Assembly: GCF_021028975.2 (NCBI RefSeq)
Contig: NC_059434.1
Location: 65,162,001-65,226,000, forward strand
DNA length: 64,000 nt
DNA from: Sphaerodactylus townsendi
Taxonomy: Eukaryota
Direction: 5' to 3'
Shown: positions 1 through 64,000 of the stretch, one piece after another
Layout: each line of letters begins with the position of its first letter
Numbering within the stretch: the first letter of the stretch is position 1
Translations under genes and position numbers: made by a program
The notes under the pieces: model-generated
Told to the model about the DNA's origin: nothing
The model's input: only the letters and a program-made list of their open reading frames with translations
The model's database searches: none

Positions 1-277
1 GCCTTTGGAGGGACCAGCTGCTGAAATGGTGCCCCCCAGTTGGCCTTTCCACCTAGGCCACCATCTAAAATGACTCGCCACTCTCCTCCCCCCCCTCTTT
101 CCTGGGGAGAATTTTTAAAGTGGGGTTGGTCGGACACCTCTATTATAGCTATCATTGTTTGTATTGCTGTTTTAAAGATTTTAGTAATTCATTTTATTTA
201 TGCTTTGTTGTACACTGCCCAGAGCCCCTCAGGGATGGGGCGGTATAAAAGCCGAAACAATAAATAAATAAATAAAA
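1..277 (+). mobile_element. L2-type LINE 3' end, truncated by the window edge
   Basis: Terminal stem motif GCCCAGAGCCCCTCAGGGATGGGGCGGTATA followed by an (AATA)n tail. The same terminus occurs on the L2 copy at 12556-13087, which keeps its ORF2 C-terminus. Confidence 0.75.
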
Positions 278-1229
278 TAGTTGCCAGGGGGATCTGGTAA
301 CTATGGTAACTGTAAGGTGATGAGGTCGTATGAGGTGGGAACATTTTCTTCAGGCCTATTTGTTCTTTCTTTGGGGGGGGCTTTAGAGCAACAACTTTGG
401 ATTACCTTATGTATGCAGTAATTAGAGCACCATGAGGGCAAGGTATGGAGTACTTTCTATTGAGCATCTTGGTCTAAATGGAAGCCTAACAAAAGCTGAT
501 ATTGTGATCATTTGCAAGGCAAATGCAAAATGCTTCCATTATCTAAGTTTGACTATTTTAATTTGCTTGTTTTAGCATCAAGAATCTTTTTCAGTATTTA
601 GAGAAAGGACTTCTTGATGAATTTGTTGTTTATGTGTTAATAGATAATACAATTAATTAATGTGTTAATAGGTAATACAATTAATTGCATGCACCCCTTA
701 CTTTACATAAGCCTATCAATGTTGCTTCCTTGTGATGATAAATCATACCATCTTGTTACAGAGACCCCTTCCTCCCACTTCTGCCCTCCCTTGATCCAAC
801 CACCAACTTTATCCCAAATACATAAATATGCACACCACTGTTTTCCTCTGTTGCCAACTTCTCCTTCCTTGTCCATGTTTTTTCCAGGTTGTTGTCGTCC
901 ATCATCAGTCCAGATGACACACCTTCCTTTCTTACTGTGGCCACTGCTTGACCTCTGGTCAGGCCACTCTTGCCAGTATAAGTTGTGTGGATCCTATGTC
1001 TCTACATGATACTCTTCCCTATCACACTTGGTTGATGTGACTTTTAATACGAAGGCATGTGTGATATGTCTTGCAGTGGGACAGCAACTGCAGCAGGCTC
1101 TGGTCTCCCAGATTTACCAAAATGCAGCATTCCAGTCTAAATGCCAACCACTAAAATAGCCACCAACAGCTTTTCTCATTCTATTCATTCATCCATTAGG
1201 CTTTTATTCATGATAGGAGACTTTCTCTG

Positions 1230-1640
1230 AAACTAGCTGACATTTCAAGAATTTGATTATTAACAAAGCATCTGACAAGAATCTCTAATGCTGAATTTGA
1301 GACCTTCAACTCTAAGCCATTTGCAGTTTATCTGGAATATTGGTAGGCCAGGCACAATGCAGTTTCTTGCTTCTATTGGTATTAGTTTGTTACAGGCAAG
1401 CACCCATGCCAAATCAATTGCACAGAGGGGGTGGCTGCATGTCAACTCTTTTAGGGGGGAAAGGCCTTTAAGGTCTCTTTGAAGGTTATACATTAATGGA
1501 AAATATGGACTATGATTGGAATAATTGTTGCAGTAATAAACTAATTTGGGTGTGGTATACTCCAAATGGAAGAGAATATACTGTGATACAAAGCAAGCAA
1601 TTGCACTGGAGCTCTGCCTTTGCCAGCTGAATTGCTATGA
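1230..1640 (+). mobile_element. Very old, decayed CR1-like reverse transcriptase remnant
   Basis: TTGATTATTAACAAAGCATCTGACAAG resembles the LDFxKAFDKV coding motif and GAAAAATATGGACTA-like sequence resembles EKYGL. No open frame remains. Confidence 0.3.
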
Positions 1641-2119
1641 AGATTCAAGTGACAAAAACAAGTGGTTAGTATTTGGATGGGAAACCACCAAGGAAGCTTA
1701 GAGTCACTGTGCAAAAGAGACAACAGTCTTGCTTTGCACAGGTATGATCAGGACAATCATTTGACACAGGAGATTACCCTCAGCAGGCAGCTGATATGAT
1801 ATCAGACTCCTCTTCTAGGCATTTGTTTATCATGTTTTATTCTGCTTACAATCTGATCATTGCCTGGTGGCTAGCACAAAGAAGACAGAACACAAGAGCA
1901 TCCCTCATTAGGGAGGAAGACATTGCAGAACCCACTTGTGCTTGCTGAATAGTTTTAGCAATGCATAGTTAAAGATTTGGGTTTATGGGGTGGCATATAT
2001 GTGCATACAAACCTAAATGTGGAGGGTTTTGAAAAACAAATCTTCCAGCAGGACTTGTGGTCACTGAAAGATGATGCGGTATCACAGCATGAAGAAACTG
2101 CTTTATTAAACCATTAGTC

Positions 2120-2282
2120 TACCACTGCCAGTATTGTTTACTCTAACTTGTATGGCACTGTAGGATCTCAGGTAGAGGTCTTTCACATCACCTACCATCA
2201 AATGCTTTTTTGGTTGGAAATACCAGAATTGAACGAGGAACCCTCTGCATGCAAATCAGATGCTTTATCACTGGATCCCACT
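2120..2282 (-). mobile_element. tRNA-derived SINE (Squam2-like), degenerate
   Basis: Reverse complement matches the head (CAGTGRTAGAGCATCTG..TGCATGCAGA) and body (GTAGGTGATGTGAAAGACCTCT.CCTGAGA) seen in other copies in this window. Confidence 0.7.
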
Positions 2283-2940
2283 TCATATTTATTAATCCAT
2301 GGAAACTTAGGATATTTGTTATAGGTTTTGAAGGCTTTATGGTGATGATATACAATGGGTATCATCTTTGTTTTCTTACTGTTCCAGAGACCATGTCATA
2401 TTTCACTTGCCTTTGTTATCAGGAAGTGCAATGACTGCTGCTTGCCTGTAACTTTCTCCATGCCTCCCAAGCATGAAAGTATCAATCATGTGTTGCAGTA
2501 TATACTCAAATGCAAGCCTAGTTTTCTTTCAGATATGCCATTAAAATAGGAGCTCACTTTGCAGTTTCCTGCAAGTTACAGTTATGCCCAGTTTTTTCAA
2601 AAAAAAAATCTCGGTCTAGAATTTGTTTTACATGGGTTCAAGATTGCATTCAAGATGGACTTTCTTTTGAGTAAATACAGTAGGTTTTTTTTAGTTTTCT
2701 GAAAGGATGGGGTCAGTCTCTCCTAAGTGACCCTTCCTTCAGTGAGTTTGGTGAAACCACCAGCAGTTCCCAATGAGCATCACTTCCCATAAACTCGACC
2801 TCAATGCATGAATTTCAGAGCTATATACCCCACAATAACCTGAGTCATAGCAGTGCAATGATAACAGACTGTTAATGACATTCAAGGTTGTTTTTCTGGG
2901 TCATATCTACTCACAGCTTGTTTGTCAGTTCATGTGCAAT

Positions 2941-3084
2941 TGATGTGATATGGGTGCCTGATGTGATATGGGTGCCTGCTTTTAACACGTGGGTGCCGTT
3001 TCTAAGCAATCTTTGGTATGTTGGCTGACCTGCTATTATAATTTCTAAGCAACCTTTTGGATGTTGGCTGACCTGCTATTATAA
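2941..3084. repeat. Two adjacent short tandem duplications (18 bp x2 and 43 bp x2)
   Basis: TGATGTGATATGGGTGCC twice at 2941-2976. TTTCTAAGCAA..TTTGG.ATGTTGGCTGACCTGCTATTATAA twice at about 2999-3084. Confidence 0.9.
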
Positions 3085-3774
3085 TTCTCAGTAGCAGGAT
3101 TATTGCACAGCTATTTTTTTCTGCCCTGAGAGATTTGATCGTTCTTTTCTTGAAAATAGATGCTAATTTGTCGCAGTATTTAAAATGGCTTTTCTTAAAT
3201 TCTTTTCTATATTAAACCTGTGTGAAAAAGGTTTCTGATATGGAGCATGATTCATAATTTTTCTTGTAAGATTACCTTATGCTAGTGAGCTCCAAATATA
3301 GATTTCTTGGGGGAAATATTCATGAGTTGGCATATAGAATGTATTTTATGCCTTTTAAAATTGAAAATGGCCACTTTGACATAAAATGTCACTAATGTGC
3401 AACACTAAACATTCATTTTGTTAATGTTGACAAATTCATGACAAGCAAATACATTAAGTTTCAAAAGTCTGGCTTCTCTGTACAACTGTTAATGACATGC
3501 ATAATATTTTAAAAATATGTTGCCATTTTTAATTGCTTGGCATCTAGAATTGTATAAAATCTATTGATCTGTAGAGTTAAAACTCCTTTTTAATCCCCTA
3601 AACTCATATTATATCTATTTAAATCAGATAAGAGTTTACCTGTTTAAACCTAAAGTTTCAAACATTCTCTTGGGATGGCAGAAGTTCCATATTTTAATGA
3701 TGATTTGAATGATAGTTAATGATGCTAAAAATACTGTTTTGGCTGTTATCCATTTCTTTTGTCTAACTGGGAAC

Positions 3775-4315
3775 TAATATGTCCATGTTGACATCCGGGC
3801 AAGCTGAGGGGGCACTGATATGAAATCATAGTCAAACAGAGGGAGCATTTCTGAGTGTCCTACCAGTTATAACCTTGGTATCATATACAGCTCAAACTAA
3901 TGGAGTAGAGCAAGGGCAAGATGAATGCCCATCTTAATTCAAGGACTTTGATATCCAGACGATCTGCCTGACATATGACAACATTCTTTCCCCTCCTGAA
4001 CTAAGTATGCATGAAGCTAGACCACCCACACATCCAATGACACTAGACACCACCACCCCTCAAACCCATGGGAAATCACACTTGGATATCATCTCTGTAT
4101 TTTCCTAGGATCCTTAAAGTTCTGTGTGTGTTTGCAACTTGCAAGTATATTTTTATTATTTTGAAACCCCCAATAAAATTGTAACCCTTTTCCTTTCAAT
4201 CCTAGTTTTGAGTGGATTTCTTTGAGGTACAGACCTCTGTATAAATTTGTGAAGATTCCCTTACCCGCCTTTTGCATTGCAGGTCAGTTCCCATCTACTT
4301 CCCCCCACCGTTACA
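3775..4315 (+). mobile_element. Probable solo LTR
   Basis: Ends in CCGTTACA, has AATAAA near 4173, and is flanked by the direct repeat GGAAC (3770-3774 and 4316-4320). The 5' TG is degenerate (TA). Confidence 0.45.
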
Positions 4316-5511
4316 GGAACAGTCTGGACCAATTCAGGTACCACTGCAGCTCTCTGAGTTTTTAATGCTAAGTCCTGCTGTCAATTATTATATGGTGTTA
4401 TAATATGGATCTGAGCATTTAACAATACAATTGGAACCATTCAATCTTTCTTCCTGAAAAGGATACTTGGGAGTCCTTAACTGTGTAGTGTATGCCATGT
4501 TATGTATGTAATCCAATCGGGGACTGCTGGAAACTAGAGCCTGGTTGTTAACTTTAAGTTCTGGCTGTGTCTTCTTTTTAACTCTGACTCTACTAGTCTA
4601 GTTCTCTCATGCTCACAGAGTACTGGTTCTCTGAATGGGTAAATTATATTGAACAAAAGACCACTAGAATAGGGATATCTTTAGACTTGTTTCTGGCATC
4701 TGCAAAGGCAGATTTTAGACATATTTTAGACATACAGTTTCAAGAATTCAATGCTGCAGCCAGAAAAACCTGTTCCCTAGTATGCCATCTCCCGACTATC
4801 CAGCATCCTACTTCCATTACATAACCAAGCCAAGCAAAACAAAGCTTATATGCTTGTGAGGTTAAATGTTTGTTAGGTTAAATGTTTTACCTTCAGCCAT
4901 ACCATTTGGAATATTCCCAAAAAATCCCTTTTCTAGATAGACTGAGGCCTTGCAGACAGCACTGTATAGAAACTGTATAATCTTTTTTTAATTGTCCTTT
5001 CTATACAGATATCCAGGACAAATTTCTTAATACATTTTTAATTAAATGGAAGAGATTTCCTGATGGGACTAAAGTATAGTTTTTCCTCTCTAGCCAAAAT
5101 CTTGTTATAATGGACAAGGTGGCAATGTTGTTACAGGTGACCATAAGACTTTGAGAAGCTAAATCTTGATCTTGTGTTATCATTGGACCTTGTGTTTCTA
5201 TATTTTGTTTATAAGCCAATAAGGTTGTGTGATCTGTGAATAAATGCTAAAGTAATTAGAAAAGCTTTTAATAAAAGCAGCCATATTTTTAAAAGTCTAA
5301 TCAAGGATAAACAGATTATGCTGGTACCTTTAAAAATGTATAGTGTTACTTATTCTTCTGCTGTTTTCCTGAGTATGGTCACTAGCAAATTTTGACTAAA
5401 ATACATTTAAAGGTCATAACTATTTGAAGTGAAGGACTTTCAACAATTTTCCTTCGTATAGCTCACACCTGTGAATCCAAAGGGATGCAGAGCAAGCAAG
5501 CATAGATAGGT

Positions 5512-5608
5512 CAACTGGCTGTTGTGGGTTTTTCAGGCTCTGTGGCCATGGTCTGGTGGTTTTAACTCCTAACATTTCACCTACAGCTGTGGCTGGCATT
5601 CTTTAGTG
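5512..5608 (-). mobile_element. Penelope-like terminal repeat fragment with a degenerate hammerhead core
   Basis: Minus strand reads CTAAAGAATGCCAGCCACAGCTGTAGGTGAAATGTTAGGAG, homologous to the intact copy at 37228-37268. Confidence 0.7.
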
Positions 5609-5779
5609 CCAATCCTTATACTAGGGTTATGGGCCTCCTCTCCAAATGCAAACTATAGAATGTGTTAGCTGGGCACTGCATTACAATACCCAACAGTGCA
5701 GAGCATTTCTTTGCCCAGTCTTTTCATGAGAACCAGCATGAGCTGACATTCCAGGGGATGTTACTGTAGAGGAGACATT

Positions 5780-6275
5780 GGCTGTTTCCACATGGGTGGA
5801 AACCCTAGGGACGGTTAAAACATCATCCCTGGGCGCTGTTCACACAGCAGGCACTGCTGCATCACAGCAGTGCTGTGCTGGGCTTGCCCAAGTGGCGCAA
5901 AGACACCGCTTTTAAACCTCGCTCCTTGAGCAGCGCTCCCTGAGTGGCATCTTCCCACCGGCGTGGTACAAACTGCACCAGCATGAGGCCACCACTTTTG
6001 GCCCCTCCAGTATCTGCGAGGGACTTACCTTGCCTTCCTCTGCAGCTTTGGGCAACTGGAAAGACACGTCCATGCTGCCCTGTGACCCCTGAGGGTCGGA
6101 ACGCACCATGGGTGTGTCTTTCCAGCTTCCTGAGCTGCAGACACCCTGGGTGGCTCAGTGCGAAGCCGCTTCTGCAGACAGCGTCGGCATCGGGACTGGC
6201 TGCATGGGACCATGCGAACGGTCCCAATGCTCCACCGACTTCACAGCCGCTGCCTCTGGCTGTGCGGAAACAGCC
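5780..6275. mobile_element. Non-autonomous DNA transposon (MITE), PIF/Harbinger-like, family A
   Basis: Terminal inverted repeats (TIRs) GGCTGTTTCCAC..GCGGAAACAGCC, GC-rich interior, and a close homolog at 13278-13698. Confidence 0.8.
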
Positions 6276-6599
6276 TATGTCTCTTATGCTCTTATATGGA
6301 AAGATGGACAGAAGGTAATAGTTGTCAGCCATTTGCTTATGCACTCAGTCCTACATACAGCAAGGAAAAGAACAAATCTGTAGGTAGCATTAAAATGAAA
6401 ACCCCTCTGTAAACATAAGTACAGATACATGGAGCAGAATTGATGGGCCAAGCCATGAGAATCAATTGAGAAAAAACCCATCTAGAAGAAAAAAACAAGG
6501 CCACGGCACTAAGAAAATGCAACAGCTGTTACAGTAAAGGAGTTTATGGGCTCTTCAGCAAAGCAAGAAAATGACAGGGAATCTAACCATACTCTATAC

Positions 6600-6690
6600 A
6601 TGCTACATTTGAATCCAAGGAACTAAGAACTCTAAAGCTTATACCCTAGAAATATTGTTGGTCTCTAAGGTGCTACTGGACTCAAATCTG
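6600..6690 (+). mobile_element. Short Penelope-like terminal fragment of a second family
   Basis: AAAGCTTATACCC..TTGTTGGTCTCTAAGGTGCTACTGGACTCAAAT, preceded by a short inverted copy of its own end (ATTTGAATCCA). Confidence 0.5.
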
Positions 6691-8067
6691 CCTGTATTCT
6701 TGTTTCTTGTAAAGTCTGCAACAGAGGTGCCTATCCTCCCCAGGTTCCATCCTCAAATCCCTAGGGGTTTGGCAATCTGGAACTGGCCACCATACTTCTC
6801 CTCTCTCCACTAGTGGCCCGGAAGGACTGGCAATCCTAAAAAGATAGGAGTTTATTAGTACAACAGTTTTCTTAGACTTTTCCCTATATAATGTGCTGCA
6901 GTTGCAGAGAATAGCTGCATTATTCCCACAGACATTATAGGGTCACCAAGTCCAAGTACGGGTTGTTGTTATCATTCCTTCTGATGGATTATATGCACAA
7001 CATGCTGCCTTTGTTCCATTAAATGTTGGTTGGTTGGTTTTGAAAGAATTCTGACTTTGCAAGCACCTTCCCAAATAAAATCTGACAAATATCCAAGCAG
7101 AAGAAAATCAGGCTGAGTGGAATAGAATATGCAGCTGTCAAAAACAAAACTTGTGGGTACAGTCTATTGAATAAAATGTCTATGGTTTGCAGTCCCTTCA
7201 ATAAAAGAATAATGTGCTCCCTACCGAATGTAGAGCAGACTGAAAATCAAATTAGACTCAATAGCATCAGTATCCTTAGAAGGTGTAGAAGGACATAATA
7301 AGTTTTTCAGACTGCTCGAGCTGAAGAATGCTTCATCTTCATGTCATAAACTACCTTTATGCTATGAAAGAGCTCTTCAGTGAACAGCAAGGAAAAGAAC
7401 ATCAGGAAGACTCTCCCATATAGATGCACATTAAACTCAAGATAGGATGCATATTTTGTCATTTAAATGCAAAGAACAGATTACAGTCTCCAAATCATTT
7501 GTGTTCAGAGATTTCAGCAGGTATACTTACTAGTAAAGGAATATTACTCTACCCTTTGTTCAAGCTGTAAAAAATAAATGTTAATATTTGTCCTTTTTAA
7601 TACCCAGTTTTCTTTAGTGCATCTTTACATTATTCAACTATTGTTAGACTATGTTTTCAAAAATTAATCTGGTTTAAATAAATACTCAAATTAAGGTCCC
7701 ATCACAAGTGTTAATGGGAGAAAAGTCTACCCATATGAATGGAATATTCATATGTTGTCATGGCAACATGGAATTCTACTAAAGCAGAGTATTTTTGTGG
7801 CAGTGATTGTGCTAATTATGTAATAAACAAGCCAGGTCAAATATACATTTAATGAAACAAATTCATGGCTCATAGGATTTAAGTTTTCAGTTTGCATAAT
7901 CATTTCAGTTTGTAGCAACCACACCTTTGCTGCCAGCCAGTGTGGACTTTCAACAATGTTGCCTGGAAACAGGTTGATCACATTCATGGCTAGCCAAAAG
8001 TCCTTCCAGACTGTCTTCAGTTGGCCATTGTCATGTGCAACTTGACTCAGCCCCTGAAAACCATGGA

Positions 8068-8116
8068 ATGGGGTCATATTGCAGTGGTAGAGCATCTGCT
8101 TCACATACAAAAGATC
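8068..8116 (+). mobile_element. Squam2-like SINE 5' head, interrupted by the copia insertion
   Basis: A-box region CAGTGGTAGAGCATCTGCTT..AAAAGATC stops at 8116. The B-box region (GTTCAATC) resumes at about 11380. Confidence 0.8.
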
Positions 8117-8516
8117 TGTTGGTGTAAAAATATGAAATAGTAGAATAAATAATCACAGATGCTGCCTTTAGCTTAAATAAGCCTTACTAAGAAAAATAGA
8201 AGGGAAGAGTAACATGATAAAAACAATAAAACAGTCCTCTCTGAGCAAGATGCTACTTCTACATGTAAGAAAGTGGAACTCCAACTCACTGAGAACAAAA
8301 AAGTTTACAACTTCCTCTCTAGTGCCTATATGTTTGAAAGCATATATTCTGTGGCAATATGTTGATTAACCAGTGACAATCAATGGATCACTTTATTAAT
8401 GCAACCATATAATTACTCAATGCCCCAGTGGATTTATTAATCTAGCTAACGTTTACTAACAAACAGCATCATTAATTTTGTCATGACTGAAGAGCTGACA
8501 CTTGCATATATCAACA
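8117..8516 (-). repeat. Inverted copia LTR (3'-type, preceded by a polypurine tract)
   Basis: Minus strand reads GAGAAGGGG (PPT) then TGTTGATATATGCAAG ... TTTACACCAACA. It aligns along its length with 8525-8910 (roughly 80% identity by eye). Confidence 0.9.
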
Positions 8517-8524
8517 CCCCTTCT

Positions 8525-8910
8525 CAAGTATCAGACACTAAAGTCATGAAGGAGTTAATTATGCTCTTTGTTAGTAAACATTAGCTAGATTAGCATAGCC
8601 AATGGGGCCTTGAGTAACTAGTTACCTGCATTAATGAAGTAATCAATTGATTGTCACTGGCTGATCAATATATTGCCATAGAATATGTGTTTCCAAGTAC
8701 ATAGGCACTTCAGAAGAAGTTATAAACTTTGTTCTCAGTTAATTGAAGTCACACTTTCTCACTATGTAGAAGCAGCATATAGCTCGATGAGGACTGTTTT
8801 ATTGTTTTACCTTTTATTTTTCCCCTGCTATTTTTCTTAGTAAAGTTTATTTAAGCTAACCAGCAGCATCTGTGATTAGTTACTTTGCTATCTTTTAGTT
8901 TACACCAACA
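8525..8910 (+). repeat. Copia 5' LTR lacking its first ~12 nt
   Basis: Starts at CAAGT (LTR position ~13), ends TTTACACCAACA, and is followed after 3 nt by the PBS. Confidence 0.9.
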
Positions 8911-8913
8911 AAA

Positions 8914-8927
8914 GGTTATGGGCCCAG
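8914..8927 (+). promoter_or_regulatory. Primer binding site of the copia (half-tRNA-iMet, Hemivirus) type
   Basis: GGTTATGGGCCCAG directly after the LTR. This is the PBS motif known for Drosophila copia-type elements primed by a cleaved initiator tRNA-Met. Confidence 0.9.
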
Positions 8928-9211
8928 AAACTTTTCTGTGTTCGCTTAGGCAAAGTTAGGCAATTTTTAAAAGGATCTGTTTTTCCTGTGGATGCTAATT
9001 TTGCCTCCTGAACAATTTGGTCTAATGATGCAAGACAACTTCTTCACTAGAGCCCACCCTCCATATGAGACAGAGGGAGAGGAAACTTGCTACAATTCAT
9101 GCCATGGGGAAAGGAAACACAAGCATCCCAAAGGAGGAGTTTTGAACTGTGCACCTGAAGCCAGCAATATGTCGACACTGGCAAGCAGCAGCATACCCCA
9201 ACAGACTGTAA

Positions 9212-9719
9212 GGCCCTTTCCGCAAAAACGCCGTCCCTAGGGAGCTGTTCACATTGGGGGCACTGTTGCATCACAGCAATGCCACCCTCGCTCCCCCCCC
9301 CTGGTGGCACGAAGCCATTGTTTCCCAACCTCGCTCCCTGAGTGAGGTTTTCTGAAAACAACGGCTTCCAAACGCTGCCATGCAAACGGCAGCGGCTGGA
9401 AGGTGCCATGTCCCCCGCACCATCCCTGAAAGCTTACCTTGCCTCCTGGCTTCTGGCTCACTGCAGAGGCCAGGGGACACACACACCCTGGCCTGTGACT
9501 CTAGAGCCATCGTTCCAGCCTGTGGGGGCGTGGCCCTTGGTTTCTGCGACGAGCCGTAGGCCAGGGGATGAGGTAAGCTTTCAGGGATGGTGCAGCCTTT
9601 GCAAAGGCTGCGCCTCTGCCTGCCGCCCTCCCAGGACCGTCCATGCGAATGGTCCCGGGGGGTGCGTCAGCATCTTTTACGCCAACGTACCCCTGCAACA
9701 TTGCGGTGCGTAAAAGGCC
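9212..9719. mobile_element. Harbinger-like MITE nested in the copia leader
   Basis: TIRs GGCCCTTTCCGCA..TGCGTAAAAGGCC with flanks TAA/TAC. Shares internal motifs with the other GC-rich MITEs in the window. Confidence 0.8.
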
Positions 9720-9744
9720 TACGTTAAAGTATTCTTTCTGTCCC

Positions 9745-11325
9745 ATAAGTACCAAGGCTAAACAACAGGACTATTTAATGTGGCAGAACAAAGTTCTGCT
9801 TGGGCCCCTTCCACACATGCAGAATAATGAACTTTCAGTTCACTTTCAATACACTTTGCAGCTGGATTTTACTGTGTAATAGCAAAATCCACTTGCAAAG
9901 AATTGTGAAAGTGGATTGAAAGTGCATTATTCTGCATGTGTGGAAGGGGCTCAGAAATGCAAGAGGTTTTGAACATTATTACAGAAGACCCAGTCAGACC
10001 CCGAGAAATGTTATGACAGCAGATTGCAAAGCATGCTTTTCAATTTTGAGCTCAATTAATGAGGCTAAATGCTCTCTAGTAAATGAATGTAAAGCTGCAA
10101 AAAACTTGTGGCAAAAATTGGAAAAGAAAAACTGTGTAAAGTCTTCTAAACAAACACAGCTTGTGAGGAGGAAACTAAACCTTTAGATTGCATAAAATTG
10201 GAAAGTTGTATGAGCATCTTGATAAATTAATGGAACATGTGAATCTATTTAAGGCATAAATGAGGGAATTAATGCCACAATTTTGATCAGTTTGCCAAGC
10301 TCATATAACAACCAAATTGCTGTTTTAGAAGCAAGGTACGAGGTGGATGTTGACCTTCTTAAAAGATGTGTTTGAAAAGAGACAAGCTAGTGAAATTTCT
10401 GTTGGAATGTCTGTTAAAATTACAGCATATAAGTGAAGGTGCTGTGTGTTACATTTGTCATAAAAAGGGGTTTATTGCAAAAATTTGTAGATGTAAAAAG
10501 GACACAAATTAACAGAAGCAGGAGAATGTGCATGTATCTGAATCAAATCACAGTATAGCTTCCTAAGGCAAATTCTTTGGGGGAAAGCAAGAAGGGAGAT
10601 TGGCTCAGAATTTTGCCTTTATGGTTGGAAGCAAAAGCTCCAGTGGAAAGAATCTGTTGCTTATAGACTCTGGATCTTTTTCTTATGTTTTCCCATGTTT
10701 TTCTCATGTAACAATTATGGGATATATTGATTTTATGGACCTAAAGGAGGCCAAAGGTGTAAACACTCAATTTGAACAGTTTGTCTCAAACAAGAGAGTG
10801 GAACATTGCTTGAGAACAATCAACAATTCAAAGAGGAAACTTGATAGATTTCTGTGTCTGTGTACAGTGACAAAACCTGACTTTTCTCCAACTGCTGGAA
10901 TCTTAAGCAGAAAAATGGATTCACCCAGTCACCATGATTGGAAAGCTGTAAAGAGGCTGGCTAGATACTTTAAACAAACAGCTGGTTTGAAACTAAAGAT
11001 CTCATCCTGTGACAACCCAGAACTGATTGGACACCTGAACTCTTGACTGGGGTGAAGACAAACTGTGGGTATCTGTTCTTCTACGGAGACACCCTGATCA
11101 GCTGGACTAGTACAAAGCAATCACAAGTTGCCCTATCAACAACTGAGACAATACATCTCTGCTGCAAATGCATGCAGTGAGCTTAAGTGGTTTGTACAAC
11201 TACTAATGGACTTTGGCATAGATGAACCTAAGTCAATAACATTGTTTGAAGACAACCAGTCATGAACTGCTTTATTAAAGAGTGAAAGCATTCAATCAAA
11301 AAGCAAGCATATTGTTGTAAAGTAT
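9745..11325 (+). pseudogene. Copia gag-pol remnant (frameshifted; integrase and most of RT deleted)
   Basis: Gag N-terminus VPRLNN/DYLMW; gag motifs KAAKNLWQKLE and ATILISLPSSY; zinc knuckle CYICHKKGFIAKIC (~10448); protease LLIDSGS; RT end TKPDFSPTAGILSRKMDSPSHHDWKAVKRLARY; RNase H ISWTSTKQSQVALSTTE..LFEDNQS..KSKHIVVKY. Confidence 0.9.
9802..9952. mobile_element. Small palindromic Harbinger-like MITE nested in copia gag
   Basis: GGGCCCCTTCCACACATGCAGAATAATG ... CATTATTCTGCATGTGTGGAAGGGGCTC. It interrupts gag between WQNKVLL and LRNARG. Confidence 0.85.
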
Positions 11326-11379
11326 TCCTCTGTGATTATTTACTCTGCTAACTATTTTATATTTTTACACTGCAAGAAT

Positions 11380-11605
11380 CAAAGTTCAATCACTGGCATC
11401 TCAAGTTAAAAGAACTAATAAGAGGTGATGTGAAAGTCAGATTTAGACCCTGGACAACCAGTGCCAGATGTCAGATTAAGCAAAACTAACCTGGATTGAA
11501 CCTCTGCCTGAGCCCCTGGAGTGCCATTGCCAGTTTGAGTAGACAGTCATGACATTGATGGACCAATAGTCTGATTCAGTATAAGGCAGCTTCATGTGTT
11601 CATGT
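11380..11605 (+). mobile_element. Squam2-like SINE remainder (3' part, with an internal duplication)
   Basis: GTTCAATCACTGGCATCTC..GGTGATGTGAAAG..GTCTGATTCAGTATAAGGCAGCTTCATGTGTTC. It continues the head at 8068-8116. Confidence 0.8.
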
Positions 11606-12100
11606 GATGGGATAAAAATCAAGCAATAAATTATTGCTGGTATGCAGGAAGCCAATAATTATAATACTGAGGACTTCTGTAAGCTCAAAGAATAGGCCAT
11701 GATCGTATAGAGGTTAGTACTCTGCGTTGTGTAAGCTCAAAGAACCACCATGAAAAAAACTGCCAATGTTTTTACATTATGACCTTGATTTTTTCTCCTT
11801 CTTTAAAGAAACAGTTCAACTGCAGTGATGTGGCAAAATTTCTGTCCTTATAGGAGGCTACTTGTGTCCCTGAAAGTTACCTCTGTGGCCTTCCTTACTT
11901 GATTCAGGAGGCCCAGACCAGCATTTTATGTAGCAAGTAAGAGAATTGGGTCTCCTGAGGAAAGGGTTCTTCTTTAAACTGGATGAAGTAATCTCTTTAA
12001 AATGAAAGAGCAAAGTGTTCCTCCAATTTTAAGCCAGAAGAAAAGAGTTTGAGAGATACTAGGTGTTTTGGAATAATTTCACTAAACCACGTCTTAAATG

Positions 12101-13262
12101 ATACAGTACATTACAGTAACCTTTATTAGGCATCAAAAGAAATACACCAGATAAAATTAGACAAAATAAGAGAACTGGGAGGGATGTTGAAAGTGTACAA
12201 ATATAATACATACAGAGAGGAAAGCCCAGAGGATTATTTCAAAGTATTAACCAAGAAATTGGCCACTATTTCCAATAGCATGGGATGCTGATTATTCAGG
12301 AGATAATTCAGTTTGGAGTTAGGAGGGGAAGAGCCTGCCAAAATTGGAGCCTTAAGAAAAAAACTGGGTGTAAATTCCATAAATTTTGGGCAGATAAACA
12401 AAATGTGCTTTAGTGACCCTTCAGAGATTAGACAATACACACAAACATGCTTCTGGTGTAGTGATGTCGTACATATCTCTGGAGATAATGTAAGACGAAA
12501 TGTGTTGGTTCTTGCTCTGGTAACCACCCATCTCAGCTTGGGGTCAAAAAAATATGATTTATTTATTTATTTATTAATTATTATATTTGTAGACCGCCCC
12601 ATCCCCTAAGGGCTCTGGGCGGTGGACAGCAAGCGTCATAGACAATTCAACAATAACAGTTACATTTAAAATCAATAAATACATAAATTACATAAAAATT
12701 TACAGCGTTCCATGCAAGTCACATGATGTCCAGTATAAAACTATCACTAGATAAAAAGACCCCTCCCGGAGAGGGGGCAGTATAGATGTTATAGGCTCCC
12801 AAGATGATAAAGGGAGGACACAGGAAGGGCGCACACCATCAACGGCCGGCTTCCCCAAAGGCCCGGTGGAACAATTTGGTCTTACAGGCCCTGCAGAACT
12901 CTCCAAGATCCCGCAGGGCCCAAACAGATGGTGGGAGAGTGTTCCACCAGGCTGGAGCCAGGGCCGTAAAGGCCCTGGCTCGGGTGGAAGCCAGCCGTAT
13001 CATTGAGGGGCCGGGGACCACCAGTAAATTGGCCTCTGCTGAACGCAGAGGCCGTGCAGGGACATATGGGGTAAGGCGGTCCCGAAGGTTAACTATCAGG
13101 GTATCCTACATTTCCTAGGTATAATACCAAAATAAAGGGGGGAGCACAGACTCCTTGCTTTGCCAATTAAAAGTTGATATTCCTGGTCAAATAACCGCTC
13201 CTTATTGTGATGGAGGAACACGTTGGAGAAGAGCATATGGAGCTGGTCCCAAGTAAAACCTA
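12101..13262 (-). mobile_element. Non-LTR retrotransposon 3' fragment with a C-terminal CCHC zinc finger (RTE-X-like), split by an L2 insertion
   Basis: Minus frame KERLFDQEYQLLIGKARSLCSP (13100-13220) continues as DPKLRWVVTRARTN..CVYC..HILFICP (12234-12550). 3' end is TGCCTAATAAAGG plus a (TACTG)-like tail. Clade assignment is tentative. Confidence 0.65.
12556..13087 (-). mobile_element. L2 LINE 3' fragment
   Basis: ORF2 C-terminus RAFTALAPAWWNTLP..CKTKLFHRAF, the 3' stem CCGCCCAGAGCCC..GGGGCGG, and an (AATA)n tail. Confidence 0.9.
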
Positions 13263-13277
13263 GGGGAAAAAATCTTG

Positions 13278-13698
13278 GGCTGTTTCCACATGGGCGGAAA
13301 ACAGAGCCCTAGGGATGGTTAAAACACCGTCCCTGGAGCGCGGTTCGCAAAGCAGGTGCTGGGCCCACAGAAGTAGTATAAAGACGCCACTTTTGGCCCC
13401 TCCAGTATCTGCGAGGGACTTACCTTGCCTTCCTCTGCAGCTCTGGGTAGCTGGAAAGACACGCCTGCACTGCCCTGTGACCCCTGAGGGTCGGAGGTCA
13501 CCGTGGGTGTGTCTTTCCAGCTGCCCAGAGCTGCAGAATAAGACAATGTAAGTCCAATGCAGACACCCTGGGCGGCTCAGTGCGGAGCGCCCCTGCGGGT
13601 AGTGGCATCGGGACTGCCTGCATGGGGCCATGCGACCGGTCCCGATGCTCCATTTATGCTCATGGGAAACCGCTGCCTCTGGCTGTGTGGAAACAGCC
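13278..13698. mobile_element. Harbinger-like MITE, family A (second copy, internally deleted)
   Basis: TIRs GGCTGTTTCCACA/TGTGGAAACAGCC. Long near-identical blocks shared with 5780-6275. Confidence 0.85.
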
Positions 13699-13769
13699 CC
13701 AGATTTAATAAGAGTTCAGGAAGGATGATGTAAATGAGACTGTTTGAGTCATGAAAGAAGCATATCCGG

Positions 13770-13950
13770 ACACTCTCTATAGCACAGCAGTAAAGGGACA
13801 CAAGGAGTTTTCCATTCAGTTGTTTCCTTAAAAGTCTCAGATAGTACAGTCTTTGCTGGGCCTTCTTAACCACCGCAGCAGTCTGTACGCCCCAGGTCAA
13901 GTCCTCTTTAATCATAATGCCCAGAAATTTAAAACTAGCCACCCGCTCTA
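13770..13950 (-). mobile_element. Isolated internal fragment of a Rex1/Babar LINE
   Basis: Encodes ASFKFLGIMIKEDLTWGVQT..KKAQQRLYYLRLLRK. Over 90% identical by eye to 20540-20724 in the opposite orientation. Confidence 0.9.
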
Positions 13951-14185
13951 ATAACTCCCATGGAAATTACAAATTTCAGCAGTGGGAGAAAAGTCAAAGG
14001 CAAATAAAGAAACAGACTACTTTCTCCATGTTGAAAAGCACAGATGAAATTTGCCATGTTGGTTCTGAGACAAACAATGCCTATCCATATCATCAGTATT
14101 CTTAAAGGTTAAAAGTAGCATGGAGAACCCACAGGGATTTGTGGGACTATCCAGGGCTGACTATCCAAGGGGTTTCCACAGTGGC

Positions 14186-14340
14186 AGAGCCATAGCAAGG
14201 GGGAAATTGCACCCAGGATACATGTATGCCCTATGCCCTTGCCACGCCCCCACCCTTCCCCACCACATCCCGAAATGCCCCCACCATGCCCCTGCACCCA
14301 GCACGCGCCCGGTGCAAGACATCCCCTGCACGCTACATGG
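14186..14340. mobile_element. GC-rich hAT-like MITE fragment
   Basis: Starts CAGAGCCATAGC..GGGGAAATTGCACCC, similar in layout to the 8-bp-TSD elements at 43695 and 52659. Confidence 0.4.
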
Positions 14341-14836
14341 TTATGTTGTCAGTTCAATTGTTGCTCAATTCAGCGTTGCAACAGAAATTTTACATGACAC
14401 GGAATAATAAGGTTTTTTCACCCTTATTATCTGTAGTTTCCCTGTCATACTAATTGCTGATTGTATTCTCCTCCCCTGCTGTTGTCATGCTGCAATCCAG
14501 TTTTTAGGGCAGCTTTTATTTAAAAAATTGATAGTGTTGTTCTAGATTAGTGCAATACTTGAATTTTTTGGAAGGTAATTGCTGGAAGGTACTGGGTGTC
14601 CCTTTGAAGTAATCTACATTGAAGAGACAAATTGATCTCCAGCTGCTGGAGGAAGGGGAGACAGCATTCCAGACATTTTTCAAATACTATTTGAGAAAGT
14701 AGAGTATTGACATAATGCAACAACTGCGTTGCATTATCACCCTGCCCCCCAATAATAAAAATCGCAATTTTGTGTGTGTCAGCAAGGCAGGTCAATGTGA
14801 AAAAGTAGAGAATGGAGGTGAATGGGTATTTTCTAT

Positions 14837-15302
14837 GGCCATTTCCACACAGCCAGCTGAGCGGGGGTGCATTGGCATAATTTATGGATGGCATAGTTCA
14901 CATGGACGGTCCTACTGGGTGCACAACCAACGACGCAGCCTTCGCACAGGCTGCACCATCCCCAAACAGCTTTTACCTTCTCCTGGCTTCCATCGTGTTG
15001 TGAAGGCCAGGGGACATGCCCCCATGGCCAGAGCAACGGCTCTGGAGTCAGAGGCCAGGAGGCATGTTCCCTAGCCTCCACAATGCGACAGAAGCCAGGA
15101 GAAGATAAGAGCCATTTGAAGAAGGGGGGGGCGCTGCCTTCCACCTGCTGCTGTTCGCACAGCAGCGGGTGGAAGACGCCACTTTTGGAAAACCTCAGTC
15201 ATTGAGCGAGGTTCAAAAGCAGCGTTTTCGCGCCACGACTGCCACAAGCATGGTGTTTTTACCATCCCTGGGGCACTGTTATTGGGCTGTGTGGAAACAG
15301 CC
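14837..15302. mobile_element. Harbinger-like MITE, family B
   Basis: Ends GGCCATTTCCACACAGCC / GGCTGTGTGGAAACAGCC. Homolog at 56167-56582. Confidence 0.85.
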
Positions 15303-15909
15303 TTTCATTTAAATATAAGGAATGTCTTCCTGCATGGACACATGAGAGATCATTCCCTATGTCAGAACATCTTTTTCCTAGATTTAACAAAGTGAATATT
15401 TCCGTGGGAAAAAAAATGGGCTGTTCACAATTTGTAAAAGAATAGTAGGTGATGACATATGGAAAAGAAATACACTGTTCAGTTTTATATCTATGATAAT
15501 TGTACAGTTTGCCATTCAGCTATAACTATGATGATTGCATAGTTTAGGACTGCTCTGTTTGGATATTAGCAAGACGGGCATGAGGGGAGCCTGCCTCTGT
15601 CTTTGCAAAGGATTTATGGAACCCAGGCAGTTCACTCAAAAACCCCAGGCATCTCAGACTCTAGTTTGAGAAATGCTTTGTTTGCATTCTATGCAGACTT
15701 CAACAAGGAATTCTACCAAGGATTTATTCCCTTACTATGTATGCCCTCTGGATGCCCCATTCACCCATTCATGTCATCATCTTCCCTGGAAAAGTCAATT
15801 CATCTTTATTTTTGTATCTGCTGTCCTTGCCAAATTCCTAGAAGATAAAAATTTAGTATGACATTCTGCTTTTTATGGTACAACATGTCAAAAGTACTAA
15901 GCATAACCA

Positions 15910-16112
15910 TATGAAGGTGCCTTATATGGGCTGGGGGCATTGGTACATAATGTTTGGTATTCTCTGTTCTGATTGGCAGTAGCAGCTCTCCAAGTTCTCA
16001 GGCAAAGACACATCATTCTTTTGAGATCTTTTTAAACAGAGATGCCAGGGACTGAACTCACAGATTTCTGCTTTGAAAATATACACTATTCAAACAAGTC
16101 AAATCCCCTTCC
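15910..16112 (-). mobile_element. Squam2-like SINE, degenerate
   Basis: TGAAGGTGCCTTATA..GGCAGTAGCAGCTCTCCA..AGAGATGCCAGGGACTGAAC is the reverse complement of the family body. Confidence 0.6.
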
Positions 16113-16377
16113 CTAATATGATCACCACATATTTTGTCTTCAAAATTAAGAAGGGCAATAATTGCTCATTTAATCTAGTTAATAAGACCACATGACGTAT
16201 GCTATCACTGCTAGAATCAAAAAGGTTTGCCCAATGAATACTAACATGCTGGGTTGATAGTGAGAATAGATGATAGTCACAGATGGAACTCCTTCAACCC
16301 CTTATGCTTCCTCCCCCATTGTTCCCAGACAGATACGTAATGTCACTGATAAAACAGGTGGCCAGAAACTTAATCCA

Positions 16378-16456
16378 CAGTCCTACACAGAATCAGGCAT
16401 GGTTAAATCCACTGAAACAAATACACTGAAGCATGCCTAACTTTGTGTAGGATTGT
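16378..16456. repeat. Small old palindromic MITE-like element
   Basis: CAGTCCTACACAGA..AGGCATG ... CATGCCTAACTTTGTGTAGGATTG hairpin. Similar decayed elements lie near 42438-42530 and 45636-45700. Confidence 0.55.
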
Positions 16457-17250
16457 ACTCATGGTCTGAAAGATTTGAGCTTTGCCACATGCTATACTGG
16501 AGAAAAGGAAATGATGCAAGTGTCCATTCCTACCAACTTGGCTGACTGATGAGAGACAGCTTTGCTATTCAGTATAGTATTTGGATAAAAAGTCAAAAGA
16601 GTTGGACATGTTAGAATAATTCATTTCCCATGAATGTCCACCTGATCTGTTTGCTTACAGAGGTGTCTTTCTTCTGGTAGCAAAATAAAATGGGATATTG
16701 TGGATGGGGCATTGTGGATGATAAGCATGAGTGCTGTAAACTTGGTGATGCAAGGAAGAGCAACTCTGTGCACTATTACCCAAAGCTAATGAGGAAATGA
16801 TACTGCCATGCTGTGGTAACTCCCACTTCCCCAACACCCAGAATCAAGAATGGTCCCCAATTCTTCTGTAATTCACTTCTTCTGATCTTCTAACTGGTCA
16901 GCTTTACTATATATAATATTCTGGGGAATTTTTCCAACCTATACCTCAGTAAAGTAAATGTATAACTGAACCAGCTTAAGGAACTGAGGTGATCCCCCCT
17001 TTTTCTCTCCTGTGTTTTATCTCAAAGATTATCTGCTAGAGGATTTTCAACATTCAACCATAAAATGTAAAGTTTTGTGGTTTAAAACATGAATTTTAGT
17101 AATCTCCTCAAGGGAATAGGATTGGGACGGGAAAGAAATTTGGTGAGAAGGAAAAAGCAGATTCATATACAAATTTTCTTAGATGTTCTTAGTTGTACAG
17201 CTGAGATGGCATTTGGCTATTTGGCTATTTGATGAAATTTTTCAAAATTT

Positions 17251-17358
17251 ATTGTCAAAGGCTTTAACGGCCAGAATCACTGGAGTGCTGTGTGGTTTCT
17301 GGGCTGTATGGATTGCTAGAACATGGCCATACAGCCCAAAAACCATACAGCACCCCAG
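17251..17358 (-). mobile_element. Penelope-like short insertion with an inverted terminal segment
   Basis: Two head-to-head pieces of the repeat seen at 37270-37346, flanked by the imperfect TSD TTTTTCAAAATT / TTTTTCAACATT. Confidence 0.8.
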
Positions 17359-18189
17359 TTTTTCAACATTCTTTGACATAAAATAGATTTTCTAGTTATC
17401 ATACAGCTTTGACTCAGACTTCTACTCAGATATTCATGTGTAAACTCTAATACCCAAAACCTGGGCAGAAACCTGGGAAAGAAATTCTTCTTTCTTTAAA
17501 AGTTTATTCCACGTTTTGGCTAGAGTAGGGTCTTTTTTCCCCAAATACTCTTTCTCTGCCATCATCAATTGTCTATCCACAGACACTAAACAAATCTGAA
17601 CACATGTATTTTTGCTCTGAATTGGGAAACGGTAGCACCAACACACTCTCCCATCTTCGTCTCCTACATGTCCTTGACACATACATCCTTACTCTTAACG
17701 GGAAAACTTTCCCCACTTGAGCACTGCTGAACTATTTCTTGAAGCACTGCAATTTTTATACCATCTGCCATTTTATGACTGGCTCTGCCCACCAAGTCAC
17801 CATTTTGTGACTAGTATCTCCAAAAGCTTTCCCAACATGTCATGCACACACAAGCTTTATAGGAATTAACTCTTCACAGTCAAATGCATCTGCATGCCCA
17901 TAGCTTTGAAAAAATATTATACAGAATAGAGTTTTCATATGCTATTTTCCTTAGTTCTGTCACAACTAATTCTAGAACCACAGATTACCAATTTAGAAGA
18001 ACTTGGAAAACCCAACATTCATATCCCTTATGTAATCTGTAAGATAGGCTCCATCTTTTTTTAGGTAAAGCCATTGTGTTGGAAGAAGAACTGAGATGTC
18101 ATTTAAATCATAGAATCCCCACTCCCAAATTCTACTGGTTAACATTTCCAGTAGAACAGGTCCACCTTGGGAAGGGAGGGAAATATTTG

Positions 18190-18332
18190 AAGAAGAAGAA
18201 AAGTTGGATTTACATCCCCCCTTTCTCTCCTATAGGAGACTCAAAGGGGCTTACAAACTCCTTTCCCTTCCCCCCTCACAACAAACACCCTGTGAGGTGG
18301 GTGGGGCTGAGAGAGCCCAGAAGAACTGTGAC
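18190..18332 (-). mobile_element. Squam3-like SINE 3' half
   Basis: (GAA)n tail followed by GGAGACTCAAAGGGGCTTACA..CCCTGTGAGGTGGGTGGGGCTGAGAGAG. Confidence 0.85.
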
Positions 18333-19766
18333 TTTGGAAGTGGTGACGTCACTAGTTACAGTTACAGTTAAACTACCCCGCCCTGGTTACAGTTAAACTC
18401 CCTTGGATTGTATTCCTGACACCTGTAACAGTGGTCATCAATATGAAGAAAAATTTATTGTGAAAGACTTTTGCTATTTGCACTTCAGAAGAGACACACA
18501 GACAAATCCTAAGGAGGTGGTGAAACAGGCTTTGGGTGTAGCATGGGATTGTGCCAATGAATTTGCCTCCTCTGCGGGCATAAGGGGCACCCCTGCCCGG
18601 GGACAAAGACACTGGCATATAGCTCCACGGCAGCTGAACCTAGAAGTGGGCCCTGCTTCCGAGCTATGCTGGTATCCGATGCCGTGGGGTGGGCCTTAGA
18701 GTTACACCAGCCAAAAGTGTGACATAACTCAATTGAGTCCTACAGAGGGTTCCATCTGACCATGTTTTCTTTTTTTGCTCCCTTTCCATGCTGCCTGAGA
18801 GTCTTCTGGAGATGGCACAAAAATACAGAAAGGCTGCCACAACCTTGTGGATTGGGCTGCCCAGTTCAAGACAATAATTCTGCTAATACATGTGCTACAT
18901 CTATCTGTTTTTAACTGCTGACCTGTCTCGAAACCCAGGGCTTTTGGCATTCCACACTTCTCCATATTCTCATATCGCATAGTTGGTAATGTGTAAGGTG
19001 ATCGTTGCAATGGCCGCTATATTTTCTTAAGGCCTACACAATATGCCAAGGGCAACTAAAGAACCAATAAATTTAAATGACAATCATAACTTTATGTGTT
19101 CCAAGTTAAATATGTAATTTCACAATGGAATTTCAAAGTAAGAAAAATTGCAGCTGAAGAGAAATATATTAAAAATGCTGAATCTGAACATCATAAAAAT
19201 ACTTCATTGAAACAGATAATTTCTTTTAATACAAAACAGAATAAGGTTCAAAGAGAGAAAGGTGAGCTGCTTAACCTTCAAACAGTATAAAAACATTTCA
19301 GCTGAAGATGGCATTCCCTTTGGGTCTCATCAAATTCCAAGCAGTGGTAATTTCCAAAAATGCCCATAGGGAAATTCTTGTTAAACTTGCTATGGACCAA
19401 TAGAGAAGAAAATTTGGTTATTCCTGTCTGGTGAGGGACACATTCTGTTCCAGATGTTATGGGAGCACAGCACAAGGGATATTCATTAAAAATGCTAAAA
19501 CCTATATCTGAAAATGCCCATCTTTGAGATCCAGGCACTCTGATTATGTTGCACAATAGACATTTGTTTGTCCTGAGAGGCTGAACTGGGAATCAGGAAA
19601 GGCTTGGTTCAAAACTGCTATGGATCTAAAGCCAATTCTCTTAGGTGCAGCTCTCGATGTCCAACATGAGGATAAATCTACCTTGCTGGTTTCTTAGAAT
19701 GATTACAACAATGTATAAGAAGTACTTTTTGAAGCTGATTAAAAACTTTAAAGTACTATCATATTT

Positions 19767-19814
<48 letters not shown>
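19767..19814. repeat. (ATC)16 microsatellite
   Basis: Read directly from the sequence. Confidence 0.95.
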
Positions 19815-19879
19815 TATTAGAAATTCTTAGTGTGCATTAGTCCTTTCCAGTAGAGTTGAGTCAATTCCATAGGGCCTTT

Positions 19880-20010
19880 TATGTATGTATGTATGTATGT
19901 ATGTATGTATGTATGTATGTATGTATGTATGTATTTATTTATTTATTTATTTATTTATTTATTACATTTATATACCGCCCTCCCCTGAAGGGCTCAGGGC
20001 GGTGAACATG
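19880..20010 (-). mobile_element. L2-type 3' terminus with a compound (TATG)13(TATT)~8 microsatellite tail
   Basis: TATACCGCCCTCCCCTGAAGGGCTCAGGGCGGTGAAC lies next to the microsatellite at 19880-19963. Confidence 0.8.
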
Positions 20011-20189
20011 AATATACAAATAGAGCACAAATAAAATCAATAAATCTCAAATCGTTAAATAAATCATAGTAAATGGCTCTATAGTCTTTGAAACTTTTAG
20101 ACAGAGTTGTTCCATCAGGCATTTGGTTGAGGTAATTATGGTGTTTCCATTATTGTGGCCTTTCCCTTCTCTTCCATTCTTTGCATCCT

Positions 20190-21171
20190 AGATTCGTTCC
20201 CAGAGGGTTAGACTGGGAAATCGGGTTTCCTCAGTTCTTACTCTAAATATGGGAATGCCACAGGGCTGTGTGTTGAGTCCTTTATTGTTCACCTTTTATA
20301 CATATGATTGTACCCTGTCTATCATAGTAACACCATTATCAAATTTGCCGATGACACAACAGTGGTCGGGCTCATCTCTGGAGGGGATGAGTCTGCCTAT
20401 CGGAGTGAGGTGGACCGATTGCTCGCATGGTGCAGGGAAAATAACCTGGTTCTTAATACTAACAAGACAAAGGAGCTTATAGTGGACCATAGAAGGAATA
20501 GCTCAGAAATTCAGCCTTTGACTATAAATGGAGATCAAGTAGAGCGGGTGGCTAGTTTTAAATTTCTGGGCGTTATGATTAAAGAGGACTTGACCTGGGG
20601 CGTACAGACTGCCACAGTGGTTGAGAAGCCCCAGCAAAGTCTGTACTATCTGAGACTTTTAAGGAAACAACAACTGAATGGAAAACTCCTGGTGTCCTTT
20701 TACCGCTGCGCTATAGAGAGTGTCTTAACCTACTGCATCTGTGTATGGTTCTCCAGTTGCACAGTGGTAGATAGGAAGGCGCTCCAAAGGGTGATCACTA
20801 CTGCACAGAGGATTATCGGCTGCCCTCTCCCCTCCTTGGAAGAACTCTATAATTCCCGAAGCCTAAAGAAAGCCCAAAATATTCTGAGAGACTCATCCAG
20901 CACACTCTCTTTTTGAACTGTTACCATCCAGCAGACGATACAGGTCTATCAAAACTAGGACAAAGAGGCTTAGAGACAGCTTCTACTCTAGAGCTGTGGC
21001 TATGCTAAACTCCGTGGCTTTGTGTTGATGTGTTTGGGGCTGTGTAGGGATGGGTGGAGGAAGGGGAAAGTGAGGATGGGGTATGAGTCTGAAATTGTGT
21101 ACATCGAGGAATGCTGCTGTAAATTTCATTGTGCGTGCACAATGACAATAAATGCTTATGCTTATGCTATG
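20190..21171 (+). mobile_element. Rex1/Babar-clade LINE, 5'-truncated, RT pseudogene
   Basis: GMPQGCVLSPLLF, a frameshift, then ORF 20308-20916 with KFADDTTVVGLI, LNTNKTKELIVD and FYRCAIESVLTY. After another frameshift comes FELLPSSRRYR. 3' end is AATGACAATAAA plus a (TGCTTA)n tail. Confidence 0.92.
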
Positions 21172-21356
21172 TTTCCTCTAGAATTAGATATGAAAGTATT
21201 GTGACTTTCATTACCATCATTTTAGATTAGATTTTAAATTGTGTTTGTGCTCTGTTTTGCATTGTATTGTATTTATTCATGGAAAGACTGGAAGCCGTCA
21301 TGAGCTGGTAAGACAAAAAATGGCATATAAGTCCAACAATTAATAAATTAATTAAA

Positions 21357-21526
21357 GGAGCAGCAGTGGCATAGGAGGTTAAGAGCTCATGTATCTAATC
21401 TGGAGGAACCGGGTTTGATTCCCAGCTCTGCTGCCTGAGCTGTGGAGGCTTATCTGGGGAATTCAGATTAGCCTGTACACTCCCACACATGCCAGCTGGG
21501 TGACCTTGGACTAGTCACAGCTTCTC
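21357..21526 (+). mobile_element. Squam3-like SINE 5' part
   Basis: tRNA-like head GGAGCAGCAGTGGCATAGGAGGTTAAGAG..GGGTTTGATTCCC and core CCAGCTGGGTGACCTTGG. Confidence 0.9.
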
Positions 21527-21814
21527 AGTGTGTGTAATTGGTGAGAGGTCTTTTGGGGACCTTCATCATCTTAAACCCAGTACACCAAGCATCTGGAGTC
21601 TTCATGAGCCACCCACTAGCAGGAAGAAATGGACTTGGCATTATCATACTGTAATTAGAAGAACTTGAAATGAAACTTAAACAGGACCTTGAATTGTTAT
21701 GTTAATGTTGATAAGTGTTATATGCTAAGGAAAAGTAAACAATTTTGTTTAAAAATTTAGTTGTTGCAAACTCCTTCCAAGTTGTGCCCTACAGAACCCA
21801 TAAACTAGATTACA
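21527..21814 (+). mobile_element. 3' half of a Gypsy-like LTR
   Basis: Colinear with 38765-39060 and ends in GATTACA. Confidence 0.8.
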
Positions 21815-22266
21815 ATAGCGTGCTGGAGATTCTCAAATGAATGAACTGTGCCTGTAAGAAGCACTGGTAATCCAATCATACTCCTTACAATTCATTGCTT
21901 ATCCAGTTTCTGTCTGTGAATCTTATGAGTGTTAATTGGACTGTAGCTACATATTTTTCTTATTTCCAACAACATGTGCTGATGCAGAGAAGACTTTCAT
22001 ACAGATGTATAAAATGACTTTTTATAAATCTGTCCAGAAGTTCCGCATTCCTTATGCTAGGCAGTAGAAATGTTCATATGAGGAAGCGTAATTACCGGTA
22101 ATACATTTAAATACATCTACTCTTCCTTTCTCATCAGTCAGGTACCAGGATACAGAGGTTGCAGGCAAAGCCAAAATCAGGGAATGGTTAGATTCAATAT
22201 CCAGGGAGATATTAAGAGCAGGGAAGGCCATCTCAATTTGGACTAGGTCTGTAAAAGGCTCATTAT

Positions 22267-22718
22267 TAGGGTTGCCAACATGAGACTGGCAACTGGCAGG
22301 AAATTGATTGGGGATGAGATTTGTTGCCAAAATTGACCATAGAGTTTTCATTGTTAGAGAGTCACTGGCAGCAAAATGTTTTCACATCCAGTCATGCCAG
22401 ACGTTATTTTAGTACCTCAAGTCACTGGCAATCATCCTCCACATTCCCCCTCCCGTCCCTTGCATGCCACCCCTCCCTCCCCTCCCCCTCCCTCCCTCTG
22501 CTATGGTGGGTGGGCCATGTCCAGATGCCGGGGGCCCTCCCCTCCCTTGCATGCCACCTCTCCCTCCCCTCCCCCTCCCTCCGCTAGGGTGGGTGGGCCA
22601 TGTCCAGATGCCGGGCCCCCTTCCCTCCCTTGCATGCCACCCCTCCCTCCCTCCCCACCCTATTTTTCCCACCTTCTAGCTGAGGTCTCCCTTCCAAAGT
22701 AGGAAGATGGTAACCTGG
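22267..22718. mobile_element. TAGGGTTGCCA-type hAT-like MITE carrying an internal C-rich minisatellite
   Basis: Left end TAGGGTTGCCAAC, right end TGGTAACC. About 2.4 copies of an ~82-87 bp unit (CCCTTGCATGCCACC..GGCCATGTCCAGATGCCGGG) at 22457-22660. Confidence 0.65.
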
Positions 22719-24152
22719 TGCCTTACATCCCCCCTCAGAATCCTATCTATAAACCATGATTGTGGAATTGTTCCATACTGTGTAGTTTGAAGACTGCTGG
22801 GATATTAGAATGTGTGTTCATCATTTTAGTAATAACCATTCGAATATTGCACATGATCAATAAGAATATTATTCTGGATTGGCATGAAGAGCTGTTGTTT
22901 TCTGATCACAAAATTATTTATTTGCTATATTTATACCCTGCCTTTTCCCTCAATGGGCATTTAAAACACAATGATCACAGACATGGAAAGAGAGAGACAC
23001 CCATAATAGACACCCATTCACAGATCTTCTAATTTAGACTCAAGATTGACTTCAACTCCATAAAAACAAACCAAAGTAACAATCCTAAACCAGTTGAGAC
23101 AGAATGTACTGGGCTGTGAGAAAAATTGTTGATGAAGTTTAATTATTTATTTGTATGGACATGTTTTCCATATTTGAGTCTGTCTCCTACAAAATCATTC
23201 ATGACAAACTGGAAAAGGAGCCAGTTTCTGAAACACAAAATAAGTGATTCTAGTGCTTCCAAAACTGTAATTGCTATGGTTATAAATGTGTTCAAAAAGT
23301 AGAAATGCTGTCTTCTGATTCTTTAAACAAAGCAGATCAGATTCTGTAGAGCTGAACAGCAACATTTCACTGTAAAGGAAACTTTTTTATGCTCTTTCAT
23401 TTGTGAATAAGTGTCTGACCCATTCCTTAACCCGTATTCATGCATGCTATCCTGATGACTGCTGAAATTAATTCTCCACATTTCAACACCTAGGCACATT
23501 CCCTTCCACATTCAGAATGGATGACATCAACTTTTTTATCCATGCCCTGCCACTGGATTTTGACACATTTCTGTTAAAGTTTTGATGTATGTTTTGGTCT
23601 AATGATGGTATTTGTTAGGAGGTGACCTTTGTTTTGATTGTTTGGCTGACTTTAGTACTAATAAGCTGAAGGATGAGGTGGATAATGAATCCTGTTTATA
23701 GAAATAATGATAGATGACTTATTTGGAATTCTACAAACACAGCACAGTACAGCTACCTGGAGGAGTCTGTGGAACTGAACCAATCTTATAGTGGGAAATT
23801 TTATTGATTGCACTGAGAGAGCACATTTTAATCATTTTTACTGCACTGTACAGCCCAAGATACTAAAATTCATTAAAGAAGGATTATAAACTTTGTTTTA
23901 AACTGGATCCTAAATTGTTTCTTGATGTACAGTCAACAGCACTGTATATGATCAATCTCAGCTACTAAAACATATAAAAATCAACATGTTTGGTTTTAAT
24001 TGCTCATATGTCTGACCCTCTGTAGAAGCAGCTGTTCATAAAGCTAAATTGGTTCTCTGCTGATAGGAGTCACATTTCAATTTATGCTGGTATTTTTTGC
24101 TCCCTGTCTAACCAGTTCTTATCTTACTCTTCTCTCCTCCCTTTTCCTCATA

Positions 24153-24409
24153 CCTATGTTTCCCTGAAAATAAAACAGGGTTTTATATTAATTTTTGCTT
24201 CAAAAGATGTGTTACGGCTTATTTTCAGGGGATGTCTTATTTTTCCCATGATTTTGCGCCCCCCACGTGACCAGATCAGCTGCACCAGGGAATCTGTAAC
24301 TAAGACTTATTTTTGGAGTAGGGCTTATATTTCAAGCATCCTCCAAAAATCCCGAAAAATCATGCTAGGACTTATTTTCAGGTTAGGGCTTATTTTCGGG
24401 GAAACAGGG
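24153..24409. mobile_element. Tc1/mariner (pogo/Tc2-like) MITE
   Basis: TA flanks, TIRs TGTTTCCCTGAAAATAA / TTATTTTCGGGGAAACAGGG, and a repeated subterminal CTTATTTT motif. Confidence 0.8.
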
Positions 24410-26207
24410 TAGTTGGCCACAGTTCCTGCCCCTCTGCAGGCAGTTCTGTACGTTTGTGCCATCAGTCCTCATTAGTAGAATGTTGTTTTGACAGACAGAA
24501 GGCTGTTCAGACCCGGAGGGGAAAAACAGACTCTCAGACGAGTACTGCTGCAACTTCCATTCACCTTCGAGAAGGGGGGTGAGTTTTTGGAGGAAACACA
24601 GGAGAAGAATGGAGTTGAATCCTACCTCAGGGAGAGAGCAGTGACAGCTCAGGTCTGGCTCAGGAAAAAGAGCAGCGCTTCCTGGCAGTGTAGCAGACCA
24701 GTTGAGCTCTAACTCTGGGAGAGAAAAGAGTGTTCAATTGTTAGGCCTGTCTCTGGTAATGAGCAGAACTTGTACCATTTAGTCTTCCTCTGGGGAAAGG
24801 GCAGGCTGTTGTGGGTGAAATCCTTTGTGTGAGAGAAGATCCAACCTCGCGGTTAGTCAATAAATGCCTGTGCTTGAAAGCACTGTAGAAAAGTCTAGCT
24901 ACTCTCTGAAGTCATAACTGGTTTAAATCTTTGTGCCTCAGCCAAGTTTCTGCTTTGTCTATCTGGACCTATACTGCTGCTTTGTTCATTTAAAAGCAAC
25001 TCATGTAAGGATTCTTGAGAGCATGCAGAAATTATTGAAGAAGAATCAATGTGGGGAAATGGCTTGTGGTGTTATGGACATGCAACAGGTAGAACAGCAA
25101 CTGAAGCCCTTGTTTTTCCCTCATTTCTAGCACCATCTTTATTTCACTTAGAAAACAGCAGTGCAAGTTGAAAGAAATAAAGAGGAATGTCATGTTAATT
25201 TCATGCTCCATTACAATCATGGGTAAAAGTCAGTGTTTACTAAATGGAAAATATGAAATGGGTAACAGAAAAACCATTTTTAAATAGTCTTGAATCTATG
25301 GAAACATTATGGAGGGTGGAGTTAACAGCCTAGATAATGCCTTCAAATATCCCATTCTTATTATAGAATGCATCCAGTAAAGTCATAGTCACTCTCGATC
25401 CACAGACCAATTTATATAGTTCAGAGTACATTTCAAGGCCTTTGATATGTGTTTCCTTTTCTAGCACTAAGCACCAAGCCTGAGCAACAGTATAGTTGTC
25501 TATATAGTTGCTTCTGTTTTACCCATTTTTCTGCTTGCTTGGAATCAAGTACTTGGAGTAAAGAACATGAATTCATACATGGGCGGTGGGAACTTCAAAG
25601 TATTGTTCATTTCTTTTCATCAGTTTATATCTGACATGAAAGCTGGAGAATCCTGGCTCATCAAAGTTATACCACCACTTACCAGTATTAGAAAAAGGTG
25701 ACATGTTATGATCTGAAAGACTCAAGATTCCTCAACACAATGCACTATTCTTGAATGTATTTTAACAATCAAAGAGGTTGAAGACTGGTTAACAAAAAAT
25801 GAGTTTCCTGTCACTGCATGCTTGAGGGCAGAGAGTTATTCAACCTGTATAAGCAACATTTAAATTAGGGATATCACACAATTTATCTGTCACATAACAA
25901 GACCAAGGCTACTTATGCACTTGTGGTCTCCTTCGCATAGAGTGTACGTTCCCTTCAGGTTGAATTCTTGTTTACGAACATGTTTTCCCCTCTTTGGAAC
26001 TCACCAAGCTCTCAGATCAGACAATCCATATAGTTTCTGAAAGTTCTCAAAGTGTGACTTTGTCTCTCCCTTCTCAGGGAAAGCAAAGGAGATCCATATG
26101 TGTTAGGCTTTCTTCAGGTTTTCTTATTCCTCCTCACTTTCCTCTACCCACATCACAGCAGTTCCTCCTGCTCCTCAAGTCCCCATTTCAGAACAAACAT
26201 CTCTAAG

Positions 26208-26417
26208 TAGGGTTGCCAACCTCTAGGTAATATCTGGAGATCTCCTGCTGTTACTACTGAACTCCAGGCAACAAAGAAAATAGCCATTTGGAGAAAGCAG
26301 TCACTTTGGAAGGTGGAATTATACCGCACTGAGGTCCCTCTCATCCTTAAGTCCCACCCTCACATGTTCCACCTCCAAAATCTCCAGGTATTTCCTAAAT
26401 CAGAGCTAGCATTCCTA
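26208..26417. mobile_element. TAGGGTTGCCA-type MITE
   Basis: TAGGGTTGCCAACCTC..CTCCAGG..GCTAGCATTCCTA. Related decayed copies lie near 42000-42150 and 49370-49520. Confidence 0.65.
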
Positions 26418-26540
26418 TTTCTAAGGTCCATTTTGACATGCATATGCTATGGAATTTTAACACCAAAGACCTGTGAATGATGGTGATAGTAGGGAGGAGA
26501 GTGAGAGAGGTATGGGGTCACTTTACATAGGCAGCCGTTA

Positions 26541-26822
26541 AAGAAGAGAAGAGTTTAGATTTATACCCTGCCTTTTCTCCTCTTACAGGCTTACAAACTC
26601 CTTTCCCTTCCTCTCCCCACAGCAGACACCTTGTGAGGTAGGTGGGGCTGAGAAAGTTCAGAAGAACTGTGACTAGCCTAAGGTTACCCAGCAGGAATGT
26701 GGGAGTGAGGAAACACATGTGGTTCACCAGATAAGCCTCTACCACTCAGGTGGAGGAGTGGGGAATCAAACCTGGTTGTCCAGATTAGAGTCCACCTGCT
26801 GTTAACCATTAAGGCATGCTGG
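26541..26822 (-). mobile_element. Squam3-like SINE, near full length
   Basis: Reverse complement of head, core and (TTC)n-type tail. Confidence 0.85.
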
Positions 26823-26839
26823 TTCTGAATTGAAAAATT

Positions 26840-26900
26840 CAGAGCCCTTAGGGGATGGGGCGGTCTACAAATATAATAATAAATAAATAAATAAATAAAT
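26840..26900 (+). mobile_element. L2 extreme 3' end
   Basis: CAGAGCCCTTAGGGGATGGGGCGGTCTACAAATAT plus (AATA)n, matching the terminus at 12560-12617. Confidence 0.8.
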
Positions 26901-28861
26901 ATGGTAGGACTCCATGGATATATAATACAGCTGCTTATCATATAGATTATACATAATGTTGACCACCCAAATAATGTCAACAATATGACTGCTGTGATCA
27001 GTAAATCCAAATGATAAACAGTGTTCAAAAATCACATTCCCCATGTAGCCTTCTCAATATACAAGTATCCTCTGAATGCCTATTACAATATGATGTATTC
27101 TAAAGACAAAGAAAAAAAATTGAAGGTCCTGTGGGATAGGAGCCAATTAGCAAAAACTGGCAGACTTGGATGAGAAGGAAGATCAGCCATGGGAATTAGA
27201 AGGTTGGGGGAATTTGTACATGATATTGGTTGAGGCTGATGTAAAATATAATGAAGCTAGGATGTAGAGCAAGCCAACGTATAAGGTTGGAAGTGCGAAG
27301 AAAGAGTTATCACTGCTGAGATTATAATTTTTATCAGAGTAATTGGTGCTTGAGGATTAAATGGTTCCTCTTTAACAAATCCTTATACATAATTTGTCTA
27401 AGGGATGTAATGTCTGATAACGAACCCCTGGCCAATGAGTGTGCGGGACTCACGTCCCTGCCCACCTTCACCCAACCCAGGAGCTTCCCCTGCCCCAAAC
27501 AATATGGGCAGCTCTCACTTACTTTGGTATCACAGGAACAACTCTAGAGTACATAGTCTCAGGATGCTCAGTTATATATTTTGAAGACTAAAGAGAATTA
27601 GCATGAAGGACACAGGACTGATTACAAATAACTCTTATACCAATTACTGCTTTTCTCCCTTCAAGGAAGGCACTCAAAATTCAAAAGTTTTTGAGAGCAA
27701 ACTGTCTCTTAACTTAAAGTAACAGTAAATCTGTTTTAAGTGAGGCCTGGAAATGAGCCAATTTTTGCTAGTTGTTCTATAACATTAATGCTGTAATTCA
27801 AATGGAAAAGAACATAAAGGGTTTTCAAAGCACAATGCATATTTGCAGTGAAAACTAAGCATCCTAAAATTGGGACTTGTAGATGAAGTGTTGACTGTGA
27901 TTTCAACTCTAATGCCACAAGCTGTACTTCCTTAAAAAGCAGATGGCTCGTAGAATTCTGATCCAGAACCCCAATATGCCAAGAACTTGGCTTATGTTGA
28001 CTTATGTCTTACTTTTTTCACTCCTTGCCATGAAACTGAACTGGCTTCCTTTTAAGTCCTTCGGTTTACTTGTTTGTGGATTCAGTAGTAGATTGCCTGA
28101 TCTAATTTGCCAAAGTCTTCATAAATAAACCCAAGGTGTTCTTTCAGAGAAAACAATGCTCTTTCTGAGAAAACGAAGAGTGGAGGGGGGTTGGTTTGGT
28201 TTTTTATATTTGATAAAGAGAGCATGGCAAAAGGGACAGTGTAACAAAGGCAACTGGTGGGGAGAAATTCCCTAAAACATTTAAAAAACATTTTCAATTT
28301 CAAATAAAACATAATAAATGTTTTATTTCCTGCCTCAAAACATTTTAAAAGGTTTGTGAGGAAAGAGTCTATGTCTCCCTTGGACCATCTAAGTGCCTGA
28401 GAACGAAACGTATTTTTCATCAGACCCTTGTAATTTCTCTCCCATTGTTCATGATCTCTGTTAATACAGTGACTTCAATCTTGCTATGTCTCTTCAATGC
28501 TTTGACTTTGCCAGCACATATTGATCTGTACACTACCCTGCCATGGGCAACAGCATAATTAATTGCTGAGTGATCTGCAAAACAATTAGAGACCTCCTAA
28601 TAGTTGAACAAATAGATGAATGGAGTTGTTGGCCTAATCAGATACAGCTGTAGCTGTTGGTAGACCCGAACACCTCTTTCACATCTCTCCATTTCTACTT
28701 TTTTCTCATAAAGATCAGGCTGCTTCCTGACATAGCTCTTTTCCATTAAACCTTTGAATTGTGTGTGAGTGAAAAGAAAACAATGTAACGGGAGTTTTCA
28801 AAAAGGACTCCATTCCTCCTGATAGAACAGATAAAGAATTAATTGTTAGGGAGTTCATTTA

Positions 28862-29012
28862 TATCTTCACAACAACCATGTGATATAAGTTAGGCTGAGA
28901 GTACGTGACGATCTCAAGGCCACCCAACAAGCTTCCATAGCATGAGTGGGGATTTGAAGGTGGGTCTTGCAGATAGATACTAGTCCAACACTCTCAGCCA
29001 CTATACCACACA
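28862..29012 (-). mobile_element. Older Squam3/MIR-like SINE
   Basis: CACAACAACC.TGTGA..TAGGCTGAGAG..CAAGGCCACCCA..GCCACTATACCACAC. Confidence 0.7.
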
Positions 29013-32000
29013 TTAACATTTCTATCAGTTTCAAAAAGAAAAGCACCTCAAATCTTTGAAACCTTGAACACAGCATTTTAATGTTCAACTTAAAATACCA
29101 GCTTTTAAAAAATTATCGGTGGCTATTTCTTATTCATCCGTTGAGGAACATTTCAAAACGTCACTAGTGAAGCATCACATTTGAAGAAATTATGCATATA
29201 CCTAGTGGCACCCATGTAATCAGCTCAGGGAATGTGTGGGAGAGACTTATGTAGAAGTGTCACTTCTCGTTCAATGAATCTCTACCTCCACATTAGAAAA
29301 CTCCAAGCAGTCACTGTGATCTGAGTGATGAAAGCAGTTCATTTTTGAGCCAAAATCACAACATTCCATATGCAGGTATAAGTTCATGAAAGCGGCATGT
29401 CTCAATGAACACTGTCCAGGTGTGAGCCCAGTGGCAGCCCCACAAGCCCAGACAGCCAGAGGCAGCAGTGTGAGCACACCTTATCCCACTTTGTCCATTT
29501 CAAATGCTAGAGACTTAAATGCTAGAGACTTAAATCTGGCTTTCCAGATTTAAGGGTGGGCAGGGGAAACCCATAACTAATAATGTCTGCAAAGGACGGT
29601 AGCTTGAGATTGGCACAGGAGAAAACTAATTAGTGAAACTAAAACTAATTAGTGAATTGATAGCACATAATAAGATTTGTCATTAGCAATGAACAATTAT
29701 TTGGAGAGGTAAACGTGACATATCCAAAATAATAAGGAACAGCTATTACAGAATGGGCTAAACAATACAATTTTCTGTGCAGCTCCTAACCCACTTCTGG
29801 TTTGAAACACCAACATTCTAAAGATAGCATATAAGCACAGCATTTGTATTACACAAATCCTTCTTTCATAGTTTCTTTGCATTCATGGCTGTAGTGTCCC
29901 AAGGGTCAGATGACATGATGGGTTAATAAACTAGCCATCCCCATCTGAAAGCCTGAGTTCAGAAGCACTTTAGAACCTATACAGAAAGGAGTTCAGTGCT
30001 TTTGTCCTTATCTTCTGTTATGTAAGGGAATAAGACATTTAAAAAATCCTTGAAAAATGACTAGCATTTTGGCTATTTCCCAATTTAATTTCCTGACACA
30101 TATTCCATTGCCTTCCATTCAGCTAGAAACAAGCAGCAATTTTAATGTAGGTCATAAGAAAGGCAACAAACACTTTGCAACGTTAGCATCAGCATTGAGG
30201 GGGGATGCTGGTACAGCTCTACTGGAGTCCCACTTGAGACTTTTCCTGTAGAAAAGAAAGATTTGACAGATTTCTTCCTAAACTATCACAACTGCTTTGA
30301 ATCAGAATGTTCCCCATGAATGGTGTACATCAGAGCTGGATTCAGTATTATTGAATAATCAGTTTTATGCATGATTAGTTGCCCGTTGAAAACTGCAGCT
30401 GACTGTTCAGGCATTACATTGACATAGACTAACAGTTTCATATCACAATAGTTACAGTCATTAAACAGAATCGATCCAGCAGTCAGTTCTGTTAGAAAGC
30501 AATTAAAGGAAGCCAGCCATTTGGGTCTTCTTTCTTCCGAGTAGTATCTAGCTGAACACATTATGACATTATTGTTCTCTGTGTTGACCCACACTTCTTT
30601 CTCACTGTTGAACATCAGCAACAGGAGTTGGGAAGCATAAAGTGCAAGATGTTGCATCTTGTGAAGAACTTGGGAGGGATTAGGGTCAAAAAATGAAGGA
30701 ATGCATGGGTTTGAAATACTTTTGTAAAAAATGTCAGGAAGAAGCAATTGCTCACCCTCATCTTCTTCTGGCCTTCCCTTTTTGGCACGGTAGAACAGAT
30801 GCTATAACTGAGGTTTGTGATTGCACTATGAAGATAAGGTCTGAAGCTCTGGATCAAAGAGAAGGAGTTTAGGGTCAGCTCCTTCCCACACCAATGTCAA
30901 TTCTCCCTAAATTCCCTTAGGAAATCATATATTGGAATGTCATAACTTGCTACATTCTGATAGGCTTTGTCAACATGATTTGATAAGGGTTGATTCTCAA
31001 TTCTATGTGTTATAGGAATGCCGTCACTATAACTCTTACCATGATTTAGGGATTGCTCCTATTTTAACTAAATGATATACATTGGCAGTGGCCAAGTATC
31101 TCTTCACCCTGTTTTCCTGAAAGAAATAAAGACCCCCATCTGCTGCTCAAGATCATTAGATCAAAAGACCTTGAAGGAAAAGAAAGATTTTCCCTAAAAT
31201 GAAGGTGTAATATTGGTGTAAATAAGGTAATACATTTGTATAGGAATGAATGCCTTCATGGAATCCTTCTGCAGCACCTAGGTTTGTACCTCCATGGTAC
31301 AGAAAATAAGACGCATCATAGCAATTCTTCTGCCAAAAGGAAATGTCAGAAGAGATCCCCTTATCTACTTAAGATATGAGCTGCAGCAACAGGTTTCAGC
31401 TACAAAATGATGTAGGTTAAATATTGTGAAAATGTACCTAATTATACAGACCGCGTAACATAGGCAGCCTGAGGAAATCCTGGAGACTCCTTCTGCCCAG
31501 TTAAAGCTGGACAGACTTATGTTCATGCAGAGGGGATCCTTAGGGGAGCAGATGGCACTCACAGATTTGAGGGACCCCAGCCAACATTATGATTCCAGGT
31601 GACTGAGCCGCCAGCCAGGCTTCTCTAGAAGAAAAATGTTAAACACTGATAATTCTGACATTGTTGCTTTGTGTTATGACTGAGCTTCTTTCATCAGTCA
31701 CCAGAGCTGTCCAAAACTCCATTCCTCTTTGCTGGCCATCCATTGCCCAGGCAGCATAAAAGTGTGTGAAAAGGATCCCTCATATTCTCCACGCTAATGA
31801 GACTCTGTGGAAATTCGCTGGCAGTTCACAAATGGAGATATTGTTGAATTAAGGATGAAAATGAATAATGCTATTTGTGCTATCATCTCTGAAAAATGTG
31901 TTTTTGCATGAAAACCAATTTTACTACACTACCTGAACAGTACTGGAGATTGTTATATGGGACAAGTACATCAATGTCACAGGTCATATCAGATGACAAG

Positions 32001-32832
32001 CTAAAAGTTTTAAAAGCTAAATTAGAAACTACTACATACTTTGGCTTGGCACAGGTAAGGAGTCAAGGACAGTTTTCTAAAGCTGACTGGGCAGGGGAAA
32101 GAGTGCCATGAATAATATTCCTTAATATGTATTCATTTATTACATCCTCATAAAAATAAGGGATATGAATAATAATTAAACAGGCAGCCCAATTCACACA
32201 CCTAGATAGTCAGGGACACCACCGCTGCCACACACACACACCCTTCAGAGGAGTTTCCAGTTGTGCAGGGAGGAAGAAAAAACAAAAAACCACCTTGCTG
32301 CCATAAAGCCCTCTATAGGTCTTTATGGGCTTATAGCATCCAAAAGGATGGCATAAGCCAAGTTGCGGCCCACAGTGTAACTGGCAGAAAAGCTGGGGTG
32401 GAAGCAGACTAACGTCTGCTCCACCTCTGAGAATGCCTCCGGCACGCTCCCACTGCGTCAACAGGGTCAGCAGTGGCAAGCGCTGGCATGGTACACAGCG
32501 CTGCATTGGGGCATCTGTCCACTAGCATGTTTGTCCCTCCACCAGGCTAAGAGCACCGGGAGGGAAAATCTGCTTATGCCGGCTTGCATCACCTCCATGT
32601 TGATTCTTCATTCCCACCCCGGTTTGCCAATGAGTATATTTAAATTGACTTCTTAGGCCAAGAGCCTCCAACCTTTCAGAAACTGTGAGCACCATCACAA
32701 TTCTGACATAAGGTTGTGGTTGCAACCACAAAATGGTTGCTACAGGAGATGAAACCAACCATATAATGGCTGTTGCAGACATGTCAAGAAGTGAATTCCA
32801 GCAGCAGTTAACTGTCACTGAATCCTCTTGAA

Positions 32833-33477
32833 ATCAATAGAACGTAATCAATAGAATCATACAGTTGGAAGAGACTACAAGGGCCATCAAGTCCGATCAC
32901 CTGCAATACAAGTACACATAATCGAAGCACTCCTGACAGATGGCCATCCAGCCTCTGTTTAAAAACCTCCAAAGAAGGAGACTCCACCACACTCTAAGGA
33001 TTTTTTTGCTGATGTTTAGGTGGAATCTCTTTTCCTTCACCTTGAACCCATTAATCCTGGTCCTAGTCTCTGGATCAGCAGAAAACAACTTTGCTCCCTC
33101 TTCAATATGACATCCCTTCAAATATCTAAACATGGCTATTATGTCATCTTTTAACTTTCTCTTCACCAAACTAAACATACCCAGCTCACTAAGCCTCTTG
33201 TCGTAGATGGGGCATAAATTCCTGACCTTTTACCATTTTGCTTGCCTAGACCTGTTCCAGCCAGTCAATATCCTTCCTGAATTGCAATGCCCGTAACTGC
33301 ACACAATATTCTAGGTGAGGTCTAACCAATGCAGAATAGAGAGGTACAATCACATCCCTCAATCTAGACACTATACTCCTATTGATACAGCCCAGAATCA
33401 CGTTGGCTTTCTTGACCACTACATCACACTGCTGACTCATGTTCAGTTTGTGGTCTACTAAGTCTCCCAGATTCCTA
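32833..33477 (-). mobile_element. CR1 LINE 3' fragment
   Basis: Frames [45 protein letters not shown] and VESPSLEVFKQRLDGHL, with a (ATTCTATG)-type tail. Confidence 0.95.
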
Positions 33478-34572
33478 TGCATTTGTGCATTTGATGCATT
33501 TATTTAATTTATTCAGTCATAAATTGTTCAAAAAATTGTAACAAAACCTGAAACAGACCATAGCCCTATTCTTATTTTCATTCCTTATTTTCCTTGAAAT
33601 CAAAATAGAGAAGAAAAAAATGGCAGCCAGGAGCCTTCCCAATTGGAAAATTGGCCCACTTGAGAGAAGACTTCATTTTTCTGTTCACTTGTAAAATGTA
33701 AGAGTTGAATTGAACCTGGAATGCTATTCATACATACAATTATATCATGGCATCAGTGCAGAAGTTCCTAATTCTGGCTTAGCTGTAAAAGTCAGCACTA
33801 GTGTGAGATTTCTGTGCCATCTCCATTTCATCAAGTCTCAAGATTTAAGCAGTTTGGGGCATTGATATTCTTAAGCAAAGGGAAGACTGTAGAAGGTATA
33901 TTTTTCTCCATGATAAGAGAGTTTCTTTTTACAACCATACTCACAAATAACAGATTGGACCAAAGTCCCTGCAGAACAAGAAGCTTAAATTGCAACCGAT
34001 ATTGTGTAAAAATAATCTTCTTTTATGAAAATAAAATTGGATTTGAATCGATTTTAAGGAATGGCTGTGTTCTTCTCCCATTATCATGTATGTTCTATAA
34101 CCTCAGTGTTAAAGCTCAGGTTCACACTGGACTAATGCCTAGAAGTGAATACCCAAGTACTTGGAAAATGTCTGTCACAAACAGTAGAGAAGAGACAATG
34201 TATTAATGAGAATAATTATGTAAAGAATTCTGTAATTAAACTTGATAATGCGTAATCATTTTTAAAAGAGATAAATGGAATTTAAATCCATATGAATACT
34301 TACACCCATATCATGAATAGATAACTTAATTGCATTTCTACAGTTACTACTTAATCAAATAAAGCTTTTCTTTTATATATGGTGGTCTAATAAATCATTG
34401 TTGTTAGGCAGTAGTGTGCTCCTGTTCATTTGTATTAATTAGATGCACATTAAGTTCTTTCTGTGCTTTCTAGGAGTTGTAGCTTGATCTGAGTATATGC
34501 TAAGCACAATGAATGACACTGTTGCTGATCCTTCGCGTGCCTAACTATTTGTGACAGCCTCAGGCAGCCTCA

Positions 34573-34890
34573 GGGAGCAGCAGTGGTGTAGTGGTTAAGA
34601 GCAGGTGTACTCTAATCTGAAGGAATGGGGTTTGATTCCCTGCTCTGCTGCCTGAGCTGTGGAGGCTTATCTGGGGAATTCAGATTAGCCTGTGCACTCC
34701 CACACACACCAGCTGGGTGACCCAACTTGCCAGGCTAGTCCACAGGTTCTTCCCAAGGCTCTAAGCCCCACCTACACTCCCACAGAGGTGTTAATGTTTT
34801 GGCTGGGGACAATGGCCCAAGGAGATTGTCAGCCCCTTTGAGTCGCGTTACAGGAGAGAAAGGGAAGATATAAATCCAAACTCTTCTTCT
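34573..34890 (+). mobile_element. Squam3-like SINE, full length
   Basis: tRNA-like head, core, and the GATATAAATCCAAACTCTTCTTCT tail. Confidence 0.9.
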
Positions 34891-35387
34891 TTTTTATCTT
34901 ACCTGTGTTGGACAGGTTGTCCACCTTTTCCAACATATGCAGTTAAGGGACTTGATGTTAACTCACAGGAATCCAAATCCAAAAAGCTCTCAAAACTTTT
35001 CCTCTCAGAGAGATACCTCCTACGTCTCTAAGTCAGCTGGTTGCTCCACCAATAAGAGTGTAAGTCAATTTACCCAATCAGTGCACCTAGGCAGTTTCCC
35101 CCCATTCTGTTGTAATATGCTGGTGGAGGTGCGTTTCCGCTGCCATGGGAAACAGAGTTTGTTTCTGTTTGTGAGTAGCTATGATGCTGCATTAAGACTT
35201 TTGATTCTGTTTCTGTTGCCTTCTATTTTTGATTCTTATCTATCTTTTACAATTTTTAAAGTTTCCTCAGTCATTCATTGTGTCTTATCATCTCTTTTGG
35301 CTACAGGAATAGTCTGTACACATTCTTCTCAGTTAATATATTTATTTATAACCCATAATTCTTCTGGTTTGCATTTACTTAAACTCA

Positions 35388-35883
35388 GACCCTTTCTGCA
35401 TGGCTGAAAGGGTGCCTCTCCACCGGCAGAAATTATGCCAGTGGAGGGGAGGGGGCCGTTCGCATGGGAGTGTGCGAGCGGCCCCCACAGAGGCCGGCAT
35501 AGAAGAGGCGGCTCCACATGGAGCCGCCTCTTCTGCATCCCCCTGACTCACCTCATCCTCCAGCTTCAGTCTGGAGGGCTTCAGGGACCTGCCCACACTG
35601 CCCTCCAACCTCCAGGGGTCAGAGGGCAGCGTGAGCGGGTCTCAGCAGCCCTCCAGACCGACGCTGGAGGCCGAGGTGAGTGGGGGGGATGGGAAAGTGG
35701 TGTCTTCAGTGTGGTGCTATTTGCAACCCACCGATGAGAAGGCGGCGCTTTCCAAAAACCTCCCTTAGGAAGGGAGGTGGAAGGCGGTGCCTACATGCCA
35801 CTCGGAGTCGCACGAACGGTTCCCCATGGACTAGTGTTTTTCCATCCATGGGTCGCTGTTTTTAGCCCCATGCAGAAAGGGCC
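35388..35883. mobile_element. Harbinger-like MITE
   Basis: TIRs GACCCTTTCTGCATGG / CCATGCAGAAAGGGCC with 3-bp flanks TCA/TTA. Confidence 0.85.
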
Positions 35884-37205
35884 TTAGTAATATAATCTGT
35901 TCTTTACACAGTTTTGAATGTTACAGCCTTGCCATCAGCTTTCCTGTTCTATTCCAGGAGTTTGGAATCCAGAGGCAGATGGGTACATGCCATAGTTTCT
36001 TTTTCCAGGCAGAGAGGCATGTCTCTGGGGATCCATATGATCCCACAGCATGACTCAGCCCATGGGGTCTATATACCAACTGGAGTCAGTCCTCCTGCAT
36101 ATACATCTTGTAGGTAATACAAGCAACATAAAAGTAAGTTTGTTTCCTAGTAGAAATGAAATAACCAGATTTTCTTTTTCTTAATAGGTCTGTATAAAAA
36201 TGCTGTATATGAAAATGTAAATTACAAGAACAGATGCTTGTAGTTATTATTACAAAATATTATAATAATCTTTATTTTAATAGAGATGATGTCATATACA
36301 TATAGGGAACAGGAAATGATGCATTTATTTTCTATCATCTCTATATAATTTATATAGTTTCCCCAGCCATTGTAGATTGATATGGCTTTTATTTTAAGAA
36401 TTGGATTAAAAAAAATAAAACTCTAAATCAAGAACTTATTAATTTTCAGCAAAGATCTATAAAGTAGAAGCCAAATGAAAAGAATGTTTATAATGGCAAT
36501 GCTGATGCAGTCTTTATTTTGAAGATATGAATAACTATAATGAATGCTTCAATTGATGTTTTGCTGATTCTTTTGCTGAAAAACATTCTGAATTTTTCTG
36601 GCATTCAGAAAAAAATAGCTTAATGTGGCCAAAATGTTTATCCAGTCATTATCACATTGACAATGTTTCTTTTATACTCAAAGGAAGTCAAATAATGAAC
36701 CAATTCAAGCAAATGTGTGAAACGTGCATATTTAGCATCTGTTATGTTCTTTCTTGGCAGCATTGTTTTAAATGGGAAAATCAGGGCCAAGAGCTCGACC
36801 ACCAGCTAAGGAGCAGTTGCTGTAAATCAGACATTATTGACAATTGTTTGTTTTCTAGGACTCTGTTAATGTTGACTGTTACAGGATATTTCTCGCCCCC
36901 CCCCCCCTTATGTTGTTTGATATTGCAACAAGGCTTCTGTTACTGATGTTCATATCCTTGAGCTTATTTTATCTATTGAACAAAAATCCTATTCCACCTT
37001 TCTGCCCTCACAAGTACCATCAAGACGACCAACAAATTAAAGCATACACAACAAAATCCCATTTTAAAATCGTTAAAAACACATCACTAAAACAGTTAAA
37101 ACTAGAGCAAAATACATACAATCACATAAAATAATGTTTAACCTACTTGGTGGGAAGGATAGAGCATGAAGGGAAAGCTAAACAAAACAAAAAGTATCTA
37201 TTCTC

Positions 37206-37346
37206 CTTGGGTGCTGTGTGGTTTCCTCTGAAGATGCCAGCCACAGATGCAGGCGAAACGTCAGGAGAGAATGCTGCTAGAACACGGCCATACAGCCCAG
37301 AAACCACACAGCACCCAAGTGATTCCGGCCGTGAAAGCCTTCGACA
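37206..37346 (+). mobile_element. Penelope-like terminal-repeat insertion with an inverted 5' segment
   Basis: 37206-37225 is the exact reverse complement of 37300-37319. Flanking direct repeat ATCTATTCTCCT at 37196-37207 and 37347-37358. Confidence 0.85.
37222..37268 (+). ncRNA. Minimal type I hammerhead ribozyme motif
   Basis: Stem I TTTCCT/AGGAGA; CTGAAGA at 37228-37234; stem II GCC-A-GC/GC-A-GGC; GAAA at 37255-37258; palindromic ACGT helix III; GTC cleavage triplet at 37260-37262. Confidence 0.8.
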
Positions 37347-38512
37347 ATCTATTCTCCTCTTTGGCTAAAGTAGGATCCTTTTCCCCAAATATTCATTCCC
37401 TGCCAACACCACTGGTCAATCCACAGATGATAAACACATCTGAACCTGCTGACTTGGATGCACTGTATCTTTGTATAACTATAATCTTGTGATTGTTCCT
37501 TGCAGCTTTCAGAGGAATTTACATGGGAATTATTTGTGATTTTTAAAAATCTATTTGTGGATTCCCTTTATTCTCTGCCAAATTCTGGTTCATTTTATGT
37601 AATTGGCATATTACATTCTCACTGGAAACTCTAGGCTAAATTATACGAAATGAGTTGATTGAGGTATTTTACCAGCTTTTGATTGGAGTCAAAGGTCATT
37701 CTGGACCATTTCTCCTTCAGGAAATAGGTCCTCTTTCCATTTCCTGCAGACAAATATTTTATTACTGAGATAAATAGTAAGGACTTCTTGAATTGTACAA
37801 TTGGCAGTAATTGTACAATTGGCTTCATTTTAAAAGGATACATCATTACTTGTATCTTCGCTCTTTTTATCTTTACAGCTGAAAATCAGCTACCAATTGT
37901 GTTTGTGTATGTGTGTGCATCTGCATGTGGACTGTACATTTTGCACAGAAGAAACAAAAAGACAGCAAACATATAAGCAGTTGCCCTGCATAACTGTCAC
38001 ATTTGGAGGTTTGACTCCAGAGAAGAAATCTTGGAGATAGATATTGAGCAACATTAAAACTAAAAAAAATAGGTTCTAATGACAGTGGCTGGCACTGTTA
38101 CAGCTGACTGCAAGCTTAACTGATGGAGCCTCTTTTCTCAGGAAAAGATTTAATTTTCATTCAGATAGTTATATGTGCCTGAAGTCAGCACGTATAAAGT
38201 CACTTGTCAGCACTTGATTGCACAGAGTGAGAGGGAAACACTGAAGTATCCCATGGGAAGCACAGAAAGCCAGCTATTTTTCACCAAGTCCTTAGTACTC
38301 TAAGCAGGGCCCTGTCATGCTGCCAGAAACTGACATGGTTAAAGGTCTTCCTTATTTGAAGATGCAAGCTGAATAAGGCCAAGGATCTCATCAGTTCTGT
38401 CTCTACCAATAAGTACTAATTATCTCAGATAATATGAAGATATCTCAAATAATATGAATATATACGGAGATATGAGGAACCGCCAATGGTGTATGTAGTT
38501 CCTAAGTGTGCT

Positions 38513-39060
38513 TGTAACCCCCATGCCCAAGAATAGGAGTTGACCAACAAGGGTGGGAGACTCAAGAGCAAGCAAAAGAAGGCTGCAGGAGAGAGCTCTT
38601 TGGAGAAGACAAGGGTACCAGACTCGGACCTTGATTTCTATAACCCCTTAACACCTTGTTAAGGTAATTGAAATATTGTTGGGAACTACTGGGAAGGTAG
38701 TTGTTGTTTTGCTATGTTGTAAATGTTGGAGTTTATTGTTTCCAGGGGTTTTCTTTTGTGAGATTTGTAATGGGTGAGAGTTCTCCTGGAGACCTTCATC
38801 ATGTTGCAACCTGTTCATCAAGCCCTTGGAGTCTTCAGGAGCCAGCCAACTTGCAAAGAAGATTTGGACTTGGCAATATCAGTAGACTGTAAATAGAAGG
38901 ACTTGAAATGCAACCTGAACAGGACCTTGAATTGTAACGTTAAATGTTGATGTTTTAAAAGTGTTAATTGTAAAGAAAAGTAAACCATTTTGTTGTTTAA
39001 AAATTGTTGTTGCAACTCATTCCAAGTACTGCCCCACAGAACCCACAAGCTGAGGTTACA
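38513..39060 (+). mobile_element. Solo LTR, Gypsy-like
   Basis: TGTAACC..GGTTACA termini, perfect 4-bp TSD TGCT, and an AGTAAA polyA-like signal. Relatives at 21527 and 43286. Confidence 0.9.
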
Positions 39061-42000
39061 TGCTTCTAGGGTCAAAGCTTGTTTTGATTCAGAGCACTTC
39101 CAAGCATGATGTCCCCATTGCTTTTCCAGAAATTACACTGATTTTCCATGGAAATATAACTAAGTTAACTTTGGACCATTTCAGAATATATTTCTATGCA
39201 ACTGTGAATGTGAACCTTACCACCATGTCTACATAAGAATTCTGTGCTGCTGAAAAAATACTCTCACAAATGGTATCCTAGAAATCCTATGGATTCACTT
39301 CCAAGTTAAAAACTATAAACCGATAGTTCTGTATCTTAGAACAGACATTGGAACCACCCAATCATATGCCTATGCCACGATGAAAGGTATATGAAGGCAA
39401 TAAATAAATCATCCAATAATTATTGCAGGTACTAATAAAAAGTTATTCAAATAAAAAAGGAAACAAAATTAGATATGTTCCTTTTTTTGGTATGGGTTGT
39501 GGCTTTCTGAAGTGGAAAATTGTCTTGTCTTGGCACAGAAAAATATGATGAATTGGATCCTAGACCTTTCCTTTGCCTGTAATCCTCTGCTATAGGGCAT
39601 GTCCTCTCCAGATATTCACTTTGGGGAATCCTTGAAAAATATTGGTGTAGTTAATACAGAAACAGCCTATCACCAGTTGAAGTGAACTCTACAATGGAGG
39701 ATTGCTTCTGAGATATTCAGAGAAAAGTATGCATGAGCAAAGATATATAACCCACACTATAATCTGTTCTCTCAAAAAAAATCTTTTCATAATTTCCACT
39801 CCTTTGCTTCTTGAACAGAGCATATATGACATTTTTGTAAAAATAATGTGTTGTGAAAACTCCTTGTGAAAAATTGGTTCATGTAAAGCTGTTTGGTTTT
39901 TTTAAATTATATCTTTACATACACCTGATATGCCTCTTTGTTCTTTTTTAATGGTCTAAAAGAAGCCAGAAGTGATGCAGCCAACAGGGTCTATAAAGAA
40001 ATTGATCCCCACAGATCTGGGGCGCTGTCAATCTAATATCTCTTTGCCAAGAACAGGACCAGACTGGCAGATTTCAGTAAGGTGAACAGTATGCATGGAA
40101 GCAAGCACTCTCTCGTGTTACTAAGGTTTAAAGCCACAGTATAATTAAGCAACAGTATAATTACATAGATTGAAAACATAACAGAAGGTAAAATGTATCA
40201 GTAACCAAAAGAAAAGCTGGAGCTGAAAAATTAATTTTCATCTGTGATATGGGACAGCCACTTCCCTCTGGCACTAATGAACAAGCCTCAAATGACATGG
40301 GGAAAAATATAATTCAAGACATTGCATAAGGTTTCAGTCTTTAATGAAGTGCAAATGATGTAAAATGCCAGAATTACTGTGTGCTTTTAAACAAAGAGCC
40401 AACATAACTATTTTCTAAGAGTCTTCTTTTCTATCGTGCAACTCTGATGGAAATCTAACATCGAGATTTATTTATTTTCCTTACCTTGTAAAGATGATTC
40501 ATGTATTTTAAAAAACTGTCCAAAGAAAACGCAAATTTAACATCTCTATTCACAAAATATCCTTTGAACGTTTTTGAGTGTTTGAAAAACTATCAGCCAG
40601 TGTCGAACCAAGAACAGACTGTGAGCACATTAGTAGTTTTATGAAACGTAAATATGAATCAGTCTTCACTGGTTTCTGATAGGATGTATTATTGACTTTG
40701 CCATTTTACTGTCCACATTATTTATATTAAAAATGCACTTAATTCAAGCCTTTGACATTTCTAAGGTTCAGTTTCAGTTAAGAGACTTAGGACTGTATCA
40801 GCAACATTGTGATCTTCAAGCCTTTCTAAGGTCAGATGCAATTGTATCTTAGCCATTCGTCCTTCAGATGAAATATTTGAATGGTAATAGAATGTGTTCC
40901 ACACCAGTTTCTTATGGAGAGGGTTTAAGTAGTCTAAGAGAGCAATGCTGCAAATTGGTCCATTCAGAATCCTTCTTTGGTCTATACAAGTGTTCACAGG
41001 ATTGAATCTTCAGTATACAAAAACATAAGCAGCATGTGCTTCTGTTTCCATGATGTTTAGTGATGCCAGGGTTTAATAATGGCATTATACCAAGGAGACG
41101 CTTTGAATTATTCAATCTGATCAATACATTTACTGCTGGATGGATGGGAGACAGCACCTAGTATAAAACTAAGGCCCAAAACAGTCAAGATGAAGATTAG
41201 AGATACTAGACTGCAACAAGCAAATTGTAAGTTCACATAGTTATGAACTGGGTCACAACCATATGGGGAGGAAACATGGATTGATATTGAAACTTTAAAG
41301 GGAAAAATAAAATAATGCTCATTGAAGAAAAATCTTATTTTTTTAGTAATATATGAAAATGGATAGTGATATTTGACCAACATTGGAATGTTTGTGACAA
41401 TATGCCTTTGTGGACACCCTATTTACTATGCCAGAAATTGAGAAACTCTAGTTCCAGCGTTGAATCAATCAAATATCTCCAGGACATGGACACACTGCCA
41501 TGGTTATTTTTGATGCAACATTGGTGGTCTGATCAGCACAGTAGTTTCTTTAAAGGAACACAGATTTACTATTTTTTCTCAAATGTGCAATAGTGTAAAT
41601 ACTGAATGTCTTGCCTTTCCCTCGTTTAATTCCTAGTAAAAAAAATGGTCTTCATTGCATTGAGAAAAAAGAGGTGGAGGGGAAGTTACTGTACTTCAGC
41701 ATATAAATGTATTTTATAGTGTTAGTAATATCCATCAAGTGATTAGGCCTTCAGCACTTAGTGAGTCAGTGAGTCAGCTCCTATTACTGACTTCTATTAT
41801 TTCATAATGGTTATAACTTCATTATTAAACATCCTTATTAATGTTAATCTGAAGAGTATTGCTCAGCAGTAACATTCATAAAATTTTGACTGCTTAAAAG
41901 GTTACAATATTACTTCTCAAAACTCTTATGGAATCTGAAAGCAGTATTAATATTTAGGACTTGATTAAATGACATGTGAGCCAGTTAGTCTGTTGGCAAA

Positions 42001-43285
42001 ATGGTGCTTGGAGAAGCAGAGTTTGGAGAGTGGCAAAAACTCAATGGAGATATGGTGCCATAGCATCTTCACTCCAAAGCTGTGTTTCCTCAAGGGCAGC
42101 TGTGTTTCCTCAAGGGGAACTCTCTGTTCTGAAATTAGTTGTAATTCTAGCCTTCCATGCAGATGCAATAGATAAGTAGAAGCCACTTTGACTATGAGCT
42201 TGTTTGGGCCAGCTTGTAGGACCAGAGATCAGATGTTGGCCTTTTAAAAGCATTTGCAAGACCTCTGAATTGAATAACATTGGGAGAGGGGGAACCAACC
42301 ATTTCTCCTGCACCATTTTCCAAATCTTCTTTGTAACCTTAAATCTTATATTTGCCCTGGAGGGGGAAATTTACGGGCACTCATATCAATGTCCTAGTGG
42401 AACAAATAATAGTTAGATGGGGGGTGGGGGGTGCTTACAGTGCAGTCTTGTGCAGAGTTACTCCCTTCTAAGACAACTGACTTAAATGGATTTAAAAGAG
42501 TGTCACACTGCTTCAGATTTCACTATTAGATTGGGAAGAGCTGCAAGGGGAGAACCCCTACCACCCACCCACCCACCCAGTGCCATGGCCTAAATCCAGC
42601 TCAGAAGCCTCTGCAGCTGCTTTTTAATAAAAATGATTAGTGTTGCTGGGAGCTAAGATTAGTGATGTCTCATCTTGTTGAGCTCTTCACATCATGGGAC
42701 TGGAAGCAGCCTGACTGTCAGATGTCATATATACATTCATATTGTAGCCACAAATGCTTACCACACAAGGATATGATATTTAGTTATTGTTGCTTCCAGT
42801 GCCTGAAGAGAATGGAAAAATGCATGCCCAAGCTGGAGATTGAAGATATCGGAGCCTGAAAGACTGATAACACATCGACAAGTTTAACTGAAATGCTATA
42901 TATAATAAATTAGGAATAAGCCCCACTGAGCTTGGTGAGACTTGCTTCCAAATGCACATCAGAATATTAGTCTGAATTTATTACACATTAATAAGATCGA
43001 GACATAAAATGACCTCTCCATGAGGCCTTGTAAGAAATGGAAATGGGCGGGGGAAAGAGTGACTAAATATTCCTTACAGGATTTCAGAGAATTCATTCCT
43101 CCTGGTGGAGAACTCATGTGGTGAGTACTCCAGTATGTTTTGTTTTAAAGAATTTGAATAGGGAAAAATTAATTTCTGAATGAGGAGTCACTCCAGATTA
43201 ATATTCACTTGAGATCCTGTGAATGCTGCTTGTAAGACCTTGTCAAACATACAATATTGATTTTTAGCTGGGTGAAGCCTGTTAG

Positions 43286-44340
43286 TGTAACCTCAGCTTG
43301 TGGGTTCTGTGGTGAAGAATTTGGAATGAATTTTGCAAACAAAACAAATTTCCTTTTTTACTTTTCACTCAACAAATCATATATCAACATAGAACTGAGT
43401 CATACAACAAAACCATGACCCATGGCCAGTTTAACAGTTAACTTTCTCCTTTTTCACAGCCTTCCAACCTTAAGTCCATTACTTTTCTCTTCCCCTTTCA
43501 TCTGGAAAATTCCAGGTGAACTCTTGGTCCACTGGCATCAGAAGATGAAGGTCCCAAGAGAACTTCCAATGAATAAACATAGCCCTGAAACAATAAAGTA
43601 TAACATTTACAATACAGAACAAAAGTACCCCTCCCTTACTGGTTTCCATACCAATATCATATTTACCTTAAACTAGTTGTTAAGAGCCTATAATCAAAGG
43701 TGTAGTGGGGCAAAATGGCACACGGGGCAAAATGGTGCCCCCGTGCCCCTCCCCTCCCCACCCCCACCCCACCCCACTTATTATATGTAGCTATGCCGCT
43801 CTGTGCCCCACTTACCTGAGCTGGTGGTGGTCCAGGGCAGCCTGGTGGAGCAGGACCAATTCACACTCAGCTGTGGCCTCCGCCAGGTCTGGCAGAGTGG
43901 GGTCGGGCCAAAGGGCACCTTGCGGCAGCTCCATTAGGCCACTCCTTCAGAAGGAGAGGCCTGGCAGGGTTGGGGCCGGCTGAGGGGGAGGGTGTGGGGG
44001 TGATTTTGCACCCTTCCCTGTGGGTGCCATCCCCTCCTCCCCTGCATCATTCAATTCAGTGCAGGGGAGGCATGGGTGATGCCAAATCGCCCCAAAATGG
44101 CACACCCTCCTCCCCCATGCTGACACCGTGAGCCTGCATGGGAGAGGAGGGGTGTGGGGGCCGATTTTGTTGGTGCCCCATGTGACAGGATGGCATGCGC
44201 CCAAGGACATGTGACTCCACATGTCCCCGTGGGTGCTCCATCCCTGCCTATAATTACACTTCAAGCTCCAGAGAAAGGGTCCTGTTTGGCCCAGTTCTCT
44301 CCATGAGGTGATAGGTTTGGGATGAAGACTGTTTGAACAG
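43286..44340 (-). mobile_element. Related solo LTR, interrupted by a hAT MITE
   Basis: TGTAACCTCAGCTTGTGGGTTCTGTGG is the reverse complement of the end of 38513-39060. The distal boundary is uncertain. Confidence 0.6.
43695..44246. mobile_element. GC-rich hAT-type MITE
   Basis: Perfect 8-bp TSD CCTATAAT (43687-43694 and 44247-44254) and imperfect TIRs CAAAGGTGTAG / CTCCATCCCTG. Confidence 0.85.
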
Positions 44341-46446
44341 GATCACTCACTGCAGGGAGGCCATGGCGGGTGGAAAAACCACACTGCGCACCGGGTGCAG
44401 TTTGGCCCAGCTACGCTTCTGATGTGGACTCCTACTACTATGCATTATCTAAAAAGTTGATGTTATGTACAAACCATCTTTATGCTTCTATCCTAATTCT
44501 CACAAGAAATATCTATTACATTATGTTACTGTACCGTTGTTTCATACGCTATTGGTTCTATTCTCCATTCTGCCTTCAATACTAAGTCCAGGAGCAGCTT
44601 TACTAGATACTTGTTTGGGGGGCAAGAGAGCATATTGGAGACTCGTGTTATCTTTGCTATCTGTTTATTTACAAATATTCAATTCAAACCATTTGGAGCC
44701 TTTCAGACTCTTAAAAATAGGCAGCACAATCTTGCAGTAATCTTGCAGTATCTTTATTGCAAGGTGTTGGGCTATCAAACAATTCAGTGTTCAAGCTCTA
44801 TCTTCTCCCAGATTCAAAAACTGTGCCTTCTGACAGCTGAAGAGTATCGGCTTCCAAAGACAGGAGTAAAAAATGTCTAGCTATCAAGGAACATTAGTGC
44901 CCCTCTATAAAAGACCAGGACCACCCATTAGTTGTCTAGTGATAGGGTCCTTTCACAGTAATTAAGGTGACCAAACTCATGACGTATATGTTGTTATTCC
45001 CATCAATCTTTCAATTCCTCCTACTTTTTATTCCTGCAGATAACAGACTCTCGTCCAACTTACTCTCCCATATGTCGTAGCCATAAAAAATAAATCAGCA
45101 CCATCTTTTAGATAAACAACAAGGGAATGAAATCCATTACTAAAAAGCAACATGATGAATGAAATCAGGGTGTTTTTTTTCAATATGGAGATTGTGCAGG
45201 CATTCCACTGACAAATTTAACACCATTGCTCAGACTAAGGGTAGACAAGGGATGCTAAATAAGGTTGAAATGATTAGGGAGAAAAACCTGGGAGGTATCA
45301 TATAAAACTACACTGTTTCACCCCCCCCCCCTCCAACCCCCAGTAGTTGTAAATAACAAATGGCATCATGCTAATGTAGTACAATGTTTGTTTTGGCCTT
45401 GACATAGTCCATTTAAATATTCATACTCCCGCACTTAATAGACATCACGTTATATTAGTTCTATTCAATTAAACAGTGCATTGTCACACGCACTCTGAAC
45501 AAAACAGGCTACTTTATCACTCGGAGACCTATCCTGATTATGCCCCAAAATTATACTTGTTTGTCTGAGCATCTTTTTTAAAAATAAGGATTTTTAATAT
45601 AATACTTTGTGTTCCATCCCTGGCAAAGAGAAAAAATCCTAAGCAGGTCTACTCAGACCATGTTTCTCAATGGGACTTACTCCCAGGAAAGGCTTAGGAC
45701 TGAAGCCTTTAATTTTGAAGCTGCCAGGCAAGCTCCTTCTACTTGCTTCCCTGGGTATTAATATCTGGAAAAGGATCTCTTATGATCAGCCGCATCCGCA
45801 TTGGGCTGCCTGGAACGCCAATTTGACTTTGCAGCCTACAGGCTTGAAGTGGTGATGTCACTGCTTATCTGCCCAACATCTAATCAATAAACTTCTGGGA
45901 AGGGCAGAAATGCAGACAGTGCTGCATTTTCCATGGAAGATTAGCTGAACTGAAATATCTGACAGCTCGGTGTCAGCTTTTCACGTTACAAAATGAAACA
46001 TTATTCCACTCTCTACACAGTCTCTGAAGGAAATGAAAGAGATGTTAAACTGCCAGACACTTAAGTCATAGCTATTTATTAGGTGTGTGTGTGGGGGGGG
46101 GGGGAACGTGTTAGAAAGTCAGTAATTTTGCTTTCCCACGACAATGTGCAATGTTAGCTATTATCTAAATACATGTTATCCAGTAGCTTTTTATCGGAAG
46201 GTCAAGCTCAATCATTATTGTTTCATTATCGCTACACATTTTGGTGTCAGTTTTGTTCTCTCATTACCTCTGTATAACAATTCACATTCTAGTTTATCTA
46301 AAAAAAATAGAACAGGAAAGGGGGTAGGAATTAGTTTAATTGAGCTAAAGCCCAAAAACAAACATGATTTTGCTGATAGAGATAACATTCTGTACAGACT
46401 CTGTCCACCAAAAAAACACTCTGATATTCATCATGAAGTCACACAT

Positions 46447-46817
46447 GAAGAAGAAGAAGAAGAAGAAGAAGAAGAAGAAGAAGAAGAAGAAGAAGAAGAA
46501 GAAGAAGAAGAAGAAGAAGAAGAAGAAGAAGAAGAGATGGATTTATATCCTCCTTTTTCTCCTATAGGAGACTCAAAGGGGCTTACAAACTTATTTTTCT
46601 TCTCCCCTCACAACAAACAGCCTGTGAGGTAGGAGGTAGGTGGGGCTGAGAGAGCTCAAAAGAATCATGACTAGCCCAAGGACACCCAGCTGGCATGTGT
46701 TGGAGTGTATAGGCTGATCTGAATTCCCCAGATAAGCCTCCACAGCCCAGGTGGCATAGCGGGGAATCAAACCTGGTTCCTCCACATTAGAGTATATCTG
46801 CTCTTAACCACTACGCT
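46447..46817 (-). mobile_element. Squam3-like SINE with its tail expanded to (GAA)29
   Basis: Perfect GAA run at 46447-46533 abuts the SINE 3' end. The head lies at about 46760-46817. Confidence 0.9.
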
Positions 46818-47521
46818 GGAAAACATAATTGGTTGTTTGGGAACATGAGGTCAAGAAGTGACAGAGTTGGCAACAAGGATAAAGTAGGGATGCCAAGCTG
46901 TCAGTAGAGTACCCTGACTTGAGTAAATTCCACCCTTTCCCAAAAGTGGCCATATAGAAATAGTCCCACTAATTTTGTGCAATGCCAAAGATTATTTCAT
47001 CCCTGGCTGGGGCTGAGAAAGTGAAGGCAGGAAGCTACTCAACTGAAACAAGTTGTTGGCATGTCAAGAGTCTGGAGGAGTTACCTTTGAAATGTCAATT
47101 TATTTGTATTTGCTGGGAGTTTTGGCCACCGGCACCTTTACCCTTTCCATCAAAGGGCATACCATTTACGCTGGTGGAAAAAGCAAACACTCTGGCCCAT
47201 TCACACCCGCCCATCAGGATTGGGCTGCCCCAAACACATACAGATATACACAAAACACTTTAAAATTAAACAAAACATAGACATATGAACTAGAAAAAGG
47301 GTTAAATGAGAAAACTCCACATAAAACAGAAAAGTCTTCACCCATTGGTGAAAGACAGTGGTAGAAAGGGGGAGTTGAATCTCCCTGGGGAGAAGATTCC
47401 ATAATTATTATGTAATCATTGACCATCTAGCATTAGGTAGCAGGGGTCTAAATCCAAAGGCCAGGGACACCTCTGAAGGAGTCAACCACGAGTGATGCGT
47501 GAAGTGATCACCATTTTAATC

Positions 47522-47650
47522 CAGTAGGTGGTAGGATTCAGGCAGGTTCATACCTGCACTTAGCGAAGCAAGGAACTTCGAAGGTTGTTAAAGTGAAGGT
47601 GCTTGTAAAGCGAAGCCAGTTGTTGTTAAATTATTTGAATCCCACCACTG
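47522..47650. mobile_element. hAT-like MITE
   Basis: CAGTAGGTGGTAGGATTCA ... TGAATCCCACCACTG termini, related to 57034-57225. Confidence 0.7.
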
Positions 47651-48457
47651 ATTATATCCCACCGATTTCAATTTCCTCTCCCCATTACCTAGGATCAATT
47701 GTGGAACTTGTAGATGGAGAGAGAAAACTATATACATCACCATGCAAACATACCAGACAGTCATCTTTTTTCCCCACTGAAAGATAGTTTATCTTTCAAT
47801 CTTCCCAATACTTTTCATCAAAGCTGTAATTGTTAGTAGAGATCAAATAACATAGGGACTGTGCAAATGAGGGTTGTTTTGTGGCACTGAAAGATTACAG
47901 ATCCACAGTTTTTGGAAGTTCAGTTAAAACTGGAGTTCCAATGATAGTATGGCACTATATCTCCTTAGATCAGTTCAGTCTGTCTACTCAAAAGTAAACC
48001 CTCTTCAGCACAGTCCCTGCTTCTTCCACATTTTTCTTTTTCTTTTCTAACTGAAATTGAGTACTTTCTTTCCCCGCCCTCTCATTACAATCTCCTTGAG
48101 ATAAAAAGACTAATTATCACCTTTGGGGGGCAGGCTTAAGTTCTGATTTTTTTTATTTATGGCAAACAAAATTAATTGTGTTATCTTATTAAAATGGTAC
48201 ACTTGCAAATCAAGATTGTTCAAAAATAAGATCTCTTCCGCACCCCAACGAAAGCTCATAATTTACAATTGATTTAAGACAGTTACCCGACTGCAAAAGA
48301 GAAAAGGGAGCAATTAATTAATCTAGAAGACGGAAGGGATAAATGTCTCAGGAGACATGGCAGCAGTGATTTTACTATCCAAATGCAACAGTCTGGCTCT
48401 GTATGCATTTTAAAATGAAAAAATAGCAACAAGTCATGTACAACACAGAAAACATTG

Positions 48458-48545
48458 GGAAGGTGTGGCTTATGATGTCACTTAGATCTGGGCAAGCAGA
48501 AGGTCACTAGGGAGTGACCAATCACTCTCCAAGCATTTAAAACCA
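48458..48545 (+). promoter_or_regulatory. Promoter-like motif cluster
   Basis: In order: GT-box-like GGTGTGGC, CRE variant TGATGTCA (48473), AGGTCA-N8-TGACCA, CCAAT (48518) and TATA-like ATTTAAAA (48535), all in repeat-free DNA. Motif evidence only. Confidence 0.35.
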
Positions 48546-50534
48546 GCTTCCCATTCCTCCTATAGTTCTGCAGCAATCGCTGTAATCCATACCACAGCAT
48601 CTTCTCTCATTTTTGTCTTTTGTCTGAAAGGAAGGAGAAGCACTCATGCACTCATCTTTGTTCTGAAAGAAAGAAGCAGGATCTTGACCCTTTCCCCTCT
48701 GCACGAAAGCTCATATTTGCCCCTTCCAGGAAAAACACAGAAGTAACTTGCATTTTCTTCATATATTCCCTCACCCAACTAGAACAAGTTGTAATTTGTA
48801 CGTGATATCTACCACAGTATATTCCTAGACCAGAATCACCATACCATTATTTTTCTTTTTAATTTTATTACGGACTACCCATTTATGGCTACCTGCCTCA
48901 TTATGTATGGAATAGACTGTCTCCTAAATCAGTGTTAAAATACCAGAAAAACAGAATGTGCAAATACAAACAAACAGTGTGATAGACCAGGGCAACTCAT
49001 CCTTCTCGTTTTTTCTTGAACAAGTAACTTCTGGGTCAAGCTATGGATCCACTTTGCAGCTCTCCGATCCACTTTGCAGTTCTCGCAGCCTGAGGATGTA
49101 CAGCGTCGCACACTCTTGATTAGCCAAGAGAAGTGAAAGTTCAACCACTGCTTCAGAGGTACAAAATACCTTGGGGATCCTACAAGGACTTCAGCACAAT
49201 ACAGATCAAAACATCAGATCAAGATGCAAATTTCTGTTTTGATTCAGAGAGCACTATTATTTTTATTATTTAAGGATTAATTATCCAACCTTGCTAATTT
49301 TTCTGCTGGAAAAAAGGCACTGACTGCCAATCTGTTTCCAGGCAAAATTCCAATGTGCTGTTTGTAGTAGCGAACTTCCAGGTAGAATCTGGAGACTGCC
49401 CAGAATTACAACTGATCTTCAGATGACAGAGATAAGTTACCCTGGAGAAAAAGGATCCTTTGGTGGGTGGATTCTATGGCATCATACTTCATTATGACCT
49501 CTCCTCTCCCAAACTATGTCCTTCCCAAGTTCTGTCTTTGCTGGTCCTGGCCAGGGATGGCCACTGAGGCTGCTGCTGGTACAAGAAAGATCTAGGTTAA
49601 TAAAAAAAATAATGATCTAAAATACTATATAAACTTCACTATTGGAGATGTTTTGTTTGTTTGTTTGTTTATTCACCTTGTATTCCTCAAAGTTGACATA
49701 AGAATTTGGCCATTTCATAGCTAACAGAAATGAAACACACTTTTCTGACTGTGGGCTCACAATATCTCTGAAACCAGGCCTTTGTCCAGTTCATGCCACA
49801 GTGTCTGTCAGTCTGAGTGTCTGAAAGTTCCATTCTCACTCAAAAGTGTATTTATGGTACTCAAGCAAATAATTCAAGGTACTGAACATACATCTCATTC
49901 AACTTCCATCCTTTTAAAATATAACCACTGGGAGAGAAGCAATATGAAAGCACCTGGTCGCTGTCATACTTGGAAATAAATCTAAAATTATTTCTGCAAT
50001 AATTCTAAGAAATCAACTTTGTTTTAAGCAACAGCTCCTGAACAAATTCTTGAGAGCTCAGGCAAGGAAAGAGTTCAGCTGTGACAATACAGCCATTTTC
50101 TATTTAGTGGAAATGGCTGGCAGTATGATTAATTCCTTTTAGATTTATATCTCTGTTGAGTTTTTTTAAAAAAACCTCTAAATCCAGATGCTTATACAGG
50201 TAAATGGAGTGCCCCCCCCCCCCAAGCATTAAACAAAACTAACTACTGGCAGTGCACCAAGAACAAAAGAGTTTTTTCTCTCTTATCAGTGTTTCTTTTC
50301 AGATACACTGTTTTCTATGGTGTCAAGGAAACTTCCAAAAGATTCAAATCTGATGTTCTCCACTTTTTTTTACCTTGAACAATCTCAGTAAAGTGCTCCC
50401 GGTGCATTTCTTATTTATGGATCTCTCATTTAGATCTCTTTGTAAGCTGTCCTTGACAGAATTCTCAGAGCTAATCTAGATCTGATGGCATCCCCGACTC
50501 CACTATGGGGATGCCTCTGCCATTTTAGGGATGC

Positions 50535-50674
50535 AAACAGTGGCGCCGCCGCACACATGCACCTCCAGCCCCTATTGGGCAGGGAGGTTGCTTTAGTAAC
50601 CCCTTCTCGGCACTCAGAAAAAATTAGTAACCACTTCTAGAGAAGTGGTGAGAACTGGTTGGATCCCACCTCTG
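50535..50674 (-). mobile_element. Partial copy of the hAT MITE family at 57034-57225
   Basis: Reverse complement is nearly identical to 57034-57173. Confidence 0.85.
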
Positions 50675-51635
50675 GATCACAGGCACACTGTCACATCTAG
50701 TCTGACTCTCAAAAAATCTTATTGAAGTAAGGAGTCAAGAATTAGAGTTGGGAGTAATCTGAACCAAAGCTAGTGGAGCATTCACTGATTCATTTCAGTT
50801 GGAACCTGCTTTGGATTATTTCTATCTCTGTGTTTTACAATCCAGGTTTTCTATGTCTTTCTTTGTATTGTCTTTCTTCCAAACAGTGCAAAGTGATGAG
50901 TCCAGACAGAACATTACTACACTATCTTGCAGAACTTATTAGGTTGAATACAATCAGCTTTTCTTCTGGTGAAAAGGAATGAGGGCTGCCTTTTGACCAC
51001 CAAAAAAGCCTATGCTAGTGCTCACAGGACCTAGCATGTACAAAAACCTATGTGATGCAGGTGATGTAGTAAGAAGGGGAACTGGATACCGTGGGCTGAA
51101 AACATTAACTAGATCCAACCCATAAACTGCGTCTAAATCTTAACATGGCACAGTTGTGTACTCTCTATTGCTTACAATTTAGCATTACATTGCCTTCTTT
51201 GAGACTAGGTGCATTTTATTTTGTTTTTTCACCCAACCATGCTCAAACTAGCACACTTTGAATTGATGTATAAATCTCAATTGTAATGTAACTCACAAGA
51301 AGAAAACTGGCAAGTTTATCCTGCAGTTCTCTCTTGTGATGAAACATTCCTTAATATGCATCCTAGCACAGTTAGGTTTATACATAACCCAGGCACAAAG
51401 AAACCATTTCCGGATCTGAATGGAGAGAATAGACATTTAAAAAGACAATTTTGCCAGCAGAAAGTCCTGAGAAAGACAGTGGCCACAATCCAATGAAGAA
51501 CATGCATTTATTATAGATACATATTAGCTGTAGCAGTTCCTATAGTTGTAGAGGCAAGCCTGAGTCTGTTCTTTGGGGACATATTAAAAAACCAAATCTC
51601 CTCATATTTTGTCCAGACTGGGAAAAACAGTAAAG

Positions 51636-51770
51636 CATAGGTGTCAAACTCGTGGCCCTCCAGATGTTATGGACTACAGTTCCCATCATCCCCTGCTAGC
51701 ATGATGCCGGCAGGGGATGATGGGAACTGTAGTCCATAACATCTGGAGGGCCGCGAGTTTGACACCTGTG
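51636..51770. mobile_element. 135-bp fully palindromic hAT MITE
   Basis: Perfect 8-bp TSD CAGTAAAG (51628-51635 and 51771-51778) and ~65-bp arms with very few mismatches. Confidence 0.95.
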
Positions 51771-52658
51771 CAGTAAAGTGTCTGAAGAGAGAGCAGGCTT
51801 TTTCTCCCACCCAGTAAAGCTCTCACTTTCATTTTCGCCGGCACCCACCATTTTCTACTTAAATCCTCCATTTGTTGTGCCCACCATTTGCTGAACTTGC
51901 CCTGGGACATTTGCTCTGCATGCCTTGTGCCTGGGCTTCTTTTTCAGGAAATAAACTACATAAATCAACTCAGCTGTTCTTGCTGATTCCGGCAATGTAT
52001 AGTTTTCCTGGGTTGTTTTTTTTTAATTCATGAGCTGTCTTCAAAGACACGAACACACAATATGACAATCAGCTGTGATTCTCATATCATGTGTTCATGT
52101 CTTCAAAGATAGCTCATCAAATTAAAAAAAACACAGGAGAACTATATCTTGCCACAATTGGCAAGAACAGCTGTGTTGATTCATGTAGTTTATTTACTGA
52201 AAAGGAGCCCGAGTGCAATGCAGGCAGCTTTGGGGGAAATGGTGCACTTTCAAGCATCCTCGAAATAGGCCAGCTTGAGCAGAAATAAGGCATTCTGAAG
52301 ACATTTTAGGGGGAAAGCTGTGCAGAATTCTTCCCCAATACACCCTTTTGGTGTCCTCAGGATGCCTTCTTTGTGCTGTGCAGAATGGACCATTGTTTAA
52401 AATGTTTTCTCCTCAGTCAGCCTGGCCTGCAGCAGGAGAGAGAAGACCCAGGTTCCTCAAGGGAACTGCTAATAATGTCTTTGCAAGTCCAAGCTAGATA
52501 AATGAAACATCAAGAGTAGCAGTAGGAGCTACTGAAAAGCACACAGGAGGAGAAGCAGCCCTACAGTTCTTTAAGTGAACATTTTGGACTTGCTGTTTAT
52601 TTTGTGTTACTAGGCACCCTCAGTTAGCTACTTTTGTGCAGAGTGCCATTTCTGAAAG

Positions 52659-53256
52659 CAGAGGCGTAGCTGAGTCAGAGTGTGCCTGGTGCGCACTCTG
52701 GCTTTTTCATGCCCCCCCATGGTGCCCCCCGTGGTGCCCCACCATCACCACCCACCACCACCACCCACTTTAGGAAACCGATCAGGCTGGAGGCCTGTTC
52801 TGGTGGAAACTACATTTCCCAGGGTCTCCTGGGAAATGTAGTTCCCACCAGAACAGGAAGGCCTGTTCTGCAGCCTGCTTGGTTTCCTAAAGTAAGTGTG
52901 GGGAGACACCGTGGGGGTGTGTGATTTCCCCCCCACAGCACCCCCCTGCGGTGTCTCCCCCACACTTACTTGAGGAAACCAAGCAGGCTGCAGAGCAGGT
53001 CTGCCTGTGCAGAGTGCCATTTCTCCTGGGAAATGTAATTTCCACCAGAAGGGTCTCCTGGGAAATGTAATTTCCACCAGAACAGGCAGGCCTGTTCTCC
53101 AGCCTGCTCGGTTTCCTCAAGTAAGTGGGGGGGCACCACGGGGGGGGGGTGCGGGGGAAGGGGGAGGGGCCAGGGAATTTTGCGCCCCCCACATGACCCA
53201 AATCCATGCGCCCGGTGTGTAGCACACACCCCCATTCCCTGGGAGCTTTGCCACTG
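52659..53256. mobile_element. hAT-like MITE with two internal hairpin modules
   Basis: TIRs CAGAGGCGTAGC / GCTTTGCCACTG, flanking repeat CTGAAAG, and internal palindromes at about 52764-52910 and 52950-53135. Confidence 0.85.
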
Positions 53257-56166
53257 CTGAAAGGCACTGAAGATCCTCTCTCTGCAAATGTTGCCATGTT
53301 CATAGCTGTTATGATTCAGTTTTACCTGTAGATGTAAAGTTGCTGGCTTGATAATATGTGTTTGTTACTTTGAAAACTATAATACCTTGAATGTTATCTT
53401 TTTGAAGCAATTTCATAATTGATTCCCAAGCCACAAAGGTGCTGTCATTTATTGATTTGAACACCACCCCCTCACAACTGGAAAAGATAATTTAGAAGAA
53501 TGATCTATGTAGCTAGAGTTCTGGGGGCTCACTAACACAGGATACAATTACTTGTGAGGCAATGAAATAAATTCATGTAGCAGCTAATTGGTAACAGCAG
53601 TCTTCCCCCTTGGAATGTTATATACATAAGGCTTATTTTTACCTAAGTCTTTTTTTGGGCTGCTGTATAATTAAAAAGAAAGAAATTATTCTTCTTGGTT
53701 AAGAAAGAAACAAAACTATTTTGGAAAAGCAATTTGCCAGTAGTTATTAAAATAATCAAAATGCTGCAATCATTTGTATTATTCTACCCTTTCCAGAAAT
53801 AGGGCAGGGGGGACCTTCCTTGTAAGTTGACTTTAATGAAGGTGTACCCAGGGTGAAATCCATTATATGCGAAGAATCTGAAAATAATCAAGTTCCTATG
53901 CAGAAACACAGAGAAATATTGATGCAGTTTTTTGACTTTTGCAAGGTCACACAACATGATTATATAGTAGCATTGCAGACCCAGTCAAGAAACATTCCAG
54001 TAGTTATGCATTGCCAAATTGTTACCCAAAAATAGGGTCATCAACCTACAGGTGAAATTTCAGCTGATGTTGAGACTATACAGATCAATTTCCTTGAAGC
54101 AAATGGTTGCTTTGGAGGGTGAGGTCTATGGCACAAGTTTAATATCAAACCCCAAATATCTCGCCACACTTAAAAGATGTCTGCCATTCAAATTCCCTCA
54201 AAATCCTTGTCAAACAGTGTCTCCGGAATATCTCCAAGGCAGAGGTTCCCCTTCCTCTTCAAGAAGCTCATTCCACAGAGCTGGAGCAATGATGGGAAAG
54301 GTCTGGGCTCCATTTGATGCCAGTCAGGCTGCCCTACTCTTTCAGAGCAACTTCCTATGTCACGTTCAAAGCAAACATTTCTGAGAAGCAGCACAAAATG
54401 TCTGAATTGTAATTAAGCACGGAGAACATGAAGAGTAACAGTGGGCTCCGTTTCAGTACTGCTGTCAGTCAGAACCTTTCTCTAGGAAATCTAATAATAT
54501 CTGTAACCACCCTGCAAAATACCAAGCATAAATTGGTTGTTTGGTGTACCACACACCATGAAAGAATTAGAAAGGCTGAGCTCATGCATGCTTGCTTCTG
54601 CTGTGTTATTCCAAGGGTCACTGAGATGGCGATTGTAGTATATTAGTCAGCTGTGGTGCTCTGATGACTGGAGACAGGATAGCAATGATGTGGCTGCCAG
54701 GTGTCCAGTGAAACTGTTCACTACATCTAGAGTAGTCTTTTTAATAGGCAAGTGGAGTATCCGGCATTGTGTGGAAATCTTTGGATGCTGCAAGAAACAG
54801 CTTTCTGTAACCTCAGTGAGTGGCTCTTAACTCTTGCCTTCATATTCTATGGCTGTATTTTATTGGTTGGGATCCCTATTCATGTGGAACTTGGGTACTT
54901 TTGTTTTTGAATGGCATTGGTTTCTTGTCAAGAGTAGCAGAAGGCTTGCTCCATGACTTTGTCTGTGCATCTCTTGGTTCCTTGAGTTCCTTTAACTGGA
55001 TTCTACGTTCTGTACACCTTAACTTTATGCTATCTATATACACCTTGAACGTAACAGGTATTGCAGCCTTCCAACTACCCTAGGCACCTTAGACTGACTG
55101 AGCTAAACAGAGGGGATTACTGGGTAATAACAGGAAGGCTGCCTCTAGAGAAATTTCTTAAAGAGACAGGTTCCACTAAAATTCCCTTCCTTAGAAATAG
55201 TATACAAATAATTAAACCCATTATAACTATAGCAATAACTGATGCTTAATTAGAAAATAATAAGAGCTTCTCTGGGGACATAACACCATGTGGTACACAG
55301 GCTGAACTATAACCTTTTCTACATAAAGAGCTCAGAAGATGTTTGAATTAATTCACCACATCTTCCTGGACCTTCATTATGTTGGAATGCTCCACTGGGT
55401 TCTAGTACCTGCCTTCCCTCCTCCTTTCCAATTCTCTGACAGCATTTTAAAATGTCATTTCAGTACCACTTCTGTCAAAACCATTATTATCTTCACTGGG
55501 AAACACAGCGCTCTAATAAAATAGCTCTTTAATAGCGCTTTAATAAAATATTGCTCCTGACAACTTTTAGCGACACTTGCCTTTTTGTAAGTTGCATCCG
55601 CCATTTTCTTTCCAGTCCCTGCCACAGTATAAATGCTATTTATATCAAAGTGCTATGTTTCCCAGCGAAGATAATGGTTTTTGATGGAAGTGGCACTGAA
55701 ACAACATTTTAAAATGCTACCAGAGAATCTGCACTTCTTTACAATGCAGGTGCATTCAGTTCCACTTCTGCCGGAGCACACATGACCTCACTGAGTTATT
55801 TTTGCTGAACAGAGTATAAGCAGGAGAATTAGGTGCAAGTTAGTGGAAAAGATAGTGGGATTTATCCTACATTATTCTGCACCAGTGAATAGGGGTCAGT
55901 GATTTGGTCCATATGAGACTGCATTTGGACCAGTCATGCTCTCATGTTAGTCAGCTTACATTCTCTGCAAAGAGAGATCCTATTTTAAAATGATAGGATA
56001 GACTTACATAAAACAACAGATGTCAGTTTTGGTACTTAAAAGTGAAAGCCTTTGATTTCAATACAACCTACTGATGTCAAGGTGTCTTTAGCATTGTAAG
56101 CTTGGCCACACGTGAGATAAATGGAATTCTGTTCAAACTCAAGCTTCTAACTGCTACAGTTTCTAA

Positions 56167-56582
56167 GGCCATTTCTGCACAGCCAGCTGACAGTCCCACT
56201 GGGTGCAGAGGCGACGGTGCAACTTTCACACAGGCTGTGCTGTCCCCAAACAGCTCTTACCTCCTCCTGGCTTCCGTCGAGTTGTGGAGGCCAGGGGACA
56301 CGCCCCCATGGCCAGAGCAACAGCTCTGAAGTTGGAGGCCAGGAGGCATGTTCCCTGGCCTCCACAATGCGACAGAAGCCAGGAGAAGGTAAGAGACATT
56401 TGGGGAAGGAGGGGAAGAAAACGCCACCTTCCACCCGCTGCCGTTCGCATGGCAGCGGGTGGAAGACGCCACTTTTGGAAAATCTTGCTCGTTGAGCAAG
56501 GTTCAAAAGCAGCATTTTCATGCCACTTGGCCGGTGTTTTTACCGTCCCTGGGGTGCTGTTATTGGGCTGTGTGGAAACAGC
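56167..56582. mobile_element. Harbinger-like MITE, family B (second copy)
   Basis: TAA flank, termini GGCCATTTCTGCACAGCC / GGCTGTGTGGAAACAGC, colinear with 14837-15302. Confidence 0.85.
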
Positions 56583-57033
56583 AGAAGTGAAATATTAGAG
56601 AAATGACTAAGCTTATTTAAGACAATTTGGTCATTTGTTATTGCTAAGTAAGAGCAAAATAATAAGCTATACATATTTTTCCCCAACCCATTTAGAGTTG
56701 TCTTTGATTACTATTAAGAAGTTGAGACATATTTGTTTGCATTCTAACTGAAAAGATACATTTCTGATGGACCATCACAGTCACTATACCATCTACTTTC
56801 TCCAGGCTACTTATTACAGCTTTCTCTAATTTTAAAAAACTCTTTATTGTAATATTAGTGTTTTTGCATGGACTTGAACATTATGCTGATTTTTTTTCTG
56901 CCACACCTGTTCCTCTGGACCGTGTCTGTATGTGTACAAAGTGTTGTTCAAGTCGCAGGCAACATATGGCAATCCCTACAAGATGCTTTCAAGGCAAATG
57001 ATTAGCAGAGGTGGTTTGTTATTGGGTTCCTCT

Positions 57034-57225
57034 CAGAGGTGGGATCCAACCAGTTCTCACCACTTCTCTAGAAGTGGTTACTAATGTTTTCTGAGTGCCG
57101 AGAAGGGGCTACTAAAGCAACCTCCCTGCCCAATAGGGACTGGAGGTGAGTGTGTGCAGTGGCGCCACTGTTTGAATCCCACCACCATCGGAACCTGTTA
57201 TTAAAATTTTTGGATCCCACCACTG
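57034..57225. mobile_element. hAT MITE nested in an older SINE-like repeat (about 56930-57340)
   Basis: TIRs CAGAGGTGGGATCCAA / TTGGATCCCACCACTG and perfect 8-bp TSD GTTCCTCT. Confidence 0.92.
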
Positions 57226-60200
57226 GTTCCTCTGCAGAGTCTTCTTTGGAGGTCATCCTAATGGCAAACCACTCCTGAATGTCTCTTGTTTTGAAAACCT
57301 TATGGGGTCACCATAAGTCAGCTGTGAATTGATGCCAAAATACATGTACGCATATATGGGAGCCTTTGAAGCTGACTGGCTAATGAACATCTTAAGCTGC
57401 TTTATACCAATATTCCAAGTAGTCTCTTCATCAAGCCATCCAAAGGTGTCAATAATTCAACACAAAGTAAATATAATATAGTTCAATTATTAAAACTGCT
57501 TGCAAAGATGGTTTCAGCATAGTTTATGCCACGAGAATCTAAAGGTATTCTGGAGACCCAACATAAAGTACTTTTTCTAGTCTCTCTTAATCCAAGAACA
57601 GAGCCCATTCAAGAAAGTATGTAATCAAGCCATCTAGGCAGTCACATTGGCATAATATTGTCTTATTATTATGGTGGAGAAAAGACCTGTTTGTTGTATC
57701 CTCAAATTGTGCTCCTACATGTCTGTCTCGCACTGTGGGAATACAAAATGCCAAAACGGATCTTTTTATAACATTCTAAAGGTGTTACATTTATACTGTG
57801 CAGAAACCACCAGAGATTATGTGTAACTGATGATAGTTACTTGCAAAGACACTAGAGGCTCATGTCAGGCTGGGGATTGGAAGGGGAATGGCCCCGATGC
57901 TGACTGACATGTGTTCTTGAGGCTAGATTTTTCTCCTTCCCATGAAGAAAATCCTGAAGACACTTTGGAGAGGCTTTTTCTTTTTACATTGAATTATATG
58001 ATGTGACAAATGGATTTAAATTTGAAGTTTGGTAGGAGAGACCTCATGAGGAGAGAAAGAACTGGATGTGACATCTCAGGAGCACCACTTTTCCCCAAGT
58101 TCCACCCCCACCCCCAACCGCTACCCCAGTATATCCAGGAATTTCCCAAACTGGTTTTGGTAGCCCTACCCTCCTCTTCTTGGTAGGGTTTTTATGTACA
58201 ACTCAGGCAAAATGCAGGACATATCAAGTCACATTTCTCTGTCTGCTGTAAAACATACCATTTTGTAAGTAGTTGTTTGTTTGGCCCCTGCCATAGCTGC
58301 AAAGTCTGTTGGAGAATTAAATGTATGTTTCAATAGAAAAAGGAGATGGAGTTCTTAGGAACAGGTAAAGAATTTGGGACAGGAGGAAAAGAATTTTTAA
58401 AAGACACTGCTGGTATGCAACTGATTGCAGGAAGAGGTTGGTAGTATGCTGACAGAGAATTGTGGAGTTCAAAGTATAAGAGTGAAAACACTCAGTAAGC
58501 CAGTACATTCTAAGATCTGCATTTGGTACAAAAGTATAAAATACAATATGGCTAGCAAACCTGAACACATATGCCTGTAATAACAAACAGACAGGCAGAT
58601 AGAATGATACAAATATATGTCTAATCTTCCATTTTCTTTCTTCTGCTCTCAATACTATTCCCTGAGATCCTTGCATGATAGGACAGATGGGAACCTTATT
58701 TAAATTTATAAAGCGTGACTACCACATGCTGAGCTAGACAAACAACGGAGCTTGGTTTCCTTTACATGAATTTTATTTAATGCTAGATTCCGTTTCAAAA
58801 CTTGAAGGTGGTGTAAATGCTTCATAGGAAATAGTCAGGAACCTTCTCAGAATACATGATGCTTTGCTCACATTTCCAAACTAGCTGTCCAAAAAAGATG
58901 TTAACATTCTGTTATTTATTGTTGCCATGATGAAAGTCCTGCACCATCCCAAAAGGAGTTTTAAAAAATGTCATGGTTGCCAAGGGAGGGGAGGGGAGAG
59001 ATTGTCCTTGAAAACAATCAAAGGCTAGAAGAGTTTTTACCAACTCATCACTGAAGTTGCCATGGGCATCATCTAAGAGCCTGGGTTTAAATGTCAAATT
59101 TCCCCTACTGTTTTTTTTAACCATTCATCAGTCCTGTATCATTCAATTATTTCCTTCCCTACCTCCCTTTTTTGTTATTGTTTTGACAGTATCTAAATGC
59201 TGCTTTCTTTTATTTCTGCCTCATTTCAGTTTACCTTAATGTTTGTTTCTGAGAACTGCAGAAGAAATAAGCTTTTTAGCAAATATGCTTCAATCATCAT
59301 ATTTTCTTGTGAAAAGAGTGAGAAAAGCATTAACAATATACTCCTTCAGAAATCATTGGCATATTAATATTTGGCTTGGGAAAAACACCTCCCATTAAAG
59401 AAAATTGCACAGTTAAAAGCAAAACATATTAAGTGCTAAATAAAAGCAGAGATAATAGTGAGTTCTATTCTGCCTTCTTGTTTCAGGGCAGATGGTTTTG
59501 CTATCGACTTGCTGAAATGCATTTTGCGCAGGGAAGGAAGAGAAAAGGAGAAAGGTCGCTGCATCTGTGGTGAGATCTTGGCAGGGGGTAAGAAGCCAAA
59601 TCCCATCATTAATGGAATGTATGCTTTTGATATCAGGCAGTTAAACTGCCCATCAATTGAATTAATGTATCTGCAACGTTGAAATAAAGAGTTTGTTTTT
59701 CCTTGCTGTTCTTCCTCCTCCTCCCATTAACTCCACTAAACCGGCACAGGACATCTGGGACCCCTTTGGGTTTTGTCGGACTGATTTGAATGGGGAGGAA
59801 GCCCAGAGCTCAGCTGTCTTGAAAAAAAGAAGAAAGGGGAAGGAAAACTTGCACTTTGTCGGTTATTACTGTTACTATGCAAATGAACACTAGTAGCCTA
59901 TAAAGTGAACAATCTGTGAATGGATAAGAAGTCTGTGGCTCTTTTGCTGCTGTTTTTTTCAATCTGCTGAGTTGCATGCTTGGTGGGGCGACAGAGCATT
60001 CATTTCTGCCGTTGAATACAGCATTCATGTGAGAACAGATATTTCGAGCAACACTTTAGCAACACTTTAGCATCGTATATTTTTGGCCTTAGATCTGGGC
60101 ACATAGTTCCCATAAGGCTGCCAACTCTAGAGAAGCATTGAAAATTTAAAAAGTACCAGGAGAATTTTTCAAATAAAAATCTGACACCAGGTAATGCCAT

Positions 60201-61483
60201 TCAGATCTCTTGTAATCATCACTAAGGGCCAAGATTACAAAGTCTTTTGAGTGGTTTTTTTAAAAAAAACTATCCCACAACACTGCACTTCCCACCACCC
60301 TCTTGCCAGTTGTCAGGCACTGGCAACCCTGCCTGACTCAGTTGTTGGAATGGAGGACTCAGTAGTCCTGGTCCCCTTCAGATGAGGAGTCTGTTCCTGT
60401 GCCTGAGTCTGGCTTGTGTTGGGGTGGGAGGCGGTTCTTACAGAGCCATGCACAAACCATGGGTCTCTATACATGTCACTTGCTACATTGGGAAGCAGTA
60501 GTGTAAATCAGGTTTGCAACACTGGGCTCTTGTCAGTTTGGGGCTTTACTGGCAGTCATGACCTTCTTGCATATCCCTGGTCCACAAGGAATTTATATAT
60601 CATTCAACACACAGGAATTTACTTCTAACCCTGTTCATTTCCATTTTAAAGTTCAGCATACTTTAGTAATGTGGTTGGAATCCTGAAAATTGATCCAAAT
60701 CTTAATAAAAGTGCAGTGAGCTGCAAAACATAAAATAAAATCCTGAAATTTGCAGGACCTTTTGAGTCAAATTCTACCTATAACTTGACACAAGGAAGCA
60801 GGAAATCTATGCCATGTTCTTGGCTTTTATCTCTCCCCCACCCACCCACCCCATAGTAGCTTCCCTCTGAGACCTTGTGCAAGCTGTTAATACTCCTTAT
60901 TCCTTTGCAGCCCATCTGTTAAGGGGGAATAATAATAATCCCTTTTTCTCATGCGGTATGTTCTTTCACAGGGAAAATATATTACTGTGCAGCAGGTTAT
61001 GCATTGGTCTTTGACAAAGTGACTACATTATTGGAAGTACTTCTGAATGCAGATCTTGTATGTAAACCTGTCATTCAGCACAAAATATATGCATTTCTAT
61101 TCATGCAATAATATTAGTGTTAAAGACTCCGCACAAACAAAGCCAAGGTGTATATGCTTATTCCTGCAAAAGGGGGCCATGTGAAATATTGGCATTCAGT
61201 TCCAGGATTACATCCCATTATTTTAAGGCTTTACAATTTATTATTATATGAGAAAGTAAATAATCACAGGAGAACACTGAGGGAAGACTGGGAAGAACAT
61301 CACTGTTAGCTGTTATGTCTGAAATAAGCATTTGTTTTTCCCTCCTGTTACCTGGTGTAACGCTTGTGTATGACCAAATGCAAAACAAATGACTCAGCCT
61401 TTGGTTCATGCCATGTCACCTGGGAATCCACAGAATCCAGCACTTGCCCAAGATACAGCTGGCTATTTTGTTTACTTGAAAAT

Positions 61484-61777
61484 CAGTGTGGTATAGTGGT
61501 TAAGAGTGGTAAATTCTAATCTGGAGAAGCAGGTTTGATTCCCCACTCCTCCACATGAGCAGCAGACTCTAATCTGGTGAACTGGTTTTGTTTCCCGACT
61601 CTTCCACATGAAGCCTGCTGGGTGACTTTGGACGAGAGTTTTCTCAGAATTCTTTCAGCCCTGCCTACACTCACAATAGGACTGTTGTGAGGAGGGAAAG
61701 AAAGGTGATTGCAAGCTGCTTTAAGATTCCTTCAAGGTAGAGAAAAGCGAGGTATAAAAACCAACCTTTTTTCTTCT
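61484..61777 (+). mobile_element. Squam3-like SINE, older subfamily
   Basis: CAGTGTGGTATAGTGGTTAAGAG..GGTTTGATTCCCCACTCC head, GCTGGGTGACTTTGG core, and TTCTTCT tail. Confidence 0.85.
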
Positions 61778-61842
61778 AAATTATAATGTTATGTTGTTGT
61801 GAGGAACTTTGGTTTCTTTGGAAAGAAATGCAGGGAATAGGA

Positions 61843-62500
61843 GAGGGGCTGTGGCTCAGTTGGTGAGCATCTGCTTGGTATGCAGAAGGTCCTAAGCTCA
61901 GTCTCCAGTTGAAAGGACTAGGGAAAAGGTTGTGATGGAATAGTGCTGTAAAAGCTAGCAGCGTCACACCTACATGTTAAAATGGTCTTTGATTTGCCAG
62001 ATGGAAAAACCAAAAATCCATGGAAATTTACCCAGGACAGGAAGATGCCCAAATGAGGCACTTCAAACGCTTTGGGTAACTGCATGGCAAGGAGGGAAGT
62101 TTTCTTGGAAGGTAAAGAACAAAGACCTAGGTGGCTCTATCATGGGAAAAGCTAATATGAGCACCTCTTAGCAGGAAGGTCCCAATGGAACCGTAAGAAT
62201 GTATTCAGCTGAGAAATCTCTGTAACTGCATTTTTGTTTTATTTGTTTCATTTCTGTTTTCCAATAAATCTTTGAGAATTCAGCTGGTCTAGAGTCATTG
62301 GAGGGAAAAGGACCCGGGATTGGGGTGAGATAGCGTGGCTCTCCCAAGCTTGATCTCAGCCTCAATCATCATATATAGGGAGGATATATAGGGAGGACCT
62401 CAACCTTAGATTCTGGAGAGCTGCTTCCAATCAAAGTAGACAGTACTGACCTTGATTGCCCAATGGTCTCATTCAGCATAAGGCAGAATCATGTGTTCCT
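61843..62500 (+). mobile_element. Squam2-like SINE split by a probable solo LTR (61931-62373)
   Basis: Head GGGGCTGTGGCTCAGTTGGTGAGCATCTGC runs to 61930 and the body resumes at about 62391. The insert starts TGTGATG, ends CATCATA, and has AATAAA at 62263. Confidence 0.65.
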
Positions 62501-62808
62501 GTGTAATTAAGTTTATATTCCCAAATATGTAATTCTGTTTTGGAGCCCACTGATGTAAATACTATCGGTCATAATTGTTTAAGGGAAGTGGCAATTCCTC
62601 TTCCAGTTCTCCATCTGATCTCACACCTGAAGTGCCTGATTGTCATGTAACATCTAGTGTGTTCAGTGACACTGCAAATGATGAAAATTAATTATGGTTA
62701 AATTACCGCTTCATGGAAATACAGAGCAAAAATTCCCATTAGTTCACTCTTTTCAGACTAGTCTCTTGATACACACAGATTTTTATCCTATGCCCTACAA
62801 TTTGAGTA

Positions 62809-62990
62809 CCGTATATACCGGCGTATAAGACGACTGGGTGTATAAGATGACCCCCCACTTTCCCAGTTAAAATATAGAGTTTGGGTTATACTCGCCATAT
62901 AAGACTACGTACCCGGCGTATAAGACGACCCCAGACTTTACAGATGATTTCCCAGGGTTCAAAAGTAGTCTTATACGCCAGTATATACGG
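62809..62990. mobile_element. Tc1/mariner (Tc2/pogo-like) MITE
   Basis: TA TSD, TIRs CCGTATATACCGGCGTATAAGAC / GTCTTATACGCCAGTATATACGG, and internal repeats of GTATAAGACGAC. Confidence 0.92.
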
Positions 62991-63935
62991 TAGCATTCTT
63001 TCTGCTGGCTATTTATTTTAATTTTAATTTTAATTTTTTTGTCTGGGCACTTACAGCAAGCTGTAAGTGAGGTTACTAATTTTATAGTAGAAATGGGTAT
63101 TTGTGCATGAGAGAGGAATATTCATGGCTATGGAGCTTGGAAGGAGGAAACAGATCCAAAATTCAAACTAAGTTTCCATCTGTTAAACCACAGGTTCCGA
63201 TTCTGGCAGGCAACCAATGACATTAGTATCTTAGATCACATGAGTAAGCAGCTGCCATTATCAATGCTGATCATGTTATACTTATATAACAGGCATAAGA
63301 CCTAAACCGAAGGGAATAAACACGCTGAAAGATTTGTCTCTTCTATTCAGAGCTGCTTGATTGCTTTTCACATCCGTATTTTTTCCTGCTGACAAGCAAA
63401 GCTTGAAAGTAATAAGTGCTGCATGAATTAAATACATCACACTTGACTGCCTGGGTACTGGTGGAGCTTCAAGCCAACCTGGGTTCTATCAATGTGCCGC
63501 TATTGATTTTGGTGCCTTGACAGAAAATGTCTGAAAAACAAATAATGAAGAAAAAAACTAATAAAAGTTAATTTTCCTGTTATGTTTCCTTGTCATCCAT
63601 CTAAAATAATGCTGAACTTGTAAACAAGGTTGTGTACATGTACCTATCAGTAGAGTTAAAACACTTTTCCTTGTTTTGACTCAGAAAGCCACACACAGAC
63701 TACCGTCTCATAATAAGAGATCTTTGACATCTAACTCACCTTGCTAATTTTAAGAATATCCTCCTTACAACATTGATTTCTTTTCCTTACAATTGAGTGA
63801 TAGATATTTAGCAGCTCAGTAGTATGGAAATCAACTGTAATTCCAAGAGATCTTCAGACACCACTAGGGGTTGGCAAGGGTTAGGGTTAGTCCTACTGTA
63901 GTGTGGGATTTATTTCAGAGAAAACATGCAAGGGG

Positions 63936-63985
63936 GTGGCAGTGGAGGGGGTAGCAGCTGTGGCAGTGGAGGGGGTAGCAGCTGG
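63936..63985. repeat. 24-bp tandem duplication
   Basis: GTGGCAGTGGAGGGGGTAGCAGCT occurs twice. Confidence 0.9.
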
Positions 63986-64000
63986 CCATGCCCCACCCCC

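What the first reader, a model, noticed from the sequence alone, without database searches (positions are those of the whole stretch)
8068..11605. Three-LTR insertion with two U5 ends inside a single SINE
Seen: the SINE head stops at 8116 and resumes at about 11380 in register, with a degenerate 5-bp duplication (AGATC/AGAAT). The left end TGTTGGTGTAAAAATATGAAATAG and the right end CTATTTTATATTTTTACACTGCA are inverted copies of the same U5 end, so the unit looks like a TIR element. Inference: integrase joined two U5 ends in one concerted event instead of U3 plus U5. The interrupted SINE acts as an internal control for a single insertion.
Basis: partly seen in the sequence, partly recalled or inferred. 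Interest (0 to 1): 0.7.

Follow-up and report, generated by a model that had tools for sequence, protein, structure and literature searches.

The report
Retrotransposon with two U5 ends
An old, dead jumping gene inside a lizard-type SINE has the same end sequence at both sides, most likely because its DNA copy folded back on a built-in hairpin during reverse transcription and was likely still inserted by its own integrase; it looks like a rare one-off accident.

Summary
Observation confirmed, with refinements. The insert (8117-11374) is a decayed Ty1/copia element: complete 3'-type LTR-A on the minus strand with its polypurine tract (PPT), then a 5'-truncated forward LTR-B, primer site, deleted gag-pol, and a 46-nt U5 remnant (LTR-C). 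Both outer ends are U5. The SINE resumes in register after five extra bases. New here: every ordinary copy examined carries a ~27-nt imperfect inverted repeat around the PPT/U3 border, and the A/B joint lies inside it. A and B share a 5-nt deletion absent from 46 other copies, suggesting one template. Best reading (0.6): the nascent minus strand snapped back on this hairpin, was rescued by the normal second strand transfer, and integrase joined two U5 ends. Rivals: aberrant right end (0.12), post-insertion genomic template switching (0.17), nested copies plus deletions (0.08). Weak points: decayed right terminus, 3/5 duplication, substitutions alone do not pair A with B. No second case was found in this genome. 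Similar PPT-enclosing stems occur in three other copia elements tested. The scan noted a differently built two-tail-end copia insertion in a plant genome (unchecked).

The parts
8068..8116 (+). SINE head (tRNA-derived; Squam3-like by recall), interrupted
   Evidence: aligns to 5' part of other SINE copies, ends at family ...GAAGGTC
8112..8116 (+). left target-site copy AGATC
8117..8516 (-). LTR-A: complete 400-bp LTR, inverted, U5 end facing the SINE head
   Evidence: TG...CA; 73-81% to family copies
8517..8524 (-). polypurine tract AGAAGGGG preceding LTR-A, marking it as a 3'-type LTR
   Evidence: same motif before ordinary 3' LTRs
8525..8551 (.). fold-back joint: antisense copy of the pre-PPT hairpin arm, crossing into sense U3 within AGTCATGAAG (about 8542-8551)
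   Evidence: aligned to 9 pre-PPT regions and 10 U3 starts; unique in genome by pattern
8552..8910 (+). LTR-B: forward LTR lacking the first ~39 nt of U3
   Evidence: 81% to LTR-A over 363 columns; shares 5-nt deletion with A
8914..8927 (+). primer-binding site GGTTATGGGCCCAG after a 3-nt spacer
   Evidence: complementary to positions 27-40 of a tRNA-Met gene in this genome; 714 exact genome matches, control 0
9212..9722 (.). later GC-rich MITE-like insertion in the leader
   Evidence: gap in alignments to ordinary copies; related copies elsewhere in window
9801..9953 (.). later 153-bp palindromic MITE-like insertion
   Evidence: (I4); very high depth
9954..10690 (+). decayed gag and start of pol
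   Evidence: Pfam PF14223 Retrotran_gag_2, E 2.8e-6, 27.4 bits against cut-off 27, read with X at stops; 74-80% to ordinary copies
10712..11335 (+). 3' part of pol (RT end/RNase H region by motif recall), after a 1.6-2.2 kb internal deletion
11329..11374 (+). LTR-C: U5 remnant of the 3' LTR, joined to pol through the 7-nt microhomology TCTGTGA after loss of about 0.5 kb
11375..11379 (+). right target-site copy AGAAT (decayed)
11380..11500 (+). SINE body resuming in register
   Evidence: 87 of 118 conserved columns match, like the head's 33 of 46
11497..11606 (+). second, 5'-truncated SINE piece or internal duplication, supplying the 3' end
   Evidence: 98 of 109 columns match, but loci were chosen with this piece

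Best explanation
This is one old, dead Ty1/copia insertion with a U5 end on each side, likely made when the nascent minus-strand DNA snapped back on the family's PPT/U3 hairpin during reverse transcription and likely inserted by integrase using the two U5 ends. Shown: the anatomy (inverted complete LTR, PPT, hairpin arm, truncated forward LTR, PBS, internal region, U5 remnant), the inverted repeat around PPT/U3 in ordinary copies, the joint inside that repeat, the SINE register. Inferred: after first strand transfer RT copied U3, the PPT and 27 nt beyond; that 3' end paired with the U3 complement on the same strand and primed back through U3-R-U5 and the tRNA primer; the new PBS end then did a normal second transfer onto a full-length minus strand from the co-packaged RNA; extension gave a linear DNA with three LTRs and two U5 ends; integrase inserted it with a 5-bp duplication. 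Two MITE insertions and two deletions are later or incidental decay.
For: Joint falls inside the natural 27-nt inverted repeat. The 27 nt next to the PPT are pre-PPT antisense sequence and U3 resumes at the matching position, as self-priming predicts. LTR-B is followed by the normal spacer and PBS. Left end is exactly the terminal TG next to in-register SINE sequence; short-read contigs of two runs bridge it. Right remnant is U5, 95-98% to ordinary U5 ends, which rules out a simple inversion. A and B share a 5-nt deletion found in none of 46 other aligned copies; genome-wide the short form has 3 matches (A, B, one other) against 30 for the long form. A, B and one other copy form a clade with UFBoot 90. 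A-B distance (K2P 0.22) is at the top of the range of four ordinary 5'/3' pairs (0.13-0.22). Self-priming of minus-strand DNA and concerted integration of two U5 donors are both documented in vitro for retroviruses (PMC6088434; PMC2615609; passages).
Against: Substitutions alone do not single out A-B: partner ranks 10 and 9 of 45, whereas the four control pairs rank 1 or 2; identity is at the 57th percentile of all pairs; B is sister to another copy (UFBoot 96), not to A. The shared deletion sits in a near-tandem repeat and one other genomic copy has a similar loss; 39 of 1081 pairs share some deletion of 3 nt or more. The right terminus needs about four changes in 10 nt to be a clean integrase end. 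HIV self-primed products are described as dead ends and not detected in particles, although that concerns strong-stop DNA. The centre and right joints are not among the listed contig pieces (list cut). One case only.
Confidence: 0.6

Rival explanations
1. An ordinary two-LTR element inserted first; a later replication template-switch event with two switches (one at the PPT/U3 arms, one at the LTR's own terminal inverted repeat) produced the inverted LTR in the chromosome. Integrase never saw two U5 ends.
For: Gives the same product and also predicts the shared A/B deletion. Both joints have microhomology: 27 nt imperfect, and about 7 nt because U3 start and inverted U5 end both read TGTTGGT.
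Against: The second switch must land exactly on the terminus; 5-13 inverted matches of 7 nt or more are available in three ordinary elements with 100-200 nt flanks. A and C are no more alike than C is to ordinary copies, so the event would have to follow insertion closely.
Confidence: 0.17
2. The same reverse-transcription fold-back, but only the left U5 end was joined by integrase; the right end lost 5 nt and was joined by repair with an ~11-nt duplication.
For: 11371-11380 aligns to the last 11 nt of the SINE head at 8 of 11 with one gap, and the family has TGCAG at that place.
Against: The 5-bp reading needs only one inserted A in the duplication, total length is within 1 nt of the canonical expectation, and 5 bp is the family norm.
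Confidence: 0.12
3. Two independent family members nested in opposite orientation; one deletion between the now-direct PPT/U3 arms and another between the terminal ACCAACA repeats removed the rest.
For: Deletions are frequent in this family and in this copy; A and B are not each other's best substitution partners.
Against: Needs a nested insertion plus two exactly placed deletions, and leaves the shared 5-nt deletion to chance or conversion.
Confidence: 0.08
4. A simple inversion between the pre-PPT arm and the 5' LTR's U3 arm, or an assembly artefact.
For: An inversion explains the left two thirds.
Against: It predicts an inverted U3 start at the right end, but the right end is sense U5. Arms are 81% alike, not near-identical, and short-read contigs hold each arm with 0-2 other letters.
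Confidence: 0.02

Closest known systems
Ty1/copia LTR retrotransposons (squamate copies are reported as Mtanga clade, PMC11889832 passages)
   Same: 400-bp TG...CA LTRs, PBS, PPT, copia gag domain, 5-bp duplications in family copies
   Different: This copy has an extra inverted 3'-type LTR and U5 at both outer ends; integrase and most of RT are deleted; clade not tested here
Three-LTR 'template-switching complexes' in grasses (Sabot and Schulman 2007, PMC1950507, passages; bioRxiv 10.1101/452573, first 10,000 of 16,032 characters)
   Same: three LTRs under one duplication, attributed to an RT-stage or pre-integration event
   Different: there the elements share an internal LTR between two internal regions, with no hit for 'inverted' in PMC1950507; here one LTR is inverted, head to head with the next, and there is one internal region
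Self-priming of retroviral minus-strand DNA (HIV cTAR; PMC6088434, section 5.1 passages)
   Same: a hairpin at the nascent 3' end primes back on its own strand
   Different: there at strong-stop DNA, a dead end seen in vitro; here just past the PPT, where the product would regain a PBS end, and it is fixed in a germ line
In vitro concerted integration with paired U5 donors (PFV; PMC2615609 passages)
   Same: two U5 ends suffice for concerted strand transfer
   Different: retroviral enzyme in a tube with separate donors; not shown for a copia integrase
DIRS1-type inverted-LTR retroelements and TIR DNA transposons (recalled)
   Same: inverted terminal repeats
   Different: this is a single damaged copia copy, not a family; ends are LTR U5 sequence

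Membership tests
Ty1/copia | LTRs with TG...CA ends | tested here: met
Ty1/copia | PBS complementary to a host tRNA after the 5' LTR | tested here: met
   matches tRNA-Met positions 27-40
Ty1/copia | PPT before the 3' LTR | tested here: met
   in this copy it survives only beside inverted LTR-A
Ty1/copia | copia-type gag | tested here: met
   PF14223, 27.4 bits against cut-off 27
Ty1/copia | integrase upstream of RT | not tested
   region deleted in this copy; fuller relatives were not scanned for domains
Ty1/copia | 5-bp target-site duplication | tested here: inconclusive
   met in family solos (13 of 15 at 4/5 or better); 3/5 or gapped 5/5 here
Ty1/copia | two LTRs in direct orientation with U3 and U5 outer ends | tested here: not met
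   outer ends are both U5; met by four ordinary relatives
Mtanga clade | RT/RNase H phylogeny | not tested
   only literature passages on squamate copia
Template-switching three-LTR complex | internal LTR shared by two internal regions | tested here: not met
   one internal region; A and B are head to head
TIR/fold-back transposon family | multiple copies with the same inverted ends | tested here: not met
   one match each, none; none other spans the joint among 40 of 171 candidates scored
Squam3 SINE | match to the published consensus | not tested
   name recalled; PMC7983390 passages seen, consensus figure not available; abundance shown (1625 candidates)

The most novel reading that the evidence does not exclude
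Squamate copia elements keep a stem that encloses the PPT and U3 start as a conserved cis-element with family-specific sequence; it doubles as a snap-back trap, and this locus is a germ-line fossil showing that a self-primed minus strand can be rescued by second strand transfer and that a copia integrase accepts two U5 ends in vivo.
Probability: 0.4. Interest if true: 0.62.

Novelty: new variant of a known kind. Interest (0 to 1): 0.43.

Why it matters
If true, it is natural evidence that a retrotransposon integrase does not need one U3 and one U5 end, and that self-priming is not always a dead end. It names a sequence feature, the PPT-enclosing stem, that predicts where inverted-LTR products arise and that can be tested in any active copia system. 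It also shows one way an ~800-bp genomic palindrome can be born in a single step, and how such inserts are missed or mislabelled by LTR finders that demand direct repeats. The locus itself is old, dead and without sign of function.

Tried and rejected
Palindromic-LTR family: rejected; relatives are ordinary solo or paired LTRs and the joint is unique by pattern (exact or near-exact patterns miss decayed copies, and spacings outside 271-390 nt were not searched). Simple inversion: rejected. Tandem repeats: none. Substitution-based pairing of A with B: inconclusive (two rows, a near-duplicate locus and a poorly aligned outlier, were dropped). The tree also failed to pair one of four control pairs. 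Orthologous empty site: not testable; G000 has no relatives here, and the five runs found (two studies) that were laid (four) hold near-identical sequence, with no clean empty-site joint among the joints listed (lists cut). PPT stem in other copia elements: of 14 fetched, 8 gave an LTR pair and 5 with a clear PPT border were tested; three (L186, L187, L194) have 16-17 enclosing pairs, reached by 2-3 of 107-108 control windows, two (L183, L190) are not distinct from controls (23 of 107, 12 of 106). In the window's own family, minus-strand folding z ranges from -0.5 to -4.9 in 9 decayed copies against single-base shuffles. The inverted PBS pair at L157 is a MITE with a tRNA fragment, not a U3-U3 copia. 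Literature: searches listed no paper describing an inverted-LTR, two-U5 copia insertion (searches returned zero); listings only for most, the library lacks most subscription journals, and no supplements were read.

Full report
Observation. The stretch 8117-8910 is a long imperfect palindrome (I1, I6, I7, I9, I10; 78% over 808 columns), and the two outer ends are inverted copies of one 20-mer (I19). I aligned the SINE head and tail separately to 29 other SINE loci: the head ends at the family's GAAGGTC and the tail resumes at the next family base at 11380, after five extra letters. Head and first tail piece are equally decayed (33 of 46 and 87 of 118 conserved columns), as one copy would be. 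A second SINE piece begins near 11497, so the tail is composite; this does not affect the junction. The name Squam3 is recalled; I saw passages of PMC7983390 but not its consensus.

What the insert is. It is a Ty1/copia element. A copia gag domain is found. The primer site at 8914-8927 is complementary to positions 27-40 of a tRNA-Met gene of this genome. The 400-bp LTR family has many solo and paired copies (44 matches from 40 of 258 candidates scored; 48 distinct copies aligned) with 5-bp duplications. LTR-A (8117-8516, minus) is complete and preceded by the PPT and pre-PPT sequence of ordinary 3' LTRs. LTR-B (to 8910, plus) lacks about 39 nt of U3 and is followed by the usual spacer and PBS. 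The internal region has two later MITE-like insertions and lacks 1.6-2.2 kb of pol. At 11329-11335 a 7-nt microhomology joins pol to the last 46 nt of U5; six ordinary copies hold 470-641 nt between these points. That remnant matches ordinary U5 ends at 95-98% over 42 nt, so a third LTR existed and the right end is U5, not an inverted U3.

The joint. In all nine ordinary 3' LTR borders aligned, the 27 nt before the PPT are an imperfect inverted repeat of U3 positions 13-39. The window reads inverted LTR, inverted PPT, the whole inverted arm, and then sense U3 from the matching position; the crossover lies in the shared AGTCATGAAG. Folding support in these decayed copies is variable (minus-strand z -0.5 to -4.9). 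This joint is unique in the genome by a family-specific pattern with two mismatches and by a family-independent pattern, antisense PPT then sense PBS at 271-390 nt. No other candidate spans it among 40 of 171 scored. So this is an accident, not a family.

One source or two. A and B are 81% alike, an average value for the family, with K2P 0.22 against 0.13-0.22 for four ordinary 5'/3' pairs. Shared rare substitutions are weak: ranks 10 and 9 of 45 where controls rank 1 or 2. The tree groups A, B and one further copy at UFBoot 90, with B nearer that copy. The stronger sign is a 5-nt deletion at the same columns in A and B and in none of the other 46 aligned copies; genome-wide the short form has three matches (A, B, L148) and the long form 30. 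The site is slippage-prone, and 39 of 1081 pairs share some deletion, most of them within one subfamily or at a few hot spots, so this is good but not conclusive evidence.

Not an assembly artefact. Short-read contigs from two studies carry LTR-A sequence with 0-2 other letters; three runs of one study carry LTR-B, the B-PBS junction and the pol deletion, and two bridge the SINE/LTR-A junction. The centre and right joints are not among the listed pieces, and the list is cut. One study may be the assembly's source.

Mechanism. Inferred from the anatomy and the standard LTR reverse-transcription cycle (own knowledge): the minus strand, after first transfer, copies U3, the PPT and the upstream arm; once RNase H has freed U3, the 3' end pairs with its own U3 complement and primes back through U3, R, U5 and the tRNA primer. 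The product ends in a PBS, like plus-strand strong-stop DNA, and can make the second transfer onto a full-length minus strand from the second RNA. Extension yields inverted LTR, PPT, arm, truncated LTR, PBS, internal region, LTR, with U5 at both ends. Self-priming is known in vitro for HIV strong-stop DNA, where it is a dead end (passages), and PFV integrase joins pairs of U5 donors in concert (passages). I put this at 0.6. A two-switch genomic rearrangement gives the same product but must hit the exact terminus among 5-13 comparable microhomologies: 0.17. The right end may instead be a trimmed, repair-joined end with an ~11-nt duplication: 0.12. Nested copies with two precise deletions: 0.08. 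Simple inversion is excluded.

Wider pattern. Of five younger copia elements with different LTR sequences, three have a 16-17-pair stem enclosing the PPT/U3 border, reached by only 2-3 of 107-108 control windows; two do not stand out. This hints at a conserved cis-element but is a small sample. Ty1's 3' PPT region is reported as well structured in vivo (PMC7969010, passages).

Comparison and verdict. Known three-LTR complexes share an internal LTR between two internal regions. My searches listed no description of an inverted-LTR, two-U5 copia insertion, within a library that lacks most subscription journals. An unchecked note of this scan describes a plant copia insertion with two tail ends, two PPTs and no PBS; it is a different structure and I did not test it. 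Verdict: a real, rare structural variant of a known element, with a specific and testable cause, in a single old dead copy. Interest 0.43.

Noticed in passing
L186, L187, L194 (also L183, L190), PPT/3' LTR border: Younger copia elements with unrelated LTR sequence carry a stem enclosing the PPT and U3 start; distinct from controls in 3 of 5 tested.
   Followed up: partly
L157/L158 1383-1682, also L159: A ~300-bp palindromic MITE-like element whose centre holds a tRNA-Met fragment and its inverted copy, giving two opposed PBS-like motifs.
   Followed up: no
window 11440-11606: SINE middle part occurs twice, the first copy far more decayed; either an internal duplication or a second 5'-truncated SINE at the end of the first.
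   Followed up: partly
window 9212-9722 and 9801-9953: Two MITE-like insertions in the copia leader; relatives of the first lie at window 14897-15236 and 56256-56503.
   Followed up: no
window 6000-6275 and 13395-13698: Two ~90% identical copies of a GC-rich palindromic repeat flank the region 7.4 kb apart.
   Followed up: no
L005 and L098 (G000:C1, 64.18-64.19 Mb): Two 3' LTRs about 11 kb apart are 92% identical with 25 shared rare sites, probably a local segmental duplication.
   Followed up: no
L009/L010 (G000:C6:51814718-51816063): A 1.35-kb two-LTR copy with only ~0.5 kb of internal sequence and a GTAGA duplication, TRIM-like.
   Followed up: no
L034, L039, L081, L108, L112: An LTR subfamily defined by a shared deletion in U3.
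   Followed up: no
L183, L186, L194: Full-length copia elements of about 4.9 kb with LTR pairs over 99% identical show that other copia families inserted recently in this genome.
   Followed up: no

What the first reader, a model, noticed from the sequence alone, without database searches (positions are those of the whole stretch)
8117..8927. Head-to-head LTR palindrome at a copia terminus, consistent with fold-back-primed reverse transcription
Seen: 8117-8504 and 8525-8910 are inverted ~390-bp copies of one LTR (about 80% identical by eye). The 20-nt loop (8505-8524) contains exactly the LTR start and the PPT on the minus strand (AGAAGGGG|TGTTGATATATG). The forward LTR lacks its first ~12 nt and begins at CAAG, which pairs with CTTG at 8501-8504, and it runs straight into the PBS. 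Known: plus-strand copia DNA is normally primed by PPT RNA, giving direct LTRs. Inference: nascent minus-strand DNA that had just crossed the PPT folded back via CAAG/CTTG, copied its own LTR and the tRNA primer, then jumped at the PBS to complete the element. This accounts for all the junctions in one event.
Basis: partly seen in the sequence, partly recalled or inferred. Interest (0 to 1): 0.85.

Follow-up and report, generated by a model that had tools for sequence, protein, structure and literature searches.

The report
Copia relic with extra inverted LTR
An old, dead copia-type retrotransposon lodged inside a SINE carries an extra, inverted copy of its LTR joined head-to-head to its 5' LTR. 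The structure is real and a one-off, and the little dating evidence available favours a later DNA copying error over the proposed fold-back during reverse transcription.

Summary
8117-8504 and 8525-8910 are inverted LTR copies, 81.6% identical. The 20-nt spacer holds the first 12 nt of the LTR plus the polypurine tract (PPT) on the minus strand. The forward LTR lacks those 12 nt and runs into a primer-binding site (PBS) complementary to the anticodon arm of initiator tRNA-Met.

New here: the whole block 8117-11370 sits inside one tRNA-derived SINE. A short piece of that SINE is duplicated on both sides, so the outer ends belong to one insertion. This argues against two independent insertions.

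Over the 41 comparable bases, the LTR stub at 11329-11370 differs from the inverted arm at 2 sites. The forward arm differs from them at 6 and 8 sites (p about 0.01-0.06).

That pattern fits a later event. A nascent DNA strand switched template to the element's own 3' LTR at the shared TGTTG/CAACA end, copied LTR plus PPT backwards, and returned at CAAG. I put this at about 0.4. An aberrant cDNA made by fold-back or template switching stays a live rival at about 0.3.

Another first-stage note covers this same stretch.

The parts
8050..8116 (+). Left half of the tRNA-derived SINE that was the insertion target. Its last bases are one copy of the target duplication: 8112-8116 AGATC, or 8106-8116 on the longer reading.
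   Evidence: It aligns with uninterrupted SINE copies in the window and stops where they continue into the B-box region. One uninterrupted copy scores as tRNA in Rfam, 32.6 bits against a gathering score of 29.
8117..8516 (-). Complete 400-nt LTR in inverted orientation. On the minus strand it runs TGTTGATATATG...CACCAACA, and its U5 terminus abuts the SINE.
8517..8524 (-). PPT (AGAAGGGG on the minus strand), attached to the inverted LTR. Together with LTR bases 1-12 it forms the 20-nt spacer of the palindrome.
   Evidence: Sequence read directly; loop of the predicted hairpin.
8525..8910 (+). Forward 5' LTR lacking its first 12 nt. It starts CAAGT and ends CAACA.
   Evidence: Alignment with the inverted arm: 314/385 identical.
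8914..8927 (+). PBS, 14 nt, complementary to the anticodon stem-loop of initiator tRNA-Met (the half-tRNA type of Drosophila copia). A 3-nt AAA spacer precedes it at 8911-8913.
   Evidence: Reverse complement of CTGGGCCCATAACC in the tRNA sequence printed in PMC8216282. Use of a half-tRNA by copia is stated in PMC5371799.
8928..9959 (+). Leader of the element, interrupted by later repeats: a GC-rich palindromic repeat family at about 9225-9720 and a hairpin MITE-like unit at 9801-9953.
   Evidence: Repeat pairs I3, I5, I6 and I8; BLAST hits to 14897-15236, 56256-56503 and 5817-5873.
9960..11328 (+). Decayed coding remnant with stops and frameshifts: copia-type gag, a degenerate zinc knuckle, a protease DSG motif, then a jump to the RNase H end of pol. 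Integrase and reverse transcriptase are deleted.
   Evidence: Pfam Retrotran_gag_2 hits on two collinear pieces, E = 7.8e-5 and 0.02, both below the gathering score. Frame translations. The RNase H and protease motifs were recognised from knowledge of copia pol, not by a tool hit.
11329..11370 (+). Last 42 nt of the 3' LTR, forward orientation. The rest of that LTR, its PPT and the end of pol are deleted, and the final CAACA is missing.
   Evidence: A 21-nt pattern match with 0 expected by chance. BLAST to the inverted arm at 85.7% over 42 nt, E = 8e-8, with no hit to the forward arm at the 1e-3 E-value cut-off used. Three-way alignment.
11371..11380 (+). Second copy of the duplicated SINE target (TGCAAGAATC). 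The SINE then continues from 11381 to about 11690.
   Evidence: Uninterrupted SINE copies carry this segment once, immediately before the B-box region.

Best explanation
A normal copia element inserted long ago into a tRNA-derived SINE. Later, when its two LTRs had already drifted apart, a DNA copying error added the inverted LTR. The error could have come from replication or from break repair.

The proposed steps are these. A nascent top strand had copied the first five bases of the 5' LTR (TGTTG). It then switched to the top strand of the element's own 3' LTR, pairing with its terminal CAACA. It copied that LTR backwards and went on through the PPT. It returned to the 5' LTR at base 13 through the CAAG/CTTG match. 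The net change is a 408-nt inverted templated insertion replacing LTR bases 6-12. The 3' LTR was afterwards, or in the same event, reduced to its last 42 nt.

Shown: the anatomy, the single target duplication, the TGTTG identity of the two LTR ends, and the closer likeness of the inverted arm to the 3' stub. Inferred: the template switch itself, its timing, and CTTG upstream of the original PPT.
For: 1. One duplication of the SINE target flanks the whole block, so the outer ends belong to one original insertion.
2. The left junction lies exactly where the 5' LTR start and the reverse complement of the LTR end are identical (TGTTG). A 5-nt microhomology therefore explains the 'precise' terminus.
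3. Leaving and return points in the 5' LTR are 8 nt apart (bases 5 and 13). CAAG/CTTG sits at the return.
4. Timing over 41 shared bases: inverted arm vs stub 2 substitutions, forward arm vs stub 6, forward vs inverted 8. The arms overall differ by 18.4%. This is the tree ((inverted, stub), forward) that a late copy of the 3' LTR predicts. Binomial p is about 0.012 under equal ages.
5. The differences between the arms are spread evenly and symmetric in type, as expected from ordinary drift.
6. On this reading the palindrome was born with arms already about 12% apart. Perfect inverted repeats with spacers under about 35-52 bp are fragile, and divergence stabilises them (PMC8701086; PMC10164571 abstract).
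Against: The dating rests on 41 bases and was noticed after the fact. Allowing for the choice among three pairs, p is about 0.04-0.06. A templated insertion of about 400 nt from a donor several kb away is a rare kind of event, and I found no published case in an LTR element. The right junction is odd: the LTR lacks its CAACA, and the duplicated target may be 10-11 bp rather than 5. This model does not explain that, and it hints that the insertion was aberrant from the start. CTTG upstream of the PPT is unverified.
Confidence: 0.4

Rival explanations
1. Aberrant reverse transcription. A minus-strand DNA end paired at the CAAG/CTTG match with minus-strand DNA and copied LTR sequence in the wrong sense. 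Either the nascent strand folded back just past the PPT, or the nearly finished strand switched onto its own 5' end 12 nt before the end of the LTR. The result is a three-LTR cDNA with two U5 ends, which was then inserted as a unit.
For: The left terminus is exact and lies next to the target duplication. A PPT is attached to the inverted LTR. One target duplication surrounds the block. Template switching and self-priming by reverse transcriptases are well documented in vitro; the papers listed include PMC6088434. The non-canonical right junction (truncated LTR, possibly a 10-11-bp duplication) would suit an insertion that was abnormal from the outset. An untested first-stage note reports another fold-back LTR element elsewhere in this genome.
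Against: The observed pattern is inverted close to stub, with forward the outlier (p about 0.01-0.06). The early fold-back version needs a second complete minus-strand DNA as acceptor. A perfect 388-bp palindrome with a 20-nt spacer would have had to survive in the germ line.
Confidence: 0.3
2. Two cDNA molecules or fragments of the family were joined end to end by host end-joining at a 4-nt microhomology, before or during capture at a break in the SINE.
For: The right junction looks microhomology-mediated. The LTR tail (TTTACAC) overlaps the SINE's TTCACA, the CAACA is lost, and about 10-11 bp of target are duplicated.
Against: Both inner breakpoints fall within 20 nt of the same LTR start, which is a coincidence for independent fragments. 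Like the previous rival, it predicts equal ages for all three LTRs.
Confidence: 0.1
3. Two independent insertions of the family in opposite orientation, nested or adjacent, followed by deletions that removed most of one of them and 12 nt of the other.
For: The locus has clearly lost much DNA: integrase, reverse transcriptase, the end of pol and most of the 3' LTR. The arms differ by 18%.
Against: The SINE target duplication pairs the inverted LTR's terminus with a forward LTR tail, not with the other end of a reverse element. No remnant of a reverse element follows 11370. No other copy of this LTR lies in the 64 kb, so a second hit within 20 bp by chance is very unlikely. The stub should resemble its supposed partner, the forward arm, but resembles the inverted arm.
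Confidence: 0.07
4. Assembly or sequencing artefact (chimeric palindromic reads).
For: None specific.
Against: Artefactual palindromes have near-identical arms, and these differ by 18% with indels. Contigs from 5 runs in 2 studies hold up to 92% of the sampled words of the stretch.
Confidence: 0.02

Closest known systems
Drosophila copia and Ty1/copia (Pseudoviridae) LTR retrotransposons
   Same: Copia-type gag. LTRs ending TGTTG...CAACA. A PPT directly before the LTR. A PBS complementary to the anticodon arm of initiator tRNA-Met, the 'half-tRNA' priming known for Drosophila copia.
   Different: A third LTR in inverted orientation, joined head-to-head to a 5' LTR that lacks 12 nt. Integrase and reverse transcriptase are deleted, and the copy is dead and old.
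Replicative template-switch, microhomology-mediated rearrangements (FoSTeS/MMBIR, short template-switch mutations, inverted templated insertions)
   Same: An inverted copy of nearby sequence inserted between two closely spaced points, with 4-5 nt microhomology at the junctions. Template switching as a source of small inversions is discussed in PMC8755829, and of inverted copy-number variants in PMC10766186 (abstracts only read).
   Different: Here the donor is the other LTR of the same element, several kb away, and the copied stretch is about 408 nt. Both figures are larger than in typical short template switches. FoSTeS and MMBIR are named from my own knowledge.
Self-priming of retroviral minus-strand DNA (HIV-1 strong-stop DNA fold-back, suppressed by nucleocapsid)
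   Same: A minus-strand 3' end folds back on itself and is extended.
   Different: It is known mainly as an in vitro dead-end reaction at the TAR hairpin. It has not been described as a route to an inserted three-LTR element. The dating evidence here does not favour it.
DIRS-like retrotransposons with inverted terminal repeats
   Same: A retroelement bounded by inverted copies of its terminal repeat (PMC5633606 appeared; I did not read it).
   Different: In DIRS elements the inverted repeats are a family-wide design that goes with a tyrosine recombinase. Here the element has a PBS, a PPT, a copia gag and a target duplication, and the inverted LTR lies outside the transcribed unit, so it cannot be inherited by progeny copies.

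Membership tests
Ty1/copia LTR retrotransposon | Copia-type gag | tested here: met
   Pfam Retrotran_gag_2 on two collinear pieces (profile 28-88 and 126-154), E = 7.8e-5 and 0.02. Both are below the gathering score, as expected for a decayed copy.
Ty1/copia LTR retrotransposon | Pol order protease - integrase - reverse transcriptase - RNase H | tested here: inconclusive
   A protease-like DSG motif is followed directly by RNase H-like motifs. Integrase and reverse transcriptase are deleted, and there were no Pfam hits on the short pieces.
Ty1/copia LTR retrotransposon | LTRs with TG...CA ends, a PPT before the 3' LTR, a tRNA-complementary PBS after the 5' LTR | tested here: met
   TGTTG...CAACA ends, AGAAGGGG next to the LTR start, and a 14-nt match to initiator tRNA-Met.
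Ty1/copia LTR retrotransposon | 5-bp target-site duplication | tested here: inconclusive
   AGATC on the left against AGAATC on the right. Taken alone this is not significant (p about 0.13). The SINE alignment shows that a duplication exists, but it may be 10-11 bp with a truncated LTR end.
Fold-back-primed (self-primed) cDNA product | All LTR copies identical at birth, so equally diverged now, with the forward arm a direct copy of the inverted arm | tested here: not met
   2 substitutions (inverted vs stub) against 6 and 8 in 41 bases. p is about 0.01-0.06, a weak test.
Fold-back-primed (self-primed) cDNA product | CTTG immediately upstream of the PPT in the family | not testable with these tools
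   No other copy is in the window. No relatives were reachable. The element's own PPT region is deleted.
Fold-back-primed (self-primed) cDNA product | One target duplication around the whole three-LTR block | tested here: met
   SINE continuity across 8116 and 11371-11381.
Template-switch inverted templated insertion | Microhomology at both junctions | tested here: inconclusive
   TGTTG is shared by the LTR start and the reverse complement of the LTR end, so that junction is met. CAAG/CTTG at the return depends on the unknown sequence upstream of the original PPT.
Template-switch inverted templated insertion | The donor lies nearby in cis in the opposite sense, and the copy is younger than the surrounding repeat | tested here: met
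   The tail of the 3' LTR survives at 11329-11370 and is the closest relative of the inverted arm. Small sample.
DIRS-like element | Tyrosine recombinase, and inverted repeats as a family design | tested here: not met
   No such coding remnant was found. A copia gag, a PBS and a PPT are present.

The most novel reading that the evidence does not exclude
The block is a fossil of an aberrant reverse-transcription product. A copia minus-strand DNA primed on itself, or switched onto its own 5' end, at a 4-nt match next to the PPT. That made a three-LTR cDNA with two U5 ends, which was then inserted into the genome. It would be a natural, inserted example of a reaction known mainly from the test tube.
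Probability: 0.3. Interest if true: 0.55.

Novelty: new variant of a known kind. Interest (0 to 1): 0.3.

Why it matters
It is a clean natural example of how an inverted LTR can be added to a retrotransposon through short matches at the LTR ends. The junctions are readable base by base, and there is a built-in clock: three LTR copies and a duplicated target.

If the late template-switch reading holds, it shows that the inverted 5-nt ends of LTRs can guide switching between the two LTRs of one element. It also shows that such palindromes persist when born imperfect. If the reverse-transcription reading holds, it documents self-primed cDNA reaching the germ line.

Either way it is a single, dead, old copy with no sign of function or spread, because the inverted LTR lies outside the transcribed unit. 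The wider significance is therefore modest.

Tried and rejected
The call was counted and the cap is 1, so I got no read or contig evidence on the centre of the palindrome, on other copies or on other species.
3. The search for homologous proteins with the 148-aa ORF gave nothing. Its length filter cannot reach full-length copia polyproteins.
4. An exact look-up of 10 ORFs of the locus found none in the collection.
5. A metagenome scan for a 26-nt block conserved between the arms gave 0 hits.
6. Treated as a bare 5-mer match, the target duplication is not significant (p about 0.13-0.15). It became convincing only through the SINE alignment.
7. APOBEC-type editing as the cause of the forward arm's extra differences is rejected. 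The substitution types are symmetric (G>A 11, A>G 10, C>T 9, T>C 11).
8. The LTR-like match at 61249 is chance; no LTR lies there.
9. A simple inversion of part of a normal element is rejected. It would leave the reverse complement of LTR bases 1-12 at the right end, not a forward LTR tail.
10. Autointegration is rejected. It joins intact LTR termini to internal DNA, whereas the central junction here is PPT to LTR base 13.
11. A chromosomal fold-back duplication is rejected. The forward arm continues into the PBS, not into inverted flank.
12. The ORF in the left flank (7748-8110, minus strand) has no Pfam family.

Full report
**What is there.** The stretch 8117-8504 and the stretch 8525-8910 are inverted copies of one LTR. 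The repeat finder reports a chain of collinear inverted pairs across 8127-8901. BLAST joins them into one 392-column match with E = 7e-91. A global alignment gives 314 identical of 385 aligned bases (81.6%), with 41 transitions, 30 transversions and a handful of short indels. As a single DNA strand, 8110-8920 folds into one long hairpin with a 20-nt loop, z = -19 against shuffles.

The loop (8505-8524) read on the minus strand is AGAAGGGG followed by TGTTGATATATG, that is a PPT and LTR bases 1-12. The inverted copy is therefore a complete 400-nt LTR (8117-8516) with its PPT, so it comes from a 3'-LTR context. The forward copy begins at LTR base 13 (CAAGT, 8525) and ends CAACA at 8910. After AAA comes GGTTATGGGCCCAG (8914-8927). 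That is the reverse complement of CTGGGCCCATAACC in the anticodon arm of initiator tRNA-Met as printed in PMC8216282. Priming from a half-tRNA is the known peculiarity of Drosophila copia (PMC5371799).

Downstream lies a leader interrupted by later repeats. Then comes a decayed coding remnant. It holds two collinear pieces of copia-type gag (Pfam Retrotran_gag_2, E = 7.8e-5 and 0.02), a degenerate zinc knuckle and a protease-like DSG motif. It then jumps straight to RNase H-like motifs, so integrase and reverse transcriptase are gone. At 11329-11370 sit the last 42 nt of an LTR in forward orientation.

**The insertion site (new).** The left flank up to 8116 and the right flank from 11371 are the two halves of one tRNA-derived SINE. 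Three uninterrupted copies in the window (2120-2300 minus, 15990-16130 minus, 61830-61960 plus) run straight through the site. One of them scores as tRNA in Rfam above the gathering score.

In those copies the segment matching GCAGAAGGTC occurs once, just before the B-box region. At this locus it occurs twice. The first copy is at the end of the left flank (TACAAAAGATC, 8106-8116). The second is at the start of the right flank (TGCAAGAATC, 11371-11380), followed by AAAGTTCAATC.

A target duplication therefore brackets the whole block 8117-11370. It pairs the U5 terminus of the inverted LTR with the tail of a forward LTR. As a bare 5-mer comparison (AGATC against AGAATC) this is not significant (p about 0.13). 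The weight comes from the SINE register.

The right junction is not canonical. The LTR stops at ...TTTACAC without its final CAACA, and the next four bases (TGCA) match the SINE. So the duplication is probably 10-11 bp, with an overlap between the LTR tail and the SINE's TTCACA. I leave this unexplained.

**What the bracket excludes.** Suppose a forward element had landed inside a reverse one. Then the right end of the block would be the start of a reversed LTR, and reversed internal sequence would follow. Neither is seen. No other copy of this LTR lies in the 64 kb, so two independent hits within 20 bp are very unlikely.

A chromosomal fold-back duplication is excluded because the forward arm continues into the PBS, not into inverted flank. 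A simple inversion would leave the reverse complement of LTR bases 1-12 at the right end. Autointegration would join intact LTR termini to internal DNA. An assembly artefact would have identical arms. Contigs from 5 runs in 2 studies also hold up to 92% of the sampled words of the stretch.

Only 41 bases are shared by all three LTR copies:
- inverted arm vs stub: 2 substitutions and one 4-nt indel;
- forward arm vs stub: 6 substitutions and two indels;
- forward arm vs inverted arm: 8 substitutions and one indel, in line with the 18.4% seen over the whole arms.

Of the variable sites, 6-7 are private to the forward arm, 2 to the inverted arm and 0-1 to the stub. If all three were equally old, 2 or fewer differences in 41 at a rate of 0.184 has binomial p about 0.012. 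A three-way split of 6:2:0 has one-sided p about 0.02. Allowing for the free choice of pair gives about 0.04-0.06.

The differences between the arms are evenly spread and symmetric in type, so editing or a local mutation cluster does not explain them. The two copies of the target differ by several edits in 10-11 bases, which suits an old insertion.

The simplest tree is ((inverted arm, 3' stub), forward arm). In any single-cDNA version it predicts a star.

**Best reading.** I read this as a normal element that inserted into the SINE and was rearranged later, after its LTRs had diverged by roughly 12%. The start of the LTR and the reverse complement of its end are both TGTTG.

The steps would be as follows. 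A nascent top strand copied TGTTG of the 5' LTR and then paired with CAACA at the end of the 3' LTR of the same element. It copied that LTR backwards, then the PPT, then (if CTTG preceded the PPT) CAAG. It returned to base 13 of the 5' LTR, where CAAG stands. This reproduces both junctions exactly, including the seemingly integrase-precise left end. It replaces only bases 6-12 and keeps the original target duplication.

It also makes the inverted arm a late copy of the 3' LTR, as the counts suggest. And it gives birth to an imperfect palindrome. That matters because perfect inverted repeats with spacers below about 35-52 bp are fragile in animal cells, and divergence between arms reduces that (PMC8701086; abstract of PMC10164571).

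The loss of most of the 3' LTR may be a separate deletion or part of the same event. A cut, inverted and re-joined segment with a 42-nt overlap would look the same. I hold this reading at about 0.4. The dating rests on 41 bases, the event type is rare at this size and distance, and it does not account for the odd right junction.

**Main rival.** An aberrant cDNA stays plausible at about 0.3. Reverse transcriptases switch templates readily and can self-prime (papers). The odd right junction would suit an insertion that was abnormal from the start.

After fold-back and copying of the LTR and primer, the 3' end is plus-sense PBS. It can only continue on a second, complete minus-strand DNA. A variant needs only one molecule: the nearly complete minus strand, 12 nt short of the end of the 5' LTR copy, switches onto its own 5' region next to the PPT. 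Both variants predict equal ages.

End-joining of two cDNA fragments (about 0.1) and independent insertions plus deletions (about 0.07) are weaker.

**What could not be done.** I sent none of those letters to any later search and masked them in scripts. There is therefore no evidence here on spanning reads, on other genomic copies or on other species.

The homology search, the exact ORF look-ups and a metagenome scan found nothing. So the key microhomology claim, CTTG upstream of the PPT in the family, is untested. The element's own PPT region is deleted. A tabulation of natural copies would answer the question.

**Earlier notes of the scan.** After I had found the SINE bracket, a look-up showed another first-stage note on this same stretch: 'Three-LTR insertion with two U5 ends inside a single SINE'. 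It agrees with the anatomy. Titles only were returned for two further notes on other pieces of this genome. One reports a fold-back LTR element with identical ends. The other reports a complete recent copia. They are leads, not evidence.

**Verdict.** The feature is real and correctly described. It is a one-off rearrangement of an old, dead copia copy. The proposed mechanism is possible, but the one timing test available does not favour it. The case is a curiosity of mechanism rather than a new kind of element.

Noticed in passing
window 11363-11381: Non-canonical right junction. The 3' LTR tail stops at ...TTTACAC without the terminal CAACA and is followed by TGCAAGAATC, a second copy of the SINE segment that ends the left flank. 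The duplication is probably 10-11 bp rather than 5, with an imperfect overlap between the LTR tail and the SINE's TTCACA.
   Followed up: partly
window 9801-9953: A compact hairpin repeat (arms 9801-9873 and 9881-9953, 85% complementary, 7-nt spacer) is nested in the copia leader. It looks like a MITE inserted after the copia element.
   Followed up: no
window 9225-9720; also 5817-6234, 13395-13652, 14897-15236, 56256-56503: A GC-rich repeat family, itself internally palindromic, occurs at least five times in the window. One copy is nested in the copia leader.
   Followed up: no
window 2120-2300 (-), 15990-16130 (-), 61830-61960 (+), 62397-62503: Several old copies (63-78% alike) of the tRNA-derived SINE family that was the insertion target. 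The head at 61845-61906 scores as tRNA in Rfam (32.6 bits, gathering score 29).
   Followed up: partly
window 10660-10830: The internal deletion joins the protease region (LLIDSGS) almost directly to the end of reverse transcriptase/RNase H. Integrase and most of reverse transcriptase are missing. The zinc knuckle at about 10450-10490 has F where the H of CX2CX4HX4C should be.
   Followed up: no
window 11344-11353 vs 8142-8149 and 8883-8890: The stub carries GCTAACTA where the forward arm has GCTA and the inverted arm has ACTA. The two arms may each have lost a different half of a short tandem, or the stub gained one. This affects one site of the three-way count.
   Followed up: partly
Nothing was laid, and I did not send them to any search tool afterwards.
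   Followed up: no
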